Origin: a virus
Lineage: Duplodnaviria; Caudoviricetes
DNA length: 64,000 nucleotides
Strand: one strand, 5' to 3'
Virus record (IMG/VR): IMGVR_UViG_3300045938_000125
Location: 4,721 to 68,720 of that record
The position numbers were made by a program, and so were the translations under genes. Under the pieces are notes generated by a model. The model did no database searches, was not told the DNA's origin, and saw nothing but the letters and a program-made list of their open reading frames with translations. How positions within the stretch are numbered: position 1 is the first letter of the stretch; each line of letters starts with the position of its first letter. This document shows positions 1 through 64,000 of this stretch, piece by piece.

Positions 1-1
1 C

Positions 2-268
2 CGCTTCGACCGCAAGACGGTGGAGAAGTGGGTGAAGGAAGGCCGCTGGGACACTGCGGGCAAGCGCGCCTACCTGCCGGCCTACGACTTCTGCGGCCGC
101 CTGCGCTTCAAGCGCGCCGACGTGGAGGCCTTCGGGCTGGGCGTGGGCGTGCTGGCCTGCACGCTGCCCGGCGAGCGGCCCGAGCCCACCAAAGCGGCCC
201 CGGCCACTAAGAAACCCAAGAAATCTACTACCCCGTTGGCGTCGGAAGCGGCGCTGAAGGTGGCTTAA
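2..268 (+). CDS. Excisionase-like HTH DNA-binding protein (5' truncated by window)
   Basis: Frame is open from base 2: RFDRKTVEKWVKEG...LRFKRADVEAF, a MerR/HTH_17-like pattern; heads the early operon. Confidence 0.6.
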   Translation, partial: RFDRKTVEKWVKEGRWDTAGKRAYLPAYDFCGRLRFKRADVEAFGLGVGVLACTLPGERPEPTKAAPATKKPKKSTTPLASEAALKVA

Positions 269-293
269 TCAATCACCCTTTCCAGCTCACAAC

Positions 294-560
294 ATGGACG
301 TTACCTCTGTCACCATCGACGAGTTTTTTCAACTCGATATCCCCCACCACAAAGAGGCGCTGCGCTGCTTCGACCTGGCCATCAATCCGCTCATCGAGCG
401 GCTGGCCGGCCAGCCCGATAAGGAAACGGCCGCCTACGATGCCGAGCGCGACCGCCTCTGCACCCTGCTCACCCTGCGCAAGGTACACGAGGCCCGCCTG
501 CTCGAACTGATGGCGGATGCTGAAAACGCTGATTCCCAACCGCTCCAACAAGCTGCCTGA
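294..560 (+). CDS. Hypothetical phage protein
   Basis: ATG after a CA-rich leader; coupled to the next ORF. Confidence 0.7.
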   Translation: MDVTSVTIDEFFQLDIPHHKEALRCFDLAINPLIERLAGQPDKETAAYDAERDRLCTLLTLRKVHEARLLELMADAENADSQPLQQAA

Positions 561-895
561 TGCCAGTTATCAAAATTTACACCTCGACGCAGGCGTGCCC
601 GCCGGCGCTCGACCTGGCCCTCCGCCTGCGGGCGCAGGGCCACCAGGTGCGCTCGCTGAGCGAGCTGCCCACCCCGCGCCCTGGGCGCCTGTACTCGCTC
701 CAACTGGAGCTGGCCGGCTTGCAGCAGGACGAGCGCACCATCCGCTGGGTGCTGAGCCAGTACGCCGAGGGTCGGCGGCTGCCCGATGCCGCCCGCGAGC
801 GCGATTTGCGGTCTGATTTGGAAGTAACGCTCTGGCAGATAGAGAATGTAACTACTTGGCTGGGCGCGTTGAAAGGAGGGCCGCGTCTTGGCTAG
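560..895 (+). CDS. Hypothetical phage protein
   Basis: TGATG coupling, operon position. Confidence 0.65.
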   Translation: MPVIKIYTSTQACPPALDLALRLRAQGHQVRSLSELPTPRPGRLYSLQLELAGLQQDERTIRWVLSQYAEGRRLPDAARERDLRSDLEVTLWQIENVTTWLGALKGGPRLG

Positions 896-1193
896 TACGA
901 AGTATATCATCTCTTTCTGGATTAATAAGAAGGAGCAAGAAAATTTCGCGGCAGCTGTCCGCAAATACAACAACCGGGAGACGTTATCGCACACCTATCA
1001 GGTCGAGATAATGGGTCAGCGGGAAATTACAGCTGGGTCCGAGAAATACAGCCAGGACTACATAGATGTGGATTTGGCCTGCACCGACGCGCTGGCGCTG
1101 TTCAAGTTCGGGGAATTCTGGGGCAACAAAACGATGCAACGCTGGGAGCGCGAGCACCGGGAGCAAACGAAGGGAGGGCTTAGCAATGGCTGA
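888..1193 (+). CDS. Hypothetical phage protein
   Basis: Overlapping operon ORF, lower GC. Confidence 0.6.
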   Translation: MASTKYIISFWINKKEQENFAAAVRKYNNRETLSHTYQVEIMGQREITAGSEKYSQDYIDVDLACTDALALFKFGEFWGNKTMQRWEREHREQTKGGLSNG

Positions 1194-1500
1194 TTGGACC
1201 AAAGCCGTCTTCCTGGGCGAGTCGTCGCCCGGTGGGCCGCAGCAGTGGCAAGTGTATCAGATTCAGGTGAACACGCCGGGGCAATTATACCCCTATCAGG
1301 TGCTTATCCAGGAACTCCCAGGCTGCACTGATGAATACCTCGACTTGGCGCGGGTGCAGCAGGAGTGGCAGCTTGACAGGCCGCCCGGCCCGCCCCGAGC
1401 AGCGGGGCTCAGCGCGGAAGAGGCTGATGATTTCTACCAGAATGGCCATCCGCTAGACGGCACGTTCTCAGACTTAGGAGAGGACCATGATGATATCTAA
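1186..1500 (+). CDS. Hypothetical phage protein
   Basis: ATG at 1186 overlaps the previous stop; acidic C-terminus. Confidence 0.6.
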   Translation: MADWTKAVFLGESSPGGPQQWQVYQIQVNTPGQLYPYQVLIQELPGCTDEYLDLARVQQEWQLDRPPGPPRAAGLSAEEADDFYQNGHPLDGTFSDLGEDHDDI

Positions 1501-1579
1501 CCCTCTCCACTGGTGGCGTGCCCGCCTAAGCGGCGCGGCCCTACTCGCCGCCCTGGTCGCGGCCCTGAGCATCACCTAG
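1487..1579 (+). CDS. Small hydrophobic peptide (30 aa)
   Basis: MMISNPLHWWRARLSGAALLAALVAALSIT; overlaps the previous stop; below the ORF-track cutoff. Confidence 0.35.
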   Translation: MMISNPLHWWRARLSGAALLAALVAALSIT

Positions 1580-1631
1580 TACTAGGGTGCCGCCCGGCCC
1601 CGCTACTACTCATTCCTTTTCCCACCGCTAT

Positions 1632-1892
1632 ATGTCCCAAGTTCTCAATAAAACCGCCCCACCCGCTACGCCCGTCGATGGCACGCTGGCGGGCCTTTAT
1701 CTCTATTTGCTGCTGGTATTCGGCCCCATCGGGCTCAAGCTGGCCGGACTTACCCGCGTGGCCGCCTGGTCGTGGTGGAAGGTAACGGCCCTGCTCTGGC
1801 TGCCCTGGGGGATGCTGGCGGTGTTTAGCCTGCTAGGCTGGCTGCTCCATCGCCGGCGGTCGCCGCAGCAGCCAGCACCGCTTGATGAGTGA
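1632..1892 (+). CDS. Small phage membrane protein
   Basis: LKLAGLT..WSWWKV..LLWLPW motif with two hydrophobic segments, common in phage early regions. Confidence 0.65.
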   Translation: MSQVLNKTAPPATPVDGTLAGLYLYLLLVFGPIGLKLAGLTRVAAWSWWKVTALLWLPWGMLAVFSLLGWLLHRRRSPQQPAPLDE

Positions 1893-2082
1893 GCTGCCCA
1901 CCTGGCCCGCGCTCTTCACGCCCCCGGCCGAGCTGCTGGGCTGGCTCGATGAGCAGAGCCGCCTGCACCAGCGCGACCCAGTGCGGCGCAAGCATTTGCT
2001 TACTCTGCGCTGGCTGCTGCTGGCCGAGTTAGACCGCACGGCCCCCGAGCGGCCGGCTAAACCTGATTCCTGTATTTTGTAA
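1885..2082 (+). CDS. Hypothetical phage protein
   Basis: Overlapping operon ORF. Confidence 0.5.
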   Translation: MSELPTWPALFTPPAELLGWLDEQSRLHQRDPVRRKHLLTLRWLLLAELDRTAPERPAKPDSCIL

Positions 2083-2093
2083 CTGATTGATTT

Positions 2094-2369
2094 ATGCCAA
2101 TTTATAAATTAACCTACACTGTCACAATGCCTGGCAGCACAGGGAAACCTGAAAAATTCAGAACGAAAATCACCGCAGCTAATGCTGCTGAGGCAAAGGT
2201 GAAGCTGCACCGCATCGTGCAGGAGAAGGTAATGACAACTTTCGATTCGTGCGAAGAGGATAAACCTGACTTGCCCGAGGCAATTAAAGACCTATTCGAA
2301 GCGGCCGATATAATGGCCCGGTCTGAGAGGCTGCGAGCCAAATACGGGCTTGCTCCTGACAAGAAATAA
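2094..2369 (+). CDS. Hypothetical phage protein
   Basis: ATG start, lower GC than flanks. Confidence 0.6.
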   Translation: MPIYKLTYTVTMPGSTGKPEKFRTKITAANAAEAKVKLHRIVQEKVMTTFDSCEEDKPDLPEAIKDLFEAADIMARSERLRAKYGLAPDKK

Positions 2370-2635
2370 CACCTGCCCCGTCCCAAGTGGGAGAAGCTGC
2401 GCCCTGGGTGGGAATCCGGTGCGCTTTGCCGGCCGCGAGGCCGGACGGGGCGCTATTGCCTAATTTTTAAAGAGGAATCTTGAAAAATTAAGCAATTGTT
2501 TATCAATAGTATAGCTCCTTCCTTTTGGGAGGCTAGGCCGCGCTTTGCCCTAAAATCAGGGTAACGCGCCCTTGCTGGTTTCGCCGCCAGACGGAGCGCA
2601 CAGGGCCTGCACGCAGGTTCGGCCGGAGGTGGATT

Positions 2636-4009
2636 TTGGGCTGCCCATACCGCCCCGGCCACATTCTTTCTCTTTTCCACCCTCAACTCGCCCCTAGCTT
2701 GTTGCCGCTACCCTACACCCAACGCTCCGCGTTCGGCAAATTCGCCGCTTACCTCAAAAAGCTGCAATCCGAACTGCCCACGCAGCTGCGCACCCGTACC
2801 ATCAAAGGCACGCCGCAGCACTACCTCGTGCGGCCCAAAGCCATCAGTGATGGTGCGCAGGCCACGGCCCGCCTGCTGCTCGTCTGGGGCATCGATGCCG
2901 TGGAGCAGCTGCGCCGCGTGCCCTTCTTGCTGGAAGGAGCCACCGATGAAGCCCCGACGCATCGCACCCCGCCGCCAGTGGCCACCAACAGCGAGGCGCT
3001 GGCCCGCGCCCGCAACGTCTCGTCACGTGCTATCCGCGACCACCTGCAGGAGCTGCTAAAAATCGGTTTCATTACCCGCAAGGTTGGTCACGGCTGGCAA
3101 GCCAATTACGAGCTCTACTTAGCACCGGAGTTCGTGTGGAAAAAAGACGCTCAGGAGGCCCAAAATGGGCCTAAAAAACGCCAATACGCGCCTTCGCCAG
3201 CTTCGGCCCCAGCAACAAAAGTTCCACCTTTTGTATCACTGGAAAAACAGGATAAAGTAGAAATAGAAATTGCCCATGTGGAAAAGTTAGTTTCTCGACC
3301 GGCGGGGGACGTTTTGACTGGCAACACAGGGCCGCAGGCACAACCCCGGCCGGCTCCCACAGCCCCTGCAACGTCCCCCCAGGCGACGAAATCAGGCTCA
3401 GGGGGCGCGGCGGCCGCCGAACTGCAAGCCGAGCGCCTGGGCTGGGTAACGCAAGCCTGGCACTACGCCTGGAAACGGCTCTACCCGACCCGCCGATTTG
3501 ATGAAGTGGAGCAGGGCAAAGCCCTGGAAGCCATGTGGTATGGCACGTACTATGGCTTCGGCAAGCGCTTAACGCCGGTCGAGTGGCAACGCTACCACGA
3601 CCAGGTTTTGCAGCGCATCGACTTGGCGGCAGCCTACTTCGCACGGCACGATAACAAGTTTGTACCCAGCCCTTTTGCTGAATTTGTCAAGGGTGCCGGC
3701 TACTTCGATGCCGAAAATAGCCGCGGCTTCAGCGGCACCGAAGCCTGGCACGCTCGCCAGGAGGCCAACAACCGCCAGCGCAACATCACCCGTGCCCTAC
3801 TAAAAGCCCGGCAACAGCTTAAAGCCCACCGGCTTGGCATAGCCCCCAAACGCACCCAGACCATGAGCGGGGTGCAATTATTCCGCTACCACGAGACGAA
3901 GCTGCGCGCCCTGGGGCCGGATGCCCTGCAACGCTACTACGACCAGGTGGCCAACCCCACCCGGCCGCTCACTACTCCCTTTTCCTTCACCCGTCCAGTT
4001 ACCGCCTAG
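2636..4009 (+). CDS. Putative replication initiator / HTH protein (start uncertain, probably TTG 2699 or 2702)
   Basis: Winged-HTH-like segment SEALARARNVSSRAIRDHLQELLKIGFITRK..G...NYELYL; position in early operon; AT-rich internal patch at ~3170-3300. Confidence 0.6.
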   Translation: MGCPYRPGHILSLFHPQLAPSLLPLPYTQRSAFGKFAAYLKKLQSELPTQLRTRTIKGTPQHYLVRPKAISDGAQATARLLLVWGIDAVEQLRRVPFLLEGATDEAPTHRTPPPVATNSEALARARNVSSRAIRDHLQELLKIGFITRKVGHGWQANYELYLAPEFVWKKDAQEAQNGPKKRQYAPSPASAPATKVPPFVSLEKQDKVEIEIAHVEKLVSRPAGDVLTGNTGPQAQPRPAPTAPATSPQATKSGSGGAAAAELQAERLGWVTQAWHYAWKRLYPTRRFDEVEQGKALEAMWYGTYYGFGKRLTPVEWQRYHDQVLQRIDLAAAYFARHDNKFVPSPFAEFVKGAGYFDAENSRGFSGTEAWHARQEANNRQRNITRALLKARQQLKAHRLGIAPKRTQTMSGVQLFRYHETKLRALGPDALQRYYDQVANPTRPLTTPFSFTRPVTA

Positions 4010-4011
4010 CC

Positions 4012-4281
4012 ATGAGCTACACCCGCTCTGCCTCTGTGCAAAAGTTTGTTGATAACGCCCTGACCAAGCTGCTGGTCTACTTCCTCGACGGCAACGTGCG
4101 CACCTGGTATGGTCGCAGCAATATCCGCGAGGGCCGCGTGGCGGCCGACCCCCGGGCGGTCGAAATCAAGCGCCACGAGCGCTGGGTGGCCAAAGAGGCC
4201 TCCAGAATCAAAGTGGCGATGCTCTACGACATGACCACGGGCCAGGAAGTCGCTCGCTTCAAGAAAGGCGAGTGGGTATGA
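4012..4281 (+). CDS. Hypothetical phage protein
   Basis: Operon ORF. Confidence 0.65.
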   Translation: MSYTRSASVQKFVDNALTKLLVYFLDGNVRTWYGRSNIREGRVAADPRAVEIKRHERWVAKEASRIKVAMLYDMTTGQEVARFKKGEWV

Positions 4282-4574
4282 ACCAGCCTTTTGATTATGA
4301 CCTTGCAACATCCCAGGGGCAGGAAAAATACCGCGTTGCCCTTGAGGAGCGAGCCACTACTTGGGCGGAAAACTTTGAGGAAGGCGGCGGCGGGGACGGT
4401 GAGCCATACGAACTGGGCCAAGGTCTTGACCTGTGGATAGATATAGTGGAGCGCTGGGATGACGAGTTCGACGGTGATGCGGTAAGCGACCAAGACGCAG
4501 CCAGGCAATTAGGCGTGTTGGTATGCAATCAGGCAATAGGAGCGCTAGTTCATAAGCGGCGGAGCCATAAATGA
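4278..4574 (+). CDS. Hypothetical acidic phage protein
   Basis: ATGA overlap with the previous stop. Confidence 0.6.
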   Translation: MNQPFDYDLATSQGQEKYRVALEERATTWAENFEEGGGGDGEPYELGQGLDLWIDIVERWDDEFDGDAVSDQDAARQLGVLVCNQAIGALVHKRRSHK

Positions 4575-4960
4575 AACTGCCCCACCTCGACCAGATAGTT
4601 CTGCTCGAGCGCGGCGAGGCCGGGCTACTGGCCCGGGCGGTGGCCGTGCTCGTGCAGGACGTGACCAATGCCAAGCACCCGGTGCCCTATCTGGAAATGC
4701 TCACTTTCACGCCCTTTTGCAACCTGGGCAAAAAGCTACTCCAGTATCACCGCCGCGAGCAGCTCACGCCCGCCCGGCCCAAGCGCTTCCCGAAGCCCAA
4801 GCAGCTGCGCGTGACTTACGACCAATTGGCCGCGCTGCACCACAACCGCTTTGCGCTGAATTACTGCAACCTCTCGGAAGAGGAAAACCTTCAGCTGCGG
4901 GCCATTCTCGGCAAGTTTCAGCAGAAGTCCCTCAACCTCAGTCAGTATATACGCTTTTAA
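4571..4960 (+). CDS. Hypothetical phage protein
   Basis: ATGA-type coupling. Confidence 0.65.
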   Translation: MKLPHLDQIVLLERGEAGLLARAVAVLVQDVTNAKHPVPYLEMLTFTPFCNLGKKLLQYHRREQLTPARPKRFPKPKQLRVTYDQLAALHHNRFALNYCNLSEEENLQLRAILGKFQQKSLNLSQYIRF

Positions 4961-4969
4961 AATCGAATC

Positions 4970-5374
4970 ATGATTAGTACCAACAAGAAAACCCTGCGCG
5001 AGCTGATTACCGAGTTGCAGCCTGGTAAGCACGTGGTGGCCTACGACCCCAAGCGCCCCGACAAGATTATCACCCAGTGCTTCCGAGTGAGCGAGCACGT
5101 GTACTACCTGACCGGGCCGGGATTTAATGACTTCACCCCTTTGCTAGTATTTCCAGGCATCGGGCCGCTCGGCACTTGGGAGCTAGAGAAGCTATTTGAG
5201 GCTGGCCGTGATGAAAATACCACGGAGGCGGAGATGGTAGACCTCATTAACCTTTTCATAAAAGACCATGGCGCCCATCGCGATGATATGGTCTTCACCT
5301 GCCGAACTGTGCCCGACGTGCTAGAGACGCTGGCCGGCCTCTTCGCTGCTTACTCACTTCCCTCTAAAGGCTAA
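4970..5374 (+). CDS. Hypothetical phage protein
   Basis: Operon ORF. Confidence 0.65.
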   Translation: MISTNKKTLRELITELQPGKHVVAYDPKRPDKIITQCFRVSEHVYYLTGPGFNDFTPLLVFPGIGPLGTWELEKLFEAGRDENTTEAEMVDLINLFIKDHGAHRDDMVFTCRTVPDVLETLAGLFAAYSLPSKG

Positions 5375-5384
5375 TTGCTCATTT

Positions 5385-5741
5385 ATGATTCGCTACGCCA
5401 AAGTTCTCGAAATAGACGATACACAATTCTTGGTTCGTCTTTGCCACCACCCTGCGCTGGCCAACATTCCCGGCGACAGTGATAAGCCCTGCGGCCTGCT
5501 CACTGTCGATACGGTTATTCCGGATGCGCCGCTGCGGCCGCATCTGATGCGCATGATTATTAATTGCCAGACGCCCCACTGGCAGCAGCTGTGCTTCGAT
5601 GTTTTCAACGAAGCAGATTGCCTCGAAGTCCTGGCCGTGCTGGTAAGGCAAAAAAATGGGGCGCTCTCGCCGGCCGACATGATGGATGCCGCGCTGCACC
5701 TGCAAGGGTCGCTCTTGACGCGCGTCGGGTATTCTACTTAA
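5385..5741 (+). CDS. Hypothetical phage protein
   Basis: Operon ORF. Confidence 0.6.
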   Translation: MIRYAKVLEIDDTQFLVRLCHHPALANIPGDSDKPCGLLTVDTVIPDAPLRPHLMRMIINCQTPHWQQLCFDVFNEADCLEVLAVLVRQKNGALSPADMMDAALHLQGSLLTRVGYST

Positions 5742-5749
5742 AAAGGTGC

Positions 5750-5868
5750 GGAAACTGTACCAGAAAAAGTATTCCCGGTTTTACCCCCGTTTTCGAGCCC
5801 GTCCGGGCACATTTTCACGCCCCGTTTTTGTAGGGGAGAAAGCACTAGCTTTTTATGGTACAGTTTCC
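5750..5868. repeat. 20-bp inverted repeat (19/20) flanking 79 bp; candidate recombination (res/invertible) site
   Basis: GGAAACTGTACCAGAAAAAG (5750-5769) vs reverse complement of 5849-5868 GGAAACTGTACCATAAAAAG; right copy contains the recombinase ATG. Confidence 0.8.
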
Positions 5869-6529
5869 CGTCATTTTCGCCCGCGTCTCCAAACTCACCC
5901 AGGACTGGGCGCGCCAGGTAGCCGACCTGGAGCCGGTGGCCGAGAGCCGGGGCTGGGGCGCTCCTTATATAATAAGTGAGAAGGGCAGCGCCAGCAAGCG
6001 CCGCAACTCGCAGCGCCCCGAGGTGCAGCAGCTGCGCGAGCTGGTGGCAGCCGGCAAAGTCAGCCACGTGCTCATTACCGAAGTCTCGCGCCTGAGCCGC
6101 TTGCCCTCGCAAGCCCACTTGCTGCTGGAGGAACTGACGGCGGCCGGCGTGAGCATCTACCTGCACCGCTACAACATCGAGACGCTGCTGCCTAACCGGA
6201 AGCTCAACCCCATCGCCTCGATGCTCTTTGCCCTCACGGCCGAGTTTGGGCGGGCCGAGACAGAAGACCGCGCCGACCGCATCCTCTCGGGCCAGGCCGA
6301 GGCCCGGCGCAAGGGCAAGCACCTGGGCCGGCCGGCTGGCACGAGTTTGGAAGATGAGGGTTTGCTAAAGAAGTGGCCGAAAATAGCTAAATTGCTTCGG
6401 GGTAATCGGTCGGTACGGGAAATTGCACAATTAGAGGAAGTGTCCGCTACTACGGTGCAAGCCGTGCGCGCTGCCTTAGTGCGCTCAGGTGCCCTTAGGG
6501 CCCGCAAAGCCGCTTCGGTTGCGTCCTAA
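5855..6529 (+). CDS. Small serine recombinase (resolvase/invertase family) with C-terminal HTH
   Basis: IFARVSK..QD..RQ catalytic-Ser motif, TEVSRLSR, ERILSGQAEARRKGKHLGRP, C-terminal HTH. Confidence 0.92.
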   Translation: MVQFPVIFARVSKLTQDWARQVADLEPVAESRGWGAPYIISEKGSASKRRNSQRPEVQQLRELVAAGKVSHVLITEVSRLSRLPSQAHLLLEELTAAGVSIYLHRYNIETLLPNRKLNPIASMLFALTAEFGRAETEDRADRILSGQAEARRKGKHLGRPAGTSLEDEGLLKKWPKIAKLLRGNRSVREIAQLEEVSATTVQAVRAALVRSGALRARKAASVAS

Positions 6530-6557
6530 TTACCACGCTACTGCGTTGGTAGTTTTG
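6522..6557 (+). promoter_or_regulatory. Prophage A late-type promoter copy 1
   Basis: CGTCCTAA-N20-TAGTTTTG (canonical Bacteroidota -7 box). Confidence 0.6.
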
Positions 6558-6581
6558 CCCTGCATTCCTTTTCTGCTATTT

Positions 6582-7094
6582 GTGAAAAACTCTACCGTTT
6601 ACGCTATTCCAGTGCTGCCGCACGTGCGGCAGTTTATGTTGAAAAAGTTTGGGGGAGCGCAGCCGCATCCGGTGCACCAGAACACGTTTATGGGCCGGGT
6701 GGTGCGCATGAAAGTAGAGAAGCAGCCCTTCCGGCAGCTAAACCGGACGGAGCAGCCCGAGGGCGCGGTGTACCTGCTGAGCCTGCCCACGGCGCTCAAG
6801 CACTACACCATCACAGCCACCTCGGCCAAGCAAATCGGCGAGATGTTCGATAAGCTCTTTCTGGAGCAAATGATAATGTTCGTGCTGGGCCAGGTGGTGG
6901 CCACGCAAAACGAGCGCCAGGCGCTGCGCTCTTTTTGCCAGCTCTACGACATCGACCCCTCCGATGCCGACCTGGAAGTACTGCGCAAATGCTACCGCGA
7001 TTATAAGGATAGAGTGCTGAAAGACAACGGTAGCTACGAGTTGCTCTATAACCCTGAGCAGCCGCTGTTCCGCGATTACGCGCAGCGTGATTAA
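6582..7094 (+). CDS. Hypothetical protein, candidate late-transcription regulator
   Basis: GTG start after promoter copy 1; sits at the early/late boundary; function is inference. Confidence 0.6.
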   Translation: MKNSTVYAIPVLPHVRQFMLKKFGGAQPHPVHQNTFMGRVVRMKVEKQPFRQLNRTEQPEGAVYLLSLPTALKHYTITATSAKQIGEMFDKLFLEQMIMFVLGQVVATQNERQALRSFCQLYDIDPSDADLEVLRKCYRDYKDRVLKDNGSYELLYNPEQPLFRDYAQRD

Positions 7095-7129
7095 GGCCTA
7101 TTAAGGGGTAAGGCCGGGGTGTTCCTTTG
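7094..7129 (+). promoter_or_regulatory. Prophage A late-type promoter copy 2
   Basis: AGGCCTAT-N20-TTCCTTTG, ATG at 7133. Confidence 0.5.
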
Positions 7130-7132
7130 AGT

Positions 7133-7603
7133 ATGGCAACACCCCTTCCTGATTTTATTGACTACTTCCGCCAGCTGGCGGCCGCGCACGTGGAGCTAAA
7201 AGGCTTCGCGCACGGCCCCGTTTCGCGCATCATTGGCGGCGCCCGCAGCGAGAACGAGTACCCGATGCTTTGGCTGGAAACGCCCACGCTGGGCCTGCTC
7301 GACAAGGACGGTACCGCGCCCTACGGGCAGCGCAGCTCGGCCGTCGTGATTCTGCAAAGCGTCTCCCGCGACGACTTTGCCGAGCAGGATGCGGGCTGGG
7401 CCCAGACTGAGCTTATTGCCCTCGACGTGCTGAGCCGGCTGCGCAAGGCCCACAAGGCGCGCGAAATTGACTTCGGCTCCTTCGATGGCTTGCAGCTCGA
7501 GGCGGTGGCTACGCTGAGCCTGGCTAACGAAATCGGCTGGCGCTTCGAGTTCAGCCTGGGTGACTTTGTCCCGCTTACCTACGATAAAACCTGCTGGCTA
7601 TGA
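7133..7603 (+). CDS. Putative tail terminator / tail completion protein
   Basis: Size, position and EYPMLWLE...GWRFEF pattern; counterpart of 54925..55395. Confidence 0.5.
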   Translation: MATPLPDFIDYFRQLAAAHVELKGFAHGPVSRIIGGARSENEYPMLWLETPTLGLLDKDGTAPYGQRSSAVVILQSVSRDDFAEQDAGWAQTELIALDVLSRLRKAHKAREIDFGSFDGLQLEAVATLSLANEIGWRFEFSLGDFVPLTYDKTCWL

Positions 7604-9348
7604 TGTCCCAAGTAAGCGTCACCTGGACGCGCATTTACGGCAATACGAGTGGTAGTCTTTGGGAAGGCCGGGGCTTGTGGTTTGACACGTCCACTAAAAC
7701 CATTGTCTCGACCACCCAGCAGCGCAGCGTGGCCACGCTCGACCCGCAGCCGGTGGACGTGCACCTGGCGGCCGGCGACTTGCTCTACGCCGAGTGCGGG
7801 GCCAACGGCACCGCCTCGACCACCTACACGACCTGGTTCTACGACGGCAACAGCGGTACCACGACCACCGTGGACCTCAACAGCCCGGCCTGCGGCTACG
7901 CCGCGCCGCTGACTTGTATTTTGGGCACGGCTACCGTTACCCAAAGCACGACAACCGCGGGGGTAACGCTCACGGCCGGCTTTACGGGCAACGCGCTGGC
8001 CGCGCTTTTCTTTAGCCTCGACGGCGGGCCGGAGCAGGTCAGCCCCGTATTCAGGGGCGTGGCCAACGGCGCGCACGTGGTCAAGGTGCGCGACGATGGC
8101 CTGGCCGGCTGCGAGCGCACCGTAAACGTGACGGTGGCCAGCACGGGCAGCGCGCTGCCCCCCGCCCCGACCGGCCCGAGCCAGCGCATCGATTTCGTGG
8201 GCCAGCCGCTCTGGTATCCGCTGAGCCTGCCCCTGGTGCCCGGCGCTACCGTGGAGCTGGAGCTGTGGGCCGAAAGCAGCCACGGCGCGGCCGACTTTGC
8301 TCCGGTGCTCACCCTGAGCAAGCGCCTGGATGCGCGGGGCGAGGTCGCCTTTCGGCTCGATACGCTGCTCTGGCCCCTGCTGCGGGCCTTCGTGCCCACG
8401 CCGGCCCTGGCCGTGGCCACGCAGGTGTGCACCACCAACCTGCTCGACTACTACCTGCGCCTCACCACCACGCCGCTCGACCCGCTGCTGCCGGCATTTC
8501 ACGACGTGTCGGGGCTGCGCACGGCCGTGCGCGGCGGGCTGCCGGCCGAGTGGCAGGGCACGGATTATTTCGCCTTTCGCCTTGGCAGCCAGTTTGCCCA
8601 GCCCCCGTTCCTCTCGTGGCAGCCCACCGGCCCCGGCGCGTTTGCCGATAAGGAAAGCAAGCCCGTGGTACCGGGCCAGCCCGAGTGGCTGTTCTTCGTG
8701 TGCCCGCCGGCGCTGGCCGGCGAGCAGCTGCAGGTGAGCCGGGCCTACCGCATGAGCCCCCTGAGCCAGCCGGTGGTTGATGTGGAGCCGCTGGCCACCC
8801 CGGCCACCGACTGGCCGCACCAGCTGCTGGCCATTCCGCTGCGCGACGCCCGGGCGGGTTTCGCCTCGCTGGTGGTGCAGCTGGAAACCGCCGCCGGCGA
8901 CCCGGTGAGCCTGCCGGCCGGCTACCAGTTCGTGGAGCCGAGCCCCCGCACGCGCTTTCTGCTCTTTACCAACTCACTAGGTGGGCTGGATACCGTGCGC
9001 TGCGAGGAGCGGCTGGAGGTAACGCTCGAAGCCACCACCGAGAAAGTCGAGCGCCCCGCCCGCCTGGGCGACGTGGCCCCGGCCGCCGACCGGCAGGTGA
9101 GCGACCTCACGGCCAGCCGCAAGCTGCGGCTGGCCGTGGGCTGGCAATTCCCCCGCGAGCTGGAGTGGCTGCAGGAGTTGGTGCTCACCCGCGAGGTGTG
9201 GCAGCAGCTCAATGGGCAGCTGCGGCCGCTCGACTGGAGCAAGCGCAGCCTGGCCCCTTACTCCGACGAGCCCGGCCTGCGCGGCCTGCTCATCGAATGC
9301 GATTACGCCTACGCGCCCACCGCTTACGCCCCCGTGCCTTATGCTTGA
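7600..9348 (+). CDS. Tail structural protein with SprB-like repeat
   Basis: FSLDGG.EQ.SPVF......H.VKVRD..GC motif; C-terminal FLLFTNSLGGLDTV matches 61488..63350 (LTFANRQGGFDTV). Confidence 0.6.
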   Translation: MMSQVSVTWTRIYGNTSGSLWEGRGLWFDTSTKTIVSTTQQRSVATLDPQPVDVHLAAGDLLYAECGANGTASTTYTTWFYDGNSGTTTTVDLNSPACGYAAPLTCILGTATVTQSTTTAGVTLTAGFTGNALAALFFSLDGGPEQVSPVFRGVANGAHVVKVRDDGLAGCERTVNVTVASTGSALPPAPTGPSQRIDFVGQPLWYPLSLPLVPGATVELELWAESSHGAADFAPVLTLSKRLDARGEVAFRLDTLLWPLLRAFVPTPALAVATQVCTTNLLDYYLRLTTTPLDPLLPAFHDVSGLRTAVRGGLPAEWQGTDYFAFRLGSQFAQPPFLSWQPTGPGAFADKESKPVVPGQPEWLFFVCPPALAGEQLQVSRAYRMSPLSQPVVDVEPLATPATDWPHQLLAIPLRDARAGFASLVVQLETAAGDPVSLPAGYQFVEPSPRTRFLLFTNSLGGLDTVRCEERLEVTLEATTEKVERPARLGDVAPAADRQVSDLTASRKLRLAVGWQFPRELEWLQELVLTREVWQQLNGQLRPLDWSKRSLAPYSDEPGLRGLLIECDYAYAPTAYAPVPYA

Positions 9349-11116
9349 GCTAACCAGTGACGACCAGCCCGTGCACCTGAGCCCCGGCACCAGCGTGCAG
9401 CTGGAATACAACTCGCCCTTATTCGACGAGGATACCATTAAGGGCAGTTTCTCGTATTCGTTTACCATTCCGGCCGGCCCCAACGGCAAGCTCTACGGCT
9501 GGCCGGAGCGGCCCGACCGCACCGGCCAGCCGGGCGCGCTGCTGCCGGCGCAGCTGGCCGACGACGGCCTGCCGCTGCTCACCGGCCGGCAGCGCGTCAA
9601 GTCAGCCACGGCGGCCAAGTACAGCGTGAGCTTGCAGGCCGACCTGAGCGGGGCGGGGCTGAGCGGGCGCCAGCTGAGCAGCTTCCAGTACGGCGGTACC
9701 CGGCTGCTACCGCGCCAGGTGTACGATGGCCTGGACGGGGGCGGTAACCCCAAGTACAAGCCGGGCTTGCAGGCCCACGCCGACGAAGTGGTGGCGCATC
9801 CGCAGGATTTCGACTACGTATTTGCCCCCTTGCGCAACGAGCACCTGCCGGCCGGCGAGGTGGCTCCGCTCGACCCGCGTGACTACTACCCGCTCAGCGT
9901 GAACTGCTGGCTCGGCACGGGCTTTCAGTGGAGCACGCAGCAGCTGGTGATGGGCCTGCCGCCCGCCATCGGGGGTGGGGTGCTGAACCTGTACTGCCCG
10001 TTTCCGCGCCTGCGCTACGTGCTGAGTAGTATTCTGGAGGAGAGCGGCCTGCTGGTGGACGCGGCGCAGCTGCTGCCCGGCGAGCTGGGCGACCTGGTGG
10101 TGGTCGGCAATGCCGTGCTCGTTGACCGGGGCGATTGGAGCCACGTTGGCTTTCACCTGGCCGACGTGCTGCCGGCGCTCACGGTAGCCGAGCTGCTGAA
10201 CGCATTGCGGCAGGATTTCGGCATCGTCGTGTACCAGGACCGCAACACGCAGCGGGTGCGCACGGCGTACCTGGTCGAGCGCGTGGCCGCCAGCGCCGAC
10301 TACGTTGATTTAACCCATCTGCTGGCGGGTACGCCCGAGGTCACCATCGCGGAGGACGAGGGCCTGACGCTGACCTACCACGTGGACGGCGAGGACGCAC
10401 TGACCAAAGACCTGCTCAGCAAGCAGCCCGACCCCAGCCTGGTGCTGGCACCGGTGGCCACCGTGGCCGACTTGCCGGCCACGGCTCTGATGGTCGATAA
10501 CCCGGCGCGGGGCCAGGTGCGGCTCGTCGAGGACCGGGGCACGTATTACGAGTGCTTTCCCGTCTACCTCAACGCGCTCAGCGCGAGCCTAACGTGGACG
10601 GAATTGCCGGAGTCGCTGCCCAGCGTACTGGTCAACGGCGGGGGCGACGAGCAGGCGCAGGCGCTGTGCTACACCACTACCCGCCTCACCCGCATGTTTT
10701 CGAGCACCATCGCCCCCACGTTTCCCGCGCCGGCCATTTCGCAGCCGCTCTACCAGGCGCAGCTTACCAGCGTCAAGCGCAGCAGTGCCTTGCGGCTGCT
10801 GTTCTACAATGGGCTCCAGCTAGCCAGTGACGGGGTAACGTCTTACCCGCAGCTGGCCATGCGGAGCGCCACGGGCCGCCACAGCCTCAAGCTGACGGGC
10901 GCTACCGGCACCTACGTGCAGTGGCTCAAGACCTGGCTGCCGGTTCGGCTGCGCGGCGTGAGCTACAAGGTGCCCCTGCTGCTGAGCTCGCTCGACTTTG
11001 CCCGGCTCGACCTCACGCGGCAAATCTGGCTCGACGGCGTGGCCTACGTGGCGCGCAAGCTCAGCGCCACGGTGCCGCTCAAAAAGGCAGCGAGCGTGGA
11101 GCTGGTACGGCTCTAA
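9341..11116 (+). CDS. Tail tip / hub-like protein
   Basis: N-terminus (VHLSPGTSVQL..NSPLF....GSFSYSFTIP) homologous to 63350..64000. Confidence 0.65.
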   Translation: MLELTSDDQPVHLSPGTSVQLEYNSPLFDEDTIKGSFSYSFTIPAGPNGKLYGWPERPDRTGQPGALLPAQLADDGLPLLTGRQRVKSATAAKYSVSLQADLSGAGLSGRQLSSFQYGGTRLLPRQVYDGLDGGGNPKYKPGLQAHADEVVAHPQDFDYVFAPLRNEHLPAGEVAPLDPRDYYPLSVNCWLGTGFQWSTQQLVMGLPPAIGGGVLNLYCPFPRLRYVLSSILEESGLLVDAAQLLPGELGDLVVVGNAVLVDRGDWSHVGFHLADVLPALTVAELLNALRQDFGIVVYQDRNTQRVRTAYLVERVAASADYVDLTHLLAGTPEVTIAEDEGLTLTYHVDGEDALTKDLLSKQPDPSLVLAPVATVADLPATALMVDNPARGQVRLVEDRGTYYECFPVYLNALSASLTWTELPESLPSVLVNGGGDEQAQALCYTTTRLTRMFSSTIAPTFPAPAISQPLYQAQLTSVKRSSALRLLFYNGLQLASDGVTSYPQLAMRSATGRHSLKLTGATGTYVQWLKTWLPVRLRGVSYKVPLLLSSLDFARLDLTRQIWLDGVAYVARKLSATVPLKKAASVELVRL

Positions 11117-11175
11117 AAACGGGGCCACGTAGTACGGGAATTGCCCAAAAAGGGAGGGGAATCCGAAAAAAATAA

Positions 11176-11215
11176 ATTTGCCAGTTCCTCCCCAGGATTT
11201 GCCAGTTCCTCCCCA
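11176..11215 (+). repeat. 19-bp tandem direct repeat, 21-bp period
   Basis: ATTTGCCAGTTCCTCCCCA at 11176-11194 and 11197-11215. Confidence 0.9.
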
Positions 11216-11319
11216 AGCTCGTCACTACCGGGCCGGGAGGTTGCCCGGCAGTTGCCAGCCCGGCCCCGGTGGCGGGCTGGCAATTGCCAGGTTTGGGCCG
11301 GGCAGCAGCCGGCAGTAAG

Positions 11320-11354
11320 CGGCCTATTAGTAGGTGGGTGAAAAGTGCTTCTTG
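11320..11354 (+). promoter_or_regulatory. Prophage A late-type promoter copy 3
   Basis: CGGCCTAT-N19-GCTTCTTG, ATG at 11361. Confidence 0.5.
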
Positions 11355-11360
11355 GGCACC

Positions 11361-11762
11361 ATGAAAGCACTGTTAGAATTAAAACGGCAGCCGTCCGCGA
11401 ATGGCTGCACTATTGGAGAGCTGCATTATAACGGCAAGTTCTTCTGCTATACCCTCGAAGACGTGGTGCGGCCCGCCGGCCAGCACGTGGCCGACCAAAC
11501 GGCCATCGCGGCCGGCAAGTACCCCATTACGATTGAGCGCAGCCCGAGCCTGCGCATCCTCACGCCCCGCCTGGGCGGGGCCGTGGCCGGCCGCGGCGTG
11601 CTCATGCACGTGGGCAACACCGCTAAGGATACACGGGGCTGCATCCTGGTGGGCTTCTCGAAGCTGCCGAGCGGTATCAGCATCTACAAGTCGGTCGAGG
11701 CATTTCAGGCGCTGATGGGCAAGCTGCTCGACGCGACCAGCATCGAACTCACCATTCGCTAG
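11361..11762 (+). CDS. DUF5675-family protein (putative peptidoglycan-active enzyme)
   Basis: TIGEL....FFCYTLED...TAI.AG.Y...LMHVGNTAKDTRGCILVG signature. Confidence 0.8.
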   Translation: MKALLELKRQPSANGCTIGELHYNGKFFCYTLEDVVRPAGQHVADQTAIAAGKYPITIERSPSLRILTPRLGGAVAGRGVLMHVGNTAKDTRGCILVGFSKLPSGISIYKSVEAFQALMGKLLDATSIELTIR

Positions 11763-11763
11763 C

Positions 11764-12309
11764 ATGCTGCCGCTGCTGCCCCTGCCCCCCGACGACTGCC
11801 CGACCATCGGCGGCGTGCGCCAGCTGCGCGTGTGGCCGGCCAGCAACGTGCGCCTGCCCGCCTATACCGGCGTGCGCCTGCTCACGGCCCTGACCCTGCT
11901 CGACCCCCAGAACTATGCCGACATCTGGTTTCTGCCCGATTCGGCCGGCTTCGAGGAGCCCGAGGTGCCCGATGCGCAGGGCGACTACTACAAGCCCAGC
12001 TTGCAGCTGGTGGTGAGCAAGGATGACCCCGACCTGATGGAAGCCATCGAGCGGCTACGGGCCGTGCGCCACTTCGTGGCCGTGTACCGCGACGCCAACG
12101 GCCAGGTCAAGCTCGTGGGCACGCCCGCGCACCCGCTGCGCTTCGCGGCCGGCCTGGAAACGGGCAAGCGCCCCGGCGACCGCAACGGCTACCCGCTCAG
12201 CTTCACCGGCCAGACGCCCCGGCCGGCCCCCTTCTATTCCATGGTGCTGCCCGGCGTGGCCCCCATCCGCCGCGCCTTCAGCAGCGGCTTCAGCTTTGGC
12301 TTTAAATAA
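11764..12309 (+). CDS. Tail-tube-fold paralogue (putative baseplate-proximal tube protein)
   Basis: Shares DDCP..GG, V..RD.NG..L.G and G...D.NG..F.G motifs with 19376..19888. Confidence 0.55.
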   Translation: MLPLLPLPPDDCPTIGGVRQLRVWPASNVRLPAYTGVRLLTALTLLDPQNYADIWFLPDSAGFEEPEVPDAQGDYYKPSLQLVVSKDDPDLMEAIERLRAVRHFVAVYRDANGQVKLVGTPAHPLRFAAGLETGKRPGDRNGYPLSFTGQTPRPAPFYSMVLPGVAPIRRAFSSGFSFGFK

Positions 12310-12310
12310 T

Positions 12311-15300
12311 ATGACGCCTCTAGAACGCAATGATTTACACGCGGCTATTGAGCAGCGTTATCCTGATAACAATACCGAACTCATCACGCCGCTGCTGCTG
12401 CGCGAGGGCCTGCACGAGCTGGTAGATTCGATGTTCGTGAAGGCCACCGACGTGCCGCCCACCGGGGCGGTGTACCTGCGCCTGCGCAACGGCAAGACCC
12501 TGTGGCATTTGGGCACGGGCGTGCGCAACAAAAGCAAGCTCTATCTGCGTAAATTCGGCACCGGCACCTTGCCGGCCATTCTGCCCGCGCCGGTGCTCGA
12601 CCCCAACCGGCCGGCCATCCAGGCGCCGGGGGTGCCGTTTGTTTTGCACCCGAGCATCGGCGGCGCAGCCACGGGCACGGCGGAAATTGCCGAGTACACG
12701 CGCCAGGTGGCCGACGGCGACCACTTCCTGCTCACCGGGGCCGACCTGGCCAGCGCGGCCTACCCGGTTTATCGGGACGGCAATTTCTACGCCACCAGCG
12801 TCAGCACGTCGGACAATGAAAAGGCGGCCGTGAGACTCCCCAGGGTGGGCGCGGCCTGGGATGCAGTACTGGCCTGGGCTTCGACGAAGGCCGGCATCAG
12901 CCTACCGATTTTGCTCAACACGGCTACCGTGTTTTGGGGCGAGGACGAGGCGGCCGAGGGGCTGACCATCAGCTTTTTTGGCCGTAACCTGGCGCAGGGC
13001 AACGTGCGCGGGGGCAAGTCATACCTGGCTGTGCAGCCGGTCGGGGGCGGGGCAGTTACGCTCATCCCCGGCAAGGCAGTAGACGAAACGGAGGCCCGCT
13101 TCCTAATTAAGGGTCTGGCCAAAGGCGTCTATAAGCGCTGGCTGCACAGCGGCCACGGCGGCGAGTTCGGCTGGTCGGAGGTGGGCACGCTCACCGTGGT
13201 GGACGTGCAGGACCACGTCATGACGCGCAACTTCGGCGCGCCCGTGTTCCTGGCCCTGAGCAAAACCGATGGCGTGGCCAACGCGCAGGCCATCGCCAAC
13301 ATGTTCCGCACGCTGGGCGACCAGGGCGGCGGCTGCTTCGAGACGGAGGCCGGCGATTTCCCCACCTCCGAATTTATCTACCCGCGCGATAAGGTGAAGT
13401 GGCAGTGCCGCACCGCCGCTACGGGTGGGCGCACGCGCCTGGCCATTCCGGCCGCCAGCAGCTGGAACCCTGGCGATTGCATGATTGCCTCGAACTCGTG
13501 GACGCTGGGCGCACTGGATGGCATCGGGTTCTACAAGCCCGACAGCATCACGATTAACGTGGATGCGCTGCTGATTTTTAACGGCAGCCGGCACATTCGC
13601 CTCGATAACGTGGAAGCCACGTGGAAGCGGCCCTACGACACGGTGAACGTGAACGGCACGCAGATTCCGCTCAACGCGCAGCCCCTGCGGGTGACCAACA
13701 GCCAGCACGTTTTTATCAATAGCTGTAAGCTAGTTGGCTCGGGGATGCATGTGGGCTCGCGCCACAACGTGGGCGTGGGCAAGAGCGGTATTAACCGCCA
13801 GATTTTCATTCGCAACCAAAACCAGCGAATGACCAACGGCGCGGACTACACGGTGTACGTGCAGAACACGTCGGAAATTCTCATTGATGGCCTCGACTGG
13901 CAAGACCTCAACCCCGCCAGCGACGATGGGGTTGACCGGGGCTCCGGCCGGGGGCCGAAATTCGGCGGGCAGGGCGGCATCAACCGTTTCGCCCACGTGA
14001 CGCGCTGCGTCGGCCGGCTGCTCGGGCCGCTGTTCACGGGTATCAACCCGTTTTACGACCGCAACCAAGGCGAAAATTTCCTCTGGGAGGGCAACCGCAC
14101 CACCTGGCAGAAGTACATCGTCAGCGCCACGGCCACTACGCTCACGTTTGCCCAGCCGGTGCTGAGCCTGCTGGCCGACGTGCAGGCCGAACGGATGGCG
14201 CCTGATGCCCCGGCTGCCGGCGTATTACCTGGCCTCCACTTGTTGCGTATCGCCCGCGGCCGCGGCCTGTGGCAGGTGCGCGGCATTAAGAGCGTGAGCG
14301 GCAACACCATCACGCTCGACAAGCCGCTGCGCGTGGTGCCCGATACGACCTCGCTGATTCAGGTGGGCGTCTTTGCGGACAGCAATACGCTGATAGACTG
14401 CCAGGTGAGCGGCAAGCGTAACATTGTCACCGATGCGGATTTCGGGATTCTGAACCTGACCAACCTGTTTGGCGGCGTCACCAATACGGGCGTATTCGAT
14501 TGCGCCTCGGACGACGTGCGCCACGGCCTGATTGTGAGCATGACCACCCACGCCGACGGCGAGAACGACGGCTGCTACTTCTGCGAGTTTCGCCGGGTGC
14601 GCTCGCGGGGCAGTCGCTGGGGCCATCGCTTCCAGGCCCCGGGCCACCCCGGCAACTTGGGCTGGCGCTACCCGACCAGCGGCCTAGGGGCAATTCTGCT
14701 CTCCGACTGCCAGCCAATCGACAGCCTGGTGGCCGACGAGGTGTATGAGCTGCCACGCGACAAAGCCGCGCTGAGTTTGTGGGAGGTGCCGCCCATCGAT
14801 ATGCTCGTGCTGGAGAACCAGAGTACCCAGGACGGACTCAACGACTACCGCACGGCCAGCGGCCCGACCAATTTTCCGCCTATACCGCTGATTCCAGGGG
14901 CGGTAGTCAACTTCGTGCAGTTTGACCGCCAGGCGCCGGTTTCCCCAACCGCGCCCGGCGTGCAGCTGGTCGGCGGGGATGAGATAGGCCCGCTGGAGCC
15001 GCTACCAGCCGACGCGGCCATCGACCCTAAAAATGGCGTGCTCAGCTACACCGGCACCGACGCGGCCGTGCTCGTGCACGTGGAGGGTACGCGGGAAATC
15101 CCCCTCGACCGCACGCCGGTGGCGGGCACTGGTACGGGCAGCGGCACGGGCGCTAACTTAATGGCCGGTGCGGGTATCGACCTGACGAACAACGTCATTA
15201 GTGCCACGGACTACACCGACGCGGAAATCGACGCGTTTCTAGCCAGCAAGCCCAGCAGGCAGGAGCTAACCGACATGTTGGCGACAGTCTATACTAAAGC

Positions 15301-15997
15301 CCAGGCCGACACCCGGTATGGCCAGCTAGCTATCGAGAACACTTGGCAGCGTGACCAGCTACACGACGGAGACGCTATATTTTCCAGCAGCTACCTGCCT
15401 TTGCGGGTGAGGATTAGCGCCTTTGGAGTTTATGTAAGTAACAAAGGTCCAATTGCTGTCACTTTGGGAACGAACGCTGTTCAGTGGAGTGACGGTAGCG
15501 TTTCCGCTCGCCTGGCATTAACTGGCGGGAAGCTGGTTTTTAGCGGGGCAGAGGTAGAAGCGCCCGACCCGACCACGCCGCAAGGCCTGGCAACGGCCGC
15601 CTACGTAGACCGCAAGATAAGCGCGGCGCTAGGCGCTGGCACTGGCGGCGGCACCGGTCAGCCGGTGGCCGACCCGTCGCTTTCCTTTCCCTACAACGCG
15701 CTAGCTGGTACCAACGCGACCACGAGTTGGGACGTGGCCGGCAAGCGCCACGCGGCGGCCTACGTGGAACTGACCGTCAACACAACCCTGGCGCTGGCCA
15801 ACGGTGCAGATGGCTTCGTTGGCACGCTGCTGGTAGTAAATGCGACCCTGAATCCGCTCACCTGCGCGCTGCCCGCTGGCAGCTTTGGCCCCAAAAACTA
15901 CCAAGGCACCCTGGCCGCTGGCGAGCGCCGGATGCTCACGGCTACCTACGCGGCGGGTAATTGGTACTTCAACTCAGCGATTTATTACCCGCAATAG
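12311..15997 (+). CDS. Tail fibre/spike with probable right-handed beta-helix (depolymerase-like) domain
   Basis: >1200 aa, Gly/Asn-rich beta-helix-like repeats; C-terminal ~260 aa nearly identical to that of 55395..59267. Confidence 0.7.
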   Translation: MTPLERNDLHAAIEQRYPDNNTELITPLLLREGLHELVDSMFVKATDVPPTGAVYLRLRNGKTLWHLGTGVRNKSKLYLRKFGTGTLPAILPAPVLDPNRPAIQAPGVPFVLHPSIGGAATGTAEIAEYTRQVADGDHFLLTGADLASAAYPVYRDGNFYATSVSTSDNEKAAVRLPRVGAAWDAVLAWASTKAGISLPILLNTATVFWGEDEAAEGLTISFFGRNLAQGNVRGGKSYLAVQPVGGGAVTLIPGKAVDETEARFLIKGLAKGVYKRWLHSGHGGEFGWSEVGTLTVVDVQDHVMTRNFGAPVFLALSKTDGVANAQAIANMFRTLGDQGGGCFETEAGDFPTSEFIYPRDKVKWQCRTAATGGRTRLAIPAASSWNPGDCMIASNSWTLGALDGIGFYKPDSITINVDALLIFNGSRHIRLDNVEATWKRPYDTVNVNGTQIPLNAQPLRVTNSQHVFINSCKLVGSGMHVGSRHNVGVGKSGINRQIFIRNQNQRMTNGADYTVYVQNTSEILIDGLDWQDLNPASDDGVDRGSGRGPKFGGQGGINRFAHVTRCVGRLLGPLFTGINPFYDRNQGENFLWEGNRTTWQKYIVSATATTLTFAQPVLSLLADVQAERMAPDAPAAGVLPGLHLLRIARGRGLWQVRGIKSVSGNTITLDKPLRVVPDTTSLIQVGVFADSNTLIDCQVSGKRNIVTDADFGILNLTNLFGGVTNTGVFDCASDDVRHGLIVSMTTHADGENDGCYFCEFRRVRSRGSRWGHRFQAPGHPGNLGWRYPTSGLGAILLSDCQPIDSLVADEVYELPRDKAALSLWEVPPIDMLVLENQSTQDGLNDYRTASGPTNFPPIPLIPGAVVNFVQFDRQAPVSPTAPGVQLVGGDEIGPLEPLPADAAIDPKNGVLSYTGTDAAVLVHVEGTREIPLDRTPVAGTGTGSGTGANLMAGAGIDLTNNVISATDYTDAEIDAFLASKPSRQELTDMLATVYTKAQADTRYGQLAIENTWQRDQLHDGDAIFSSSYLPLRVRISAFGVYVSNKGPIAVTLGTNAVQWSDGSVSARLALTGGKLVFSGAEVEAPDPTTPQGLATAAYVDRKISAALGAGTGGGTGQPVADPSLSFPYNALAGTNATTSWDVAGKRHAAAYVELTVNTTLALANGADGFVGTLLVVNATLNPLTCALPAGSFGPKNYQGTLAAGERRMLTATYAAGNWYFNSAIYYPQ

Positions 15998-16693
15998 TCT
16001 ATGTTTCAGTTTAACGCGCAAAACGGCCTGAGTGCTGGCTACAACATCCCCAACGCCATCGTCTTTCTCGACGCGGCCGACACTGGCTCCCTCGTGCAAA
16101 ACGCCAACGGCCTGACCCGGTGGTTGGATAGCAGTGGCGAGCAAAATGACCTGATTGCTGCTGCTGGAGGCGAGCCCAGCGTGGGCAGTGGGGGCGTTGT
16201 GTTCAATGGGAATAGAAGCATGGAACTGGCCATTCCCTTATTTCCTAGCTCGCAGCAAGGGTATTCCGAGTGGACTATGGCCGTGCTTATTCGGCCCCAG
16301 GACCAAGCTAATCAGTACGACTACGCCGCCGTATTCAGCCCCTCTCAAACAGCGGCGGGTTCTCCCAACTTTGTTTTTGTCGCTGGCACCGAGTGGGGCC
16401 TGGCGCAGGGTGGGGCAGGATTTCCGCGCATTGGCAACGTCACCGAGAACCGCGACCAGCTCGTCATTGTGTCTTCTTCCAGGTCACGCAACCGAATAGT
16501 ATCCTACGTGACTGGCACGGGCGAAACAGTCAACACAGCGAATTATATTGATAACGCCATCTGGAATTTTGGTATCTGCTACGGAATGCGTGGCGTAATG
16601 AAGCTGTTTGTTTTTTGCAATGCCTACTATACCAGTGCCGAGCGGCTGGCCTTGCGCGACCAGATAAGCGCCCAAACCGGCCTGGCCTTATAG
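15211..16693 (+). repeat. ~1.48-kb module shared with 58481-59970
   Basis: Near-identical DNA; 209-bp identical run 16175-16383 = 59452-59660. Confidence 0.95.
16001..16693 (+). CDS. LamG/ConA-like jelly-roll protein (fibre-associated)
   Basis: FLDAADT....LTRW.D.SG..NDL...P....G.VF.G pattern. Confidence 0.6.
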   Translation: MFQFNAQNGLSAGYNIPNAIVFLDAADTGSLVQNANGLTRWLDSSGEQNDLIAAAGGEPSVGSGGVVFNGNRSMELAIPLFPSSQQGYSEWTMAVLIRPQDQANQYDYAAVFSPSQTAAGSPNFVFVAGTEWGLAQGGAGFPRIGNVTENRDQLVIVSSSRSRNRIVSYVTGTGETVNTANYIDNAIWNFGICYGMRGVMKLFVFCNAYYTSAERLALRDQISAQTGLAL

Positions 16694-16715
16694 CTGAACC
16701 CGCCGCTGAGCACCG

Positions 16716-16743
16716 AGCCCCGCCCCACCAGGCGGGGCTTTTT
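16716..16743 (+). terminator. Intrinsic terminator
   Basis: AGCCCCGCC-CCACCA-GGCGGGGCT followed by TTTT. Confidence 0.85.
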
Positions 16744-16757
16744 CGTGCCCCTAAATC

Positions 16758-16793
16758 CGTCCTACGCCTGGCTTCTGAAAAAGGCAATCATTG
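16758..16793 (+). promoter_or_regulatory. Prophage A late-type promoter copy 4, overlapped by a 19-bp-arm hairpin
   Basis: CGTCCTAC-N20-AATCATTG; arms 16779-16797 and 16814-16832 abut ATG 16833. Confidence 0.6.
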
Positions 16794-16832
16794 TAAACCA
16801 CCCCGCCAGGTGTTTTACAATGATTGCCTTTT

Positions 16833-17855
16833 ATGTACGACCTACTTTCTAGCTCTTGCTGGGCCCTGGAGTCCAAGTTCTACTCTATCGCCAAGGCGGC
16901 CATCTTCGCTCGCATCGAGCAAGGGCTGCCGGCGCTGGATGCCAGCGAGGCGAAACCGCGACAGTATTCGCACATGGCTGAGGGCTACCCCACGATGTGG
17001 GTAACCCAGGCCGGTGAGCTGGCCGGCCTCGACGTGAAGCCGCAGGGCCACGGGCTGAACCTGGCCTCGGGCATTGCCCAGGTGCTGGCCGGCCGCAGTG
17101 GCGGGGCCAGCTCCGCGAATACCAGCGGCTCGAAGGTGGCCGTGATTCCGGTGCAGGGCACCGTGCAGAAGCGGGGCGGCTACTGCTCACTGGGCACCAA
17201 GGACCTGGTGGCGCACATCAACGCCGCCAACCGCGACCCCGAAATCTCGGCCATCGTGCTCGACATCGACTCGCCCGGTGGGCAGGTCGATGGCACCGAG
17301 GAGCTGGCCCAGGCCGTGGCCCTGAGCGGCAAGCCTGTCGTGGCTTACATCGACGGGCTGGGCGCCAGCGCTGCCTATTGGATTGCCTCGCAGGCCAGCT
17401 CCATTTTCATCAATAGCGCCTCGACTGCTTACGCTGGCTCGCTGGGCGTGCTGTGCATGAGCGTTTTCCAGGGCGCGTTCCTGGAAAAGCAGGGCATCAA
17501 GGTGGAAATTCTGCGCTCGACCCGCGCCACCGACAAGGCACGCATGAACCCGGTAGAGGCGCTCAGCGACGACGTGCGCGCCGCCGTGCAGGCCGACCTC
17601 GACCAGATTGGCGAAACATTCATCGAAGCCGTCACCAAGGGCCGCGCCGGCAAGCTGAGCACCAAAGAGGACGTGTTCACGGGCAAAGTCTACAAGGGCT
17701 CGGACGCTAAGAAACACGGCCTGGTTGATGCCATCGGCTCGCTGCAAGACGCTGTTAATCACGCCGCCAAGCTCGCCCAAACGGGCGGCGGTAAATCTGC
17801 TTCATCCTTTACCCAAAACTTTAATTCCGCATGGCAAAGTTCGCCAATATCCTAG
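16833..17855 (+). CDS. S49 (SppA-like) prohead maturation protease
   Basis: IVLDIDSPGG.VDGT, ASAAYWIAS, GSLGV motifs. Confidence 0.92.
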   Translation: MYDLLSSSCWALESKFYSIAKAAIFARIEQGLPALDASEAKPRQYSHMAEGYPTMWVTQAGELAGLDVKPQGHGLNLASGIAQVLAGRSGGASSANTSGSKVAVIPVQGTVQKRGGYCSLGTKDLVAHINAANRDPEISAIVLDIDSPGGQVDGTEELAQAVALSGKPVVAYIDGLGASAAYWIASQASSIFINSASTAYAGSLGVLCMSVFQGAFLEKQGIKVEILRSTRATDKARMNPVEALSDDVRAAVQADLDQIGETFIEAVTKGRAGKLSTKEDVFTGKVYKGSDAKKHGLVDAIGSLQDAVNHAAKLAQTGGGKSASSFTQNFNSAWQSSPIS

Positions 17856-18217
17856 GCTTCTTAGGCTTAGGCTCTGACAAAGAGGCCGTCACCGAGGCCC
17901 ACCTGCAAGCCGCTGACGATAAAATCGCGCAGCTGGAGCTGGACAAAAAAGCCGCCGACGACAAAGCCACGCAGGCTGCCGCCGCCCTCAAAACCGCCCA
18001 GGACGAGAAAGCCAAAGTCGATGGAGATTTGAAAACCGCTTCCGACAAGGTGGCCACTCTCGAAGAGTGGAAGAAAAACCAGAAAGCCGTTGACGGCCGC
18101 GAGGAAGACGACAGCAACGACCTCGACGACGAGCCCACCGAAGCGCTCGCCTCGTGGGAGAAAGCCTCGGCCTCGGCAATTGCCAGCGCCAAGAAGCGCC
18201 TGGGCGACGCGAAGTAG
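17831..18217 (+). CDS. Putative head scaffolding protein
   Basis: Coiled-coil, charged; between protease and capsid. Confidence 0.6.
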   Translation: MAKFANILGFLGLGSDKEAVTEAHLQAADDKIAQLELDKKAADDKATQAAAALKTAQDEKAKVDGDLKTASDKVATLEEWKKNQKAVDGREEDDSNDLDDEPTEALASWEKASASAIASAKKRLGDAK

Positions 18218-18276
18218 GTCGCGCCACTACCCATTCATTTTCCACCATTCAGCTAACGCTTTCCAGGATAACTACC

Positions 18277-19272
18277 ATGGCAGCAATTGATTTCTCGGGC
18301 CTCGGCCCCAAGATTGCCAGCTACACGCTGCGCGAAGCCGAGCAACTGCTCACCACCATCCTCATCACCGACCAGTCGTTCCTGAACTTCATGGAACTGT
18401 ACCCCGACGTGACGGATGAGCTGGCCCTGACCCAGATGTTCGTCTCGTCGGTGCTCCAGCCCGGCGCGAAGGATACCTTCAACCCGAAGGGCACTGTAGG
18501 CTTCAAAAACCGCATCGGTAAGGTGCGGGCCTGCAAAATCGACTACACCCTCACGCCTACCGTCATCAACGCGATGTGGAAGGGCTACCTGGGCCGCATT
18601 GCTAAGAGCAAGCGGGGCGACATCTACGATGTGCCGTTCCAGCAGTATATCATCGACAAGCTGGCCGAGCGTGCAAAGGAGGAGATGCACCTCGATGCCG
18701 TGTTCAAGGGCGTGTACAACGCCAATAAAACGCAGGCAAACCGCGTGTTCGACGGCTTGCTGCCGCTGCTCTCGAAGGCCGGCGTACTGGCCGCTAAGCA
18801 GATTTACTCGGGTGCGCCCATCACCCAGAACAACGCCATCGACCAACTTGAAGGCATTGCCGACAAAGTGCCCTCGCACCTCATCAACAAGGATTTGGTG
18901 ATGCTGGTAGAGCCCGAAGTGGCTAAGTTCTACAACCGCGACTACCGTGCCAGCTACGGCACGAAGCAGGACTACCAGGGCTTCACGCACACTACGCTCG
19001 ATGGTACCAACATCACGATTGTGCCCGAGCCAGGCCTGGCCGACACGGGCGGCATTATCACCACCCTGCGCAACAACCTGGTGTGGATGACCGGCCCGCT
19101 GGGTGGCGGCCCCAACTCGTTCATCATCGAGAAGAACCGCCGCAACGTGGACATCATGGCTGACTTCGAGGCCGCGCCTGACTTGGCTATTGCCGAGTAC
19201 GTGTGGGTGAACGAAGCTGCCGTCGCGGCCGGCGCGGCCCTCATCGCGGCTGAAGCCGCTGAGCCGGTCTAG
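18277..19272 (+). CDS. Major capsid protein
   Basis: ~331 aa after protease/scaffold; strong codon bias; Bacteroidota-phage MCP-like motifs (VFDGLL, NNAIDQL, NLVWMT). Confidence 0.8.
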   Translation: MAAIDFSGLGPKIASYTLREAEQLLTTILITDQSFLNFMELYPDVTDELALTQMFVSSVLQPGAKDTFNPKGTVGFKNRIGKVRACKIDYTLTPTVINAMWKGYLGRIAKSKRGDIYDVPFQQYIIDKLAERAKEEMHLDAVFKGVYNANKTQANRVFDGLLPLLSKAGVLAAKQIYSGAPITQNNAIDQLEGIADKVPSHLINKDLVMLVEPEVAKFYNRDYRASYGTKQDYQGFTHTTLDGTNITIVPEPGLADTGGIITTLRNNLVWMTGPLGGGPNSFIIEKNRRNVDIMADFEAAPDLAIAEYVWVNEAAVAAGAALIAAEAAEPV

Positions 19273-19274
19273 CC

Positions 19275-19314
19275 CGCTAGGCCCCGGTCGCCACGTGGCG
19301 ACCGGGGCCTAGCG
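19275..19314. repeat. Perfect 40-bp palindrome after capsid gene
   Basis: CGCTAGGCCCCGGTCGCCAC|GTGGCGACCGGGGCCTAGCG; no U-tract. Confidence 0.9.
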
Positions 19315-19375
19315 TCAACTCACCCGGTCAGTATCTCACAAGCTTAAGTAGTTCAAGTCGTTCATTTCAAATTAT

Positions 19376-19888
19376 ATGTGCACAGTAATTCCCCTCGCGG
19401 CCATTGAGGCCGACGATTGCCCGAACCCGGGCGGCCTGACGGATATCCACGTTATCCGTCGGCGCGACATTGATGAGTTTCCTGCCGTAGGTGCGGATAA
19501 GGTGACCATCAGCACGCCCATCGTGCCCAAGACGGGCGCCAAGTTCGTGCCCTGGGCGTTTGCCCAGAACACGGGTGAAATCAACCACAACAGCACGGGC
19601 GATGCGGGTAACCAGAGCATCAACCACAACCTGAACGTGTACGTGCCCCGTGGCTCGGCCGTGATTGATGCCGTGATTCAGTCGGCCCTCAATGGCGACT
19701 TCGTGGTAGCCGGCCGCGACAGCAACGGCAATATGCGCCTCATCGGCGATGAGTTCCGGGGTGTGAAGTTCGAGCACGACTACAAGTCGGGCAAGGCAGG
19801 TACCGATAAAAACGGTACTGACTTCAAATTCAGCGGCGAGGGCTTCGGCCACGTGCCCTACTACTACACGGCTGCCCTGCCGGTATAG
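19376..19888 (+). CDS. Major tail tube protein (putative)
   Basis: DDCPNPGG, FVVAGRDSNGNMRLIG, GKAGTDKNG.DFKFSG; size 170 aa; strong codon bias. Confidence 0.65.
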   Translation: MCTVIPLAAIEADDCPNPGGLTDIHVIRRRDIDEFPAVGADKVTISTPIVPKTGAKFVPWAFAQNTGEINHNSTGDAGNQSINHNLNVYVPRGSAVIDAVIQSALNGDFVVAGRDSNGNMRLIGDEFRGVKFEHDYKSGKAGTDKNGTDFKFSGEGFGHVPYYYTAALPV

Positions 19889-19929
19889 TAGCGCCAAGTG
19901 CCATTTCTCACGTTTTATAAGCCAAAGTC

Positions 19930-20145
19930 ATGAAACTGACCAAGTTTAAGCTGGTAAACCACGAAGGCCTTACGGGCCTCAACTACAAGGGCCGCACGAT
20001 TCCCTTCGATAAACTCGACGATGCCAAAGCCGAGGAGCTTTTCGGCAAAACCCACGTGCTCGAGCGCATCGGGGAGGCCCCCGTCACCACGCCGGTAGTC
20101 CTGGCGGTGGCGGAGGCCACTGGCGATAAAAAAAAAGCCGAGTAA
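19930..20145 (+). CDS. Small structural/hypothetical protein
   Basis: Late operon ORF before a terminator. Confidence 0.65.
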   Translation: MKLTKFKLVNHEGLTGLNYKGRTIPFDKLDDAKAEELFGKTHVLERIGEAPVTTPVVLAVAEATGDKKKAE

Positions 20146-20176
20146 AAGCTAAGGGCTAACCGCCGGCAGCAACCCT

Positions 20177-20210
20177 AAAAGCCCCGCCTCTAACCAGGCG
20201 GGGCTTTTTT
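20177..20210 (+). terminator. Intrinsic terminator (possibly bidirectional)
   Basis: AAAAGCCCCGCCT-CTAACC-AGGCGGGGCTTTTTT. Confidence 0.9.
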
Positions 20211-20215
20211 GTGGC

Positions 20216-20223
20216 TACCTTTG
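20216..20223 (+). promoter_or_regulatory. Bacteroidota -7 promoter box
   Basis: TACCTTTG; no matching -33 TTTG seen; predicted start ~20228. Confidence 0.5.
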
Positions 20224-20227
20224 CCCC

Positions 20228-20351
20228 GCGAATTACCTGTTACCCTTCTTGCCAAAACGCCCCCTGGCCGTGCCCTTTGGAATCGGCCGGGGGAGCGTGC
20301 GGGTGTAAGTCCCGTAGTTTCTGGGGCGTTTTGGCGTACCAGGTAATTCGC
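20228..20351 (+). ncRNA. Candidate structured RNA (leader or sRNA), family not recognised
   Basis: 12-bp stem 20228-39/20340-51, 13-bp stem 20251-63/20323-35, two inner hairpins incl. T-loop-like GGG-TGTAAGT-CCC; G-U pairs favour + strand. Confidence 0.6.
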
Positions 20352-20388
20352 AGCGATTCCTCCGGCTTTCCCTTGCCGCACGCTGCTC

Positions 20389-20673
20389 ATGGCCCTCGAC
20401 CACTTACGACTTTCGCCGCTACCTGACGTAGCGGCTTTTTTGGTGCAGCGCGCCCAAAGCAACGACGAGCTGCAAGCGGCGCTCGATGACGGGCTCGACG
20501 ACTACACCCAGGGCGCGGAAGTGGTGCTCACGGCCCTACGTGCCCTGCTCGATGAGTGGCTGGACGAAGGCCGCCAGCAGTCCTACGAGGTAAATCGGGA
20601 TGCAGAACCCTTTAAGTGGCTGGCATTAAGCGACCACTTGGAGATAGTGCAGCACTTCCGCGACCTGCTCTAA
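20389..20673 (+). CDS. Small acidic hypothetical protein
   Basis: 94 aa, about 19 D/E vs 7 K/R by hand count. Confidence 0.65.
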   Translation: MALDHLRLSPLPDVAAFLVQRAQSNDELQAALDDGLDDYTQGAEVVLTALRALLDEWLDEGRQQSYEVNRDAEPFKWLALSDHLEIVQHFRDLL

Positions 20674-20676
20674 ATC

Positions 20677-20712
20677 CGTCCTACTAGCCGGTTGCCCATT
20701 CCGATAGCTTTG
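20677..20712 (+). promoter_or_regulatory. Prophage A late-type promoter copy 5
   Basis: CGTCCTAC-N20-TAGCTTTG; hairpin TTGATTTCA/TGAAATCAA 20710-20734; ATG 20747. Confidence 0.65.
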
Positions 20713-20746
20713 ATTTCAATAATCCTGAAATCAACGCTTTCCGAGA

Positions 20747-21517
20747 ATGGAACATCAACTAGAAGAGGTATTTACCTGGCTCGAAGCCGGCGAGGCGGCC
20801 GACTACCAGGCCGGCGTACTGCTGCTGCAAAAGCACAGTCGGAACCGGGGCCTGGTGGGCCAGCTACTCAAAAAGGAATCGGTAGCTAACCGAGAAAAGC
20901 TTGTTTACGAGCTTGTTAAAACAGGTTGCGGCGGCCGCCTCGAAGATGTGAGCGAGGTTCTTAACCACTTCACCCAGGCCGTGCAGGGCGCGGTACCGCA
21001 GCCGGCTGCCCAGGTAGTGATGGCCCCTGACCCCCAGCCCGAGCAGCCCGACCCTGCGCACGTGCCCGACGAGCTGCGGCCGCAGGTGGACGACCTCACG
21101 CAGCTCATGAGCAAGGTGCACACCCAGCGCGTGCAGCTGAGCAACAGCCTCTACGACCTGAGCGAAGCCGAGGCTCCCGCCGTAGTGGCCCAAATCCTGG
21201 CCTTGCAGGCGCAGTACAATGCCCTGGCTCAGAAGCGCAGCAATGTGCTGGCCGGCGAGCCCACGGCCCCCGAGCAGCCCGCCGCCCCGGCTGAGCAACC
21301 CGCTCCGGACGCTGCTGCACCTGGCACCACCGAAGCCGCGGCGCCTGGCATCGACCGGGCCGAGCTGATGAAGAAGCGCAATGGCCTGCGCTCTAATCTT
21401 TCGAAAGCTCGCAAGAAGGCCGAGGAGTCGAAAACGGAAGAGAAGCGGAGCGAATACGCGCAGAAGGCCGGCAAGCTGGAGGTAGAACTGCAACAGATTG
21501 AATTGCAGCTGAAATAA
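20747..21517 (+). CDS. Hypothetical coiled-coil phage protein
   Basis: WL....DYQAGVLLL N-terminus, PEQP repeats, coiled-coil C-terminus. Confidence 0.7.
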   Translation: MEHQLEEVFTWLEAGEAADYQAGVLLLQKHSRNRGLVGQLLKKESVANREKLVYELVKTGCGGRLEDVSEVLNHFTQAVQGAVPQPAAQVVMAPDPQPEQPDPAHVPDELRPQVDDLTQLMSKVHTQRVQLSNSLYDLSEAEAPAVVAQILALQAQYNALAQKRSNVLAGEPTAPEQPAAPAEQPAPDAAAPGTTEAAAPGIDRAELMKKRNGLRSNLSKARKKAEESKTEEKRSEYAQKAGKLEVELQQIELQLK

Positions 21518-21696
21518 TGAGCAAGCTCCTACTCCTCGTGTTCCTGCTGAGCCTGGCGCTCGGCAGCTGCTCACCCACCCGCCACACCGCCAGCGCCCCC
21601 CGGCCCTGGGTTCGCTACTACCACCGCAAGCAGCGCAAGCAGGAGCGTGCGCGTCGCCGGCAAGTTAAAACCAACGTCACGTGGAGCAAACTATAA
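21517..21696 (+). CDS. Small cationic lipoprotein (59 aa)
   Basis: MSKLLLLVFLLSLALGS-C lipobox; TAATG coupling; missed by the ORF track. Confidence 0.65.
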   Translation: MSKLLLLVFLLSLALGSCSPTRHTASAPRPWVRYYHRKQRKQERARRRQVKTNVTWSKL

Positions 21697-22307
21697 ACTG
21701 GCGGCCCGAGACGCGCCGCCTCGACCAGCTCACGCCGCTCGAAAACAACCCGTTCGGCAAGATTACCCAGGAGAAGCGCCGCCGCCTCGAAGGCAAGCTG
21801 CGCGAGCTGGGCGTGTTTGAGGCGGCTACCCTCGACACGGCCGACGTACTGCTGACCTTCAACAAGCGCCACAACCTGCTGCTGGGCATGTATGGCGGGG
21901 CCTACGTGGTAAACGTGCTCGTGCCCGACCGCGAGCTATCAGCGGACGAGCGCAAGAAAATCGTGCTGACCTCCAACGTCAACGAGGGTGATTGGATTGA
22001 TGAGATTCTGCGCAGTGACTACGCCGACGTGCTCGACGAGGTGGGCCTGATGCTGGCCGCGATGGATGAGCAGGTGAGCGATGCCGGCGCTGCAGGAAAG
22101 GAAGCGGCACCCGAATATCCCATCGTAGCCGAGTTCAGCGAGAAGTATAGCTCTTACATCATTGTGTGCCGCAATGAGATAGACGAAAACAACGTGCGCG
22201 AGCTGTTGGGCGTGGAGAAGCGCCAGAGCTACAAATCGCAGGAAGTGGGCCTTACCCACGTCATTGACGCCAAAGACTTTGCCGCCCGATGCACGTTGAA
22301 ATCGTAA
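21681..22307 (+). CDS. ParB-like N-terminal domain protein
   Basis: L.PLENNP...LGVF...VLVPDRELS.DE.KK.V..SN.NEGDW pattern; GHxR-type motif replaced by FNKR. Confidence 0.65.
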   Translation: MEQTINWRPETRRLDQLTPLENNPFGKITQEKRRRLEGKLRELGVFEAATLDTADVLLTFNKRHNLLLGMYGGAYVVNVLVPDRELSADERKKIVLTSNVNEGDWIDEILRSDYADVLDEVGLMLAAMDEQVSDAGAAGKEAAPEYPIVAEFSEKYSSYIIVCRNEIDENNVRELLGVEKRQSYKSQEVGLTHVIDAKDFAARCTLKS

Positions 22308-23029
22308 TCCCCAGCCACAAGCGGGCCGGGCGTATTCCGACGCTCGACCTGCTGCCCTCGGCCGTGGTGTGCATCCCGACGAGCCAGGCGCCCGAATACC
22401 GGGCCGCGCACCCGGGCGCGCAGCTGGTGCTGCACCCCGATGACGTGCTCGGCTTGCAGGCCAAGCGCAACTGGATGTACAAGCATTTCGGCAACCTGCT
22501 CATGGTCGATGACGACCTGACGGACTTCCGCCGGCTGTACCTGCCTGCCGGCGAGCCGGTGGGCATTAAGGACGAGGCCCGCATCCTGGCCATCGTGAAC
22601 GAAACCGCCTACGCGGCCAAGCAGGCCGGGGCGTATCTGTTCGGGTTCAACTCGAACCAGAACCCCACGATGTACAAGGCGCTGAACCCGATACAGCTTA
22701 CGGGCTGGATTAACGGCTGCGCCCAGGGCATCCTGGCTGGCTCGAAGCTCTGGTGGAGCACCGATATCAAGTGCAACTGTGACTACTGGATATCGGCGCT
22801 CAACGCTTACCACCACCGCATTATCTGGCGCGATAACCGCTTTTGCTTCACTCAGAAAGACACCTTCACGGGTGCGGGGGGCCAGGCCGAGTTCCGCAAC
22901 ATGGAAGCCGAGGCGGCCGACTTCGCGCTACTGAAGCGCTGCTTTGGCGAGGCTATTCAGGAGAAGAAGGACAGCAAGCTAGCCAAGCGCAAACATCAAT
23001 TTCAGAAGACTTTAAAAATACCCTTTTAA
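22289..23029 (+). CDS. GREB1-related / TET-associated glycosyltransferase (TAGT)-like protein
   Basis: IVIPSHKRAG, KRNW, LLMVDDDL (DxD), EDY-like CDYW.S, TFTGAGGQ motifs. Confidence 0.75.
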   Translation: MHVEIVIPSHKRAGRIPTLDLLPSAVVCIPTSQAPEYRAAHPGAQLVLHPDDVLGLQAKRNWMYKHFGNLLMVDDDLTDFRRLYLPAGEPVGIKDEARILAIVNETAYAAKQAGAYLFGFNSNQNPTMYKALNPIQLTGWINGCAQGILAGSKLWWSTDIKCNCDYWISALNAYHHRIIWRDNRFCFTQKDTFTGAGGQAEFRNMEAEAADFALLKRCFGEAIQEKKDSKLAKRKHQFQKTLKIPF

Positions 23030-23031
23030 TT

Positions 23032-23361
23032 ATGTTACAGCGACTTTGCTTCTATTTTGTTATGGCTTTTATGGTTGCCTTCGTGGTAGACTGCTCAGGG
23101 GGTAAGTCCCTGGTGCGCGAAGGCCAGGTAATCGACCAGGTGTACATACCTGCGCACACGTCTTGGACTACCGATAGCAAAGGGCATCTCAAGTCAGTAT
23201 ACACGGCTGACGATTACACCGTCGTCGTGCGCACGGATGCCGGCATTGTCAAGGTCGATACCGATGCCAACGGCTACTACTCGGTGAAGCCGGGCAAGCA
23301 CGTGAGCTACCGCGTGCGGCACGGCTGGCTCTCTAATCACGATTGGTTTCCTAGCCTCTAA
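23032..23361 (+). CDS. Small membrane/secreted protein
   Basis: N-terminal hydrophobic segment followed by Cys. Confidence 0.6.
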   Translation: MLQRLCFYFVMAFMVAFVVDCSGGKSLVREGQVIDQVYIPAHTSWTTDSKGHLKSVYTADDYTVVVRTDAGIVKVDTDANGYYSVKPGKHVSYRVRHGWLSNHDWFPSL

Positions 23362-23366
23362 GAGCC

Positions 23367-23636
23367 ATGAAAATCGCAATCGTAGGTGCTGGTCACATGG
23401 GAATGGCTTTGGCGTTGCTTTGCGTTTCCAAGGCGAAAGCCATTGGTATCGAGGCTGAGGCGAGGGAAGCCACGCCAGCTGAGGAGAAGTACTGCAAGCC
23501 GATAAAGCCAGTGGTTATTGAGCCACTGGTTTGTCCTGAAACAGTCACTGCCTTCGAGCAACCTCGATTCAATGGCTATATGGGCCACCGTCCCAAGCCA
23601 GCGTATCAATTGCCTAAGGTTAAAAAGTGGAAATAA
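23367..23636 (+). CDS. Hypothetical protein with Rossmann-like N-terminal motif
   Basis: MKIAIVGAGHMG then unrelated sequence; 89 aa. Confidence 0.5.
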   Translation: MKIAIVGAGHMGMALALLCVSKAKAIGIEAEAREATPAEEKYCKPIKPVVIEPLVCPETVTAFEQPRFNGYMGHRPKPAYQLPKVKKWK

Positions 23637-23637
23637 G

Positions 23638-23671
23638 AAAAGCCCCCGATGACTGCCATCGGGGGCTTTTT
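23638..23671 (+). terminator. Intrinsic terminator
   Basis: AAAAGCCCCCGATG-ACTGC-CATCGGGGGCTTTTT. Confidence 0.9.
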
Positions 23672-23727
23672 CATGCCCTTTTGGCTGTGGATAAATAATT
23701 GAAAAATAATGAGTTAAAAGGATTTTG

Positions 23728-23789
23728 AAATTAGTGTATCTCGCTGTGTATGAAGACCTTTACAATATCAAATCACCCACACAACTCAC
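23728..23789 (+). promoter_or_regulatory. Repeated cassette promoter/leader, copy 1
   Basis: 35-bp + 24-bp identity with 26107-26168. Confidence 0.7.
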
Positions 23790-23794
23790 ACACA

Positions 23795-24646
23795 ATGAGC
23801 ACCCTAGTTCAAAATTTCCCCAAGCGCAAAGCCCGTCGTATCGCCAACTTCGTGCCCCCCGCTGAGACTCCCCAGGTAGTAGCCGCGCCCGCCCCCGTCG
23901 TAGTGCCGGTAGAGCTACCAGCCCCGCCCGCGCCCGTGGTGCCCTGCCCGGCCCCGAAGGCCCCCAGTGGTGCCCTGCTCGACATCCTGGCCTGCCCCGT
24001 GCCGGCGAGCACCCGCACCTACGCCCCGGTTAGCCACATCGCGCTTATTGACGCGGTGAAGGAAGAACTCGACAAGCGCGGCCTCATCCTGAAGGACGAG
24101 CGCTACCAGCACAATCGTAGCGGTCAGCAAATGTTCGGGCACATGGCCATCGGTGGTGGCAACGGCGAGCAGGACCTGGCCCTGGGCTTCCGCAACAGCT
24201 ACGACAAGAGCTTGCTGCTGGGCGCGGCGGCCGGCGCGCGCGTCATCGTTTGCTCGAATCTGATGTTTGCCGGCGACTTCAAGGTGCAGGCGATGCACAC
24301 ACCCAGCGGCCTGGCGGCCGGCCTCCAGAGCCTGGTGCGCGGGGTGGTCGATAACCTCGAAGCGCAGTTCAAGCGCATTCAGGTTGATACCGAGAAGCTT
24401 AAGCAGGTGGAAGTAAACCCGCGCCTGATTCACGAAATCCTGGGCGAACTATTCTACTCCGAATCGGTGGTAAACGAGGCGCAGCTGCGCATCATTCGCG
24501 GCGAGCTGCGCGAGCAAACCAACTTCGGAGCCGGCACGCTGTGGGACATCTACAACCACACCACCGAGGCGCTGAAGACCACGCCCAGCGGCCTGGTTAT
24601 CGGCCGGCACATTGAGGCGCACCAGTTCTACCTACAGCGCGCTTAA
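23795..24646 (+). CDS. DUF932 (DUF945 / TIGR03299-like) protein
   Basis: TYAPVSH..LID, LALGFRNSYDKS, GARVIVCSNLMF, TLWDIYNH.T motifs. Confidence 0.8.
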   Translation: MSTLVQNFPKRKARRIANFVPPAETPQVVAAPAPVVVPVELPAPPAPVVPCPAPKAPSGALLDILACPVPASTRTYAPVSHIALIDAVKEELDKRGLILKDERYQHNRSGQQMFGHMAIGGGNGEQDLALGFRNSYDKSLLLGAAAGARVIVCSNLMFAGDFKVQAMHTPSGLAAGLQSLVRGVVDNLEAQFKRIQVDTEKLKQVEVNPRLIHEILGELFYSESVVNEAQLRIIRGELREQTNFGAGTLWDIYNHTTEALKTTPSGLVIGRHIEAHQFYLQRA

Positions 24647-24724
24647 CTCCTAACTATTAACTGTGTACCTGTGCCTCCGGCTGCCTGCCGGTCGGAGGCC
24701 TGGCTACGCCTTTGCCTTAACCCA

Positions 24725-25315
24725 ATGAGTAAGTACGATTTAAGAACCGCCAAGGGCCACGATTTCTTTGAAGTGTCGAGCGCCTTTCAAAAGTGTATCC
24801 GTCGGGGCCTCGAAGAAGACGCGATGTATTGGGCCGTGGAGCTGTTCAACTCCAACTACGGCGAGTATATCTGGAAGCGCCTGCGCATCATGGCCAGCGA
24901 GGACGTGGGCCTGGCCAGCCCCGGCATCGTGAGCGAGGTGCACGCGCTCTATCAAAACTATAAGCTCCAGGCTGCCAAGAAGGAAGATAAGAACCAGCCG
25001 GAGCGATTGTTCCTGACGCACGCCGTGCTGCTGCTTTGCCGCGCCCCCAAGTCGCGCCTCGTGGATTGGGTGCTGATTGCCCAGTGGCGCCTGCACGACC
25101 ACGTGCACCTGCCAATCCCAGACTTTGCTTACGATAAACACAATGAAGCGGGGCGGCGGGCTGGGCGGGGTTGGAAGCACTTTTTCGAGGAGGGCAGCCA
25201 CCTCGAAAACATGGCCGACGTGCCCGGTGAGGCCGATGCCCGGTGCAAGGCGATGCAGGCAATTTCCAGCCCGGAGCCGGGGCTATTCGACCTCGAAGGC
25301 AATGCCAAAGGGTGA
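24725..25315 (+). CDS. Stand-alone RarA/MgsA C-terminal-like domain (no P-loop ATPase)
   Basis: SAFQKCIRRG..DAMYWA.EL...Y.WKRLRIMASEDVGLA.P matches the post-ATPase part of RarA/MgsA; no Walker A in the 196 aa. Confidence 0.75.
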   Translation: MSKYDLRTAKGHDFFEVSSAFQKCIRRGLEEDAMYWAVELFNSNYGEYIWKRLRIMASEDVGLASPGIVSEVHALYQNYKLQAAKKEDKNQPERLFLTHAVLLLCRAPKSRLVDWVLIAQWRLHDHVHLPIPDFAYDKHNEAGRRAGRGWKHFFEEGSHLENMADVPGEADARCKAMQAISSPEPGLFDLEGNAKG

Positions 25316-25970
25316 CCAGAAGGCCGCTGTGATGCGGAAGCACGAGCTAAGCGAGCCGGGCTACTACGCTTTTTCGTCTCGGGTGGGCCAACAGCGCCAC
25401 TTCAATGTGCAGACCGCCAAGCTTCTTGCGGCCTGCGGATTGGACCCGCTGCGCCTGCTCGATGCGCTGAGCCGCCCGGCCCCGCCCGACGTGCTCACCG
25501 ATGAGCAGCTGCTGGAGTGGCTCTGCACCGAATGCGATTGCCCCATAACCATCCTGCGGGCCTACGTAGGGGCCGGGGGCGAGCAGCCCGATGGGTCGGA
25601 GTGGGGCCGCATCGCAGCTGGGCTCAACTCGACCACCGAGGCGAGCCTGCGCCGCTGGGGCGACGTGAACCACCTCACCCCGCAGCTGCTGCGCCGCTAC
25701 ACTGCCCCCGATGGCTTGCCGCTCGATACACAGGCCGATATCCTTAGCGCCGACTACGACGGCGAGCCGGTGGAGCCGGATGCGCTGTGGCAATTCATCG
25801 TGGCTCACCCGGCCGGCCAGCACACCTACCGCCCCCAGAGCTACGGGCACCGCCTGGCTGAGCGCTTTCGACGAGTGGCCGGCTTCCGCCTTACCTGGAG
25901 CTACGCCAGCACTTTGGTGGCCCTCATAAATGCGCCCAGCGCAGTCGAGGACGACGATTGCCCCTTTTGA
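25302..25970 (+). CDS. Hypothetical protein with SSB-like acidic C-terminal tail
   Basis: Ends AVEDDDCPF; overlaps the upstream gene by 14 nt. Confidence 0.7.
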   Translation: MPKGDQKAAVMRKHELSEPGYYAFSSRVGQQRHFNVQTAKLLAACGLDPLRLLDALSRPAPPDVLTDEQLLEWLCTECDCPITILRAYVGAGGEQPDGSEWGRIAAGLNSTTEASLRRWGDVNHLTPQLLRRYTAPDGLPLDTQADILSADYDGEPVEPDALWQFIVAHPAGQHTYRPQSYGHRLAERFRRVAGFRLTWSYASTLVALINAPSAVEDDDCPF

Positions 25971-25977
25971 ACGACGA

Positions 25978-26007
25978 AGCCCGGCCGGCAATTGCCGGTC
26001 GGGCTTC
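25978..26007 (+). terminator. Hairpin, probable terminator
   Basis: AAGCCCGGCCGGC-AATT-GCCGGTCGGGCTT; weak U-tract. Confidence 0.55.
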
Positions 26008-26106
26008 TATCAATCACCCGACGGTGTCTCACAACTTACACCGTTGGACTACAAAGCTACGTCAGCGGGCTAAATATTTGAAAAATAAGGTGTTAAAAGG
26101 TCGCTA

Positions 26107-26168
26107 AAATTAGTGTATCTCGCTGTGTATGAAGACCTTTATACTATCAAATCACCCACACAACTCAC
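26107..26168 (+). promoter_or_regulatory. Repeated cassette promoter/leader, copy 2
   Basis: See 23728-23789. Confidence 0.7.
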
Positions 26169-26178
26169 TCACAACCAC

Positions 26179-26499
26179 ATGACTGCTGCCATCAATTACG
26201 CCGCCTCGGCGCTCGCCCAAACCCTCATCAAGCCCGAATACGCCGTGCGCGTGGTGGGCCTGAGCCACCACGCCCAGGTGCCCGCTTGCTACGCCGGCGC
26301 GTGCACCATCCAGGTGCATGGCTTCTACTACCAGTTCTGGTTCAATCACGCGACCGGCGAAATCCTGCTGCGCGTGGAAGGTCTGGGCATCTTCGAGGCC
26401 GAGTACGAGGACGACGAGCCGGCCAGCATCGGCGTGGTCGCGGCCGTGGTCTACCGCCTGCCCAAGCTCCAGACCGAGCCACTTCGGCAAGCTGCTTAA
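26179..26499 (+). CDS. Hypothetical protein
   Basis: ATG after the repeated leader. Confidence 0.7.
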   Translation: MTAAINYAASALAQTLIKPEYAVRVVGLSHHAQVPACYAGACTIQVHGFYYQFWFNHATGEILLRVEGLGIFEAEYEDDEPASIGVVAAVVYRLPKLQTEPLRQAA

Positions 26500-26537
26500 T
26501 CTTCCATTCAATCACCCGTTTAGCCTTCTCACAACGC

Positions 26538-26732
26538 ATGGCAACCGCTCTCAAATCCCGCAAACTCACTATTGAACGCAGCTACCGCCCCGGCAAGTGG
26601 GGCGTGCTCGCGCAGACCTCCCGCATCATGCTCAAGGGCAAGTGGCTCGAAGCAGCTGGCTTTGCGGCCGGCGACCAGGTGCACGTGCACGTGGCCGATG
26701 GCGTGCTCACGCTGAGCACCGCCCCGGCGTAA
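26538..26732 (+). CDS. symE: SymE-family (type I toxin / AbrB-fold) protein
   Basis: RIMLKGKWLEAAGFAAGDQVHVHVADGVLTL. Confidence 0.75.
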   Translation: MATALKSRKLTIERSYRPGKWGVLAQTSRIMLKGKWLEAAGFAAGDQVHVHVADGVLTLSTAPA

Positions 26733-26735
26733 AAC

Positions 26736-26770
26736 CGTCCTACTAGGGCCCTATGCGGGATTACATCTTG
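26736..26770 (+). promoter_or_regulatory. Prophage A late-type promoter copy 6
   Basis: CGTCCTAC-N19-ACATCTTG; hairpin GCGGGATTACA/TGTAATCCCGC 26755-26786; ATG 26792. Confidence 0.6.
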
Positions 26771-26791
26771 AGTGGTGTAATCCCGCTTTTT

Positions 26792-27316
26792 ATGAAAAAA
26801 CTCGGCAAACCCGACAAACTAGACAAGTACCGCATGCACCTGGTGGATGGGGCCGACCTCAAAGAGGACGAGCTCACGATGCTGGCCAAGTATCGCAAGG
26901 CCCACGGCCTGCTCTGCCTCGGCTTCAGCCGCAACCAGGTGCTGGCCACCCTGGAGAAGGAATACGAGCTGAGCCAGCCGCAGCTCTACGCCATCGTGCG
27001 CGAGAGCATCACACTATACGGCTCTATCGAAGAGGTCGATAAAAAGGGCCAGCGCGTGATTGCCGTGGAGAATTACAAGCTCCTGGCTAACCTGGCCCGC
27101 AAGAATGGGGACATCGGCAACGCGATTCGGGCGCAGGAGCTGAGCGATAAGCTGCAAGGGCTCTTCGAGGCTGAGAAGACGCTGCTCGACCCGAAAGCCT
27201 TCCTCATCCCCGTGCCGATGGACTTCAGCACCGACCCCGCAGTACTGCGCGAGCAGGAAACGCAGGATATTGACTTTGAGGACGTAAGCGAAGGAGGCGA
27301 CGACGATGCAGAGTAA
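26792..27316 (+). CDS. terS: Terminase small subunit (putative)
   Basis: Helical protein overlapping the start of TerL. Confidence 0.6.
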   Translation: MKKLGKPDKLDKYRMHLVDGADLKEDELTMLAKYRKAHGLLCLGFSRNQVLATLEKEYELSQPQLYAIVRESITLYGSIEEVDKKGQRVIAVENYKLLANLARKNGDIGNAIRAQELSDKLQGLFEAEKTLLDPKAFLIPVPMDFSTDPAVLREQETQDIDFEDVSEGGDDDAE

Positions 27317-28793
27317 GGAAGCACGTCGGCGCGTCTACGTCAACGAAAAGCAGCGTCAGTTTCTGGCTGCCAGGCAAAAGCGTCGTAGCTACGTAGGCGG
27401 CCGGGGCTCGGGTAAGACCACCGTAGCCGGCCACGAAACCCGCGTGGAAATGAACTACCTGCCCAGGGCCAAGGGCTTTCTGGCGGGCCTCACCTACACC
27501 CAGCTCACCAGCAACACGGTGCCGGCGATGGAAGGGGCCTGGCAGGCCCACGGCCTGCGCGAGTACGACCAAAAGTCGGGTTTTGGGCACTACGTGAAGG
27601 GTAAGCGCCCACCACTTGAGTGGATTAAGCCCTACCAGCCCCCCAGCAACTACGAGAACGTTATCAGCTTTCTCAACGGCTACACCATCCAAATGCTGAG
27701 CATGGACCGGGCCGAGCTGGCCCGTGGTGGTAACTACGACTTCGGCCACATCGACGAATCGGCGCTCATGAAGGAGGAGCACGTGAACAAGATTTTGCGG
27801 CCCATGATTCGGGGCAACATCTATCGTTTCAAGGACGAGCACCACCAAACCTTCTGCGACTACACGTCGGTGCCCTGGCTGCCCTCGGGCCAGTGGGTGT
27901 TCAAAACTGAAGACCTGGCCAAAGAAGACCCAGATAACTACTTCTTTCTCGAAAGCAACGCCTACGATAACGTGGCTGCGCTGGGGGAGAAGTACTTACG
28001 CGACCTGCGCAATGGTATGACCCCGCTGGAATGGGACGTGGAGGTAATGAATAAGCGCCTCACCAAGCTACCCAACTCCTTTTATCCCGCCTTCAATGAG
28101 GAGAAACATGGGGTATGGAAAACCTACACCTACATACACGACGATAAGACCGGGCTCACCTTACCCATTGACAGCGACCGCGACCCCACCCGTGAGCTGG
28201 AGCTATCGTTTGACTTCAACGCGGCCTTTACCTCGGTCACGGTGCACCAGGAGAATGGTAATGAGTTTCGTACCCTGGATGCGCTCTGGGTGAAGCAGAG
28301 TGCTACTACCGTGCTCGATGCGTTGGTATCTAAGTTCATCGCTACCTATGAGAGCCACGAACGCAAGCACGTGGTTATCTACGGTGACCGGAACGGTAAC
28401 AACAAGCAGGTGGGCAGCAACCTCACCTTTTACCAAACCATCCAGCAGCAGCTGGCCGCAGCTGGGTGGACCTCAGTACTGATGGTGCAGGGCCTCGACC
28501 CTGACCACCGGCTAAAGCATATCGCTATTAACGAGATGCTGGCTGAGAACAACCCGCGCCTGCCCGTGCTGCGCTTCAATCGCAACAAGTGTAAGTTCGT
28601 TATCATTAGCATGACCCAGTCGCCTATCAATCCCGACTGGACCAAGAACAAGAACAGCGAGAAGAGTAGCATCGACCAAGAGCGCGCGACTCACCTAAGC
28701 GACTGCTTCGACAACATCGTGTACCGCAAGTATGGCCACCTCTTTGGCCAGGCGCAGGTGCACGAGCCCGTCTACTTCCTTGGTCGAGGCTAG
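27306..28793 (+). CDS. terL: Terminase large subunit
   Basis: Walker A YVGGRGSGKT, Walker B HIDES, nuclease LSFDFN, C-terminal THLSDCFD. Confidence 0.92.
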   Translation: MQSKEARRRVYVNEKQRQFLAARQKRRSYVGGRGSGKTTVAGHETRVEMNYLPRAKGFLAGLTYTQLTSNTVPAMEGAWQAHGLREYDQKSGFGHYVKGKRPPLEWIKPYQPPSNYENVISFLNGYTIQMLSMDRAELARGGNYDFGHIDESALMKEEHVNKILRPMIRGNIYRFKDEHHQTFCDYTSVPWLPSGQWVFKTEDLAKEDPDNYFFLESNAYDNVAALGEKYLRDLRNGMTPLEWDVEVMNKRLTKLPNSFYPAFNEEKHGVWKTYTYIHDDKTGLTLPIDSDRDPTRELELSFDFNAAFTSVTVHQENGNEFRTLDALWVKQSATTVLDALVSKFIATYESHERKHVVIYGDRNGNNKQVGSNLTFYQTIQQQLAAAGWTSVLMVQGLDPDHRLKHIAINEMLAENNPRLPVLRFNRNKCKFVIISMTQSPINPDWTKNKNSEKSSIDQERATHLSDCFDNIVYRKYGHLFGQAQVHEPVYFLGRG

Positions 28794-28836
28794 CCTACCT
28801 GGTGCAGCAAGTGGCAATTGCCATCTGTCAAACACT

Positions 28837-28872
28837 AAAAAGGGCCCTGGCGGTATCGCCATGGCCCTTTTT
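28837..28872 (+). terminator. Hairpin/terminator after terL
   Basis: AAAAAGGGCC-CTGGCG-GTAT-CGCCA-T-GGCCCTTTTT. Confidence 0.7.
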
Positions 28873-29052
28873 GCTGCCCGGCCACCCCCCAGGGGCCATT
28901 CATATAATCACTCAAAATTGCCCTTTTGGCAATTGCCAAATGCTAAAGGGCGCGCACGGCCGCGTGGGTCAGGCAATAAAATTCGGACGCTTGGCGGCGC
29001 GTTTTGCCTGATTGTGGGCTAGTTGCCTCGCCCACACGCAATAATTTATTTT

Positions 29053-29087
29053 CGTCCTACGCGCCGGTGGGCAAAAGTGGCAATTTG
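29053..29087 (+). promoter_or_regulatory. Prophage A late-type promoter copy 7
   Basis: CGTCCTAC-N19-GCAATTTG, ATG 29094. Confidence 0.6.
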
Positions 29088-29093
29088 AGTTCC

Positions 29094-29411
29094 ATGCAAC
29101 GGACTCACATTCATATTCGCACGGTGCTGGCAGACATCGAGCTGCCGGGCGGCGACGGCCAGCCGCTGGCCTTTTCCATCGGCTACTACAAAACCAATGG
29201 GCAGAAGGGCAGCAAGCCGGCGGTGAAAAAAGGCGGGCTTTCCGGCGTGGGTGGCCTGAGCACGGCCGGCCCCGAGGGCCGCAGCGCCTTCCGCTACAAG
29301 GTCAAGGAGAAGGGCACCCTGCAACTCGTGGACTGCGCCACGGGCCAGCCCTTCGCGCTCAAAATCATTCTACTCACGGAATACAACGGCCGGCGCATTC
29401 TGCACGGGTAA
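29094..29411 (+). CDS. Hypothetical protein preceding portal
   Basis: FSIGYYK.NG..G...; typical small gene before Bacteroidota phage portals. Confidence 0.65.
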   Translation: MQRTHIHIRTVLADIELPGGDGQPLAFSIGYYKTNGQKGSKPAVKKGGLSGVGGLSTAGPEGRSAFRYKVKEKGTLQLVDCATGQPFALKIILLTEYNGRRILHG

Positions 29412-29414
29412 GGC

Positions 29415-30689
29415 ATGAAAGCACGGGACATCAAAGAATTAGAGGGCGGCTTGTATATCCTGCCCGGCGCGAAAGCGATAGTCGAACTCACCGGCAGCGA
29501 CAAGGCCGAGGACGTCAACTTCGGGGGCCTGGTGCTGAGCAGCGGCGGCCTCAAGCTGGCACCTTGGGGGCCGGACAACCTGCAACCGCAGAAAATGCTG
29601 GAGCTGGTGCACAACAACCACCTCAAGCCGCAGCTCATCACCACGGGCCGCGATTTGGTGCTGGGCTCACGCCTCGGGGTGTTCAAGCGCACCATCGTGG
29701 GCGGCAAGGAGAGCGTGGAGCCGGTCATTGACACCGAGATGGAGGACTGGTTCGAGTCCATCGACGGCGATTCCACCCTGCAAAGCCTGGGCTTCAACCT
29801 CGAAACGTTCGCCAACTACTTCAGCGTGTTCACGCTGGCGAGCAAAACCTACGTGGAGGCCATCCAGAGCTTCGACTGCACCATCGGCCGCGCCCTGGTC
29901 ACGACCAAGCCCAAGCCCGACCGCTACGCCTTCCACCACGATTTCCGCAATTTCAAGGCGGCTGAGGCCAAAATCCTGCCCGCCTTCGACCGCCTCAACC
30001 CGGGCAAGTACGGCGAGTTCGTGCTGCACGGCCGCGACTGGACACCGGGCCAGAAGTACTACGACATTCCGCCCTACTGGGGCACCCGCAAGTGGACGGA
30101 GGTCAGCAACAAGATTCCGCGCTTTCACTTGTCGGGGCTGGATAACGGCTACAACGTCAAGTACCACATCAAGATACCGGCCGGCTACTTCGACCAGTTC
30201 GGCGACACGCCCGACAAGCGCAAGAAGGCTGAGCTGGAGCTAATGGCCAACATGAACGAGATGCTGGCCGGGGTGGAAAACACCGATAAGGTGTTCGTCA
30301 GCAAGTTCATGACCGATGCCACCGGCAAGCAGCTGCCGGGCTGGGAAATCGTGCCCATCGAGAACAAGATGAGCGACGATGCCTACACGGCCGTCAACCA
30401 GCAGGCCAACATCGCCCACACGTCAGGCCACGGCATCGACCCCAGCCTCGCCGGCATCGATACGGGTGCCAAGCTCGGGGGCTCGGGCAGCGAGAAGCGC
30501 ATCAGCTACCAGCTGCACATCGCCATGCGCACGCCCCAGAAGCGCAAGATTCTGCTGCAAACCTTCAAAGCGGCCCACAAAATCATGGGCTTCAACCCCG
30601 AGCACCGCTTCGGCTTCGTGGACGTGGATATCACCACGATTGCCGAAAACCCCAAGGGACAGGAAAAAACCGCTAATAAAGGTCAATAA
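29415..30689 (+). CDS. Portal protein
   Basis: PWG.DNL.PQ, YY.IPPYW, SG.DNG.N.KYHI, HG.DPSLAG, GSEKR motifs; 424 aa. Confidence 0.85.
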   Translation: MKARDIKELEGGLYILPGAKAIVELTGSDKAEDVNFGGLVLSSGGLKLAPWGPDNLQPQKMLELVHNNHLKPQLITTGRDLVLGSRLGVFKRTIVGGKESVEPVIDTEMEDWFESIDGDSTLQSLGFNLETFANYFSVFTLASKTYVEAIQSFDCTIGRALVTTKPKPDRYAFHHDFRNFKAAEAKILPAFDRLNPGKYGEFVLHGRDWTPGQKYYDIPPYWGTRKWTEVSNKIPRFHLSGLDNGYNVKYHIKIPAGYFDQFGDTPDKRKKAELELMANMNEMLAGVENTDKVFVSKFMTDATGKQLPGWEIVPIENKMSDDAYTAVNQQANIAHTSGHGIDPSLAGIDTGAKLGGSGSEKRISYQLHIAMRTPQKRKILLQTFKAAHKIMGFNPEHRFGFVDVDITTIAENPKGQEKTANKGQ

Positions 30690-30693
30690 ACCG

Positions 30694-31635
30694 ATGTTAT
30701 TCAATACTGTAGATGAATTAAAAGCTTGCCTCTCGTCGGTGCATAAGAGCCAGGCCACGAGCCTGCTCACCTTCGTGGCTACGGCCGAAGCGCTGCACCT
30801 GGCCCCCAGTTTGGGCGAGGGGCTGGTGCACCAGCTGGGCAACCTGCCGGCCCTGAATCCGCCGGCGCACCTGGTGGCCCTGCGCGAGCGCCTGCGCCCC
30901 GCCCTGGCCCATTACGTGGTGCTCGAAGCGGCCCCGCTGCTGGCCGTGTCGATGAACGACCTGGGCGTGAACGAGCAGCAGGCGGCTGGTGCCGCGCCCA
31001 CCCGCCAGTGGGTGTACAACAACTTCATCGAAGCCGCCAGCGCCACGGCCGATAAGCTGCTCGACCTGGCCCTGGCCTGGCTCGACGACCACGCCGACGA
31101 CTACGTGCAGGAGCTGGACTCGAAGGAATACCGCTCCCGCAAGTCGCTGCTCATCGCCAACGCCGCGCAGCTGGGGGCCTACTTGGCCACGGCCGGCAGC
31201 AGGCGCTTCTTTCTGGCCCTGCTGCCCACCCTGCGGCAGGTGGAAGAGTTTGAAATCAGCGACTTGCTGGGCGAAACCTTGCTCGAAGACCTGCGCGACG
31301 GGCTAGCCAGCGGGGCCAAGCCCTCGGCGGCCGCTGCCAAGCTGCTGAGCCTGGTGCGGCCCGTGCTGGCCCACCGGGCGCTCGCGCAGGGCATCCTGAG
31401 CATGCAGGTGGCGCTGACCGGCACCAGCCTGCGCCTGCTCTCCGACAACGAGGCCGTGCGCCAGCGCCTGGCGGTCGACGAAAAGACGATTTCCAGCCTC
31501 AGCCAGCAGGCTACGGCCGCGGCCGATAAAGCGCAGGCCAAGCTCGCCGCTTACCTCGATGCGCAGCGCCCCGACGAGCCTACCGTGTCGGCGGAGCTGC
31601 ACGATAACTCCAACTCTAAAAGCTTCCTGGTCTGA
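30694..31635 (+). CDS. DUF6712-like head-tail connector protein
   Basis: MLF.T..ELK..L; two repeated helical halves; follows portal. Confidence 0.65.
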   Translation: MLFNTVDELKACLSSVHKSQATSLLTFVATAEALHLAPSLGEGLVHQLGNLPALNPPAHLVALRERLRPALAHYVVLEAAPLLAVSMNDLGVNEQQAAGAAPTRQWVYNNFIEAASATADKLLDLALAWLDDHADDYVQELDSKEYRSRKSLLIANAAQLGAYLATAGSRRFFLALLPTLRQVEEFEISDLLGETLLEDLRDGLASGAKPSAAAAKLLSLVRPVLAHRALAQGILSMQVALTGTSLRLLSDNEAVRQRLAVDEKTISSLSQQATAAADKAQAKLAAYLDAQRPDEPTVSAELHDNSNSKSFLV

Positions 31636-32090
31636 TGCTGCGCTTTCTTTTCACGATTGAGTTCGTGCAGTTGGCGGCCATTGGGGTGGCCGGCGTGAGT
31701 GGCTTCATTGAAAAGCACGTGTGGTCGCCGGCCTATACCTACTACCTGCTGCTGCTGCTGGTGGTGCTCGACGTGCTCACCACTAACGTGGTGCAGGGTA
31801 AGCGCCTGCGGCCCCGCAACCTGGCCCTGCGCCTGGCAGGCTACACGCTGATACTGGCTTTCGCCCATGGCTTCGGTCAGCATGAAAAGGGCCTGTTTTT
31901 CCTCACCCAGCTGGTAATTGCGCCCTTCGTTTTGGTGCATCTGCGCCGCTTAATCATTTCGCTGGGCAAGCTAGAAATGGTGGATAGTGATGTAGCCGAC
32001 CTACTTAGCAAGCGCATCACGACCCGCGCCGAAGCCGAGCCACCGGTGCCTGAGACGGAGCCCACCCCCGAGCCTGAACCCGCCACGTGA
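31635..32090 (+). CDS. Holin (putative)
   Basis: 3-4 hydrophobic helices; charged tail; upstream of endolysin. Confidence 0.65.
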   Translation: MLRFLFTIEFVQLAAIGVAGVSGFIEKHVWSPAYTYYLLLLLVVLDVLTTNVVQGKRLRPRNLALRLAGYTLILAFAHGFGQHEKGLFFLTQLVIAPFVLVHLRRLIISLGKLEMVDSDVADLLSKRITTRAEAEPPVPETEPTPEPEPAT

Positions 32091-32914
32091 TGCGCACCTT
32101 TCGCCTCAACAACCGCCCCTACCAGGTGCCGGGCAGCTGGGCCGAGCTTACGCCCGCCCAGCTATTTGCCGCCGCGCCCTACCTGAGCCAGGATACCGTG
32201 GCCGGCCGCCACGCCGTGCTGCGCGCCTGGTGCCCCCAGCTGCGCGACAAGGACGTGCGCCGGCTCACGGCCGAGCAGCTCTGGGATTTGCTCGACCTGG
32301 TGCGCTGGGCCTGGGGCTCGGAGCCCGACACCCAGGGCGTGCAGGAGTTCAGCCACCGGGGCCGCACCTACCAGCTGCCCGAGTCGCTGCTCAAGGATGC
32401 CGTCGCCATCGAGTACGCGATGGCCACCGTCTTCTTTCACCAGTTTGCCCACCCCACCAAGCCGCAGGTGGCGGCCCTCGACCAGCTGGTTGCCACGCTC
32501 TGCCGGCCGCTGCATCCCGACCTGGCCGCGCTGCAGGAAGACCCGGCCTGGGACGGGCAGCGCCGCGAGCGCTACAACGGCAAGCTGGCCGAGGGCCGGG
32601 CCAAAGAGCTAGTGGATGCGCCGCTGGGCGTGAAAATCGTGGTGCTACACCACTTTCTGCACGCGCAACGCTTTATCCATAAGGCTTATAAAGACCTGTT
32701 CAAAAGCAGCGCGCCCGCGGCGGACAGCCCGCCCGGCCAGCCCGCGCCCCGGCCCACCAGCGATGGCACCGAGCTACTGGAGCTGCTGGCCGACCTCGCC
32801 GAGCGTGGCCTCTACGGTACCTACGACCAGGTCACGCACACGCAGCTGCACACCGTCTTGTTCAACCTGGCCAAACAGGCCCGCAGCCGGCGCGCAGCCG
32901 AGAGAAACAACTAA
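32087..32914 (+). CDS. Tail assembly chaperone-like protein
   Basis: P.SWAELT..Q N-terminus, DQL.ATL.RP, AY.DLF, C-terminal GTYDQV..TQLHTVLF. Confidence 0.5.
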   Translation: MMRTFRLNNRPYQVPGSWAELTPAQLFAAAPYLSQDTVAGRHAVLRAWCPQLRDKDVRRLTAEQLWDLLDLVRWAWGSEPDTQGVQEFSHRGRTYQLPESLLKDAVAIEYAMATVFFHQFAHPTKPQVAALDQLVATLCRPLHPDLAALQEDPAWDGQRRERYNGKLAEGRAKELVDAPLGVKIVVLHHFLHAQRFIHKAYKDLFKSSAPAADSPPGQPAPRPTSDGTELLELLADLAERGLYGTYDQVTHTQLHTVLFNLAKQARSRRAAERNN

Positions 32915-33378
32915 TGAAACTATCCGCTACGGGTTTAGCCCTGATTAAAAAGGAAGAGGCCTTCGTGGCCCGGCGCTACCTCTGCGCGGCCGGCAAGCCC
33001 ACCATCGGCTACGGCCACGTGATTCTGCCGGCCGAAGCCCGCTACAACACGGCCACGCTCACCGAAGCCGAGGCCAGCGCCCTGCTCCAGGCCGACGTGG
33101 ATAAGAAATACGGCGCCCACGTGGCTAAGAGCCTCACCCGCGCCGTCACGCAAAACCAGTTCGATGCCATGGTGTCGCTGTGCTTCAACATCGGCACCGC
33201 TGGCTTCAGCCAGTCGAGCGTGCTGCGCCTGGCCAATGCCGGCAACACCGATGCCACGACCATCAAAACGGCCTTCGGGGCCTGGAACAAGGTCACCAAT
33301 CCCAAAACCAAGCTGAAGGAAGTCAGCAAGGGCCTCACCGTGCGCCGGGGCCGTGAAGCGGCGCTCTACCTGTCTTAA
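32914..33378 (+). CDS. GH24 lysozyme (endolysin)
   Basis: IKKEE....YLCAAG.PTIGYGH catalytic pattern, QNQFDAMVS.CFNIG, GL..RR..EA.LY. Confidence 0.93.
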   Translation: MKLSATGLALIKKEEAFVARRYLCAAGKPTIGYGHVILPAEARYNTATLTEAEASALLQADVDKKYGAHVAKSLTRAVTQNQFDAMVSLCFNIGTAGFSQSSVLRLANAGNTDATTIKTAFGAWNKVTNPKTKLKEVSKGLTVRRGREAALYLS

Positions 33379-33388
33379 CCTTACTATA

Positions 33389-34009
33389 ATGCTTGTAAAA
33401 GAACGCGATATCGCCTGTTTTTGCGGCGGCTTCTCGGCTGCCATTGTTGCCGGCCTGCTGCTACTGGTCGTGCTGCTAGGTAGCGTGAGCTGTACCAGCA
33501 GCCGCCCGGTCGCCCCGGCCCACGCGCCCGCCCTGGTAGCGCCTAACCCCGGCCTGGTGCAGCGCCTCGACTCGGCGGCGCTGGCCGGCTGGCTGCCCAC
33601 CGACCTCACCGGCCTGCCGGCGTACCTGGTACCGCCGCCGCCCGGCTCGACTGCCAGGCAGCGCCGGCAATGGCAAAAAGCCCAGGCCCAGAACCTGGCC
33701 CGCGCCGGCGTGCTGCCCACTAAAATCAAAAACAGCAGCGTGGCCACCGCCCCCGGTGCCACGGCCATCAACCGCCCGGCCGCGCCGGTGGCCACCAACG
33801 GCGGCACCGCCACCGATGCGCGCAAGGCTGGCCAGCGCCAAGGCACAGCGGCTCTCGGGCCGGGCGCGGTGGCCACGAGCACGCACGTGGATGCCGGCGT
33901 GAGCTGGTGGGTATACCTGGTTGTCGCCGTCGGCGGCGCGGTGGGCTGGGAAATCGCCAGTGCGAAGGTGGCCCCGCTCCGGATGCTGCTCAGGTGGCGC
34001 TTAACTTAA
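33389..34009 (+). CDS. Unimolecular spanin candidate
   Basis: Signal + lipobox LGSVS-C and a C-terminal TM helix (WWVYLVVAVGGAVGW); directly after endolysin. Confidence 0.6.
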   Translation: MLVKERDIACFCGGFSAAIVAGLLLLVVLLGSVSCTSSRPVAPAHAPALVAPNPGLVQRLDSAALAGWLPTDLTGLPAYLVPPPPGSTARQRRQWQKAQAQNLARAGVLPTKIKNSSVATAPGATAINRPAAPVATNGGTATDARKAGQRQGTAALGPGAVATSTHVDAGVSWWVYLVVAVGGAVGWEIASAKVAPLRMLLRWRLT

Positions 34010-34027
34010 AAGGTAAGTTTTAGACAG

Positions 34028-34061
34028 GCCCCTCTCCTTTGGCAAGGAGAGGGGCTTTTTT
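34028..34061 (+). terminator. Intrinsic terminator
   Basis: GCCCCTCTCCTT-TGGC-AAGGAGAGGGGC-TTTTTT. Confidence 0.9.
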
Positions 34062-34081
34062 GATGAAAATAATGCGCTTTT

Positions 34082-34126
34082 ATGTATCCAGAATTTGGAT
34101 ACATAAGAACGGCCGACGTACCTTTG
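34082..34126 (+). promoter_or_regulatory. Consensus Bacteroidota promoter with overlapping palindromic operator
   Basis: TTTG(34094-97)-N21-TACCTTTG(34119-26); ATGTATCCA-GAATT-TGGATACAT at 34082-34104. Confidence 0.75.
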
Positions 34127-34158
34127 ACATATCAAATCACCCTCACAGCTCACACACC

Positions 34159-35043
34159 ATGTCAACCTTCACCAACACCCCCGAGGCCCGCGAGCAGTTC
34201 CGCAAGCTCATCATTTCCAGCGTTCGCCAAACCCGTGACGGGCTGCCTGTTGCGCAGGTTCGTCAAGTAGCCGAAGTGCTCGATGTCAAGTATTTGGAAT
34301 CAAAAGAAACCCGCACGGAAGAGCAGGCGCTTTCGCAGGTGCTGGTGCGCGTTGGCGAGCAGCAACACACCTGGTACGTACTCGAAATCGCCTATGGTGA
34401 TTTTGATGATGCCGACAACTGGTGCCACGTATTTGAGGCGCAGCACCCCGCCCGTGAGCTGTACCTCGACTACCTCGACCCCGAGGGCCGCTCGGCTAAG
34501 ATTGCCAAGGTGGAGCAGTCGGTTTTTGAGGTAATTATGCCAGGCAAAGACACGAGGCACGTGGTCGGCGTGCTGCATCAGGGTAAGCTGTGCAAAGTCG
34601 TCGGCGTGGGACTCGGGAGCCAGTACCGCGAATATTTCGCGCCTTACTTCAATACTGAAAAGCTGACTCCTGCCCAGATGGACGAAATCCGCCAAATGGA
34701 GCGTTTGCACCGGGCCGAGTCCGATGCCCAACTATGGAACCGCCCCGATTTGTTGGCTGGGGCTTTTGTGCTCGGTGATAATGGCAACGGCCGCTTTGTT
34801 AAAAGTGACCAGCACGCCAGCTTTTGCCGCCACCACTGCTGGGAAACCGGCCTCACCTACTTCGAGTTGCGCACCCGCGTGCCGGCCGAGGTGTTCGCGG
34901 CACTGCGCAAAGATGCTGAGCTGTTCTACCACGACCACCAAATCGAGGAAGAAGGCGATTGGAAAGCGTGGTGCACCATGGACAATATGCGCGCCGGCGA
35001 GGTGCTGGCCCGCTTTGGCTGGGAGATAGCCGTGGCCGACTAA
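34159..35043 (+). CDS. Hypothetical protein (moron)
   Basis: Own promoter and terminator; leader resembles 23766 and 26145. Confidence 0.75.
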   Translation: MSTFTNTPEAREQFRKLIISSVRQTRDGLPVAQVRQVAEVLDVKYLESKETRTEEQALSQVLVRVGEQQHTWYVLEIAYGDFDDADNWCHVFEAQHPARELYLDYLDPEGRSAKIAKVEQSVFEVIMPGKDTRHVVGVLHQGKLCKVVGVGLGSQYREYFAPYFNTEKLTPAQMDEIRQMERLHRAESDAQLWNRPDLLAGAFVLGDNGNGRFVKSDQHASFCRHHCWETGLTYFELRTRVPAEVFAALRKDAELFYHDHQIEEEGDWKAWCTMDNMRAGEVLARFGWEIAVAD

Positions 35044-35044
35044 T

Positions 35045-35074
35045 AAAAAAGCCCGGCCAGCTGGCCGGGCTTTT
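35045..35074. terminator. Bidirectional terminator
   Basis: AAAAAAGCCCGGCCAGCTGGCCGGGCTTTT. Confidence 0.85.
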
Positions 35075-35120
35075 CTCCGATTGAATAATATCCGATTGAG
35101 CCACAAGTATAAGCAACAGA

Positions 35121-35612
35121 ATGGATACGCTCACTTTTCTTACCATGACCAGCGGCCACTCGCAGCCCTCGCCGCTCTCCGAAGCCCAGTTCGCGCTGCC
35201 GGCACTGCGCCCCTTGGTGCTGGCTGGCGGCGGCCCGGTGCCCGGCCAGCGGGCCTACACGTTCCAGGTCACCAGCATTGAGGGCGGGGCCGTATTTTCG
35301 GTGCACGACGGGGCGCTAATCCTCGCCTTTTGCGGCGTTGCCTACGCGCCGGCGGCGGCTGAGCAGGTCTGGGACAACCTCACGCAGGCCCACCTTACTA
35401 CTTACGAGCTGGTGGTGCAGAAGCTCGGGTTTAACACGCCGGACAACTGGCTGGCCTCGCCCGAGCAGCCCGCAACGCTGCCGTGGCTGGCCGTCACGTT
35501 GCAGCCCGGCTTGCTGCTGCGGCCCAGCGCGGCTAGTTGGCTGGCTGATTTTGAACGGTGCGTAGCCTGGACGATTATTGAGCTACGCGACTTTTTTGAG
35601 GTAAATGGCTAA
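35121..35612 (+). CDS. Hypothetical protein
   Basis: Between terminators; upstream TCCGATTGA direct repeat. Confidence 0.65.
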   Translation: MDTLTFLTMTSGHSQPSPLSEAQFALPALRPLVLAGGGPVPGQRAYTFQVTSIEGGAVFSVHDGALILAFCGVAYAPAAAEQVWDNLTQAHLTTYELVVQKLGFNTPDNWLASPEQPATLPWLAVTLQPGLLLRPSAASWLADFERCVAWTIIELRDFFEVNG

Positions 35613-35901
35613 GGACGTAGAACGGGATGAGTGGCTGGACCACTTTCGTGCCTGGGGTGAATCCTTAGTAGACCCTGAAAAGCCGGAGCTAGGAATTAAC
35701 TGGCAGCGTATTAACATTGGCGAGGTAGAGCGCCAGGCGCACGTAACCCCCGGCTGCCTTACGCGCTGGTGGAACCGGGTACTGCGCGGCGCGGGCCAGA
35801 CAGAAGCCCGTATCACGCGCCCCGATTATTTTAAGCTTTGTCCCTGGCTAGCTACCTGGTACAAGTACGACCCGCCCACGGTAAAGTGGCAAATACTTTA
35901 G
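35605..35901 (+). CDS. Small protein with HTH-like segment
   Basis: INIGEVERQAHVTPGCLTRWWN resembles an Xre-type HTH. Confidence 0.5.
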   Translation: MAKDVERDEWLDHFRAWGESLVDPEKPELGINWQRINIGEVERQAHVTPGCLTRWWNRVLRGAGQTEARITRPDYFKLCPWLATWYKYDPPTVKWQIL

Positions 35902-35903
35902 CG

Positions 35904-35933
35904 AAAGCCCCGGCCTCAAGCCGGGGCTTTTTT
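35904..35933 (+). terminator. Intrinsic terminator
   Basis: AAAGCCCCGGC-CTCAA-GCCGGGGCTTTTTT. Confidence 0.9.
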
Positions 35934-35968
35934 CGTCCTACACCTGGGCTGCTGATTCTGCCTATTTG
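35934..35968 (+). promoter_or_regulatory. Prophage A late-type promoter copy 8
   Basis: CGTCCTAC-N19-CCTATTTG, ATG 35974. Confidence 0.6.
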
Positions 35969-35973
35969 GGAGC

Positions 35974-36510
35974 ATGGCAGACTATCAAGACGAGTTTAAG
36001 CGCATCCTCGACGAGGAAGTGGGCGACTACGCCGCCCGGGCGCTGGAGCTGCTCGCGGCCGCCATTCAGGCCAAGGGCCTGGTGCTAACCGAAGACCTGC
36101 TCCAGTCGCTCAGTTCGCAGGTAGTGGCGGCCAGTGCCGAGCACGTGGCCAGCATGGGCGTGCTGTTCCACCAGTACGGCCGCATCAAGGATATGAAGGG
36201 CATCACCCGCACCAAGGCCCCGCCCATTGAGGCGATTGAGGAATACGTGAAAAAGGTGGGTCTGAGCAAGTTCGACTACATACCGGGCTACACCGACCGC
36301 TCGAAGGTGCTGCCCGTGAGCAGCCGGGCCATCAACCGCATTGCCTGGGGCATCGCCCGCGCCAAGCTGCGCGACGGCGAGCAGGCCCGCCCCAAGACCT
36401 GGTTCGCCAAAACTTTTTACTCCAGTATCAACCGCTTCATCGACGCGGTAACCACCCGCTACCTGGCTGCCACCGGCACGCACATGGCCGCTACCCTTCG
36501 CATTGACTAA
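35974..36510 (+). CDS. HK97 gp10-like tail/neck protein (putative)
   Basis: YGRI.DMKG, PPIEAI.EYV..G, INRIAWGIAR; counterpart of 60953..61486. Confidence 0.5.
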   Translation: MADYQDEFKRILDEEVGDYAARALELLAAAIQAKGLVLTEDLLQSLSSQVVAASAEHVASMGVLFHQYGRIKDMKGITRTKAPPIEAIEEYVKKVGLSKFDYIPGYTDRSKVLPVSSRAINRIAWGIARAKLRDGEQARPKTWFAKTFYSSINRFIDAVTTRYLAATGTHMAATLRID

Positions 36511-39500
36511 TGGCACAAGTAAGACAGGATAACGTCCAGATAAAGCTGGATATCGACGGTTCGCAGTCGCGCACCGAACTCGATAACCTCACCCGCAAAG
36601 CCCTGGTGCTCACGCAAGGGCTCAAGGAGATGAAGCGCGGCACGGAGGAGTACATCGCCGCCAACAAAGAATTGCGCGAAGTCAATGCCCGTATTGGCGA
36701 GCTACGCGATGAGTTGGGCCTGGCTGGGCTAAACACCACCCAGCTGGGCAAGCTCATGCGCGAACTCCGACGTGAGCTGGATGGCCTGGTGCCTGGCACG
36801 GCCGCCTACATCGCCAAGAGCCAGGAGCTGGTAAGCGTCGAAAACCGGCTGCACGAGGTGCGGTCGGGCTTAGACGAGGTGCGCGCCTCCATGAATAATG
36901 CGGGCTTCAGCTTCAGTGACTTCGTTAAGAAGGCGGTGGGCTTTGCCGGCATCCAGCTAGGTATTGAGGCCGTCGTGGGCAGCCTCAAGCAGCTGGGCAC
37001 CGAGTCGATTAACGCGGCCGTGAAGGGCAGCGATTCTATCTCCGATATGGAGAAGTCGCTGAACCTGACCACGGCTGAGGCCAAGGCCCTGCGCGACCAG
37101 CTCGAAAATATCGACACCCGCACCTCGGAGGAAAACCTGGAAGGCATCTCCGTCGCGGCCGGCCAGCTGGGCATTGCCAAAGACCAGGCCGTAGATTTTA
37201 CGCAGGCAGTGGACCAGGCCGTAGTGGCGCTGGGCGATGAGTTTTCGGGCGGGGTCGAGGACGTGACCAAGAGCCTGGGCGGCTTGCAGAAGCTGTTTAA
37301 GGAGACGGCCGACGTGAGCCCGGCCGACGCAATTACTAAAATTGGCTCAGCAGTAAACGCCCTGGGCGCGGATGGCACCGCCACCGGCCCGGTCATCGCC
37401 GATTTCGCGGCCCGCATCGGTCAGCTCGGCAACCTGGCCCCGCAGATTACCCAGACGCTGGGCCTGGGCGCGGCTTTTCAGGAATTGGGCTTGTCGGCTG
37501 AAATCTCGGCCGGTGGCCTCACCAACATCCTGCTCACGGCCGCGAAGGGCACGGCCGACTTTGGTAAGCAGCTGGGCATGACCACCAAGGAGTTTGAAGA
37601 CCTGATTAACAATGACCCCAACGAAGTAATTATCCGCTTAGCCGCCTCACTGAAGGGGGCCAGCGAGACGGAAATTGTTACGACCCTCGACAAGCTGGGC
37701 ATTAAGAGCCAGGAAGCCACGAAAGTTATCAGCCTGCTGGCCGATAAGAGCGATTTCGTGCGCCAGAAGCAGGCGCTCGCCTCGGCCGAGTACGCCAAAG
37801 GCACCAGCCTGCTCGATGAATTTGCCAAGAAAAACACCAACGCCGCCGCTGAGGTCGAGAAGTCGGAGAAAACCTTCACCCGGTACCGGCAGGAGCTAGG
37901 CGAGCAGCTGCTGCCCGTGTACCTGAAGGTGCTCCAGTACACGACCATGGTCGTGGAGGTGCTGCGGGCCTTGCCGGGCTTCGTGTCCGAAAACCGGGTA
38001 GCCTTCGGGCTGCTGGCTCTGGCCATCGCGGCCTACAATGCCGAGCAGATTGGCGCGCAGCTCAACACGCTAAAGGGCCTGGCCCTGCAAAAGCTCGTGG
38101 CCCTGGGTGTGCTCACCGAAATAGAGGGTAAGTACAGCTTGGTTACCGCCAATGGGGCGCTGGCGGCCGCGCAGGAGGGCGTAAATGCAGCGATGGCAGC
38201 CAACCCAATTGGGTTTGTGCTCACACTTGTAGCAGCCTTTATTTTCGGCCTCAAGCAGCTTTACGACCGGAGCGAGACGTTCCGGGCGGCCGTCGATAGC
38301 CTCAGTAAAATGCTGCGGCCCCTAGGCGAGTTGTTCGGTGGTTTGGTAGCGCAGGCAGCCCCACTTGTTGCGCTGCTGGGTAGGCTATTTAGCAGCATCA
38401 GCGGCGGCAAGAGCATTCTCGACGTGTTCGGGCAGGTGATGGCCATCTCGGTCGTGCTGCCCCTCAAGCTGGTAATTACGCAGGTGCAGCTGTGCGTAGA
38501 TGGCTTTACGGGCCTGCTCGATGTAGGCAAGCGGGTAGCTAATTTCTTCGGGGCCGATTTCAAGCTCGACCCCAACGGTAGTTTTTCAGACCTGGCTAAG
38601 AACGCCAAGGCCAACGGGCAGTCGCTGCTCGATACGCTGACCGGGCTGGATGGTGCCCGCGCCGCGCAGGAGAAAGCAGCTACCGAAAAGCGCAATTACG
38701 ACGCGCTGAAAGAACTGGAGCACCGCACCAGCTTGCAGCTCGAGGCAGAAGCCAGGCGCCGGGCCGCTGCCGAGAAATCTAATACCGAGCGTAAGGCCAC
38801 CGACGCTAAAAACGGCCTCGAAGACCTCAAAGCCCGCGAGGCCAACATTCGGGCCGCGCTGGCGCTGGTCGAGTCTGGCTCAGCCGAAGAGCTACGCCTT
38901 AAAAAGCTGCTGGTAACGACGAAACGCGACATCGACCTGCTGGGCGAGAAGAAAACGGCGGGCGATAAAAAGGTTATCGTAGCCGAGGCCCTGCGCGACC
39001 TGCGCCAGCTGCAGGACGAGTACGATAAGAAAACCCGCGACGCGGCCGAGAAACGGGCCAAAGAGCAGGCGGAGGTGGAGAAACGCATTGCCGACCTCAA
39101 AGCCGGGCTACTGGCCGACGAAACCGAGCGGCGCATCCAGCAGCTGACGGCGGCCGCCGAAAAGGAAAAGGCCACGGCCAAGGGCACGGCTGAGCAGGTG
39201 GCTGAGCAGCGCCGGCTCATCGATGCAAAACTGGCCGTGGACGTGCTGGAGGTGCGCCGGGCCGCCGCGCAGAAGCAGACTGAAGAGGAGTTAGCCATTC
39301 AGCAGCAGCAGAATGCACTCATCAAAAACGAGTTTGAGCGTCGGGCGGCAGAACTACGTACCGCGGCAGCCAGTGCGCAGAATAAAATCCTCGATACCGA
39401 TAAGAACGCGGCCGAGAAGCGCCGGCTGGTGCAGGCTAAGCTTCAGCTGGACTTGCTGGCACTGGAGGAGCAGCGGGTAGAGCAGCAGCGGCAGATTGCC

Positions 39501-40715
39501 GAGCGTATCGCCCAGATTGACGACAGCATTGCCCTGCAACGCATTGCCCGGCGCCGGCAACTCTCCAGCGAGTTTAGCCAGGCTCGCGTTGAGGCCGACA
39601 ATGATGAGCAGGCGGTGCGGCAGGAGCAGCTATTTCGTCAGTACTCGGAAGAGTATTTGCGGATGGACCTCAGCAATGCGCAGAAGCTGGCACTTTCGCG
39701 CCAGTATCTAGCTGATAAAGAGGCGTTGGAAAACGAATACGCCGACCGCGCCCGCGAGCGTGATAAAGCCGGCGCAGAGTTCGGGGTCGGGCTCACGAGC
39801 ACCATTCTGCAAGCGACGGAAGATTTCGAGAAAATAGCTTCCGATAGGCAGTTAGCTAAACTCGATAAGGATAAGAAAACGCGCCTGGCAAAGCTAGATG
39901 CTGAGTACAAGGCTGGTTTGGTTAGCAAGGATGCTTACGAAGCGCAGAAATCGCTCATCGAATCGGACTACGATGCGAAAACCCGCGCTATTAAAAAGGA
40001 CGCGGCCGAGAAGGAAAAGACCTTCAATATTGCCCAGGCCGTTATTGCTGGCGCGCTGGCCGTAATCAAGGCTGCCCCCAACATACCGCTGCAAATCGCG
40101 GCAGGGGCTACGGCGGCGGCGGGTATCGCTAAAATCATTGCCACTCCAATTCCCGAGTTTGAGGATGGTGGGGTGTTTGGTGGGGCGAAACCCGGCTTGG
40201 CTAGTCGCATCAGCCGGGCCGCTGGCCAGGCCTGGCGGGGCGTGAAGCAATTCGCCCGCGGCGGCCGCATCAATCCCACGGCCGGCGTGGCTGATGTGGG
40301 CCAGCGCCACAGCGGCGGCGGCATTAAAATGGTCGATGGGGCCACCGGGCAGCACCTGGGCGAGTGGGAACGGGGCGAGGCGTACATGATTCTTTCCCGC
40401 GACACCTACGCCAATAACAAGCATCTGGTCGATGAGCTGATTGATACGAGCCTGCACCGGGGCGGCGCACCCGTGCGCCGGCAGGAAGGCTACTACGAGG
40501 ACGGTGGCACCTTCGGCGGCTCCCCTACCCCATCGGCCACCACCAGCGCCAAAGCGGATGGCCAGGAGCTAGTACAGCTGCTGCGCGAGACCCGCGATGC
40601 TATCCGCGCCCTGCCCAATCGACAATATATTGGCTGGGACCAGGAAGATACGGCCGAGATAGAACAGCGCCTGAATGAGCGGGCAGAAGACCGTAACGCC
40701 GGGCAGGTTAAGTAA
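36510..40715 (+). CDS. Tail tape measure protein (TP901-like domain)
   Basis: 1401 aa, coiled-coil; IDTRTS.E.L..I...AGQLG, AE.SAGG, C-terminal F..GG repeats. Confidence 0.92.
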   Translation: MAQVRQDNVQIKLDIDGSQSRTELDNLTRKALVLTQGLKEMKRGTEEYIAANKELREVNARIGELRDELGLAGLNTTQLGKLMRELRRELDGLVPGTAAYIAKSQELVSVENRLHEVRSGLDEVRASMNNAGFSFSDFVKKAVGFAGIQLGIEAVVGSLKQLGTESINAAVKGSDSISDMEKSLNLTTAEAKALRDQLENIDTRTSEENLEGISVAAGQLGIAKDQAVDFTQAVDQAVVALGDEFSGGVEDVTKSLGGLQKLFKETADVSPADAITKIGSAVNALGADGTATGPVIADFAARIGQLGNLAPQITQTLGLGAAFQELGLSAEISAGGLTNILLTAAKGTADFGKQLGMTTKEFEDLINNDPNEVIIRLAASLKGASETEIVTTLDKLGIKSQEATKVISLLADKSDFVRQKQALASAEYAKGTSLLDEFAKKNTNAAAEVEKSEKTFTRYRQELGEQLLPVYLKVLQYTTMVVEVLRALPGFVSENRVAFGLLALAIAAYNAEQIGAQLNTLKGLALQKLVALGVLTEIEGKYSLVTANGALAAAQEGVNAAMAANPIGFVLTLVAAFIFGLKQLYDRSETFRAAVDSLSKMLRPLGELFGGLVAQAAPLVALLGRLFSSISGGKSILDVFGQVMAISVVLPLKLVITQVQLCVDGFTGLLDVGKRVANFFGADFKLDPNGSFSDLAKNAKANGQSLLDTLTGLDGARAAQEKAATEKRNYDALKELEHRTSLQLEAEARRRAAAEKSNTERKATDAKNGLEDLKAREANIRAALALVESGSAEELRLKKLLVTTKRDIDLLGEKKTAGDKKVIVAEALRDLRQLQDEYDKKTRDAAEKRAKEQAEVEKRIADLKAGLLADETERRIQQLTAAAEKEKATAKGTAEQVAEQRRLIDAKLAVDVLEVRRAAAQKQTEEELAIQQQQNALIKNEFERRAAELRTAAASAQNKILDTDKNAAEKRRLVQAKLQLDLLALEEQRVEQQRQIAERIAQIDDSIALQRIARRRQLSSEFSQARVEADNDEQAVRQEQLFRQYSEEYLRMDLSNAQKLALSRQYLADKEALENEYADRARERDKAGAEFGVGLTSTILQATEDFEKIASDRQLAKLDKDKKTRLAKLDAEYKAGLVSKDAYEAQKSLIESDYDAKTRAIKKDAAEKEKTFNIAQAVIAGALAVIKAAPNIPLQIAAGATAAAGIAKIIATPIPEFEDGGVFGGAKPGLASRISRAAGQAWRGVKQFARGGRINPTAGVADVGQRHSGGGIKMVDGATGQHLGEWERGEAYMILSRDTYANNKHLVDELIDTSLHRGGAPVRRQEGYYEDGGTFGGSPTPSATTSAKADGQELVQLLRETRDAIRALPNRQYIGWDQEDTAEIEQRLNERAEDRNAGQVK

Positions 40716-40719
40716 GAAC

Positions 40720-40738
40720 TGCCACAGAAATTGCCACA
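40720..40738. promoter_or_regulatory. Candidate integrase arm-type sites
   Basis: TGCCACA direct repeat (40720-26, 40732-38) next to the putative att core. Confidence 0.4.
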
Positions 40739-40747
40739 TTAAAATGA

Positions 40748-40781
40748 AAAAAGGCCCTCACGCTAGCGTGAGGGCCTTTTT
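40748..40781. terminator. 34-bp perfect palindrome, bidirectional terminator
   Basis: AAAAAGGCCCTCACGCT|AGCGTGAGGGCCTTTTT. Confidence 0.9.
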
Positions 40782-40782
40782 A

Positions 40783-40798
40783 GTGGTCGCGTTAGGAA
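40783..40798 (-). other. tRNA 3'-end fragment (tRNA-Arg-like), putative att core
   Basis: Minus strand TTCCTAACGCGACCAC then terminator; fits T-arm 3' strand + acceptor stem CGCGACC + AC; no full cloverleaf; lies at the 3' end of the integrase. Confidence 0.55.
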
Positions 40799-40912
40799 AT
40801 AGCGATTCGGTAACCACAGCCGGTAACTAGCTCACCGATGCTTCGACGACGCCGGCGGTCGCAATCGGTAGCCGGTTAACCGTGCGTAACCGGCCCTTGT
40901 TTTACCAGTGTT

Positions 40913-42205
40913 TTACTCGGCTTCCATTTCAGGCATCGGCCGGCCCTCGTAGACCTTGCGCGCCCCGGCCTGCACGGCGGGCGTGTGGCGGCCACGGGTG
41001 TACTTCTCGGTAGTTGCCCGGCTGTGGTGGCCCAGCATTACCTGCACGATACCCAGGTCGCCGGTGGTATTGTCGGCGTCATCGGCCAAGGTACGACGGC
41101 TGCTGTGGCTACTGAGCGCGGCCGTAATACCACACTTGGCGGCCACCCGCTTGAGGTTCATGTTCACGGCCGATGTAGCCTTTTTCATTTCCTGGAGCTG
41201 CTTGGTCGGGCTCAACTGCTCGTAGCGGTGGTAGAGCCAGGGCAGCACGTAGGCTTCGGGGTTGGGGGCCGTGCCATCGGCCGGTAGCAGCGAGTCGAGC
41301 AGGGCGGTGAGCTGCGGGCTCTCTTCCACTACTTTTTCCCCATCGCCTTTATCCATGGTAAAGCGCACCGTGCCGTGGGCGCGCTGCTTCCACTTGAGGC
41401 GCAGCACCACGCCGATGCGCGAGCCGTGCAGGTAGTACTGAATAAAGTAGGTGGTGCGGGCTAGCTGCTGCTTGGCGGGCAGCTTTACCATAGCCAGGGC
41501 TTGCAGCTCAGCTTCGGTGAGCCAGACCTTTTTAGGGGCGGGCTGCGGCAGGTCGTAGTAGTCGAGCGGGTTGGCGTGGCGGGCCAGCACCTTGCGCTTG
41601 ATGGCCCGACCGATGTAGATGCTCAGAATATCGAGCGCCTTGCGGCGGGTGCCGGGGCCGTTGCCGAGCTTGCTTTTCAGGTAGGCTTCGAAGTCCAGCA
41701 GCGTCTCTTCGGTGAGCTGGCTCACGGGCAGCGGCTTTTGGCCTCCCTCCCACCCCCACCACGCGGCCAGCTTGTTGAGTTGCACCAGGCGGCTCTCGCA
41801 GGTGGCCACCGCGAAGTGGCCCGCATCGTCGCGGGCGTGGCTTTTATAGGCAAAATCTATAAAATCGACTTCGACTGGCGCGGCCTCGGGCACGAGGTCG
41901 GCCCCGGTGGCGAGCAGCGCCTTCAATTCGTCGGCGCTGAGCTGCGGGCGGTCGCGGCCCAGCTTTTGGGCGCGGGCCAGAAAGGTGCCCACCGTCGTTT
42001 CTAAGTCGGCGTGCTGGCGGTGGCTGGTTTTGAAGTAGGCGGGCTTGGCCAGGCTACGGGCTTCGTTCCAGTGCTTGGCGGCCACGGCCACGCCGGGCAC
42101 ATTGAGGTAGCGCACGACGCGGTTAACCGTGATGCGCAGGCGCACATCGTGCAGGCCCTCGCGGTCGGCGGCGGGGGCTAAGATGAGCTTGAAAGAGGCT
42201 GGCAT
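40913..42205 (-). CDS. int: Tyrosine integrase (Arm-binding + SAM-like + catalytic)
   Basis: Bacteroidota arm domain (VRLRITVNRVVRY), H..RIG.VLRL, SHSSRRT.A, MLGHHSRATTEKY. Confidence 0.95.
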   Translation of the reverse strand: MPASFKLILAPAADREGLHDVRLRITVNRVVRYLNVPGVAVAAKHWNEARSLAKPAYFKTSHRQHADLETTVGTFLARAQKLGRDRPQLSADELKALLATGADLVPEAAPVEVDFIDFAYKSHARDDAGHFAVATCESRLVQLNKLAAWWGWEGGQKPLPVSQLTEETLLDFEAYLKSKLGNGPGTRRKALDILSIYIGRAIKRKVLARHANPLDYYDLPQPAPKKVWLTEAELQALAMVKLPAKQQLARTTYFIQYYLHGSRIGVVLRLKWKQRAHGTVRFTMDKGDGEKVVEESPQLTALLDSLLPADGTAPNPEAYVLPWLYHRYEQLSPTKQLQEMKKATSAVNMNLKRVAAKCGITAALSSHSSRRTLADDADNTTGDLGIVQVMLGHHSRATTEKYTRGRHTPAVQAGARKVYEGRPMPEMEAE

Positions 42206-42207
42206 GG

Positions 42208-42957
42208 TTAATTGAGTGGGCCGTCAGTTACCTTAACTACCTTCCAAATGCCGCGCAACTCTTCACCTGGCACCACTAAAGTGCCGCCGTTATCACTGTC
42301 GGAATGTAAGGTCAACGTACCATCTTTTAACAGGTCGTTACTTTTTACTCTTTTGATAACGAAGTACTTACCGAAAACAACGGCGTAGATTCCGCTGGGC
42401 AGGTATTTGAAATCGGCCTTGTCGACGCGGTGCGCTGCTACACTCCAGCCACTGCGTAGCGTTGGCTCCATAGAGTCGCCGTTTACTACTATTTCTAGGC
42501 TACCAGGCCTACGAAGCTCGGCGGTAGGGTTTTGGATAGGCACCTCTTCAAACTCATCCAGTCCATCTATTCCATCGGTAAGCGTTTCGGCAAACGTAGC
42601 GCGGGCCGCAACTGGCACTCGCCGAACAAATATTACTTCGATATCGCCCGCTTGCAAACGCACAGCAGGAGCCGTAGGCGCTACTCCTAATTGGGCAACT
42701 TGGCGCCGCATTTCGAGAACTGCTTCAGGCGGGCCATCCTCACCGTAGAGAATGAAGTCGGCTGTTACCTTGTAAAGCTTGGCTAGCTTATCAACTATGT
42801 CGCGTATATCAGCCTTTGCCACAGACTCATACCGAAGTATTTGCGATGGTGCCCGGCCTATGTATTCGCCTACCTCTCGGACAGTTTTATTGTGCATCTG
42901 GCGAAGATTCGCCAGCCTAGTGGCTTGGTTTTGCTTAGTAGTCGATGGTGAGTTCAT
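42208..42957 (-). CDS. CI-like repressor: Xre HTH + S24 peptidase
   Basis: LANLRQ...TVREVGEYIG..PSQILRYE; VNGDSMEP catalytic Ser; VIKRV Lys. Confidence 0.92.
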   Translation of the reverse strand: MNSPSTTKQNQATRLANLRQMHNKTVREVGEYIGRAPSQILRYESVAKADIRDIVDKLAKLYKVTADFILYGEDGPPEAVLEMRRQVAQLGVAPTAPAVRLQAGDIEVIFVRRVPVAARATFAETLTDGIDGLDEFEEVPIQNPTAELRRPGSLEIVVNGDSMEPTLRSGWSVAAHRVDKADFKYLPSGIYAVVFGKYFVIKRVKSNDLLKDGTLTLHSDSDNGGTLVVPGEELRGIWKVVKVTDGPLN

Positions 42958-43084
42958 AGCTCGCAGTAGAAGAATTTACTGCGAAGTACAACAAAACAAA
43001 ACAAAATGAAGTGAAATGATGTAAATAGTTTGCTTATGTTCTAAAAAGTTCTTATCATTGTATTGTCATCTTAATCATTCCCCC

Positions 43085-43240
43085 ATGAAGGCTTACAGTT
43101 TCACCGTGAAGGTGCCGCCCGCCATCGAGCAACAGCTTAAAGCGGAGCAAGCTAAGCGCGTAATACGCGGCTTGAAAAGACCCACAATACCGGCGCTGGC
43201 CGCAGAACTTGTAGAGAAGGCGCTAAGCTTGCTCGAATAA
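43085..43240 (+). CDS. Small Cro-position DNA-binding protein (ribbon-helix-helix-like)
   Basis: SFTVKVPPAIEQQLK...ELVEKAL; divergent from repressor. Confidence 0.5.
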   Translation: MKAYSFTVKVPPAIEQQLKAEQAKRVIRGLKRPTIPALAAELVEKALSLLE

Positions 43241-43291
43241 TTTTTGCCCTGCTTGTTCTGATAAATTCTAAATTTATTTAATTGTAGAACA

Positions 43292-43600
43292 ATGCCCACT
43301 CTCGACCTCGTCACCCGCGAAGAGCTGGCTATCCGGGACCGCAAGATTGAGCGCCTGGAAAAGCTGCTCGAAGCCTACGTGAGCAGCCAGGAAGAATGGC
43401 TCGACACGGCCACCGCCCTGCGCACCACCGGCATCAAGGCCCGCTCTACCCTAGCCGACTACGTGCGGGCCGATGCGCCCGGCACCACGCAGGAAGGCCG
43501 CATTACCTACAAAAAGGAAGGTACCAAGTGCCTGTACCTGCGCTCGTCGTGCATCGACTACCGCCAGCGCAAAGAAGGCCAGCCCGCCCTAGCCGCCTAG
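43292..43600 (+). CDS. Excisionase-like HTH protein
   Basis: WLDTATALRTTGIK.RSTLADY...GRITY.K.G..LY.RS. Confidence 0.6.
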   Translation: MPTLDLVTREELAIRDRKIERLEKLLEAYVSSQEEWLDTATALRTTGIKARSTLADYVRADAPGTTQEGRITYKKEGTKCLYLRSSCIDYRQRKEGQPALAA

Positions 43601-43716
43601 CCCATGCCCCGCTTCCTCCGCTGCCCCGGCCCCTGGCTGCTGGCCTCCGCCGCCACGATGGCCGCCCTGCTTTTCCGCCTTCTCTAATCGCCTTACCCTC
43701 ATTCCCTTCTCGCACA

Positions 43717-44121
43717 ATGGAAGATACCCCCAACTACCGCGTGGTGCTTGTCGCCGAAGCCCCCTCCGCCTCGCTCACCGAGTCGCAATTCCGCACCCAG
43801 GCCCTGGCCCGCGTGTGGGCAGCCAGCACCAACTACCTGGCCGATACCAGCGTGGCCCACCGCCCCGCGCACAGCCGTCAGGGCGTTGAGGTGGCCGCCA
43901 TCACCAACTACACCGTGCAGGTGTGGGATTTGGCGCTCAGCAGCAAGGCTAAGCTCCTAGGCAAGTTTCTGCTCGTGGCCGAAGCCGAGACGCCCGAGGC
44001 CTGTCTGACTGAACTGCAAAGCAAGCTCGCAGAGCTGGAAGCCGAGGCCTACGACGCTGACCCGAGCCGCTTCACCAACGCGCAGATTGAATCCTTTCAG
44101 CAGCTAGAAGCCGCCGCCTAA
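43717..44121 (+). CDS. Hypothetical phage protein
   Basis: ATG after pyrimidine/CA-rich leader. Confidence 0.65.
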   Translation: MEDTPNYRVVLVAEAPSASLTESQFRTQALARVWAASTNYLADTSVAHRPAHSRQGVEVAAITNYTVQVWDLALSSKAKLLGKFLLVAEAETPEACLTELQSKLAELEAEAYDADPSRFTNAQIESFQQLEAAA

Positions 44122-44273
44122 TGAAAGCGCCCCGCTTCTCCTGCCGCTGCCGCCTGGGCGAACTGGCCGCCAAAGCCCGGCTGCTCGCCGAGGCCCGCGC
44201 CGCCGCCAAAGCCGATACCGCCTGCCTCGCTGGCATGGCCCTGCTGCTCACGCTGGCAGCCCACTGCCGCTAA
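44121..44273 (+). CDS. Small hypothetical protein (50 aa)
   Basis: TAATG coupling. Confidence 0.4.
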   Translation: MKAPRFSCRCRLGELAAKARLLAEARAAAKADTACLAGMALLLTLAAHCR

Positions 44274-44348
44274 ACAAAAAAGAGCCAGCCCCTCGCACGG
44301 GCCGGCTCCAATTCTTCAAAAACGCTAAACGCCTTCGGGCACAAATGT

Positions 44349-45575
44349 ATGCCACAAACCGCTGAACAATTGCAAGCTGCCCGCGTACTCGCCGCCGAGT
44401 ACGGCCTAACCGGGGCTGATTTCTATCAGCATAAGCAGTCGAAATCCTTCCTGATTTCGCGCACGGGTATTGAGAAAATTCAGTACAAAGCCGGCATCGA
44501 AGTGGGCTTCGACGCTGAAAAAATTGAGCTGGATTTCGCGGCCGTGAAGGCCACGGCCAGCCGCAAGGTGAAGGTAGGCGACGCCAAAACGGCTACCAAG
44601 CTCACGATTCAAACCTTTGGCTCGGCTTGCAAAGCCAACTGCCAGGTAAGCTACTACCTGGAAATGGCCGAAAAGCGGGCGCTTTCGCGGGCCGTGCTCA
44701 AGCTCACCGACTTCTACCAGCTGGGCGTGTACGGCGAGGATGAGATGCCGCCTGTTTCGTTCCGCGCCGAAGAGCCGGCTGCCCCGGCAGCTGCCGCGCC
44801 CGCCCCAACGGGAAACGCGCCAGCGGCGAGCACGCCGCCCGTGATGCGCGCCGAGAGCAATTCCGCCGCCCCGGTAGCCTCTACCACGTCCGCCCCAAGC
44901 ATTGCCGGCCCCGCTGAGATTCCGGCTGAGGTGCTGGCCAAATTCACGCGCCAGTTTGAGGCGGCCGCGTTGGGTATCGATGTGAAAAACCTGTGGGACA
45001 AGCTCACGGGCAACGAGAAAAAGGCCCTTTTCGATGCCAAGGAAGCCGCCAAGGCCCGCGTAGCGCAGGCCGCGCAGCAGGCCGCCGCCACCGCCGCCCG
45101 CACCAGTGGCCTGAAAGATGCGGGCGACAATACCACGCTCGTGGCTGAATTTATTGAGCAGCCCGCCTTGGCTAACGTGGCCTTTACCGTCGCCACCGAT
45201 GAGCAGCGCGAAGCTATTAACCGCCTACTCAACCATCCCCTCATTACCCGCAAAGAGAAAACCTACCTGCTTATCGGCATCAACAAGCTGGATACGGAGC
45301 GGGCGCGCCAAGCCATTATTAAGCTGCGCGGGGCTATTGAGGACCGCGAAAACGGCAACACGGCCGGCCAGCTGCGTGAGCACCTGCACCAGCAGCTCAA
45401 CCAGTACGGTGGGATACTTGGGGAAGAAATCGTAGCCGAGTACGCCCTGCTGGTAGAGGATGCCAACGCCAGCATCGACCGGCTGCGCGCCGCGCTTTCG
45501 GAGGTGCGCGACGTGCTCAGCGCCAATCAGGATACGGACGAAGAGCCGGAAGCCGAAACCGCTATTGCTGCCTAA
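44349..45575 (+). CDS. Putative single-strand annealing (Rad52/Sak-like) recombinase with extended C-terminus
   Basis: ISRTGIEKIQ, AVKATA, QTFGSA, EMAEKRALSRAVLK, VYGEDE; Ala/Pro linker. Confidence 0.55.
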   Translation: MPQTAEQLQAARVLAAEYGLTGADFYQHKQSKSFLISRTGIEKIQYKAGIEVGFDAEKIELDFAAVKATASRKVKVGDAKTATKLTIQTFGSACKANCQVSYYLEMAEKRALSRAVLKLTDFYQLGVYGEDEMPPVSFRAEEPAAPAAAAPAPTGNAPAASTPPVMRAESNSAAPVASTTSAPSIAGPAEIPAEVLAKFTRQFEAAALGIDVKNLWDKLTGNEKKALFDAKEAAKARVAQAAQQAAATAARTSGLKDAGDNTTLVAEFIEQPALANVAFTVATDEQREAINRLLNHPLITRKEKTYLLIGINKLDTERARQAIIKLRGAIEDRENGNTAGQLREHLHQQLNQYGGILGEEIVAEYALLVEDANASIDRLRAALSEVRDVLSANQDTDEEPEAETAIAA

Positions 45576-45633
45576 TTCCCCTCACCTGCCCCGCTGCCGG
45601 TGAGGTGGCGGGGCGCTTTGCTGCGCCCTACTT

Positions 45634-47253
45634 GTGAATGCTTCAGTTAATAAAATGCCCTTGGTAGCGCCTAACGGCTACAAGGCACTAGATACCCTCT
45701 GCGGGGCCGGCGGCATGACGCTGGCCCAATACCTGGCCGGCTTCAAAGTAGAGTCCGCCCTCAATCACTGGCAGCTGGCGCTCGACAGCCAGGCCGTGCA
45801 CTTCCCTCAAACGCGGCACTTCCGCGCCGACGTGCGCACCCAGCACGCGGAGGCGCTGGGCCTGGCCGACTACTTCCACATGTCGCCCGACTGCCGTGAC
45901 CATTCCCGCGCCAAGGGCGGCCGGCCGGTAGACCCTTCGGTGCGCGGCCTTGCCGAGGAAGCCCCGCGCTACTTGGTGGCATGTGATGCGAAAATCGCCA
46001 CGTTTGAAAACGTGCCCGAATTTGTTGAGTGGGGACCGCTGGTTGAACTGCTCGACGCCGATGGCAATGTGCAGTATGGTTTCGACAAGGAAACCGGCAC
46101 CATGCAGCCCTTGCTGGTAAAAGACAAGACCCGAAATGGGGAATACTACGACCGCTGGGTGGCTACCCTACGGGCAATGGGCTACGTGAATCACGAGTGG
46201 CGCGTGCTCAACTCCGCCGACTACGGCAGCCCGCAGGCCCGCCGCCGCTACTTCGGCATTTTCAGCCGGGCTGGCATCAAAATCACCTGGCCACCCAAAA
46301 CCCACGATGAGCACGGCCGCGGTGGCTTGCCGAAGTGGCGCGGGGCCATTGAGATTTTGGAGCCAGGTAATTACGGTGAGTCGGTTTTCACGCGCAAAAA
46401 GCCCTACGTTGACGCTACGCTCAATCGGCTCGCCGAGGGCGTGGAGCGCTATGGGGCCGATGCCGCGCCCTGGATGCTCAAGTACGTGAGCAACCCGCCC
46501 ACGGGCAAGCCGAACCCCGGCTACTCAGCCTTTCGACCCCTGCACACGCTCATGTGCCAGCGCACGCCCTTGGTAGTACGCCCCGTCCTGCTCTGTCCTT
46601 ATTATAAGAGTGGCCGAGCGACGCCGGCTGGCCGGTCGCTCCAGACGCTGCCCACCAAGGCCCGCTTTTTGGTGGCCTCGGGCAAGATGCCGGTGCCCGG
46701 CTTCACCTACGTAAATCAGTTCGTGAACCCCGGCCGGCCGGCGGCCAAAGGGCTAAGCACGCTGCTGGCCTCGAAGCGCCCGCACAACGTGTGCTTCTTT
46801 CACTACCTCGGCAGCCACGGCAACCAAGTGAGCAGCCTGCTGCGCCCCACACTCACGTTCACCAGCAACCCGCAGGCGCGGCTGCTGCAAGGCATCTACC
46901 AGGTGGGCAGGGCCGGGGAGAAAGTAGTGGATAAGCCCGGCGACTCGCCGGCCATGCTACGGCTAAAGGCTGCCTGCCGCAAGGTGGGCATGGTAGACCT
47001 GCTGGCCCGCATGCTCACCGTGCGCGAGTCGCTACGTGGGCAAGGCTTCCCCGATTGGTACACGCTGCTGGGCACTGAAACAGACCAGCGCAAAATGATA
47101 GGTAACGCGGTGGAGGTGAACACGGGGCTGGCCGTGGCCAGCGAGGTGCGCCGGATGCTTGACCGCTACCAGGTGAAGGCCCGCCCACTCGCCCCGCTCA
47201 AGCTGCGGCCGGTGCTGCGCTGGGAGCAAACGGAGCTATTCGCGCCAGCCTAA
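45634..47253 (+). CDS. dcm: C5-cytosine DNA methyltransferase
   Basis: Motif I LCGAGG, IV SPDC, VI ENVPEF, VIII PQARRR, IX RGQGFP, X IGNAV. Confidence 0.92.
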   Translation: MNASVNKMPLVAPNGYKALDTLCGAGGMTLAQYLAGFKVESALNHWQLALDSQAVHFPQTRHFRADVRTQHAEALGLADYFHMSPDCRDHSRAKGGRPVDPSVRGLAEEAPRYLVACDAKIATFENVPEFVEWGPLVELLDADGNVQYGFDKETGTMQPLLVKDKTRNGEYYDRWVATLRAMGYVNHEWRVLNSADYGSPQARRRYFGIFSRAGIKITWPPKTHDEHGRGGLPKWRGAIEILEPGNYGESVFTRKKPYVDATLNRLAEGVERYGADAAPWMLKYVSNPPTGKPNPGYSAFRPLHTLMCQRTPLVVRPVLLCPYYKSGRATPAGRSLQTLPTKARFLVASGKMPVPGFTYVNQFVNPGRPAAKGLSTLLASKRPHNVCFFHYLGSHGNQVSSLLRPTLTFTSNPQARLLQGIYQVGRAGEKVVDKPGDSPAMLRLKAACRKVGMVDLLARMLTVRESLRGQGFPDWYTLLGTETDQRKMIGNAVEVNTGLAVASEVRRMLDRYQVKARPLAPLKLRPVLRWEQTELFAPA

Positions 47254-47801
47254 TGGCGGGGGCCGCACCCAAGGCCGCCAGGGAGTGGAAACCCCTGGCG
47301 GCCGACACGGAGGCCCGCAAACGAAAAGCCGGGCTCTGTGCCCGCTACGGCTGCCTGAGCAAAGCCGGCAGCCACAAAAAGTATTGCTGTAAGCACCACC
47401 ACCAAGCCTTAAAACGCCGTGACCCTATCTCTTATATCTACAGCCACCGCAAGCAGCGCGCCAAAGCGCGGGGGCACGCGTGGGACCTCACGCTCGAAAA
47501 CTTCCGAGACTGGTGCGAGTGGACCGGCTACCACCGCAACACGGGCCGCACGGCCGAAAGCGCCAGCCTCGACCGCAAGCTCAACCAGTACGGCTACCAC
47601 GTCTGGAACCTCGCCTGCATCCCCCTTGGCGCTAACGCCGCCAAGTACACCCACGCCCCCGGCGGCGAGTGGAACATCGGAGACGATGCCAGCTACCACT
47701 ACGAGCCAGCCAGCGCCGCCGATGCTGCCTACTACGCCGCAGCCGAAGTCAGCAGCGCCGCAGCCTACTGCTTCGGTGCGGGCGAGCCAGTACCCTTCTG
47801 A
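47253..47801 (+). CDS. HNH-like endonuclease with Cys/His-rich N-terminus
   Basis: KQRAKARG..WDLTLE.F, SLDRK....GY...N...I...N; ends EPVPF. Confidence 0.55.
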   Translation: MAGAAPKAAREWKPLAADTEARKRKAGLCARYGCLSKAGSHKKYCCKHHHQALKRRDPISYIYSHRKQRAKARGHAWDLTLENFRDWCEWTGYHRNTGRTAESASLDRKLNQYGYHVWNLACIPLGANAAKYTHAPGGEWNIGDDASYHYEPASAADAAYYAAAEVSSAAAYCFGAGEPVPF

Positions 47802-48579
47802 GGTCGCGCCCTGGGATAAGGTGCAGCTACCCGCCCTAGGCCCCGACAGCTGGAAAGCCGGCGCCCGTGCCCTGCTGGCCCTGATGAGCCCCGAAGGCCA
47901 GCAGCGTGCCCTCGCCACCTGGGCCACCATCAGCGAGAAGGCCGGCGGCCCGTTCACGCCCACCCTGCTTACCCTGGCCAGTGAGCCCGCCCCGGCCGTG
48001 GGCCTGCTCGATGACTTCACGGTGCTCGACCTGGAATTTCAGCCCAAGCCCAGCGCCCTGCTGGAGCTGGCCGCCATTCGCTACGTGAACTGGCAGCCCG
48101 TGGGCAAGGTGGTGAGCTTCGTGCAGTGCCGCCAGGAGCTCAACCCGCACGTGGCCAAGCTCACCGGCATTACCCGCGCCGACGTGTTCAACGCCCCCAC
48201 CGAAAAGGCCGTGCTGCAAGCCTTTTTCAAGCTGGCCGAAGGCAGCGTGCTGGTGTGCCACAACATCGGGGCCGACCGCAACCAGCTCGAAGCCGCCCGC
48301 GCCCGCTGCGGTGCCACCACCCCACTGCCTAACCAGTGGCTCTGCACGCTGGCGCTGGCCAAGACGCGCCGCAGCAAGGGCGCGGCCTGCGGACTGGGCG
48401 AGTTGTGCCTCGACTTCGGCATCAACGCGCTGGGTGCCCACCGCGCCCTGCGTGATGTGGAAATGTGCTTTCAGGTGCTGCGCAAGTTTCACGAGCAGCA
48501 ACCTATTACTGAACTCATTACCAGCACGGCCAAGCCCAAAAAAGTAGGGCAGGTTGAGCTATTCGCAGCAGCTGCATGA
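47686..48579 (+). CDS. DnaQ-like 3'-5' exonuclease (DEDDh); start uncertain
   Basis: VLDLEF, LVCHNIG.D, CTL.LA, AHRALRDV motifs. Confidence 0.88.
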   Translation: MPATTTSQPAPPMLPTTPQPKSAAPQPTASVRASQYPSEVAPWDKVQLPALGPDSWKAGARALLALMSPEGQQRALATWATISEKAGGPFTPTLLTLASEPAPAVGLLDDFTVLDLEFQPKPSALLELAAIRYVNWQPVGKVVSFVQCRQELNPHVAKLTGITRADVFNAPTEKAVLQAFFKLAEGSVLVCHNIGADRNQLEAARARCGATTPLPNQWLCTLALAKTRRSKGAACGLGELCLDFGINALGAHRALRDVEMCFQVLRKFHEQQPITELITSTAKPKKVGQVELFAAAA

Positions 48580-49628
48580 GCCCCGCCGCCTACCCCGAAT
48601 CTGCCCCCGTGCTCCGAGCTGAGCGCGGGGGACTGGCCCCCACCGCCGCCCCTGTCAAAATGCACCCCTCCGAAATCGCCCTCACCTTATCTGCTGATGT
48701 ACTGCGCCTGCCTTACACGCCGGCCACGCGGTTGGTGCTGGCCGAAATCGTGAGCCTGTACGCGGCCAACGCGGGCTGCTGCGATGCGTCGGATGCCCAC
48801 TTTGCCGCCCGCCTTACCATCAATAAGGACACGGCCAACGTGGCGGTAAAGCTGCTCGAAAAAGAGGGCCTCGTGACCAAAGTGGTGACGCGCCTGCCCA
48901 CTGGCTTCTACCGCACGCTTACCCCGAACCCGGCGGCCATCGCGGCCAAAGCGGCCAGCAATCCCTACCCGGAAAACACCGCTAGCCCTACCCGGAATTT
49001 CCGGGTAGCCCAGCCGGAAATTCCGGCTACCCCTAGCCGGAAAAACCCGCTACCCCTAGCCGGAAATTCCGTGAGTAATACTCCATCTAATATTCCAGTA
49101 AGTTTCCATACTCTCAACAACGACGCGGCTGACGCCGCCGCGCTGGGCTCAGAAAAAAAAATAGGGCTGGTTGAAAGTCCAGAGGATTATGCCCACATCG
49201 ATGCCATTGTGCAAAGCTGGCCTAGCGCCCTGCCAGCCGAAGTAGAGGTTAGTGCCCCCCGTTGCGCGGCCCCCCCGGCCAAACTGCAACTGATGCGCCT
49301 CTCGGCAGTGGCCACCTTCCCCGCCTTCGCGGAGGCCTGGGATGCTGCCACCGCTGCTAACCCCGACACCTACGCCGATTACGCCAGCGCCGACCTGCTG
49401 CACTACCACACGGCACTGCTGGATTGGAGCAATGCCAACGGCAAAAAGAAAATCGACTGGCTGGCCACGATTCGCAGCTCGATGCGCAACGACCACGCCA
49501 AGGGCCAGCTGCGCAAGCTCTGCCCTACGGGCGTAGCCGCCAGCAGCCCGGTGCTCAAGCGCCTGGCCACTGCCGAGGCTGCCTTTGCCCTGAACGAGTA
49601 CGACGAAGCCGGAAACCGAATCAACTAA
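48576..49628 (+). CDS. Replication initiator (lambda O-like, N-terminal HTH)
   Basis: CC.ASDAHFAARLTI.KDTA..AVK.LE..GLV; internal iterons. Confidence 0.75.
   Translation: MSPAAYPESAPVLRAERGGLAPTAAPVKMHPSEIALTLSADVLRLPYTPATRLVLAEIVSLYAANAGCCDASDAHFAARLTINKDTANVAVKLLEKEGLVTKVVTRLPTGFYRTLTPNPAAIAAKAASNPYPENTASPTRNFRVAQPEIPATPSRKNPLPLAGNSVSNTPSNIPVSFHTLNNDAADAAALGSEKKIGLVESPEDYAHIDAIVQSWPSALPAEVEVSAPRCAAPPAKLQLMRLSAVATFPAFAEAWDAATAANPDTYADYASADLLHYHTALLDWSNANGKKKIDWLATIRSSMRNDHAKGQLRKLCPTGVAASSPVLKRLATAEAAFALNEYDEAGNRIN
48963..49115. repeat. Iteron array + AT-rich tract (putative origin of prophage B)
   Basis: Five CCCT(A)(C/G)CCGGAA-type units with 22-23-bp period (CCGG at 48969, 48992, 49014, 49037, 49060), then an AT-rich run. 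Confidence 0.75.
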
Positions 49629-49634
49629 TTCACC

Positions 49635-50591
49635 ATGTTGCAATTAGCCCCCACTACCGCCTTTCTACCCGCGCTCGTGCCTGCCGGCTTGGTTTGCCTG
49701 CCAGCCGCAGCAGCCAGCCCCGAAGGCCTGCTCGCCTACAATCCCACCACTACGCCGCCCTGGCTCGTGCCTGTCATTCAGGCTCAGGCCACTACGAAGG
49801 TGCGCGACCTCTCTGACCGTGACCTCGACGGGCTGCTCATCGGCCAGATTCAGCAGGCCGCCCGCCGCATGAACCACCGCAACGCCGTGCAGGATGGCCT
49901 CGAAACCAACCTGATGGCCCGCGATGTGGCCACGTTGCTGCGTCAGCGCTGGGGCTACCTGACCAAAGGCGAGATTGAGCAGGTGTTTTACCTAGGCAGC
50001 ATGGGCGAGCTGCTGCCCCCGCCCGGCCCCGATGGCCAGCCCACAGAAGAGGTGGTGTACCTGGCATCCAAAAGTTTCGGCACCTGGCTGCGCCGTTACA
50101 AGTACGACGTGAAAACCAAGGCAATGGCCCACGTTCAGCGCCTAGCTTACCAGTCCAGCGAGCTGCCCCGCCACCACCCGGTACACGCGGCCTGGCGCAT
50201 CGCCCGCGTGGTGGCGCTGGCTGCCTTGTCGCCCGAGACGCTGCGCACACTTAGTCCCCGCGATGGCGACTTCAAAAACCTGCTTTTCCTGTGGCTGAAA
50301 GAAATCGGCGCGCTGGGCTTCCGGGCTAAGCCCCTTGGCTTTTGGGAGCGCCTCGAAGCGCTCGATAAGCAGCGCCTGCGCCGCGCTGGCCAGTATCCGA
50401 AAGAAGAGCAATGGCTGGCAATGGCCACCGGCCAGCGCGAAACCTATGCCGACCGCCTTTTGGCTGCCAAGCGCTGGCGCACGCTCTGTCTGTGGCTTAC
50501 TGGCCACCGCCGACGCGGCACCGACCTGGCCGCCCTGCTCACGCCCCTGGCTACTGCCCACTATACCCCGCCGACCGATGAAAACCGCTAA
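49635..50591 (+). CDS. Hypothetical protein (helicase-loader position)
   Basis: Follows the initiator; WGYLT.GEI..VF.LG..GE pattern. Confidence 0.6.
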   Translation: MLQLAPTTAFLPALVPAGLVCLPAAAASPEGLLAYNPTTTPPWLVPVIQAQATTKVRDLSDRDLDGLLIGQIQQAARRMNHRNAVQDGLETNLMARDVATLLRQRWGYLTKGEIEQVFYLGSMGELLPPPGPDGQPTEEVVYLASKSFGTWLRRYKYDVKTKAMAHVQRLAYQSSELPRHHPVHAAWRIARVVALAALSPETLRTLSPRDGDFKNLLFLWLKEIGALGFRAKPLGFWERLEALDKQRLRRAGQYPKEEQWLAMATGQRETYADRLLAAKRWRTLCLWLTGHRRRGTDLAALLTPLATAHYTPPTDENR

Positions 50592-50910
50592 AGACTTTCT
50601 AGCCGCCGCCCACGCCAACAGCATGCCGCCCCAGTGGTGCGCCGCCCGCCTGGCCGAAATCCGCGCCCACGTCAATAGCCTGGATTCTGGCCACGTCCCG
50701 CAGCCTTACCACGCCTGGCTGGTGGAGCTGCTGAGCCAGCTGGATGCCAACGCCATCCAGGCCACGCGGGCCGTGCAGGCGGTCATCGACCACTACGAGC
50801 CGCCCGCCCAGGTCAATGTATTCCCGCCGGCCTGCCCCCGCTGCACCCAGCGCCGTGACCAATGTGTTTGCCCGCCCCTATTCCCCGAGCCTGATTCCAC
50901 GCCTTTTTAA
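50578..50910 (+). CDS. Hypothetical protein with C-terminal Zn-finger-like motif
   Basis: CPRC...DQCVC; ends EPDSTPF. Confidence 0.6.
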   Translation: MKTAKDFLAAAHANSMPPQWCAARLAEIRAHVNSLDSGHVPQPYHAWLVELLSQLDANAIQATRAVQAVIDHYEPPAQVNVFPPACPRCTQRRDQCVCPPLFPEPDSTPF

Positions 50911-50930
50911 CTCCAACCTTTTATAAGCCA

Positions 50931-51302
50931 ATGTTCACGCCACTCGACCCCAAAAACCCAACGCTCAGCGAATTAGAGCACATGGCAGGCCGCACACCAC
51001 TAAAAACACAGCCACAATACCCAGCATGGGCAGAGCAGTCGCCAGAGCAGCCAAAGCCTTTGCCAGCTGTACTGCCGAGCAAAGAGGCCCTGGCCGCCCT
51101 GTTTTGGGCCAAGTATCGCCACAGGCTCACTAGGCAGGATGAGCCCTTAGAGGCGGAGGACATCCGGGATACGATGCCTTTTGGTGAGGATGGTGAGCTA
51201 CACGTCCAAGTCCACATGCGCGGCTTCACCGATTGGTACTCGCTCAAGTTCGACGCCACCGGCCAGCCCGACCCCGCCACGATTGAGCAATTGCCTTTTT
51301 AG
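50931..51302 (+). CDS. Hypothetical protein
   Basis: Ends ATIEQLPF. Confidence 0.6.
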   Translation: MFTPLDPKNPTLSELEHMAGRTPLKTQPQYPAWAEQSPEQPKPLPAVLPSKEALAALFWAKYRHRLTRQDEPLEAEDIRDTMPFGEDGELHVQVHMRGFTDWYSLKFDATGQPDPATIEQLPF

Positions 51303-51593
51303 ATGGCCCTACGCACCGCCTCGCGTGTAGATGGCAACCAAGCCGAGATAGTCAGGACGCTGCGCGCCGTGGGTGCCAGCGTCCTGCACACGCACCAATT
51401 AAAGAACTGCTTTGATATCCTCGTCGGTTACCGGGGCCGCACTTTCCTGATGGAGATAAAAGACCCAGCCCAGCCACCCAGCGGCCGCAAGCTCACGCCC
51501 GGCGAAGCTGAGTTTAAAGCCAACTGGCGCGGCTCGCCCTACCACATCGTGCACACGCCCGACGAAGCTATCCGCATTATCACCTCTACCTGA
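51303..51593 (+). CDS. PD-(D/E)xK nuclease (VRR-NUC / resolvase-like)
   Basis: RVDGNQAEIV..LR, FDILVGY.G...LMEIKD, LTPGE..F. Confidence 0.8.
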   Translation: MALRTASRVDGNQAEIVRTLRAVGASVLHTHQLKNCFDILVGYRGRTFLMEIKDPAQPPSGRKLTPGEAEFKANWRGSPYHIVHTPDEAIRIITST

Positions 51594-51622
51594 TTTCTGC
51601 AACCCGCCACCTTTCCCTACCA

Positions 51623-51802
51623 GTGAACAACAGCTACCGCACCACCCAAATCCTCTATTTGCAACAACACTACGCCGACCACCCCGCCACCCACTTTGCC
51701 GAGCTGTGGAACACCACGCCCGCCAAGGTGCGCGCCCTGGCTCGCCGCCACGAGGTGCGCAAGCGCGCCCCTAACGGTGCCCCGGTATGGCGGGCGGCTT
51801 AG
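51623..51802 (+). CDS. Small HTH-like protein (59 aa), missed by the ORF track
   Basis: ILYLQQHYADHPATHFAELWNTTPAKVRALARRHEVRK; its stop lies in the first B-type motif. Confidence 0.55.
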   Translation: MNNSYRTTQILYLQQHYADHPATHFAELWNTTPAKVRALARRHEVRKRAPNGAPVWRAA

Positions 51803-51833
51803 CAAGAAAGCCGCCCGCGGGGCTTCTGCTTGT
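51799..51833 (+). promoter_or_regulatory. Prophage B late motif copy 1
   Basis: TTAGCAAGAAA-N10-GGGCTTCTGCTTGT-ATG. Confidence 0.75.
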
Positions 51834-52652
51834 ATGGCCAAGGAAAAGGATACAGCTAAGGCAGCACTCGATAAACTGACGCCACAGCGCCGCAAATTCG
51901 TGCTGGCCTACTGCGACACGCTCAATGGTGCCAAAGCTGCCCTAGCGGCCGGTTACAGCGAGATTTCGGCCCGTCAGCAAGCTCACCGCCTGCTTACAAA
52001 TGATGACATCAAAGCAGCGGTAAAATCGGTGCTCGGCTTCGCGGGCATGAACGTGGAAGAGATAGCCGCCCGTTGGGACCGCTTAGCCCGTGCCGACCTC
52101 GCCGACTTCTACACCAAAGTGGAGTACGAGGAAAAGACCAAGGTGCCCCGCCCCCTGATTGAGCGCATCGCTGAGTTAGAGTACGAGCGAGACTTTGAAG
52201 AGCGCGTCGCCAAGCGCCAGACGTTGGATGAGGACGAAGCCGAGCGCCACTACTACCGCCAGCTGCGCCGCCGCAATGATATTATTCGCTGCCAGGTGGA
52301 GCTAGAAATGAACCCGGCCGCTACGTACCTCGCCGATGGCCCGCCCATCAAGAAATATCGGATGGACCTAGACCTCGTGAAAGCTGCCGACCTGGGCTTG
52401 CTCGACTTGGTGAAGGGTATTGCCGAGGGCCGCAACGGAGTAGGGCTTACCCTGCGCGACGTAGACGCCGCGCTCGACAACCTGGCCAAGTGGCGCGGTA
52501 TGCTCACTACCAAAATCGACCTTACCAGCGGCGGCGAGCCTATCGCCCAGGCCCCCATTCTGGGCGTGCTCACCCTGGAGCAAAAGAAAGAGCTACTCGC
52601 CGCCAAGCGCAAGGCAGCAGCACTGGCGCAGGAGGGCGCGGCAGATGCTTAG
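51834..52652 (+). CDS. terS: Terminase small subunit
   Basis: LTPQRRKFV..Y....NGAKAALAAGYS..SA.QQA.RLL; KIDLTSGGEPI. Confidence 0.92.
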   Translation: MAKEKDTAKAALDKLTPQRRKFVLAYCDTLNGAKAALAAGYSEISARQQAHRLLTNDDIKAAVKSVLGFAGMNVEEIAARWDRLARADLADFYTKVEYEEKTKVPRPLIERIAELEYERDFEERVAKRQTLDEDEAERHYYRQLRRRNDIIRCQVELEMNPAATYLADGPPIKKYRMDLDLVKAADLGLLDLVKGIAEGRNGVGLTLRDVDAALDNLAKWRGMLTTKIDLTSGGEPIAQAPILGVLTLEQKKELLAAKRKAAALAQEGAADA

Positions 52653-54114
52653 TGCTACGGAGGAACTGGAGCTAGAAGAAGAGCTCGCCGAAATCAGCGC
52701 CGACCAAGTGCTCGCCAGCATTTGCGAGGACCGCTTCTTTGAGTTCGTGCTGGAAATGTGGGAAACGATAGAGTCCGTTGAGCTTATTGTCAACTGGCAT
52801 ATCGAATACCTCTGCGACCAAGCCCAGGAAATGTACGAGGCGTGGGAGCGCAACGAGTCGCAACCCGATGGGCTCTTCAATGTGCCCCCCGGTAGCAGCA
52901 AGAGCACCATTCTTACCCAGCTCTTCCCCGCTTGGCTGTGGCTCAAGAAGCCTTTCTTCCGCATTATCAGCAGTAGCTACGCTGGTGACCTCAGCGTCGG
53001 CCACTCGCTGAAAAGCCGGGACTGTCTGCGCTCCGATAAGTTCAAGCGCCTCTGGCCCGGCCGCATCACGTTCAAGGCTGACCAAGACGGCAAGACCAAC
53101 TATCGCAATACGGCCATGGGCCAGCGCTTCTCGACATCGACCAACGGCCGGGTTACGGGTATGCACGGGGACTGCATTATCATTGATGACCCTATCGACC
53201 CCGAAGAGGCCAGCAGCGAAGTAGCCCGCAATGCAGCGGCCGGCCACCTGCGCAAGCTCGTAACCCGCACCACCGATAAGGCGCGCTCCTTTCGGATAAT
53301 GGTCATGCAGCGCGTGCACGAGCTAGACCCGGCCGGCATCTGGCTCAAGTCGGGCCGGCCCCTGCGCCACGTTTCCTTGCCCGGTGAAGTGAGCGAGCAC
53401 GTAAAGCCCGCCCACCTCAAAAGCCGCTACGTCGATGGCCTGCTCGACCCGCGCCGCCTCAACCGCGTGGCGCTGGCCGGCCTCAAAGCGGCGCTGGGTA
53501 GCTACGGCTACGCTGGCCAGATTGGGCAGGTACCCACACCGGCCGAAGGTGGTATCCTCAAAAAGGCGTGGTTTAAAACCATGCTCTGGCCCGACTTCCT
53601 GGAAAAGGTGCCGGGCGCCAAACACGCCGTTTGGCTCTACGACGCCGATACCGCCTACACTGAGCAAACCAAGAACGACGCCAGCGCCCTGCTTGCGTCG
53701 GTGTACCTGGGGCAAACGCTGTACGTGCGCCACGTAGCCGAAATGCGCCTCGAATTGCCCCAACTTAAAACCAAGTTAATGGAGCTGGTGAAGGAGCACG
53801 GCTACGGCCCGCTCAGCAAACTGCACATTGAGCCCAAGGCCAGCGGTAAGGACGTGGTTGCCGAGCTGCGCAATATCTCGCAGCTCAACGTAGTGGAAGC
53901 CCCCTCGCCAGTAAATGACAAAACCCAGCGCGTGAATGCGGCCTCCCCCTTCATTGAGGCCTGCCGCGTGGTGCTCATTGATGGGGCCTGGAACTCGGCA
54001 TTTATTGAGCAGTGCTGCGGCTTCCCGATGGCTGCCCACGATGACATGCTCGACACGCTTACGCAGGCCATTGCCCGCTACAACTTCAAAAAAGGCGGTG
54101 GCACCGTCTGGTAA
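52645..54114 (+). CDS. terL: Terminase large subunit
   Basis: NVPPGSSKST, IIIDDP, IVMQR.HE.D, YAGQ..Q.P, HIEPKASG, FP.AAHDDMLD. Confidence 0.93.
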   Translation: MLSATEELELEEELAEISADQVLASICEDRFFEFVLEMWETIESVELIVNWHIEYLCDQAQEMYEAWERNESQPDGLFNVPPGSSKSTILTQLFPAWLWLKKPFFRIISSSYAGDLSVGHSLKSRDCLRSDKFKRLWPGRITFKADQDGKTNYRNTAMGQRFSTSTNGRVTGMHGDCIIIDDPIDPEEASSEVARNAAAGHLRKLVTRTTDKARSFRIMVMQRVHELDPAGIWLKSGRPLRHVSLPGEVSEHVKPAHLKSRYVDGLLDPRRLNRVALAGLKAALGSYGYAGQIGQVPTPAEGGILKKAWFKTMLWPDFLEKVPGAKHAVWLYDADTAYTEQTKNDASALLASVYLGQTLYVRHVAEMRLELPQLKTKLMELVKEHGYGPLSKLHIEPKASGKDVVAELRNISQLNVVEAPSPVNDKTQRVNAASPFIEACRVVLIDGAWNSAFIEQCCGFPMAAHDDMLDTLTQAIARYNFKKGGGTVW

Positions 54115-54138
54115 CTCCTAGCTAGTAACTCCTAACTT

Positions 54139-54831
54139 ATGACTATTACCCTCACCGCCGACGATGGCGAAACCCTCACCGGCAAGCTGCCCGACAGCTG
54201 GGCCACCACGCCGCTGGCTGCCTACGCTGCCATTGCCACCGCTGAGCTGCTGCCCGCCCGCGTGCGCGCCGTGGCCGCGCTCGTAGGCTTGCCCGCCGAG
54301 CCGCTGCTGGCCAACATTCGGCACTACGCCGCCATTCGCGCCGCCGCGCCCTGGCTGCTGAGCGGCGAGCTACCCGAAGCTACCGGGGCCGTGCCGCAGT
54401 TCAAGCACGCGGGCACCACCTACGTGCACGTGGGCCACCTCGACCGCATCAGTGCCGAGCAGATGGAGGCGCTCGTGGGCTTCCTGCGCGCCTCCGATGG
54501 CCAGCCGCTCACGGCCGGGCCGGGCCTGCTGGCCGTGCTCTACTGCCCCAAGGGCAAAACCCAGACGGGCGAGGTAGTGAGCGCGGCCCAGGCGGCTTTT
54601 GCCACGCTGCCGATGAGCATTGCCTGGCCTGCGCTCGCCGATTTTTTGCGGAGTTCGGCGAGTGTCGCGCTGAATATCCGCACTGTTTCGGCACTAAGCG
54701 CGCAGGTCGAAACGATGCTGGCGGCGCTGGAAACGGCGCTCCAGACGGGTGGGGATTCGCGCACCTCCTATTTGAATTTGCGGCGCAGGTTGGGACGGAC
54801 GTGGATACAGCGCGTAAGAAAAATGCTCTGA
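54139..54831 (+). CDS. Tail assembly chaperone; probable -1 frameshift product extends to 54878
   Basis: LPDSWA..PLAAY N-terminus; slippery T TTT TTG at 54642-54648; -1 frame open to TGA 54876-78. Confidence 0.7.
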   Translation: MTITLTADDGETLTGKLPDSWATTPLAAYAAIATAELLPARVRAVAALVGLPAEPLLANIRHYAAIRAAAPWLLSGELPEATGAVPQFKHAGTTYVHVGHLDRISAEQMEALVGFLRASDGQPLTAGPGLLAVLYCPKGKTQTGEVVSAAQAAFATLPMSIAWPALADFLRSSASVALNIRTVSALSAQVETMLAALETALQTGGDSRTSYLNLRRRLGRTWIQRVRKML

Positions 54832-54889
54832 CCGTGCTCGAAACCTGCGAGTACTACCGCAGCCAGGCCGCCAAGTGAGAAGCCCGCCC

Positions 54890-54924
54890 TTAGCAAGAAA
54901 TGCGAGGGGCGGGCTTCTGCTTGT
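54890..54924 (+). promoter_or_regulatory. Prophage B late motif copy 2
   Basis: TTAGCAAGAAA-N10-GGGCTTCTGCTTGT-ATG. Confidence 0.75.
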
Positions 54925-55395
54925 ATGTCCGCGCCCCTTACCTACGCCAACGCTTTCGACTACCTGCTGGGCCTTGGCCGGCGCTTCTCACTCATCGGCC
55001 GCGCCGAGCTCACCTTCACCGGGGAGGCCGTAGCCGCCGAGGGCTACCCGCTGCTGCTCGTGGAAGGCGACCCCCAGGGCTCGGAGCTAATCGACGCCGG
55101 CCGCCCGGTGGGGTCGGACTCCTTCACCATCGCCGTGCAGGTGCTTTTGCAGCAGGCCGACCCCAACGCGGCCGACCTGGCCCACATGCTCCAGCAGGCC
55201 AACGCCTGGGCCGACAGCCTCACCGAACAGCTGCGCTACGAGCGGCCGCAACAGCTATGGGGCGTCAATAAGCTGGCCCTGCCGGGGCAGGCGGGCAGCG
55301 ATTTAGCCTGTGGCTACCGCGTGGAGCTAACGCTGAAGCTCGTGAAGGAAATCGACCGCACCACTAACCGCGACCTGTTCGCCACCGAAGTATAA
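54925..55395 (+). CDS. Putative tail terminator protein
   Basis: EGYPLLLVE...CGYRVEL; counterpart of 7133..7603. Confidence 0.5.
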   Translation: MSAPLTYANAFDYLLGLGRRFSLIGRAELTFTGEAVAAEGYPLLLVEGDPQGSELIDAGRPVGSDSFTIAVQVLLQQADPNAADLAHMLQQANAWADSLTEQLRYERPQQLWGVNKLALPGQAGSDLACGYRVELTLKLVKEIDRTTNRDLFATEV

Positions 55396-58300
55396 TGCCA
55401 GCCAAGAAAGTAACATCGGTGGAAATGCCGCCGAAGGTGACCGACGATGAATTGTTCGCCACCGAAGTAGAGTTCGTGCGCGCCGCCGTGAACGACCACG
55501 CCGACGCGCTGGACCGGCTTGAGCAAGCAGTAATGAACTTTGCTACGCCCGCGCTAGGGGCTGAGTTTACGAAGCTCAGCAACGGCAAGGCCTCTTTTCT
55601 GCTTAGCCCGGAAGTCATTGCCAAGCAGGTTGCCGGCCTGCTGCGCCGCCGCCCGCTTATCGAGCGCGTCAACATCGTAAGCGACCCGGTGGCCCCGCTG
55701 CCGGCGCTGCCCGCGGCCGTGGCCTTGCCCACTGGCCTGACCGCGCCGCGCGCGGCTGATTTTACTATCACGGCCAGGGGCGTAGCTGCTGCTGGCGCAC
55801 CCGTCGTAGCCGAGTGGACCCGCGGCGGCATCGGGGGTAATGTTATTCTGGTAAGCGGCGAGGGCCTGCTGGCCAGCACGGCGGTGGTGTATGCCCATGG
55901 TAAGCTTTACCAAGCGCAGGTGCGCAACACGTCGGCCCGGCAGATGCAGGTGCAGCTACCCAAGAATTTGGGGCAATTCGATGTGTTCGTGCTGTGGCCT
56001 AAAAATGCGCAGGGCTATGGTGAACCCGTGCTCATCAACTGCGCCGAAGCGTGGTGGGCCGAAGACAAAGTAGTTGCCGGCGAGCTGTTCAGCATTTTTG
56101 GGGACTACCTGGCGCAGGGCGATGTTACCGGCACGAATAACGCCTACGTGGGGATTAAGTCGCTAATCGACCAAAAGGTGTACGAGGCGGAAGTAGTAGA
56201 GGTGAAGCTCGACTACCTGACCGTGCGCGCCCCGGCTGGCCTGGCTATCGGGGGCGCGGACTGCTACGTGCACAACCGGCACGGCGGCCTCTACGGCGTG
56301 AGCAAGCCCATTCGGGTGAACTGCGTGGCGCGTCAGGACCATATTCTTTACAAGACGTTTCCGAACGTAGTCAACGTCAACCTGTCCACGGCCGCCGTAA
56401 ATACCAACGGGCGGCTGATGCAGGATAGCTTCAACGGAAGCAACGGTTTGAAAAGCCTGCGCCTGCCGGCTGGCGTCTTTACCGTTTGTGATGCCGCTTT
56501 TCTAGGTGACCTCAATAATGGAGGTGGTGAAATCCTGGGTGCCCCGCTCGATAGCGCGGGCAACCCGACCACCATCTTTATCATGCCAGCGGACTTTGTG
56601 CAGGGAAAGTGGGACTTCGGTTTTATGGGCTCTACCCAGACCGTTGATAATATTCGGATTAAGAATATTGAGTTCCGCAATCCGGATGGTAAGCTGTTTG
56701 CTCCTGGCAATTCCATTGAGCAGGTGCCGCTCATGTTCAAGAAAGCCACGAACACGGCAATTTTGAACGTCAATATCCTGGCGCCGAAAAACGTGCCGCT
56801 CAACATGGAGCGCGGCATTGAGTACGTCTATATCCGCAAGTGCAAGCTGCAAGGTGGGGGCTCGACAGTCATGCAGGGCCGGCAGGTGCTTATCGACGAT
56901 AACATCTACGAAGGGGCTTCGCGGGCTGACTCGCTGTTCAATTCCAGCGGCGTCATTGAGGCCGCCTGCCGCCGCAATGTGTTTGGCGATAAGACGCCCG
57001 GCAGCTTGGACGAGCTGGAAACCCTGAAGGGGCGCTTCTACAAAGTGGGTTTGAACTACGGTTCAACCTACCACGTGTGCGTGAGCTACAACATCGGTCG
57101 TGATGTGGGGCCGCTCGAAACGTTACTGGACCAAAACGAAGGCGAAATGATTTTGGCGGAAGGTGCCTGGCAGGTATATGCTGGCGCGCCCACTGCTACC
57201 ACGGCCAACACCATCACGTTCAACGCCACCTTCACCAACGACTATGGCGGTTACGATGAGTTTCCCAAGCTCAAAAACAACCTGAACGTGGTGCCGGGCA
57301 AGCACATGCTGCGCATCATTGACGGGCCGGGCACTGAGCAGGTATTTCATATCCTGAGCCACAACGGGCGCACGCTCACGCTGGACAGGCCGTTCCGCGT
57401 GCGGCCGACAGCGGCCAGCTCTGTCCAGATTGGCCTGTTTCATGACCGCTTCAGCGTGGAAGGCAACGACTTCAGCGGGCGCGATGGAGTGGCCAGCCGG
57501 GCGGCCTACAATGTGCAGGCCGGATTTAATAGCTACGGGGGCGGCAGCCGCTGCAACGTGAAGCGGAATCGGTTCACAAAGCTGCGCGCTGGCGTGCGCT
57601 TCGATGGCACCTACGAGGTGGGTGCCTACCAGGGCGAGCGCATGATTATGCCCGCCATGGCCATGAACATCCAGGGCAACCTGTTCGATGGGTGCCGCCG
57701 TCACGTTTTTTTCGTAGCGGCTCAAGATGACCGCAACCCGCCGAACTACTACACGTTTCCGGCGGCGGCCATCATCGGCTGTCGCTTTGCGGACAACGTG
57801 TTTAAGAACGCTATCGACCTTGATGTAGAGATTGAGGCCGCCCGTAGCGAGCAGCATAGCATGCTCAATAATGGCGCATCTATTCAACACGTCAGCTTTG
57901 ACGGGGAGTTCGGCGTGCCCACCCAGCCAATTCGCAACTACTGGCGCTACTACGAAGGGCTACCGCCCGTCGCAGTTACGCCGAGCACGCTCTCTAACTT
58001 CCTGATTGCCCCGGCCGCCAGTGATGAGGTAGGCATTGCCCCCGTGAGCGAGGTGACAAATGAGCTAGGCCCGGTGGAACCGCTGCCCAGCGATGCGGCT
58101 GCGCCACTAGGCATTCTCTCGTTCAGTCAGGTGGGCAACAGCGTGCTCGGCTACTTGGATAGCTTGAGGCGTTTCGTGCCGCTGGCGCGCACCTACACGC
58201 CGAGCGTGGGTGGCACCCCTACGCCCACGCCGGCGGGCAATACCTACTACGATGCCCACTACGTGGCCCAGGTCGCCGGTGCCCAGCCGGCTATCGTGAA

Positions 58301-59267
58301 GCCCGACGCGGTGCTGTTTTTCAACGTCAGCGTAGACGGTGAAGCGTTGGTGCGTGGCCTCGACTACACCGACGATGGCCAGGGCACACTCACGATTGAT
58401 GCCCGCTACCCGGTCAAAGTTGACAGCGATGTGCAGTACAGCTGGCTCACGTCGGCCTTGCAGGCGGGGCCCGTGACCGGCTACACCGACGCGGAAATTG
58501 ACGCGTTTCTTGCCAGCAAGCCCAGCCGGCAGGAGCTAACCGACATGCTGGCGACAGTCTATACCAAAGCCCAGGCCGACAACCGGTACGGCCAGCTAGC
58601 TATCGAGAATACTTGGCAGCGGGACCAGCTATACGACGGAGATGCTATATTTTCAAGTAGCTACCTGCCTCTGCGGGTGCGGATTAGCGCCTTTGGAGTT
58701 TATGTAAGCAACAAAGGGCCAATTGCTGTCACCATAGGAACGAACGCTATTCAGTGGACTGACGGTAGCGTTTCCGCTCGCCTGGCATTAGCTGGCGGGA
58801 AGCTGGTTTTTAGCGGGGCAGAGGTAGAGGCGCCCGACCCGACCACGCCGCAAGGCCTGGCAACGGCCGCCTACGTAGACCGCAAGATAAGCGCGGCGCT
58901 AGGCGCTGGCACTGGCGGCGGCACCGTTCAGCCGGTGGCCGACCCGTCGCTGTCCTTTCCCTACAACGCGCTGGCCGGCAACAACGCCACCACGAGTTGG
59001 GACGTGGCCGGCAAGCGCCACGCGGCGGTTTACGTGGAACTGAACGTCAACACGACGCTGGCCTTGGCCAACGCGACAGATGGCTTCGTGGGCACGCTGC
59101 TGGTAGTAAATGCGACCCAGAACCCACTCAGTCTGGCCCTACCAGCGGGCAGTTTTGGCCCCAAAAACTACCAAAACTCGCTGGCCGCTGGCGAGCGCCG
59201 GATGCTCACAGCCACCTACGCCGCAGGCACCTGGTATTTTAACTCCGCAGTTTATTACCCGCAATAA
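55395..59267 (+). CDS. Tail fibre/spike with probable beta-helix domain
   Basis: 1290 aa; same architecture as 12311..15997 with near-identical C-terminus. Confidence 0.7.
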   Translation: MPAKKVTSVEMPPKVTDDELFATEVEFVRAAVNDHADALDRLEQAVMNFATPALGAEFTKLSNGKASFLLSPEVIAKQVAGLLRRRPLIERVNIVSDPVAPLPALPAAVALPTGLTAPRAADFTITARGVAAAGAPVVAEWTRGGIGGNVILVSGEGLLASTAVVYAHGKLYQAQVRNTSARQMQVQLPKNLGQFDVFVLWPKNAQGYGEPVLINCAEAWWAEDKVVAGELFSIFGDYLAQGDVTGTNNAYVGIKSLIDQKVYEAEVVEVKLDYLTVRAPAGLAIGGADCYVHNRHGGLYGVSKPIRVNCVARQDHILYKTFPNVVNVNLSTAAVNTNGRLMQDSFNGSNGLKSLRLPAGVFTVCDAAFLGDLNNGGGEILGAPLDSAGNPTTIFIMPADFVQGKWDFGFMGSTQTVDNIRIKNIEFRNPDGKLFAPGNSIEQVPLMFKKATNTAILNVNILAPKNVPLNMERGIEYVYIRKCKLQGGGSTVMQGRQVLIDDNIYEGASRADSLFNSSGVIEAACRRNVFGDKTPGSLDELETLKGRFYKVGLNYGSTYHVCVSYNIGRDVGPLETLLDQNEGEMILAEGAWQVYAGAPTATTANTITFNATFTNDYGGYDEFPKLKNNLNVVPGKHMLRIIDGPGTEQVFHILSHNGRTLTLDRPFRVRPTAASSVQIGLFHDRFSVEGNDFSGRDGVASRAAYNVQAGFNSYGGGSRCNVKRNRFTKLRAGVRFDGTYEVGAYQGERMIMPAMAMNIQGNLFDGCRRHVFFVAAQDDRNPPNYYTFPAAAIIGCRFADNVFKNAIDLDVEIEAARSEQHSMLNNGASIQHVSFDGEFGVPTQPIRNYWRYYEGLPPVAVTPSTLSNFLIAPAASDEVGIAPVSEVTNELGPVEPLPSDAAAPLGILSFSQVGNSVLGYLDSLRRFVPLARTYTPSVGGTPTPTPAGNTYYDAHYVAQVAGAQPAIVKPDAVLFFNVSVDGEALVRGLDYTDDGQGTLTIDARYPVKVDSDVQYSWLTSALQAGPVTGYTDAEIDAFLASKPSRQELTDMLATVYTKAQADNRYGQLAIENTWQRDQLYDGDAIFSSSYLPLRVRISAFGVYVSNKGPIAVTIGTNAIQWTDGSVSARLALAGGKLVFSGAEVEAPDPTTPQGLATAAYVDRKISAALGAGTGGGTVQPVADPSLSFPYNALAGNNATTSWDVAGKRHAAVYVELNVNTTLALANATDGFVGTLLVVNATQNPLSLALPAGSFGPKNYQNSLAAGERRMLTATYAAGTWYFNSAVYYPQ

Positions 59268-59970
59268 TGTTTCAGTAATGTTTCAGTTCAACGCACAAAA
59301 TGGCCTGGGTGGTGGCTACAACATCGCCAACGCCATCGTCTTTCTCGACGCGGCCGACACTGGCTCACTTATACAGAATGCGGGCGGCCTCACGCGCTGG
59401 GTGGATGGCAGCGGCGAAAGCAACGACCTGATTGCCGCCGCTGGAGGTGAACCCAGCGTGGGCAGTGGGGGCGTTGTGTTCAATGGGAATAGAAGCATGG
59501 AACTGGCCATTCCCTTATTTCCTAGCTCGCAGCAAGGGTATTCCGAGTGGACTATGGCCGTGCTTATTCGGCCCCAGGACCAAGCTAATCAGTACGACTA
59601 CGCCGCCGTATTCAGCCCCTCTCAAACAGCGGCGGGTTCTCCCAACTTTGTTTTTGTCGCGGGCGGCCAGTGGGGCCTGGCGCAGGGTGGGGCAGGATTT
59701 CCGCGCATTGGCAACGTCACCGAGAACCGCGACCAGCTCGTCATCGTGTCTTCTTCCAGGTCGCGCAACCGGATAGTATCCTACGTAACTGGCACAGGTG
59801 AAGTAGTTAACACAGCGAATTATATTGATAACGCCATCTGGAATTTTGGTATCTGCTACGGGATGCGGGGCGTAATGAAGCTGTTCGTTTTTTGCAATGC
59901 CTACTATACCAGTGCCGAGCGGCTGGCCCTGCGCGACCAGATAAGCGCCCAAACCGGCCTGACTTTATAG
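58481..59970 (+). repeat. Second copy of the shared tail module
   Basis: See 15211-16693. Confidence 0.95.
59278..59970 (+). CDS. LamG/ConA-like protein, near-identical to 16001..16693
   Basis: 230 aa with roughly a dozen substitutions. Confidence 0.7.
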   Translation: MFQFNAQNGLGGGYNIANAIVFLDAADTGSLIQNAGGLTRWVDGSGESNDLIAAAGGEPSVGSGGVVFNGNRSMELAIPLFPSSQQGYSEWTMAVLIRPQDQANQYDYAAVFSPSQTAAGSPNFVFVAGGQWGLAQGGAGFPRIGNVTENRDQLVIVSSSRSRNRIVSYVTGTGEVVNTANYIDNAIWNFGICYGMRGVMKLFVFCNAYYTSAERLALRDQISAQTGLTL

Positions 59971-59976
59971 CTTTTT

Positions 59977-60921
59977 ATGCCTTCCATTCGCGCCCGCCTC
60001 GACCAGCTGGACGAGGCTACCGGCATTGTCCAAACCAGCGGCCCCGACCAAGTCAGCGGCCCGTTCCTGCCCCTGCCTGTACAGATTGCCATAGCGGTAA
60101 ATACTGGCCTAAGCAATCTGGCGGGCGTAGATGACTACCACGAGGTAGCCACTACAAAAACGGCGATGCGCAACGAGATGCTGTTGCAGGCTTTGCGGGC
60201 CTTCATCGCCAGCCAGCAGGCTATTAATGAGGCCACGCAGGCGCTGCTCGCCGTGCTGCTGGCCGGTGCCGACCGCACGAGTGCGCAGGTGGCAGTGCTC
60301 ACCGGCTCAATGCAGCTGGCGCAGGTGGCAGCGGTTGCCAGCGAGGCCAAGCAGGCGGCGGCTGAGCTGCGCCTGACTGCGCTCGAAGCCAAGGACGTGC
60401 TCATTGCCAGCGCCACCGAAGCCAACCGACTTGAAATCGTCAAGAACACCGCCGCCGATGCACTACGCGATGCCCGCCTGAGTCAGGACGAAACCGCTAT
60501 CGCCGCCGCGCAGGCCACCGCTACCCAGGCCCGCGCCGACTACGCCACCGCGCAGGCCAAAGCCGAGCAGCAGGCCGCCGCGCTGCTCGTGGTGCTGGGC
60601 AAGGCCGATGCCGCGCAGGCCACTGCCACCGCCGCCCAAACTGCCCAAGCTGCCTTTGCGGCCCGCTTCCGCAGCGTGCGCTTCACGCTGCCACAGATTC
60701 CGCTCGCTGGCACGGTTGACGTGGTGGTGCCCTTCGCAGCGTTCGCCGATAATGCCTTCACCGCCATTGCCGAGCCGGCCGGCTTGACCCTGCTGGGCCT
60801 GGATGCCACCGAAGTACCCACCGCCCGCACGGCCAGCACGGCCACGTTTAAAATTAAAAACGTGCTGGGCCTGACCATCGCCGCCGGGGGCGTGCTCAAC
60901 TTCATCGCCCTGCACGATTAG
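59977..60921 (+). CDS. Ala-rich coiled-coil tail-associated protein
   Basis: Long helical stalk with a small beta-rich C-terminal domain. Confidence 0.6.
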   Translation: MPSIRARLDQLDEATGIVQTSGPDQVSGPFLPLPVQIAIAVNTGLSNLAGVDDYHEVATTKTAMRNEMLLQALRAFIASQQAINEATQALLAVLLAGADRTSAQVAVLTGSMQLAQVAAVASEAKQAAAELRLTALEAKDVLIASATEANRLEIVKNTAADALRDARLSQDETAIAAAQATATQARADYATAQAKAEQQAAALLVVLGKADAAQATATAAQTAQAAFAARFRSVRFTLPQIPLAGTVDVVVPFAAFADNAFTAIAEPAGLTLLGLDATEVPTARTASTATFKIKNVLGLTIAAGGVLNFIALHD

Positions 60922-60952
60922 CAAGAAAAGAGGGGGCCGGGCTTCTGCTTGT
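60918..60952 (+). promoter_or_regulatory. Prophage B late motif copy 3
   Basis: TTAGCAAGAAA-N10-GGGCTTCTGCTTGT-ATG. Confidence 0.75.
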
Positions 60953-61486
60953 ATGCCCGCGCCCCTCTCTTTTCGTGAAATTCTGCTGGACGTAGGCCGC
61001 GCTATCTGCCTTGAAATGGTGCGGATATTAGATAACGGCCCCTACGGCGGCCTGCGCAAGAACAGCGCCCTGCGCAAGCAGCTGCTCAGCGCGGGCGCTA
61101 CCCAGGTAGCCCAGCAGCGTGGCAGTGGCGGCAAGTTTGGCACCTACGGCCTCACCATCGTGGCCCAGGATTACTTGCAGTGGCTCGATACCGGCCGCAA
61201 GCCCGGCGGGAAGAAGGTGCCGATTGAGGCGCTGATAAAATTCGTGAAGCAGCGGGGCCTCAACCGGGGCAAAAACGGCCGTTTCACGGGCGCGGCCTCC
61301 ATTAATTCGATTGCGTGGGCGATTCAGCGCTCGATTTGGCTGCACGGCATCAAGGGCCGCCACTTCATCGAACCCGCCTACGCGCTGGGCGCTCAGGTCA
61401 TGGACCATTTGCTAGACGAAGCCGCGCTCGACCTCATGAGCCGCGAGCTGTCGGCGCAATTCTCGCTTTTTAAAACCAGTAAGTAA
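60953..61486 (+). CDS. HK97 gp10-like tail/neck protein (putative)
   Basis: YLQWLDTGRKPG.K.VPI.ALI.FV..RG, IAWAIQR.I..HGIKG..F. Confidence 0.6.
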   Translation: MPAPLSFREILLDVGRAICLEMVRILDNGPYGGLRKNSALRKQLLSAGATQVAQQRGSGGKFGTYGLTIVAQDYLQWLDTGRKPGGKKVPIEALIKFVKQRGLNRGKNGRFTGAASINSIAWAIQRSIWLHGIKGRHFIEPAYALGAQVMDHLLDEAALDLMSRELSAQFSLFKTSK

Positions 61487-61487
61487 C

Positions 61488-63350
61488 ATGGTTCCAGCTG
61501 GCAGCGGCTACCCGCCCACGATTCTGAACCTCACCAATACCTGCAACGCCACCACGGGCGTGAGTGAGATTGCTTTTTCCTGCAACAAGGTAATTGCGGG
61601 CAGCATCCTGACCGTGAACCTGACCGATAAGCAGTCAGGCGCGGCGGTATGGTCGGATGGGTTCGGCGTCAACACGAATCAGCTGGCCTTCTTTATTTCC
61701 GGCACGGCCAACGGCAGCGACTACGTGCTCAACGCCGACAACGGCGAGGCATCGGTTTCAATCGACTTAACCGTCAACTGCACGGGCACCCCGCCGCCAG
61801 TGGGTGGGGGTGGCGCGCCGCCGCCGACGCCCGCGCCGACACTTGTTTACGGCTGCACCGACCCCGGCGCCGACAATTACGACCCGGCCGCCACGAGTGA
61901 CGATGGCAGCTGCGCCTACACCCCACGCCTGGCCCTGGCCACGGCCTTGCCCGAGCTGGCCCCGGTGGGCGTGCCGCTCGTGGCCACGCTGGCCAGCGCG
62001 CCGGTAGTCGGGGCCACGGCCGCGCCGGCCAGCGTGGTGCTCGACCTCGCCAACCTGCTGAGCACGGCCGTAGCCGTGCCCAGCCTCACGGCCTGGGTGC
62101 GGGTAGATGGCTACTTATTCACCTTCGGCCCGCTGATTGTGCCGGGCCGGTTTCTGGATGCGGCCAGCCTGCTGGATGCGCTGCGGGCGCAGCCCGTGCT
62201 GGCCGCCAGCTACGTGCTGCGGCCGGCGGGGCCGAAGGGCGTGCAGCTCACGGCCCGCACGCCGGGCCTGCCGGGCACGCCCACGGTGAGCGTGAGCAAT
62301 GTGCTGCTCGTGGCCGTGACGCCCACGGCGGGCGTGGCCGGCCTGCACAGCCAGCGCCGGCAGCGGTGGGGCTGCTTTCTGGAGGTGTGGGCCGGCTGCG
62401 GCAACGTGTTCGGCGGCCCGGTGAGCAAGGGGCCGGCCGTGCTGGCCCAGCGCCTGCCGCTCGACTACCGGGCCGATAACGTGTACGCCTTCGACATCGC
62501 GTCCGCCCTGCGCCAGTTCACGGGGCACGCCTACCCGCTGGCCGATGGCTCCTGTCCGGATAGGCTGGTGAGCTATTTCGTGCGCTACGGCGAGGAATAC
62601 GCCGACGCCCTGACCGGCCTGCGCACGGTGCGCACCGTCTACGAGAGTGAGATTGCCTGGGGCCTCGAAGCCATGGAGCTGCCGGCCCTGGTGCGCGGCG
62701 TGTACATGCTCAGCGCCCGCCCCGGCGCGTGGCCCGTGGCCGTGGGCGATAAGGTGCCCGCCTGGCTGCTGGGTAAGCCCAACCCCAACCTGCGCACGGT
62801 GGTGCGCTACCGGCTGGCCACGGCGCGCACTACCACCGACTACCTACCCGGCCACGACGTGGCCGGCGGGCAGGTAACCCAGGCCAACGACCGCCTGCGC
62901 GTGGCGGCCGGCGCGCTCAGCGGCGAGCTGCTGCTGCGCGATGCCGTGCGCGATACCGAAGACAGCTTTGCCCGGCTCCAGTTCAACGCCAGCGGGCCGG
63001 CGCTCACGTTCGCCAACCGGCAGGGCGGCTTCGATACCGTGTACTTCGGCGGCACGTCGGACCCCGGCAGCAAGCGCACGGCGGCGGGCTTCACCAATTC
63101 GGCCGGCGCCCAGCAGCTCAGTGCTGAGGTGGCGCTGCCCACCCGGCTGGTATCGGGCCTGCTCGACTTCGCGGGGTGGGACTGGCTGCGCCGTGAGTTG
63201 GGCGTGAGCCCGGCGGCGTGGCTGGAAACCAGCACCGGCCCGCAGGCCGTGCGCCTCGCCGACGTGGCGGCCGAAGGTGACCCGATTACGGGCAACTACA
63301 GCGTCACCGTGGACTACGAAACCGACCCCGTGCGGGGCCTGAGCAACTAA
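61488..63350 (+). CDS. Tail structural protein
   Basis: YGCTDPGADNYDPAATSDDGSC motif; C-terminus homologous to 7600..9348. Confidence 0.6.
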   Translation: MVPAGSGYPPTILNLTNTCNATTGVSEIAFSCNKVIAGSILTVNLTDKQSGAAVWSDGFGVNTNQLAFFISGTANGSDYVLNADNGEASVSIDLTVNCTGTPPPVGGGGAPPPTPAPTLVYGCTDPGADNYDPAATSDDGSCAYTPRLALATALPELAPVGVPLVATLASAPVVGATAAPASVVLDLANLLSTAVAVPSLTAWVRVDGYLFTFGPLIVPGRFLDAASLLDALRAQPVLAASYVLRPAGPKGVQLTARTPGLPGTPTVSVSNVLLVAVTPTAGVAGLHSQRRQRWGCFLEVWAGCGNVFGGPVSKGPAVLAQRLPLDYRADNVYAFDIASALRQFTGHAYPLADGSCPDRLVSYFVRYGEEYADALTGLRTVRTVYESEIAWGLEAMELPALVRGVYMLSARPGAWPVAVGDKVPAWLLGKPNPNLRTVVRYRLATARTTTDYLPGHDVAGGQVTQANDRLRVAAGALSGELLLRDAVRDTEDSFARLQFNASGPALTFANRQGGFDTVYFGGTSDPGSKRTAAGFTNSAGAQQLSAEVALPTRLVSGLLDFAGWDWLRRELGVSPAAWLETSTGPQAVRLADVAAEGDPITGNYSVTVDYETDPVRGLSN

Positions 63351-64000
63351 TGCGGCAGATTTGGCTATTCATCAACGGGCAGGCAGTCGATTTGCCGGCC
63401 AGCACCAAGGGGCTGGTAAAATTCAGCCAGGCCCGCGCCGCCCTCAGCGACGTGGCGGCGCGGGTGGGCGAGTACTCGTACCCCTTCACGCTGCCCGCCA
63501 GCCGCCGCAACGCGCAGGTATTCGGCGTGGATAAGCTGCACCCGCTGGCGCTCAATAAATTCGGCTACTACACCGATTACGCCTACGAGCTGCGGGCCGG
63601 GGGCCGGGTATTCTCGGGTACTTTCCGGCTTACTAGCCTCAAAAGCGGCTACACGGGCACTCTGCTGGGCGAGGGCCTGAGCTGGGCCATGCTGCTGGGC
63701 GATAGTAAGCTCACCGACCTCGAATTCGCGCCCATTGACTACGATGGCACGCAACTGGAAAGCATTCTGCAGAAAGACTGCGACGCCACCGATGTGCAGT
63801 TTCCGCTCGTGGCCTTCGGTAACTTCTTTTCGCCGCCGACTACGCGCACTTTACCCGATGGTAGCACCGAAGCGGTGCCCAGCCCGCCGGGCGCGCTGCT
63901 CGACTACCCGCTCAGCGTCGATGACTACCCGCCGGGCGTGTACTACGGCAACGTGCTCAGGCAGATATTTCGCGGCATCGGCTGGCAGCTGCAAAGCCGC
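63350..64000 (+). CDS. Tail tip / hub-like protein (3' truncated by window)
   Basis: TAATG start; MRQIWLFINGQAVDLP...GEYSYPFTLP homologous to 9341..11116; open to the window end. Confidence 0.75.
   Translation, partial: MRQIWLFINGQAVDLPASTKGLVKFSQARAALSDVAARVGEYSYPFTLPASRRNAQVFGVDKLHPLALNKFGYYTDYAYELRAGGRVFSGTFRLTSLKSGYTGTLLGEGLSWAMLLGDSKLTDLEFAPIDYDGTQLESILQKDCDATDVQFPLVAFGNFFSPPTTRTLPDGSTEAVPSPPGALLDYPLSVDDYPPGVYYGNVLRQIFRGIGWQLQSR

Follow-up and report, generated by a model that had tools for sequence, protein, structure and literature searches.

An uncatalogued RNA family is present in Hymenobacter prophages, where it is predicted to occupy the start of a phage mRNA. The copy analyzed here lies in a 64,000-nucleotide stretch (the window) of a 68.7-kb IMG/VR viral contig, at positions 20228-20351 of the plus strand, 5' of an open reading frame (ORF) for a small acidic protein. 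These 124 nt fold into a 12-bp helix (P1), an internal loop, a 13-bp helix (P1b) and a three-way junction with two further hairpins, P2 and P3; this fold is referred to as state A. The leader RNA is predicted to be bistable, since a second covarying helix, formed between the junction and a 3' tail, excludes P2 and the outer part of P3. Because two exclusive shapes are positioned just 5' of a small acidic ORF, the RNA most likely controls that gene. That it does so as a cis-acting conformational switch on translation, in the 5' leader of the phage mRNA rather than as a gene of its own, is an explanation to which we give slightly better than even chances, judging from sequence.

Genomic setting and predicted promoter

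The element sits between two gene blocks. The upstream block holds the head genes (S49 protease, scaffold, major capsid protein, a 170-aa gene and a 71-aa gene) and the downstream block is a series of accessory genes. An intrinsic terminator at 20177-20210 (+), composed of a GC-rich hairpin followed by a T-run, ends the head-gene unit (p170-p71). It is covered by sub-threshold terminator-type Rfam matches, and most relatives have an equivalent terminator at the same position. A Bacteroidota-type -7 promoter box, TACCTTTG, follows at 20216-20223 (+). The original prediction had read a terminator and a promoter box at these two sites, and both are present.

The motif CTAYCTTYGNCCC ends 4 nt 5' of the first P1 base in 27/27 copies examined, drawn from both subfamilies described below, and it likewise ends 4 nt before P1 in a distant copy, L091. 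The motif matches what we take to be the Bacteroidota -7 box consensus, TAnnTTTG, and from this resemblance we infer that it is a promoter. In the window the box would put +1 at ~20228, such that the first base of the transcript is most likely the first base of P1. This placement agrees with the earlier expectation that the RNA begins at the predicted +1 and serves as a leader to the small acidic ORF. A single other exact TACCTTTG box occurs within the window, at 34119-34126, in a leader region.

A covarying three-way junction

The 5' strand of P1 (20228-20239, +) pairs with 20340-20351 and is followed by an asymmetric internal loop with a pyrimidine-rich 5' side (20240-20250) and a 3' side at 20336-20339. 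This loop is found in every member, and its sequence varies in the divergent ones. The 5' strand of P1b (20251-20263, +) pairs with 20323-20335. Within the junction, P2 (20264-20290, +) is formed by 20264-70/20284-90 and closes a loop at 20271-83 that carries a conserved GGAA, while P3 (20291-20322, +) consists of an outer helix (20291-96/20317-22) with three conserved G-U pairs, an inner helix (20298-303/20311-16) and a 7-nt loop (20304-10) that reads TGTAAGT in the window. All of the stems named in the original prediction, namely P1, P1b, P2, inner P3 and a start-proximal stem (20350-55/20381-86) considered below, were recovered where it had placed them.

The predicted folding energy of 20228-20351 on the plus strand is -72.0 kcal/mol (z = -7.72), and 0/200 dinucleotide shuffles were as stable; the minus strand folds more weakly (-60.1 kcal/mol). 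A covariance model scores the plus strand at 150 bits and the minus strand at 26 bits. This difference in score assigns the RNA to the plus strand, as do G-U pairs that are conserved within outer P3 and as the opening pair of the tail helix, and the strand call made earlier from G-U pairs is thereby borne out. That the element acts at the level of DNA, whether as a cruciform, as an inverted repeat bound by a protein or as a mobile insertion, is so improbable as to be nearly negligible: in the window the inverted repeats of P1 and P1b are perfect, and only some of the related phages have the element, but the conserved G-U pairs function on one strand only, the contig holds no second copy, the one apparent empty site is a deletion derivative, and the spacing to the promoter box and ATG is fixed.

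How well is the junction supported by comparison among homologues? In an alignment of 36 sequences, fitted to a covariance model and hence to a procedure that favours structure, 94.4% of cells are paired and 34/44 pairs have changed on both sides (11/12 in P1, where 99% of cells are paired, 13/13 in P1b, 2/7 in P2 and 8/12 in P3). Of 500 shuffles 0 were as good, a statistic inflated by the relatedness of the sequences, and slid controls gave 14-17 pairs. Independently of that alignment, homologues folded singly give the same architecture and plain inspection agrees; for example, the P1 arm GCGAATTACC/GGTAATTCGC in one copy is replaced by GCGAACAGTA/TACTGTTCGC in another with pairing kept. In P2, 98% of cells are paired, most changes are from G-C to G-U, and two-sided covariation is scant. 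Further tertiary pairs, such as one between the P3 loop and the internal loop, were sought by an all-against-all column scan, which returned only signals confounded with subfamily, and a GUAA/UUAC loop contact inspected by hand could be formed by some copies but not by others; both were rejected.

The fold matches no catalogued family. Rfam 15 gave 0 matches over the whole window at the gathering score and 0 matches in 13 homologous loci. In the region 20100-20750 at E <= 10, the hits were sub-threshold only, mostly of terminator type around 20128-20290, together with unrelated weak matches to mir-7948 (20258-20299), suhB (20384-20449) and a picornavirus IRES (20686-20750). The Infernal comparison proposed with the original prediction therefore returned nothing relevant at either threshold, whereas the covariation that it had called for among homologous loci was found; the claim of a real and uncatalogued structured RNA stands on the z-score, the covariation in 36 homologues and the lack of an Rfam match. 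A search for known RNA genes gave no tRNA and no tmRNA, and a literature search found no paper.

A second helix that excludes P2 and outer P3

RNAalifold, applied to a plain MAFFT alignment of the whole leader, returned a different helix unprompted and did not return the junction. Its 5' partner is a purine-rich core strand at 20279-20298 (+), which takes in the last bases of the P2 loop as well as the 3' side of P2 and the 5' side of outer P3. Its 3' partner is a pyrimidine-rich tail at 20353-20371 (+) that ends 18 nt before the ATG. The pairs join 20353-55 with 20296-98, 20357-67 with 20285-95 and 20368-71 with 20279-82, so the helix shares a strand with P2 and outer P3 and is incompatible with both.

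A contiguous core/tail helix of 10-11 bp is found in 26/26 copies examined, with one mismatch in total. The duplex in the window is calculated at -26.5 to -27.5 kcal/mol, and cognate core/tail combinations are more stable than non-cognate ones (-25.5 versus -22.6 kcal/mol; permutation p < 0.0002). When 32 copies were aligned with MAFFT without regard to structure (alignment A10), 96.3% of cells were paired and 7/11 pairs had two-sided changes; 0/500 shuffles were as good, with the same inflation by relatedness, and slid controls gave 0-2. Variation in core and tail is largely from G-C to G-U between a purine and a pyrimidine strand, which is weak evidence when taken alone. Indels are compensated as well: core and tail are each shorter by one base in L031 and each longer by one base in L073, L076 and L089.

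The strand shared by P2 and the tail helix carries a C-to-U change in several copies. In L066, L076 and L078 this change is compensated by an A in the tail, where P2 keeps a G-U pair; in L080 it is the 5' strand of P2 that supplies the compensating A, and a U-G pair is kept in the tail helix. Given this reciprocal compensation, selection seems to act on P2 and on the tail helix alike, though they are mutually exclusive.

The start-codon region and the energetics of the two states

A further hairpin, H4 (20350-20386, +), is predicted between P1 and the start codon. It pairs GCAGCG (20350-55) with CGCTGC (20381-86), overlaps the last 2 bp of P1, encloses the tail and ends 2 nt before the ATG. 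Its 3' strand motif GCTGC lies 0-9 nt 5' of the ATG in nearly all copies; H4 is unproven by covariation because its variation is wobble-only. The ATG lies 27-38 nt 3' of P1 in 35/36 copies. The exception, L066, is an RNA with no ORF behind it and with intact core/tail complementarity; it counts against the leader model and would suit a free-standing RNA. This copy (L066:1501-1720) is the second in a genome that also holds L055, and an intrinsic terminator lies ~95 nt past its P1.

In the window, state A together with H4 is calculated at -77.5 to -82.8 kcal/mol. A pseudoknotted state B that keeps P1, P1b and inner P3 (-46.6 kcal/mol) and adds the core/tail duplex (-26.5 kcal/mol) sums to ~-73 kcal/mol before any pseudoknot penalty. 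On these values the two states are roughly comparable, with nearest-neighbour energies still in favour of state A by 5-10 kcal/mol. State B with P1 and P1b intact is a putative conformation on steric grounds, given the 25-bp stem that the duplex must accommodate. A nested version of state B without a pseudoknot was rejected as an equilibrium alternative, at -56 kcal/mol, and RNAcofold is uninformative for state B since it cannot model a pseudoknot.

Distribution and subfamilies

Queries with the neighbouring 170-aa protein and the capsid protein recovered ~15 viral and 16 metagenome loci, with a conserved gene order of p170 - p71 - gap - p94 - p256. Among the related viral loci, the element is carried by the window, L022, L030 and L031, and in degenerate form by L026. 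Where the RNA is absent, the p71-p94 gap is 50-125 nt and holds a terminator and a short A-rich leader. A pattern derived from the conserved core led to six genome contigs, five of them from Hymenobacter and one binned as Janthinobacterium with the same phage-like locus. The latter (L058), from a metagenome-assembled genome labelled Janthinobacterium lividum, is a near-identical copy of the Hymenobacter-phage locus, and the contig is probably mis-binned in that genome.

A covariance model built from 11 copies (R1) located the RNA in about 17 of the 151 sampled Hymenobacter genomes. A second model (R2) run on a family-level sample gave further copies, including genomes with two copies, and on an order-level sample it added to the known carriers one weak distant copy (L091) in another Cytophagales genome; outside these carriers the RNA was not found in the genomes searched. 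The distinct sequences number 36 in total, from IMG/VR relatives, metagenomes and Hymenobacter genomes. Searches of isolated phages with DNA and protein gave no relatives, and a repeat search gave no second copy of the element in the contig.

The copies fall into two subfamilies, one like the window and a second that differs in its P3 loop and has fewer bases in its P2 loop. The P3 loop reads TGYAAGT in one subfamily and AGCATGA in the other, and P2 loops range over 4-13 nt. The second subfamily is located 3' of an endolysin/spanin-like pair. The distant copy L091 comes from an AT-richer genome; its promoter box, P1 termini and P3 loop are retained, and its core and tail remain complementary with a re-coded sequence, GGAGAGG/CCTCTCC. 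In this copy (L091:1501-1620, -), which lies outside the Hymenobacter set, the sequence just past the ATG is complementary to the P1b and P1 3' strands, a hint that a further competing helix may exist; the ORF that follows the RNA has only 6-18 codons.

Several candidates were set aside. L054, considered as an empty site, was rejected: the P1 and P1b 5' strands are retained and fused to the tail, so this locus arose by a deletion, with an AGCG microhomology at the junction. Pattern matches L036 and L037 fall inside coding sequence by chance, and L087 is a false positive formed by a plain hairpin.

Genes downstream of the RNA

The first gene behind the leader in the window, p94 (20389-20673, +), encodes a 94-aa acidic protein predicted to be all-alpha. 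With 19 D+E and 7 K+R its net charge is -12, as had been estimated. An AlphaFold model is confidently all-alpha (pLDDT 85). A Foldseek search against the PDB gave no significant match (E >= 0.8), the ESM Atlas yielded only weak helical-bundle look-alikes, and p94 has no Pfam or PHROG match and no named homologue. The earlier suggestion that the protein mimics DNA gains no support from these comparisons, and among the features observed none indicates that the RNA serves as an antitoxin.

The element and p94 had been proposed to form a self-contained moron. The distribution of p94 does not fit that proposal: a homologue is present in 14/15 related viral loci (L018-L031; absent from the most distant, L032), with or without the RNA, such that among these relatives presence varies for the RNA only. 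For this reason p94 is regarded as a conserved gene of the phage group and not as a moron. The unit has its own promoter box but no terminator of its own, as none was found between the p94 stop at 20673 and the next gene at 20747. A 9-bp hairpin at 20710-20734, between p94 and the 256-aa gene, has no T-run, so no clear terminator separates the two genes.

Within the p94 coding sequence there is a terminator-like hairpin with a T6 run (20415-20441, +), 64 nt past the leader tail. L045 and L069 have the same intragenic feature at the same codons, formed by different stems over partly different residues, and other copies are without it. The hairpin could act as an attenuator within the gene or could have arisen by chance. 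Hairpin/T-run motifs on the plus strand downstream of the leader are located at 20415-20435 (in p94), 21375-21392 (weak, in the next gene) and 26755-26786, and a symmetric hairpin at ~23638-23670, with T-runs on both sides, is listed on the minus strand.

The window-like subfamily precedes the p94 family, and the second subfamily precedes another acidic family with an N-terminal PIGFGR. No relationship between the two families is detectable, and homology between them was rejected with hhalign (probability 1.2%). The PIGFGR-type proteins are 66-136 aa long (loci L073-L078, L080-L086 and L088-L090, ~1640-1960 in each), with PIGFGR itself in 11/16, and have no Pfam or PHROG match. Their genes always come immediately 3' of a second-subfamily RNA, and in many cases an amidoligase gene (PF12224) lies next in line. 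All of the ORFs downstream of the RNA are acidic, with net charges of -2 to -14. Since the RNA also precedes a second, unrelated family of small acidic ORFs, the idea of a dedicated RNA-protein pair was dropped; two unrelated downstream families fit generic expression control and not a protein partner. In L066, another of the second-subfamily loci, the next gene has a Tad2-like (Thoeris anti-defence 2) domain (PF11195). A relative of the N-terminal domain of the 256-aa protein is also encoded behind the small ORF in L078.

Discussion

We propose that the first 124 nt of the transcript fold into state A, a bipartite stem of P1 and P1b capped by the P2/P3 junction, in which the tail would be free and its flanks could close H4 up to 2 nt before the ATG. 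In the pseudoknot-like state B, the core (20279-20298) would instead pair with the tail (20353-20371), P2 and outer P3 would be lost, and H4 would be blocked. The manner of blocking is predicted to differ between subfamilies, such that the alternative helix would take part of the H4 5' strand in the window-like subfamily and would lock the H4 loop in a duplex in the other. In Bacteroidota, start sites are chosen by an unstructured start region and not by a Shine-Dalgarno sequence, and the switch would therefore be expected to set translation of the small ORF and probably also of the accessory genes behind it. The direction that follows from H4 would make state A the closed form and state B the open one. 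As state A folds first during transcription, state B would need a trigger or a sharply bent internal loop. As the two subfamilies do not share their loop and junction bases, we favour a phage or host macromolecule or RNA processing as the trigger over a small ligand.

The original prediction had likened the leader to a riboswitch. Part of this comparison holds, since two mutually exclusive covarying conformations fit the idea and a 3' tail pairs into a folded domain in competition with start-site structure (H4), which is the logic of pseudoknot riboswitches; a binding pocket common to the subfamilies is less probable, as their loop and junction residues differ. In riboswitches of the SAM-II, SAM-V and preQ1-II type, a 3' tail near the start likewise pairs into a 5' domain in cis and competes with a local helix. 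The tail described here, however, is a pyrimidine tract 18-36 nt before the ATG and not a Shine-Dalgarno sequence, and the folded domain, which has no Rfam match and probably no conserved pocket common to the subfamilies, consists of a ~25-bp stem that carries a three-way junction. A ligand-sensing riboswitch, in which a small molecule, possibly linked to infection or defence, stabilizes one state and toggles the accessory cassette, would make sense of the exclusive states, of the tail that pairs into the junction and of the neighbouring genes of other copies, among them an amidoligase and one with a Tad2-like anti-defence domain. We nevertheless consider it unlikely: the subfamilies differ in their loop and junction residues, which speaks against a common pocket, the RNA has a narrow distribution confined to prophages, and there is no link to metabolic genes.

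An alternative hypothesis is that the P1-closed domain is excised as a stable regulatory RNA that pairs, in cis and in trans, with its own tail and with those of transcripts from incoming phages and exerts an immunity-like repression on the genes downstream, as do C4 of P1/P7 and CI of P4. Those systems share with the present one a leader-encoded phage RNA whose target lies further along its own transcript, close to where a small ORF begins, and in both cases RNA and target co-vary between related phages. Here too the RNA and its complement are co-transcribed in the same direction, and core and tail diversify jointly between close relatives such as L073 and L076. The long P1/P1b duplex resembles an RNase III substrate, several genomes have two copies, and L066 is an ORF-less copy with its own terminator. 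In C4/CI-type RNAs, however, the complementary bases are exposed in loops, and nucleases such as RNase P release the RNA, which acts in trans. In the predicted fold of the present family those bases lie inside helices: the strand is buried in P2 and P3, with only the GGAA at 20279-82 in a loop. There is no match to the Rfam C4 model, even at E <= 10, and no 3' end signal follows P1 in 35/36 copies. An excised RNA of this type is also given a small chance.

Could the element serve only as a 5' stabilizer or an RNase III site that sets mRNA half-life, with the tail complementarity incidental? P1 (12 bp) and P1b (13 bp), stacked about an asymmetric loop, reach the duplex length of ~20 bp or more, often with an internal loop, that is typical of RNase III processing sites, P1 begins at the predicted +1, and the sequences of P1 and P1b vary freely with pairing kept. 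The T7 R sites and the lambda N leader similarly have two stacked duplexes of ~12 bp with an asymmetric internal loop at an mRNA 5' end. Cleavage here would be by analogy with those sites, from which the present RNA differs in its conserved three-way junction cap and its covarying alternative partner. A role limited to stability or processing leaves the strong sequence conservation of the junction, the covarying tail helix, the fixed ATG spacing and the GCTGC motif without explanation, and we hold it to be rather improbable.

It is very improbable that the element acts as a cis antitermination RNA that, like HK022 put, allows the polymerase to read through downstream terminators, for which the hairpin within the ORF and the terminators that insulate later cassettes would be candidates. 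Like putL and putR it is a promoter-proximal, cis-acting structured RNA of a temperate phage, and three copies (the window, L045 and L069) have the terminator-like hairpin and T6 run, built from differing stems, at the downstream position noted above. Such an intragenic terminator is present in only 3/36 copies, however, and the put RNAs are two simple hairpins of ~70 nt, an architecture unlike the one found here, with neither an alternative pairing nor a link to a start codon. The conserved link in this family is to the start codon and not to a terminator.

The preferred reading remains a switch on translation in the leader, and it is a compact one: a system of ~145 nt has two covariation-backed conformations, a defined putative promoter and a defined start codon, which makes it directly testable by reporters and structure probing. 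To our knowledge, few structured cis-regulatory RNAs are known in Bacteroidota phages, and how translation is regulated in a phylum that largely dispenses with Shine-Dalgarno pairing is an open question. We give a low probability to the RNA being a phage-borne sensor, whether a riboswitch or a protein-triggered element, that opens an accessory or anti-defence cassette upon an infection or defence signal, for which a signalling nucleotide, a defence factor or a host factor would be candidates. If that were true, the switch would act by a mechanism so far undescribed in this phylum, where initiation is not based on the Shine-Dalgarno sequence. Since the RNA heads cassettes for small acidic proteins and in other copies adjoins genes of the Tad2-like and amidoligase types, its role may be to set when temperate phages express accessory or counter-defence functions.

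What the first reader, a model, noticed from the sequence alone, without database searches (positions are those of the whole stretch)
23795..25970. DUF932 + ATPase-less RarA/MgsA C-terminal domain + SSB-tail protein: a possible SSB-hub hijacking module
Seen: a three-gene cassette with its own promoter and terminator. Gene 2 has only the post-ATPase part of RarA/MgsA; gene 3 overlaps it and ends EDDDCPF. Known: the bacterial SSB tail (DDDIPF/DDLPF) recruits repair proteins; E. coli MgsA binds it through its C-terminal oligomerisation region; DUF932 is typical of phage/plasmid early or leading regions. Inference: gene 2 is an SSB-tail-binding adaptor or dominant-negative RarA, and gene 3 is its cognate partner or an SSB mimic. 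Together they could remodel fork repair or blind SSB-sensing defences.
Basis: partly seen in the sequence, partly recalled or inferred. Interest (0 to 1): 0.75.

Follow-up and report, generated by a model that had tools for sequence, protein, structure and literature searches.

The report
RarA-tail hub with SSB-like-tailed phage partners
A Hymenobacter phage carries an ATPase-less piece of the repair protein RarA next to a new protein family whose most conserved feature is a C-terminal tip like that of bacterial SSB, inside a DNA-glycosylation gene island, which suggests a phage-built docking hub for "PF-tailed" proteins.

Summary
The three genes are real and lie where reported: DUF932 (23795-24646), a standalone RarA/MgsA C-terminal domain (g2, 24725-25315) and an orphan ending EDDDCPF (g3, 25302-25970). 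Strong hairpins bracket them and they follow a repeated leader.

g3 founds an undescribed family of 278 clusters with no Pfam or PHROG match. Its confident all-helical model has no PDB fold match. Across about 20% identity, only one Asp and the terminal Pro-Phe stay essentially invariant. The tail consensus [DE][DE]-(V/C/L)-P-F matches the SSB C-terminal tip; host SSB ends DQLPF.

Every small g3 with enough flank has g2 within 5 kb, in four gene orders. DUF932 is confined to the Hymenobacter lineage.

g2's strongest partner is ParB-like + TAGT glycosyltransferase: 64 of 70 distinct viral loci, and again in Microbacterium phages. These TAGTs also end in ...K(L/I)PF. Some g3-less phages place g2 beside a DUF3127 SSB-like protein ending DEDCPF.

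Best reading: g2 is a RarA-derived receptor for hydrophobic-Pro-Phe tails, and TAGT, g3 and SSB are its clients. No binding was tested.

The parts
21681..22307 (+). ParB-like ORF, first gene of the conserved triad
   Evidence: No Pfam hit of its own. Its C-terminal half is 27% identical (E 3e-6) to the Microbacterium phage CrazyRich 'ParB-like nuclease domain protein', which has Pfam ParB_N at 34.9 bits. Homologues occur in 65 of 80 viral loci fetched via g2.
22289..23029 (+). TAGT glycosyltransferase ending ...KTLKIPF
   Evidence: Pfam TAGT 66 bits. A homologue lies within 5 kb of g2 in 64 of 70 distinct viral loci and is directly adjacent in 19. 71 of 87 such homologues end in PF and about 9 in PY.
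23637..23671 (+). Hairpin terminator upstream of the cassette
   Evidence: 15-bp stem, -26.7 kcal/mol, z -6.2, followed by a T-run.
23695..23794 (+). Shared promoter/leader element ending at the g1 ATG
   Evidence: An exact 32-mer is repeated at 26110-26141. 96 nt are 90% identical to the copy at 26079-26174, and a partial third copy lies near 34120-34161.
23795..24646 (+). g1, DUF932 protein with a Pro/Ala-rich N-terminus (lineage-specific insert)
   Evidence: Pfam DUF932 27.5 bits against cut-off 23; PHROG 1221. Found next to g2 only in Hymenobacter-type loci.
24725..25315 (+). g2, standalone RarA/MgsA C-terminal domain with its own ...PGLFD motif near the C-terminus
   Evidence: Pfam MgsA_C 42.3 bits; PHROG 33349 80 bits; PDB RarA chains at E 1e-7 to 1e-4. 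At least 648 clusters of ~190-aa standalone homologues. 30-36% identical to the host's 450-472-aa RarA-like frame. GLF-type motif in 115 of 120 homologues.
25302..25970 (+). g3, new all-helical family with an SSB-Ct-like C-terminal tip
   Evidence: 47 close homologues and 278 clusters by profile search. No Pfam or PHROG match. AF2 model pLDDT 93.6 with no PDB fold match. Overlaps the g2 stop codon by 14 nt.
25932..25967 (+). g3 tail, residues 211-222 (...PSAVEDDDCPF)
   Evidence: A variable-length linker precedes invariant P221 and F222. pLDDT falls to 63-71 here. Consensus [DE][DE]-V/C/L-P-F.
25976..26007 (+). Hairpin after g3
   Evidence: 14-bp stem, -31.5 kcal/mol, z -6.4, no T-run.

Best explanation
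g2 and g3 belong to a phage DNA-modification island whose conserved core is ParB-like + TAGT glycosyltransferase + a standalone RarA C-terminal domain (g2).

I propose that g2 is a receptor, probably oligomeric, for extreme C-terminal hydrophobic-Pro-Phe tails. It would be derived from the part of RarA that docks on the SSB tail. Its clients would be the TAGT enzyme (tail ...K-L/I-P-F), the new helical protein g3 (tail [DE][DE]-V/C/L-P-F) and SSB-type proteins, either host SSB (...DQLPF) or phage DUF3127 (...DEDCPF). A multivalent g2 could then bridge SSB-coated DNA at forks to the glycosyltransferase and to g3's still unknown effector domain.

Shown: the homologies, the tail conservation and the gene linkage. 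Inferred: that g2 holds the pocket, that the tails bind it, that g2 oligomerises, and that the purpose is fork tethering. DUF932 is a lineage-specific passenger in the same operon.
For: g2 has the MgsA_C domain only.

RarA binds the SSB C-terminal tail in E. coli and B. subtilis (PMC5389604 and PMC6101539).

In g3, the terminal P-F and one Asp are the only invariant columns across 43 diverse members. 67 of 81 small representatives end in PF, with acidic residues at -4 and -5 and V/C/L at -3. The tail follows a variable linker and has low pLDDT.

Every small g3 with adequate flank has g2 within 5 kb, in four arrangements: overlapping g2->g3, g2->g3 with a 163-nt gap, g3->g2 with a 272-nt gap, and g3 1.3-3.1 kb upstream.

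In 301 genomes of the host order, the same 5 genomes hold both genes.

TAGT lies within 5 kb of g2 in 64 of 70 distinct viral loci. The triad recurs in Microbacterium phages.

71 of 87 of these TAGTs end in PF, whereas the T-even-type TAGT of phage CC31 ends ...EPTL.

A DUF3127 SSB-like protein ending DEDCPF sits 20 nt upstream of g2 in L098.

Host SSB ends DQLPF, and the phage record has no SSB of its own.
Against: No binding was tested or modelled; the tools fold single chains only.

Which RarA domain binds SSB-Ct is not stated in the papers I could read.

The TAGT tail is preceded by basic residues, not acidic ones. It may therefore use a different pocket, or the ParB-like protein.

The Microbacterium phage glycosyltransferase ends ...KVP without Phe, and no PF-tailed protein lies near g2 there.

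g2 is nearly universal in this phage group. That g3 always co-occurs with g2 could therefore reflect a single acquisition inside a g2-bearing clade rather than functional coupling.

The g3 domain also occurs without a tail inside giant proteins with no g2 nearby (L135).
Confidence: 0.42

Rival explanations
1. g3 is an SSB-tail decoy that titrates or recruits host SSB-interacting proteins. g2 is a dominant-negative RarA or a blocker of host SSB tails. Together they remodel fork repair or hide the phage from SSB-sensing defences.
For: The g3 tail matches the SSB-Ct consensus better than the host's own tail does. The phage record has no SSB, so host SSB must be used. g2 is 30-36% identical to the host RarA C-terminal region, which in principle could allow mixed oligomers.
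Against: It does not explain why g2 is tied to ParB-like + TAGT across two phyla, or why TAGT carries a PF tail. g2 exists in many phages without g3. No defence-related family matched. 30-36% identity is low for co-assembly with host RarA.
Confidence: 0.2
2. The tails address other receptors. TAGT and g3 PF tails would dock on the ParB-like clamp or another phage protein. g2's own conserved ...GLF(D) end would dock on the beta sliding clamp. g2 would contribute DNA-end or junction binding rather than tail binding.
For: The ParB-like ORF co-occurs almost as tightly as TAGT, in 65 of 80 loci. 115 of 120 g2 homologues carry an [LMIF]F motif in the last 20 residues, and the Microbacterium version has PGMFDV. 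The host RarA lacks this motif. From memory only, this resembles the QLxLF clamp-binding motif. ParB partners are known to activate phage DNA-modifying dioxygenases (PMC13229309).
Against: No evidence shows that ParB-family proteins bind PF tails. The one documented PF-tail binder with homology in the island is RarA. The clamp-motif resemblance is weak because the position-1 Gln is not conserved.
Confidence: 0.2
3. There is no specific coupling. g2, g3 and DUF932 are independent accessory genes that sit in the same variable region upstream of the terminase genes in one phage group. The PF ends are structural or stability features.
For: All g3-bearing loci belong to a broadly syntenic phage group with TAGT ... 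terS-terL order. The region also holds unrelated cargo such as an N6-methylase and SymE/AbrB-like genes.
Against: Over about 20% sequence identity the terminal dipeptide is more conserved than any core residue but one. The same tail type appears on three unrelated scaffolds beside g2. Linkage survives four different gene orders. In the Hymenobacter lineage g2 and g3 overlap in a way that suggests translational coupling.
Confidence: 0.12

Closest known systems
Bacterial SSB C-terminal tip (SSB-Ct, E. coli DDDIPF) as a docking peptide for genome-maintenance proteins
   Same: g3 ends in an acidic, hydrophobic, Pro-Phe-COOH tip after a variable, low-confidence linker. The tip is the most conserved part of the family.
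   Different: g3 has no OB fold and no PF00436 match. Its body is a ~200-aa all-helical domain with no PDB match. Its linker is much shorter than the SSB disordered linker. ssDNA binding is unknown.
RarA/MgsA/WRNIP1 AAA+ proteins (E. coli RarA, PDB 3PVS)
   Same: g2 is homologous to the conserved post-ATPase C-terminal domain (Pfam MgsA_C) and keeps its motifs (SAxQKxIR, EDxGLAxP, PKS).
   Different: g2 has no AAA+ ATPase or lid module. It is a ~190-aa standalone protein on phages and prophages and has an added ...GLF(D) C-terminal motif that the host RarA lacks.
Phage ParB-associated DNA hypermodification neighbourhoods (5mYOX/TET + ParB + glycosyltransferases; PMC13229309; bioRxiv 10.1101/2023.12.21.572611)
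   Same: A ParB-like gene next to a TAGT-type glycosyltransferase in phage genomes. The figure legend of that paper lists 'AAA' ATPase genes in such neighbourhoods.
   Different: No dioxygenase or hydroxymethylase was seen in this island. The ATPase-less MgsA_C partner, the PF tails and g3 are not described in the texts I could read.
Phage T7 gp2.5 acidic C-terminal tail ending in Phe (from memory, not checked here)
   Same: A phage protein uses an acidic tail with a terminal aromatic residue as a docking peptide for replication proteins.
   Different: gp2.5 is itself an OB-fold ssDNA-binding protein; g3 is not.
Giant multidomain phage proteins (polyvalent or virion 'structural' proteins of Bacteroidota podoviruses)
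   Same: The g3 core domain (about residues 50-210) recurs inside 1-5-kaa proteins. It also matches BFVD models of a Podoviridae 'Type I restriction enzyme' protein (E 3e-6) and a Tenacibaculum phage 'structural protein'.
   Different: In those proteins the domain is internal and has no PF tail. Eleven giants tested had no significant Pfam domain, so their nature is unconfirmed.

Membership tests
DUF932 (PF06067), for g1 | Pfam model match above the gathering score | tested here: met
   27.5 bits against cut-off 23, E 3.4e-6, residues 90-275 of the 298-aa ORF version.
RarA/MgsA AAA+ ATPase, for g2 | N-terminal AAA+ ATPase module (Walker A/B) and lid | tested here: not met
   No AAA or AAA_assoc_2 Pfam hit. 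The protein starts at the equivalent of RarA residue ~240-250. NCBIfam RarA models score 22-37 bits against cut-offs of 570-1197. Homologues are uniformly ~190 aa.
RarA/MgsA AAA+ ATPase, for g2 | MgsA_C C-terminal domain | tested here: met
   PF12002 42.3 bits against cut-off 27. PDB chains 8g28, 2r9g, 3ctd and 3pvs match at E 1.6e-7 to 9e-5.
RarA/MgsA AAA+ ATPase, for g2 | Binding of the SSB C-terminal tail | not testable with these tools
   Documented for full-length RarA (PMC5389604, PMC6101539). The domain responsible is not stated there, and no complex prediction is available here.
Bacterial SSB (PF00436), for g3 | OB-fold ssDNA-binding domain | tested here: not met
   No Pfam hit at E <= 0.1. 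The AF2 model is all-helical at pLDDT 93.6.
Bacterial SSB (PF00436), for g3 | Conserved acidic C-terminal tip ending Pro-Phe after a flexible linker | tested here: met
   P221 and F222 are invariant in A1 and A3. Consensus [DE][DE]-V/C/L-P-F. Linker length varies and pLDDT is 63-71.
ParB-like / TAGT / MgsA_C phage DNA-modification triad (defined here) | The three genes lie within 5 kb on one strand | tested here: met
   In the window: 21681-22307, 22289-23029 and 24725-25315. 64 of 70 distinct viral g2 loci have TAGT. Microbacterium phage CrazyRich has the same triad.
ParB-like / TAGT / MgsA_C phage DNA-modification triad (defined here) | DNA is actually glycosylated, with a substrate base-modifying enzyme present | not tested
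   No TET/JBP or hydroxymethylase was looked for beyond the Pfam scans. The chemistry cannot be tested here.
Anti-phage defence systems (PADLOC) | Match to any PADLOC model | tested here: not met
   No hit at E <= 0.01 for g1, g2, g3, the ParB-like ORF or TAGT.

The most novel reading that the evidence does not exclude
The RarA C-terminal domain is a dedicated receptor for hydrophobic-Pro-Phe-COOH tails. Phages have excised it as a portable hub. Around it they have built a private 'mini SSB interactome': a DNA glycosyltransferase, a new effector domain (g3) and SSB-like proteins all carry matching tails. This would couple base hypermodification and another unknown activity directly to SSB-coated replication intermediates.
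Probability: 0.3. Interest if true: 0.85.

Novelty: new variant of a known kind. Interest (0 to 1): 0.68.

Why it matters
SSB-tail docking is the organising principle of bacterial genome maintenance. RarA is one of its most conserved clients and one of the least understood. A natural, ATPase-less RarA fragment that travels with three unrelated proteins bearing SSB-type tails gives a simple system for asking where and how RarA reads that tail.

It would also show how phages could tether post-replicative DNA-modifying enzymes to forks, which is an open point in the ParB-dependent hypermodification pathways.

It also adds a new protein family of 278 clusters. The family has no structural relative in the PDB searches run here, and its core domain is reused inside giant phage proteins.

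Tried and rejected
I took neighbourhoods from the search for related loci and the genome search instead.
- The first fold of g3, with 24 close homologues, was poor (pLDDT 58.6). I replaced it with a 102-sequence alignment.
- Foldseek against the PDB gave nothing below E = 1. VIA-align wide gave a best Z of 5.4 on the N-terminal helix only. The ESM Atlas gave no usable hit.
- blastn and tblastn of the cassette, g3 and one giant homologue against GenBank phages found nothing.
- Single-protein scans of viral contigs with remote g3 members P0057 and P0053 found nothing. Two alignments were too diverse to scan.
- A phylum-level sample of 401 genomes added no new g3 hosts.
- Iterative HMM searches did not find DUF932 next to g2 outside the Hymenobacter lineage, so I dropped it from the module.
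- Eleven giant homologues had no significant Pfam domain, so the 'polyvalent protein' label stays unconfirmed.
- Page et al. 2011 and Iyer et al. 2013 are not held.
- Literature searches for MgsA_C, DUF932 and SSB-Ct mimics gave no functional report.
- My g2 queries started one codon early, at 24722 (an extra Pro). This has no effect on the results.
Full report
**Setting.** The window is most of a 68.7-kb IMG/VR virus record. Close homologues of its genes lie in Hymenobacter genomes and prophages, so the host is a high-GC member of the Cytophagales. Nearly all genes are on the + strand. The finding lies between a ParB-like/TAGT gene pair (21681-23029; TAGT Pfam 66 bits) and the small and large terminase genes (26753-28793).

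- g1 (23795-24646, 283 aa) passes the Pfam DUF932 threshold, though weakly: 27.5 bits against a cut-off of 23.
- g2 (ATG 24725, stop 25315, 196 aa) matches only Pfam MgsA_C (42.3 bits) and PHROG 33349/16866. It aligns to the post-ATPase part of solved RarA-type chains, residues 238-377 of 8g28 and 250-349 of E. coli RarA 3PVS.
- g3 (25302-25970, 222 aa) overlaps the end of g2 by 14 nt and ends EDDDCPF. Its MPKGDQK start is conserved in homologues.
- Two strong hairpins bracket the three genes: -26.7 and -31.5 kcal/mol, z about -6.
- The three genes follow a ~100-nt leader that recurs before the next cassette at 26.1 kb and, in part, at 34.1 kb.

**g3 is a new family defined by its tail.**
- A word-based search found 47 close relatives, where named almost all Hymenobacter. 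A profile search of 1.8 billion representatives found 278 clusters at E <= 1e-3.
- None of the members tested matches Pfam or PHROGs in the g3 domain.
- In an alignment of 43 members sharing about 20-30% identity with the window protein, the only invariant columns are one Asp (D121) and the terminal Pro-Phe. In 102 sequences these remain invariant or above 90%.
- 67 of 81 small representatives end in PF, and several others end in IF, AF or GF. Position -3 is V/C/L/A/M. Position -4 is acidic in 61% and position -5 in 48%.
- The tail follows an indel-rich linker.
- In the same loci, only 5 of about 2400 ORFs outside the g3 and TAGT families end in PF.
- This is the architecture of the bacterial SSB C-terminal tip. 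The Hymenobacter SSBs end ...EPELDQLPF, and the phage record has no OB-fold SSB.

**Fold of g3.**
- With the deep alignment, AlphaFold2 gives a confident all-helical model: pLDDT 93.6, pTM 0.79, 12 helices. The last 12 residues have low confidence.
- Foldseek finds no PDB relative below E = 1. The exhaustive VIA-align search gives only Z 5.4 on the N-terminal helix.
- In BFVD the core matches segments of giant podovirus proteins: a 'Type I restriction enzyme' protein at E 3e-6 and a Tenacibaculum phage 'structural protein'.
- The profile search likewise finds the core, g3 residues ~50-210, inside 1-5-kaa proteins on 45-150-kb contigs. There it has no PF tail.
- The core is therefore a reusable module of unknown activity, and the small proteins add the tail.

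**Linkage of g2 and g3.**
- In 14 genome and viral loci of the Hymenobacter lineage the order is g1-g2-g3 between TAGT and terminase. L012 has no g1 hit, and TAGT was not detected in the truncated loci L006 and L018.
- In more distant Cytophagales phages, where g2 is 53-68% identical, g3 lies 1.3-3.1 kb upstream of g2 (gap between ORFs). An N6-methylase and/or a SymE/AbrB-like gene sits between them.
- In L029 and L054 the order is g2 then g3 with a 163-nt gap. In a remote metagenome contig (L134) it is g3 then g2 with a 272-nt gap.
- No small g3 with usable flanks lacks g2.
- In a sample of 301 genomes of the host order, g2 and g3 each occur in 5 genomes, and they are the same 5.
- DUF932 was found beside g2 only in the Hymenobacter lineage, so it is not part of the conserved unit.
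- Caveat: all g3-bearing loci belong to one broad phage group in which g2 is nearly universal. Co-occurrence alone therefore cannot prove coupling.

**g2's main partners are ParB-like and TAGT.**
- Standalone MgsA_C proteins of ~190 aa are common, with at least 648 clusters. They are much better conserved than g3.
- Of 70 distinct g2 sequences in viral contigs, 64 have a TAGT homologue within 5 kb. Four of the six exceptions sit at contig ends. In 19 loci TAGT is directly adjacent upstream, usually preceded by the ParB-like ORF.
- Cultured Microbacterium phages such as CrazyRich carry this order: ParB-like nuclease (Pfam ParB_N), hypothetical, glycosyltransferase, UDP-glucose dehydrogenase, then an 'AAA-ATPase' that is MgsA_C-only.
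- The CrazyRich ParB-like, glycosyltransferase and MgsA_C proteins are each 27-30% identical to the window's. The triad therefore spans phages of two phyla.
- An Arthrobacter phage keeps g2 among DNA-metabolism genes, and a Stenotrophomonas phage keeps it next to UDP-glucose 4-epimerase.

**More PF tails beside g2.**
- The TAGT homologues of these loci have a conserved C-terminus...[QE][KR]T[LM]K[LIV]P[FY]. 71 of 87 end in PF and about 9 in PY. The window's ends KTLKIPF.
- The T-even-type TAGT of phage CC31 ends ...EIEPTL, and T-even phages did not appear among the g2 hits. The Microbacterium enzyme ends ...TVKVP.
- In some g3-less phages g2 lies by a DUF3127 small SSB-like protein ending DEDCPF (L098, 20 nt upstream of g2) or DEDLPF (L061). 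L059 has a 172-aa protein ending DDDIPF.
- Three unrelated scaffolds next to g2 thus share the hydrophobic-Pro-Phe-COOH end that host SSB also has.

**Mechanism.** RarA is documented to bind the SSB C-terminal tail in E. coli and B. subtilis (PMC5389604, PMC6101539). g2 is the only RarA-derived piece in the island. The most economical reading is that g2 is a receptor for such tails, and that TAGT, g3 and SSB-type proteins are its clients. If g2 oligomerises, it could bridge SSB-coated DNA to the glycosyltransferase and to g3. From memory of the 3PVS paper, which I could not read, this part of RarA mediates tetramerisation. All of this is inference. The basic context of the TAGT tail, the Phe-less Microbacterium version and the possibility that the ParB-like protein is the receptor all count against it.

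**Also seen.** g2 has its own conserved C-terminal motif...SGNGLF(D), in 115 of 120 homologues. The Microbacterium version is PGMFDV, and the host RarA lacks the motif. From memory it resembles a sliding-clamp-binding motif. No PADLOC model matches any of the five proteins.

**Verdict.** It is wrong about the boundaries of the unit and unsupported on purpose. The g3 family and the recurring 'RarA-C plus PF-tailed neighbours' pattern appear undescribed in the literature I could search.

Noticed in passing
window 25260-25315 (g2 C-terminus) and homologues P0198-P0317: Standalone MgsA_C proteins carry a conserved C-terminal motif, ...(S/G)xGLF(D)-COOH, in 115 of 120 homologues. The Microbacterium phage version is PGMFDV and the host full-length RarA lacks it. 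It resembles a sliding-clamp-binding motif (from memory only).
   Followed up: partly
window 23006-23029 (TAGT C-terminus): The TAGT glycosyltransferase ends KTLKIPF. 71 of 87 homologues in g2-bearing loci end in PF and about 9 in PY, but the T-even-type TAGT of phage CC31 does not.
   Followed up: partly
L098:4616-4942 and L061:2643-2984: DUF3127 small SSB-like proteins end in DEDCPF or DEDLPF. The L098 copy lies 20 nt upstream of the MgsA_C-only gene in a phage with no g3.
   Followed up: partly
P0075, P0079, P0094, P0121, P0157 and others; L135:7454-12985: The g3 core domain is embedded, without the PF tail, in giant 1-5-kaa proteins on 45-150-kb contigs. These proteins have no significant Pfam domain at all. 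BFVD relatives are annotated as podovirus 'Type I restriction enzyme' and 'structural protein'.
   Followed up: partly
window 26544-26732: This small ORF (MATALKSRKL...) belongs to the SymE/AbrB-like family. That family also sits between g3 and g2 in related phages (Pfam SymE_toxin hits in L035 and L051).
   Followed up: partly
window 26070-26178 and ~34120-34161: Second and partial third copies of the leader that precedes g1 (…ACCTTT…TATCAAATCACCCACACAACTCAC…ATG). Each ends at the start codon of another small cassette.
   Followed up: partly
window 23023-23636: Two small ORFs lie between TAGT and the upstream terminator: one of 112 aa with a hydrophobic, lipoprotein-like N-terminus and one of 89 aa. 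They are poorly conserved among related loci, so this stretch is variable.
   Followed up: no
window 16824-17855: An S49/ClpP-type prohead protease lies about 10 kb upstream of the terminase genes. The order of the structural modules in this record is unusual, or the record joins two elements.
   Followed up: no
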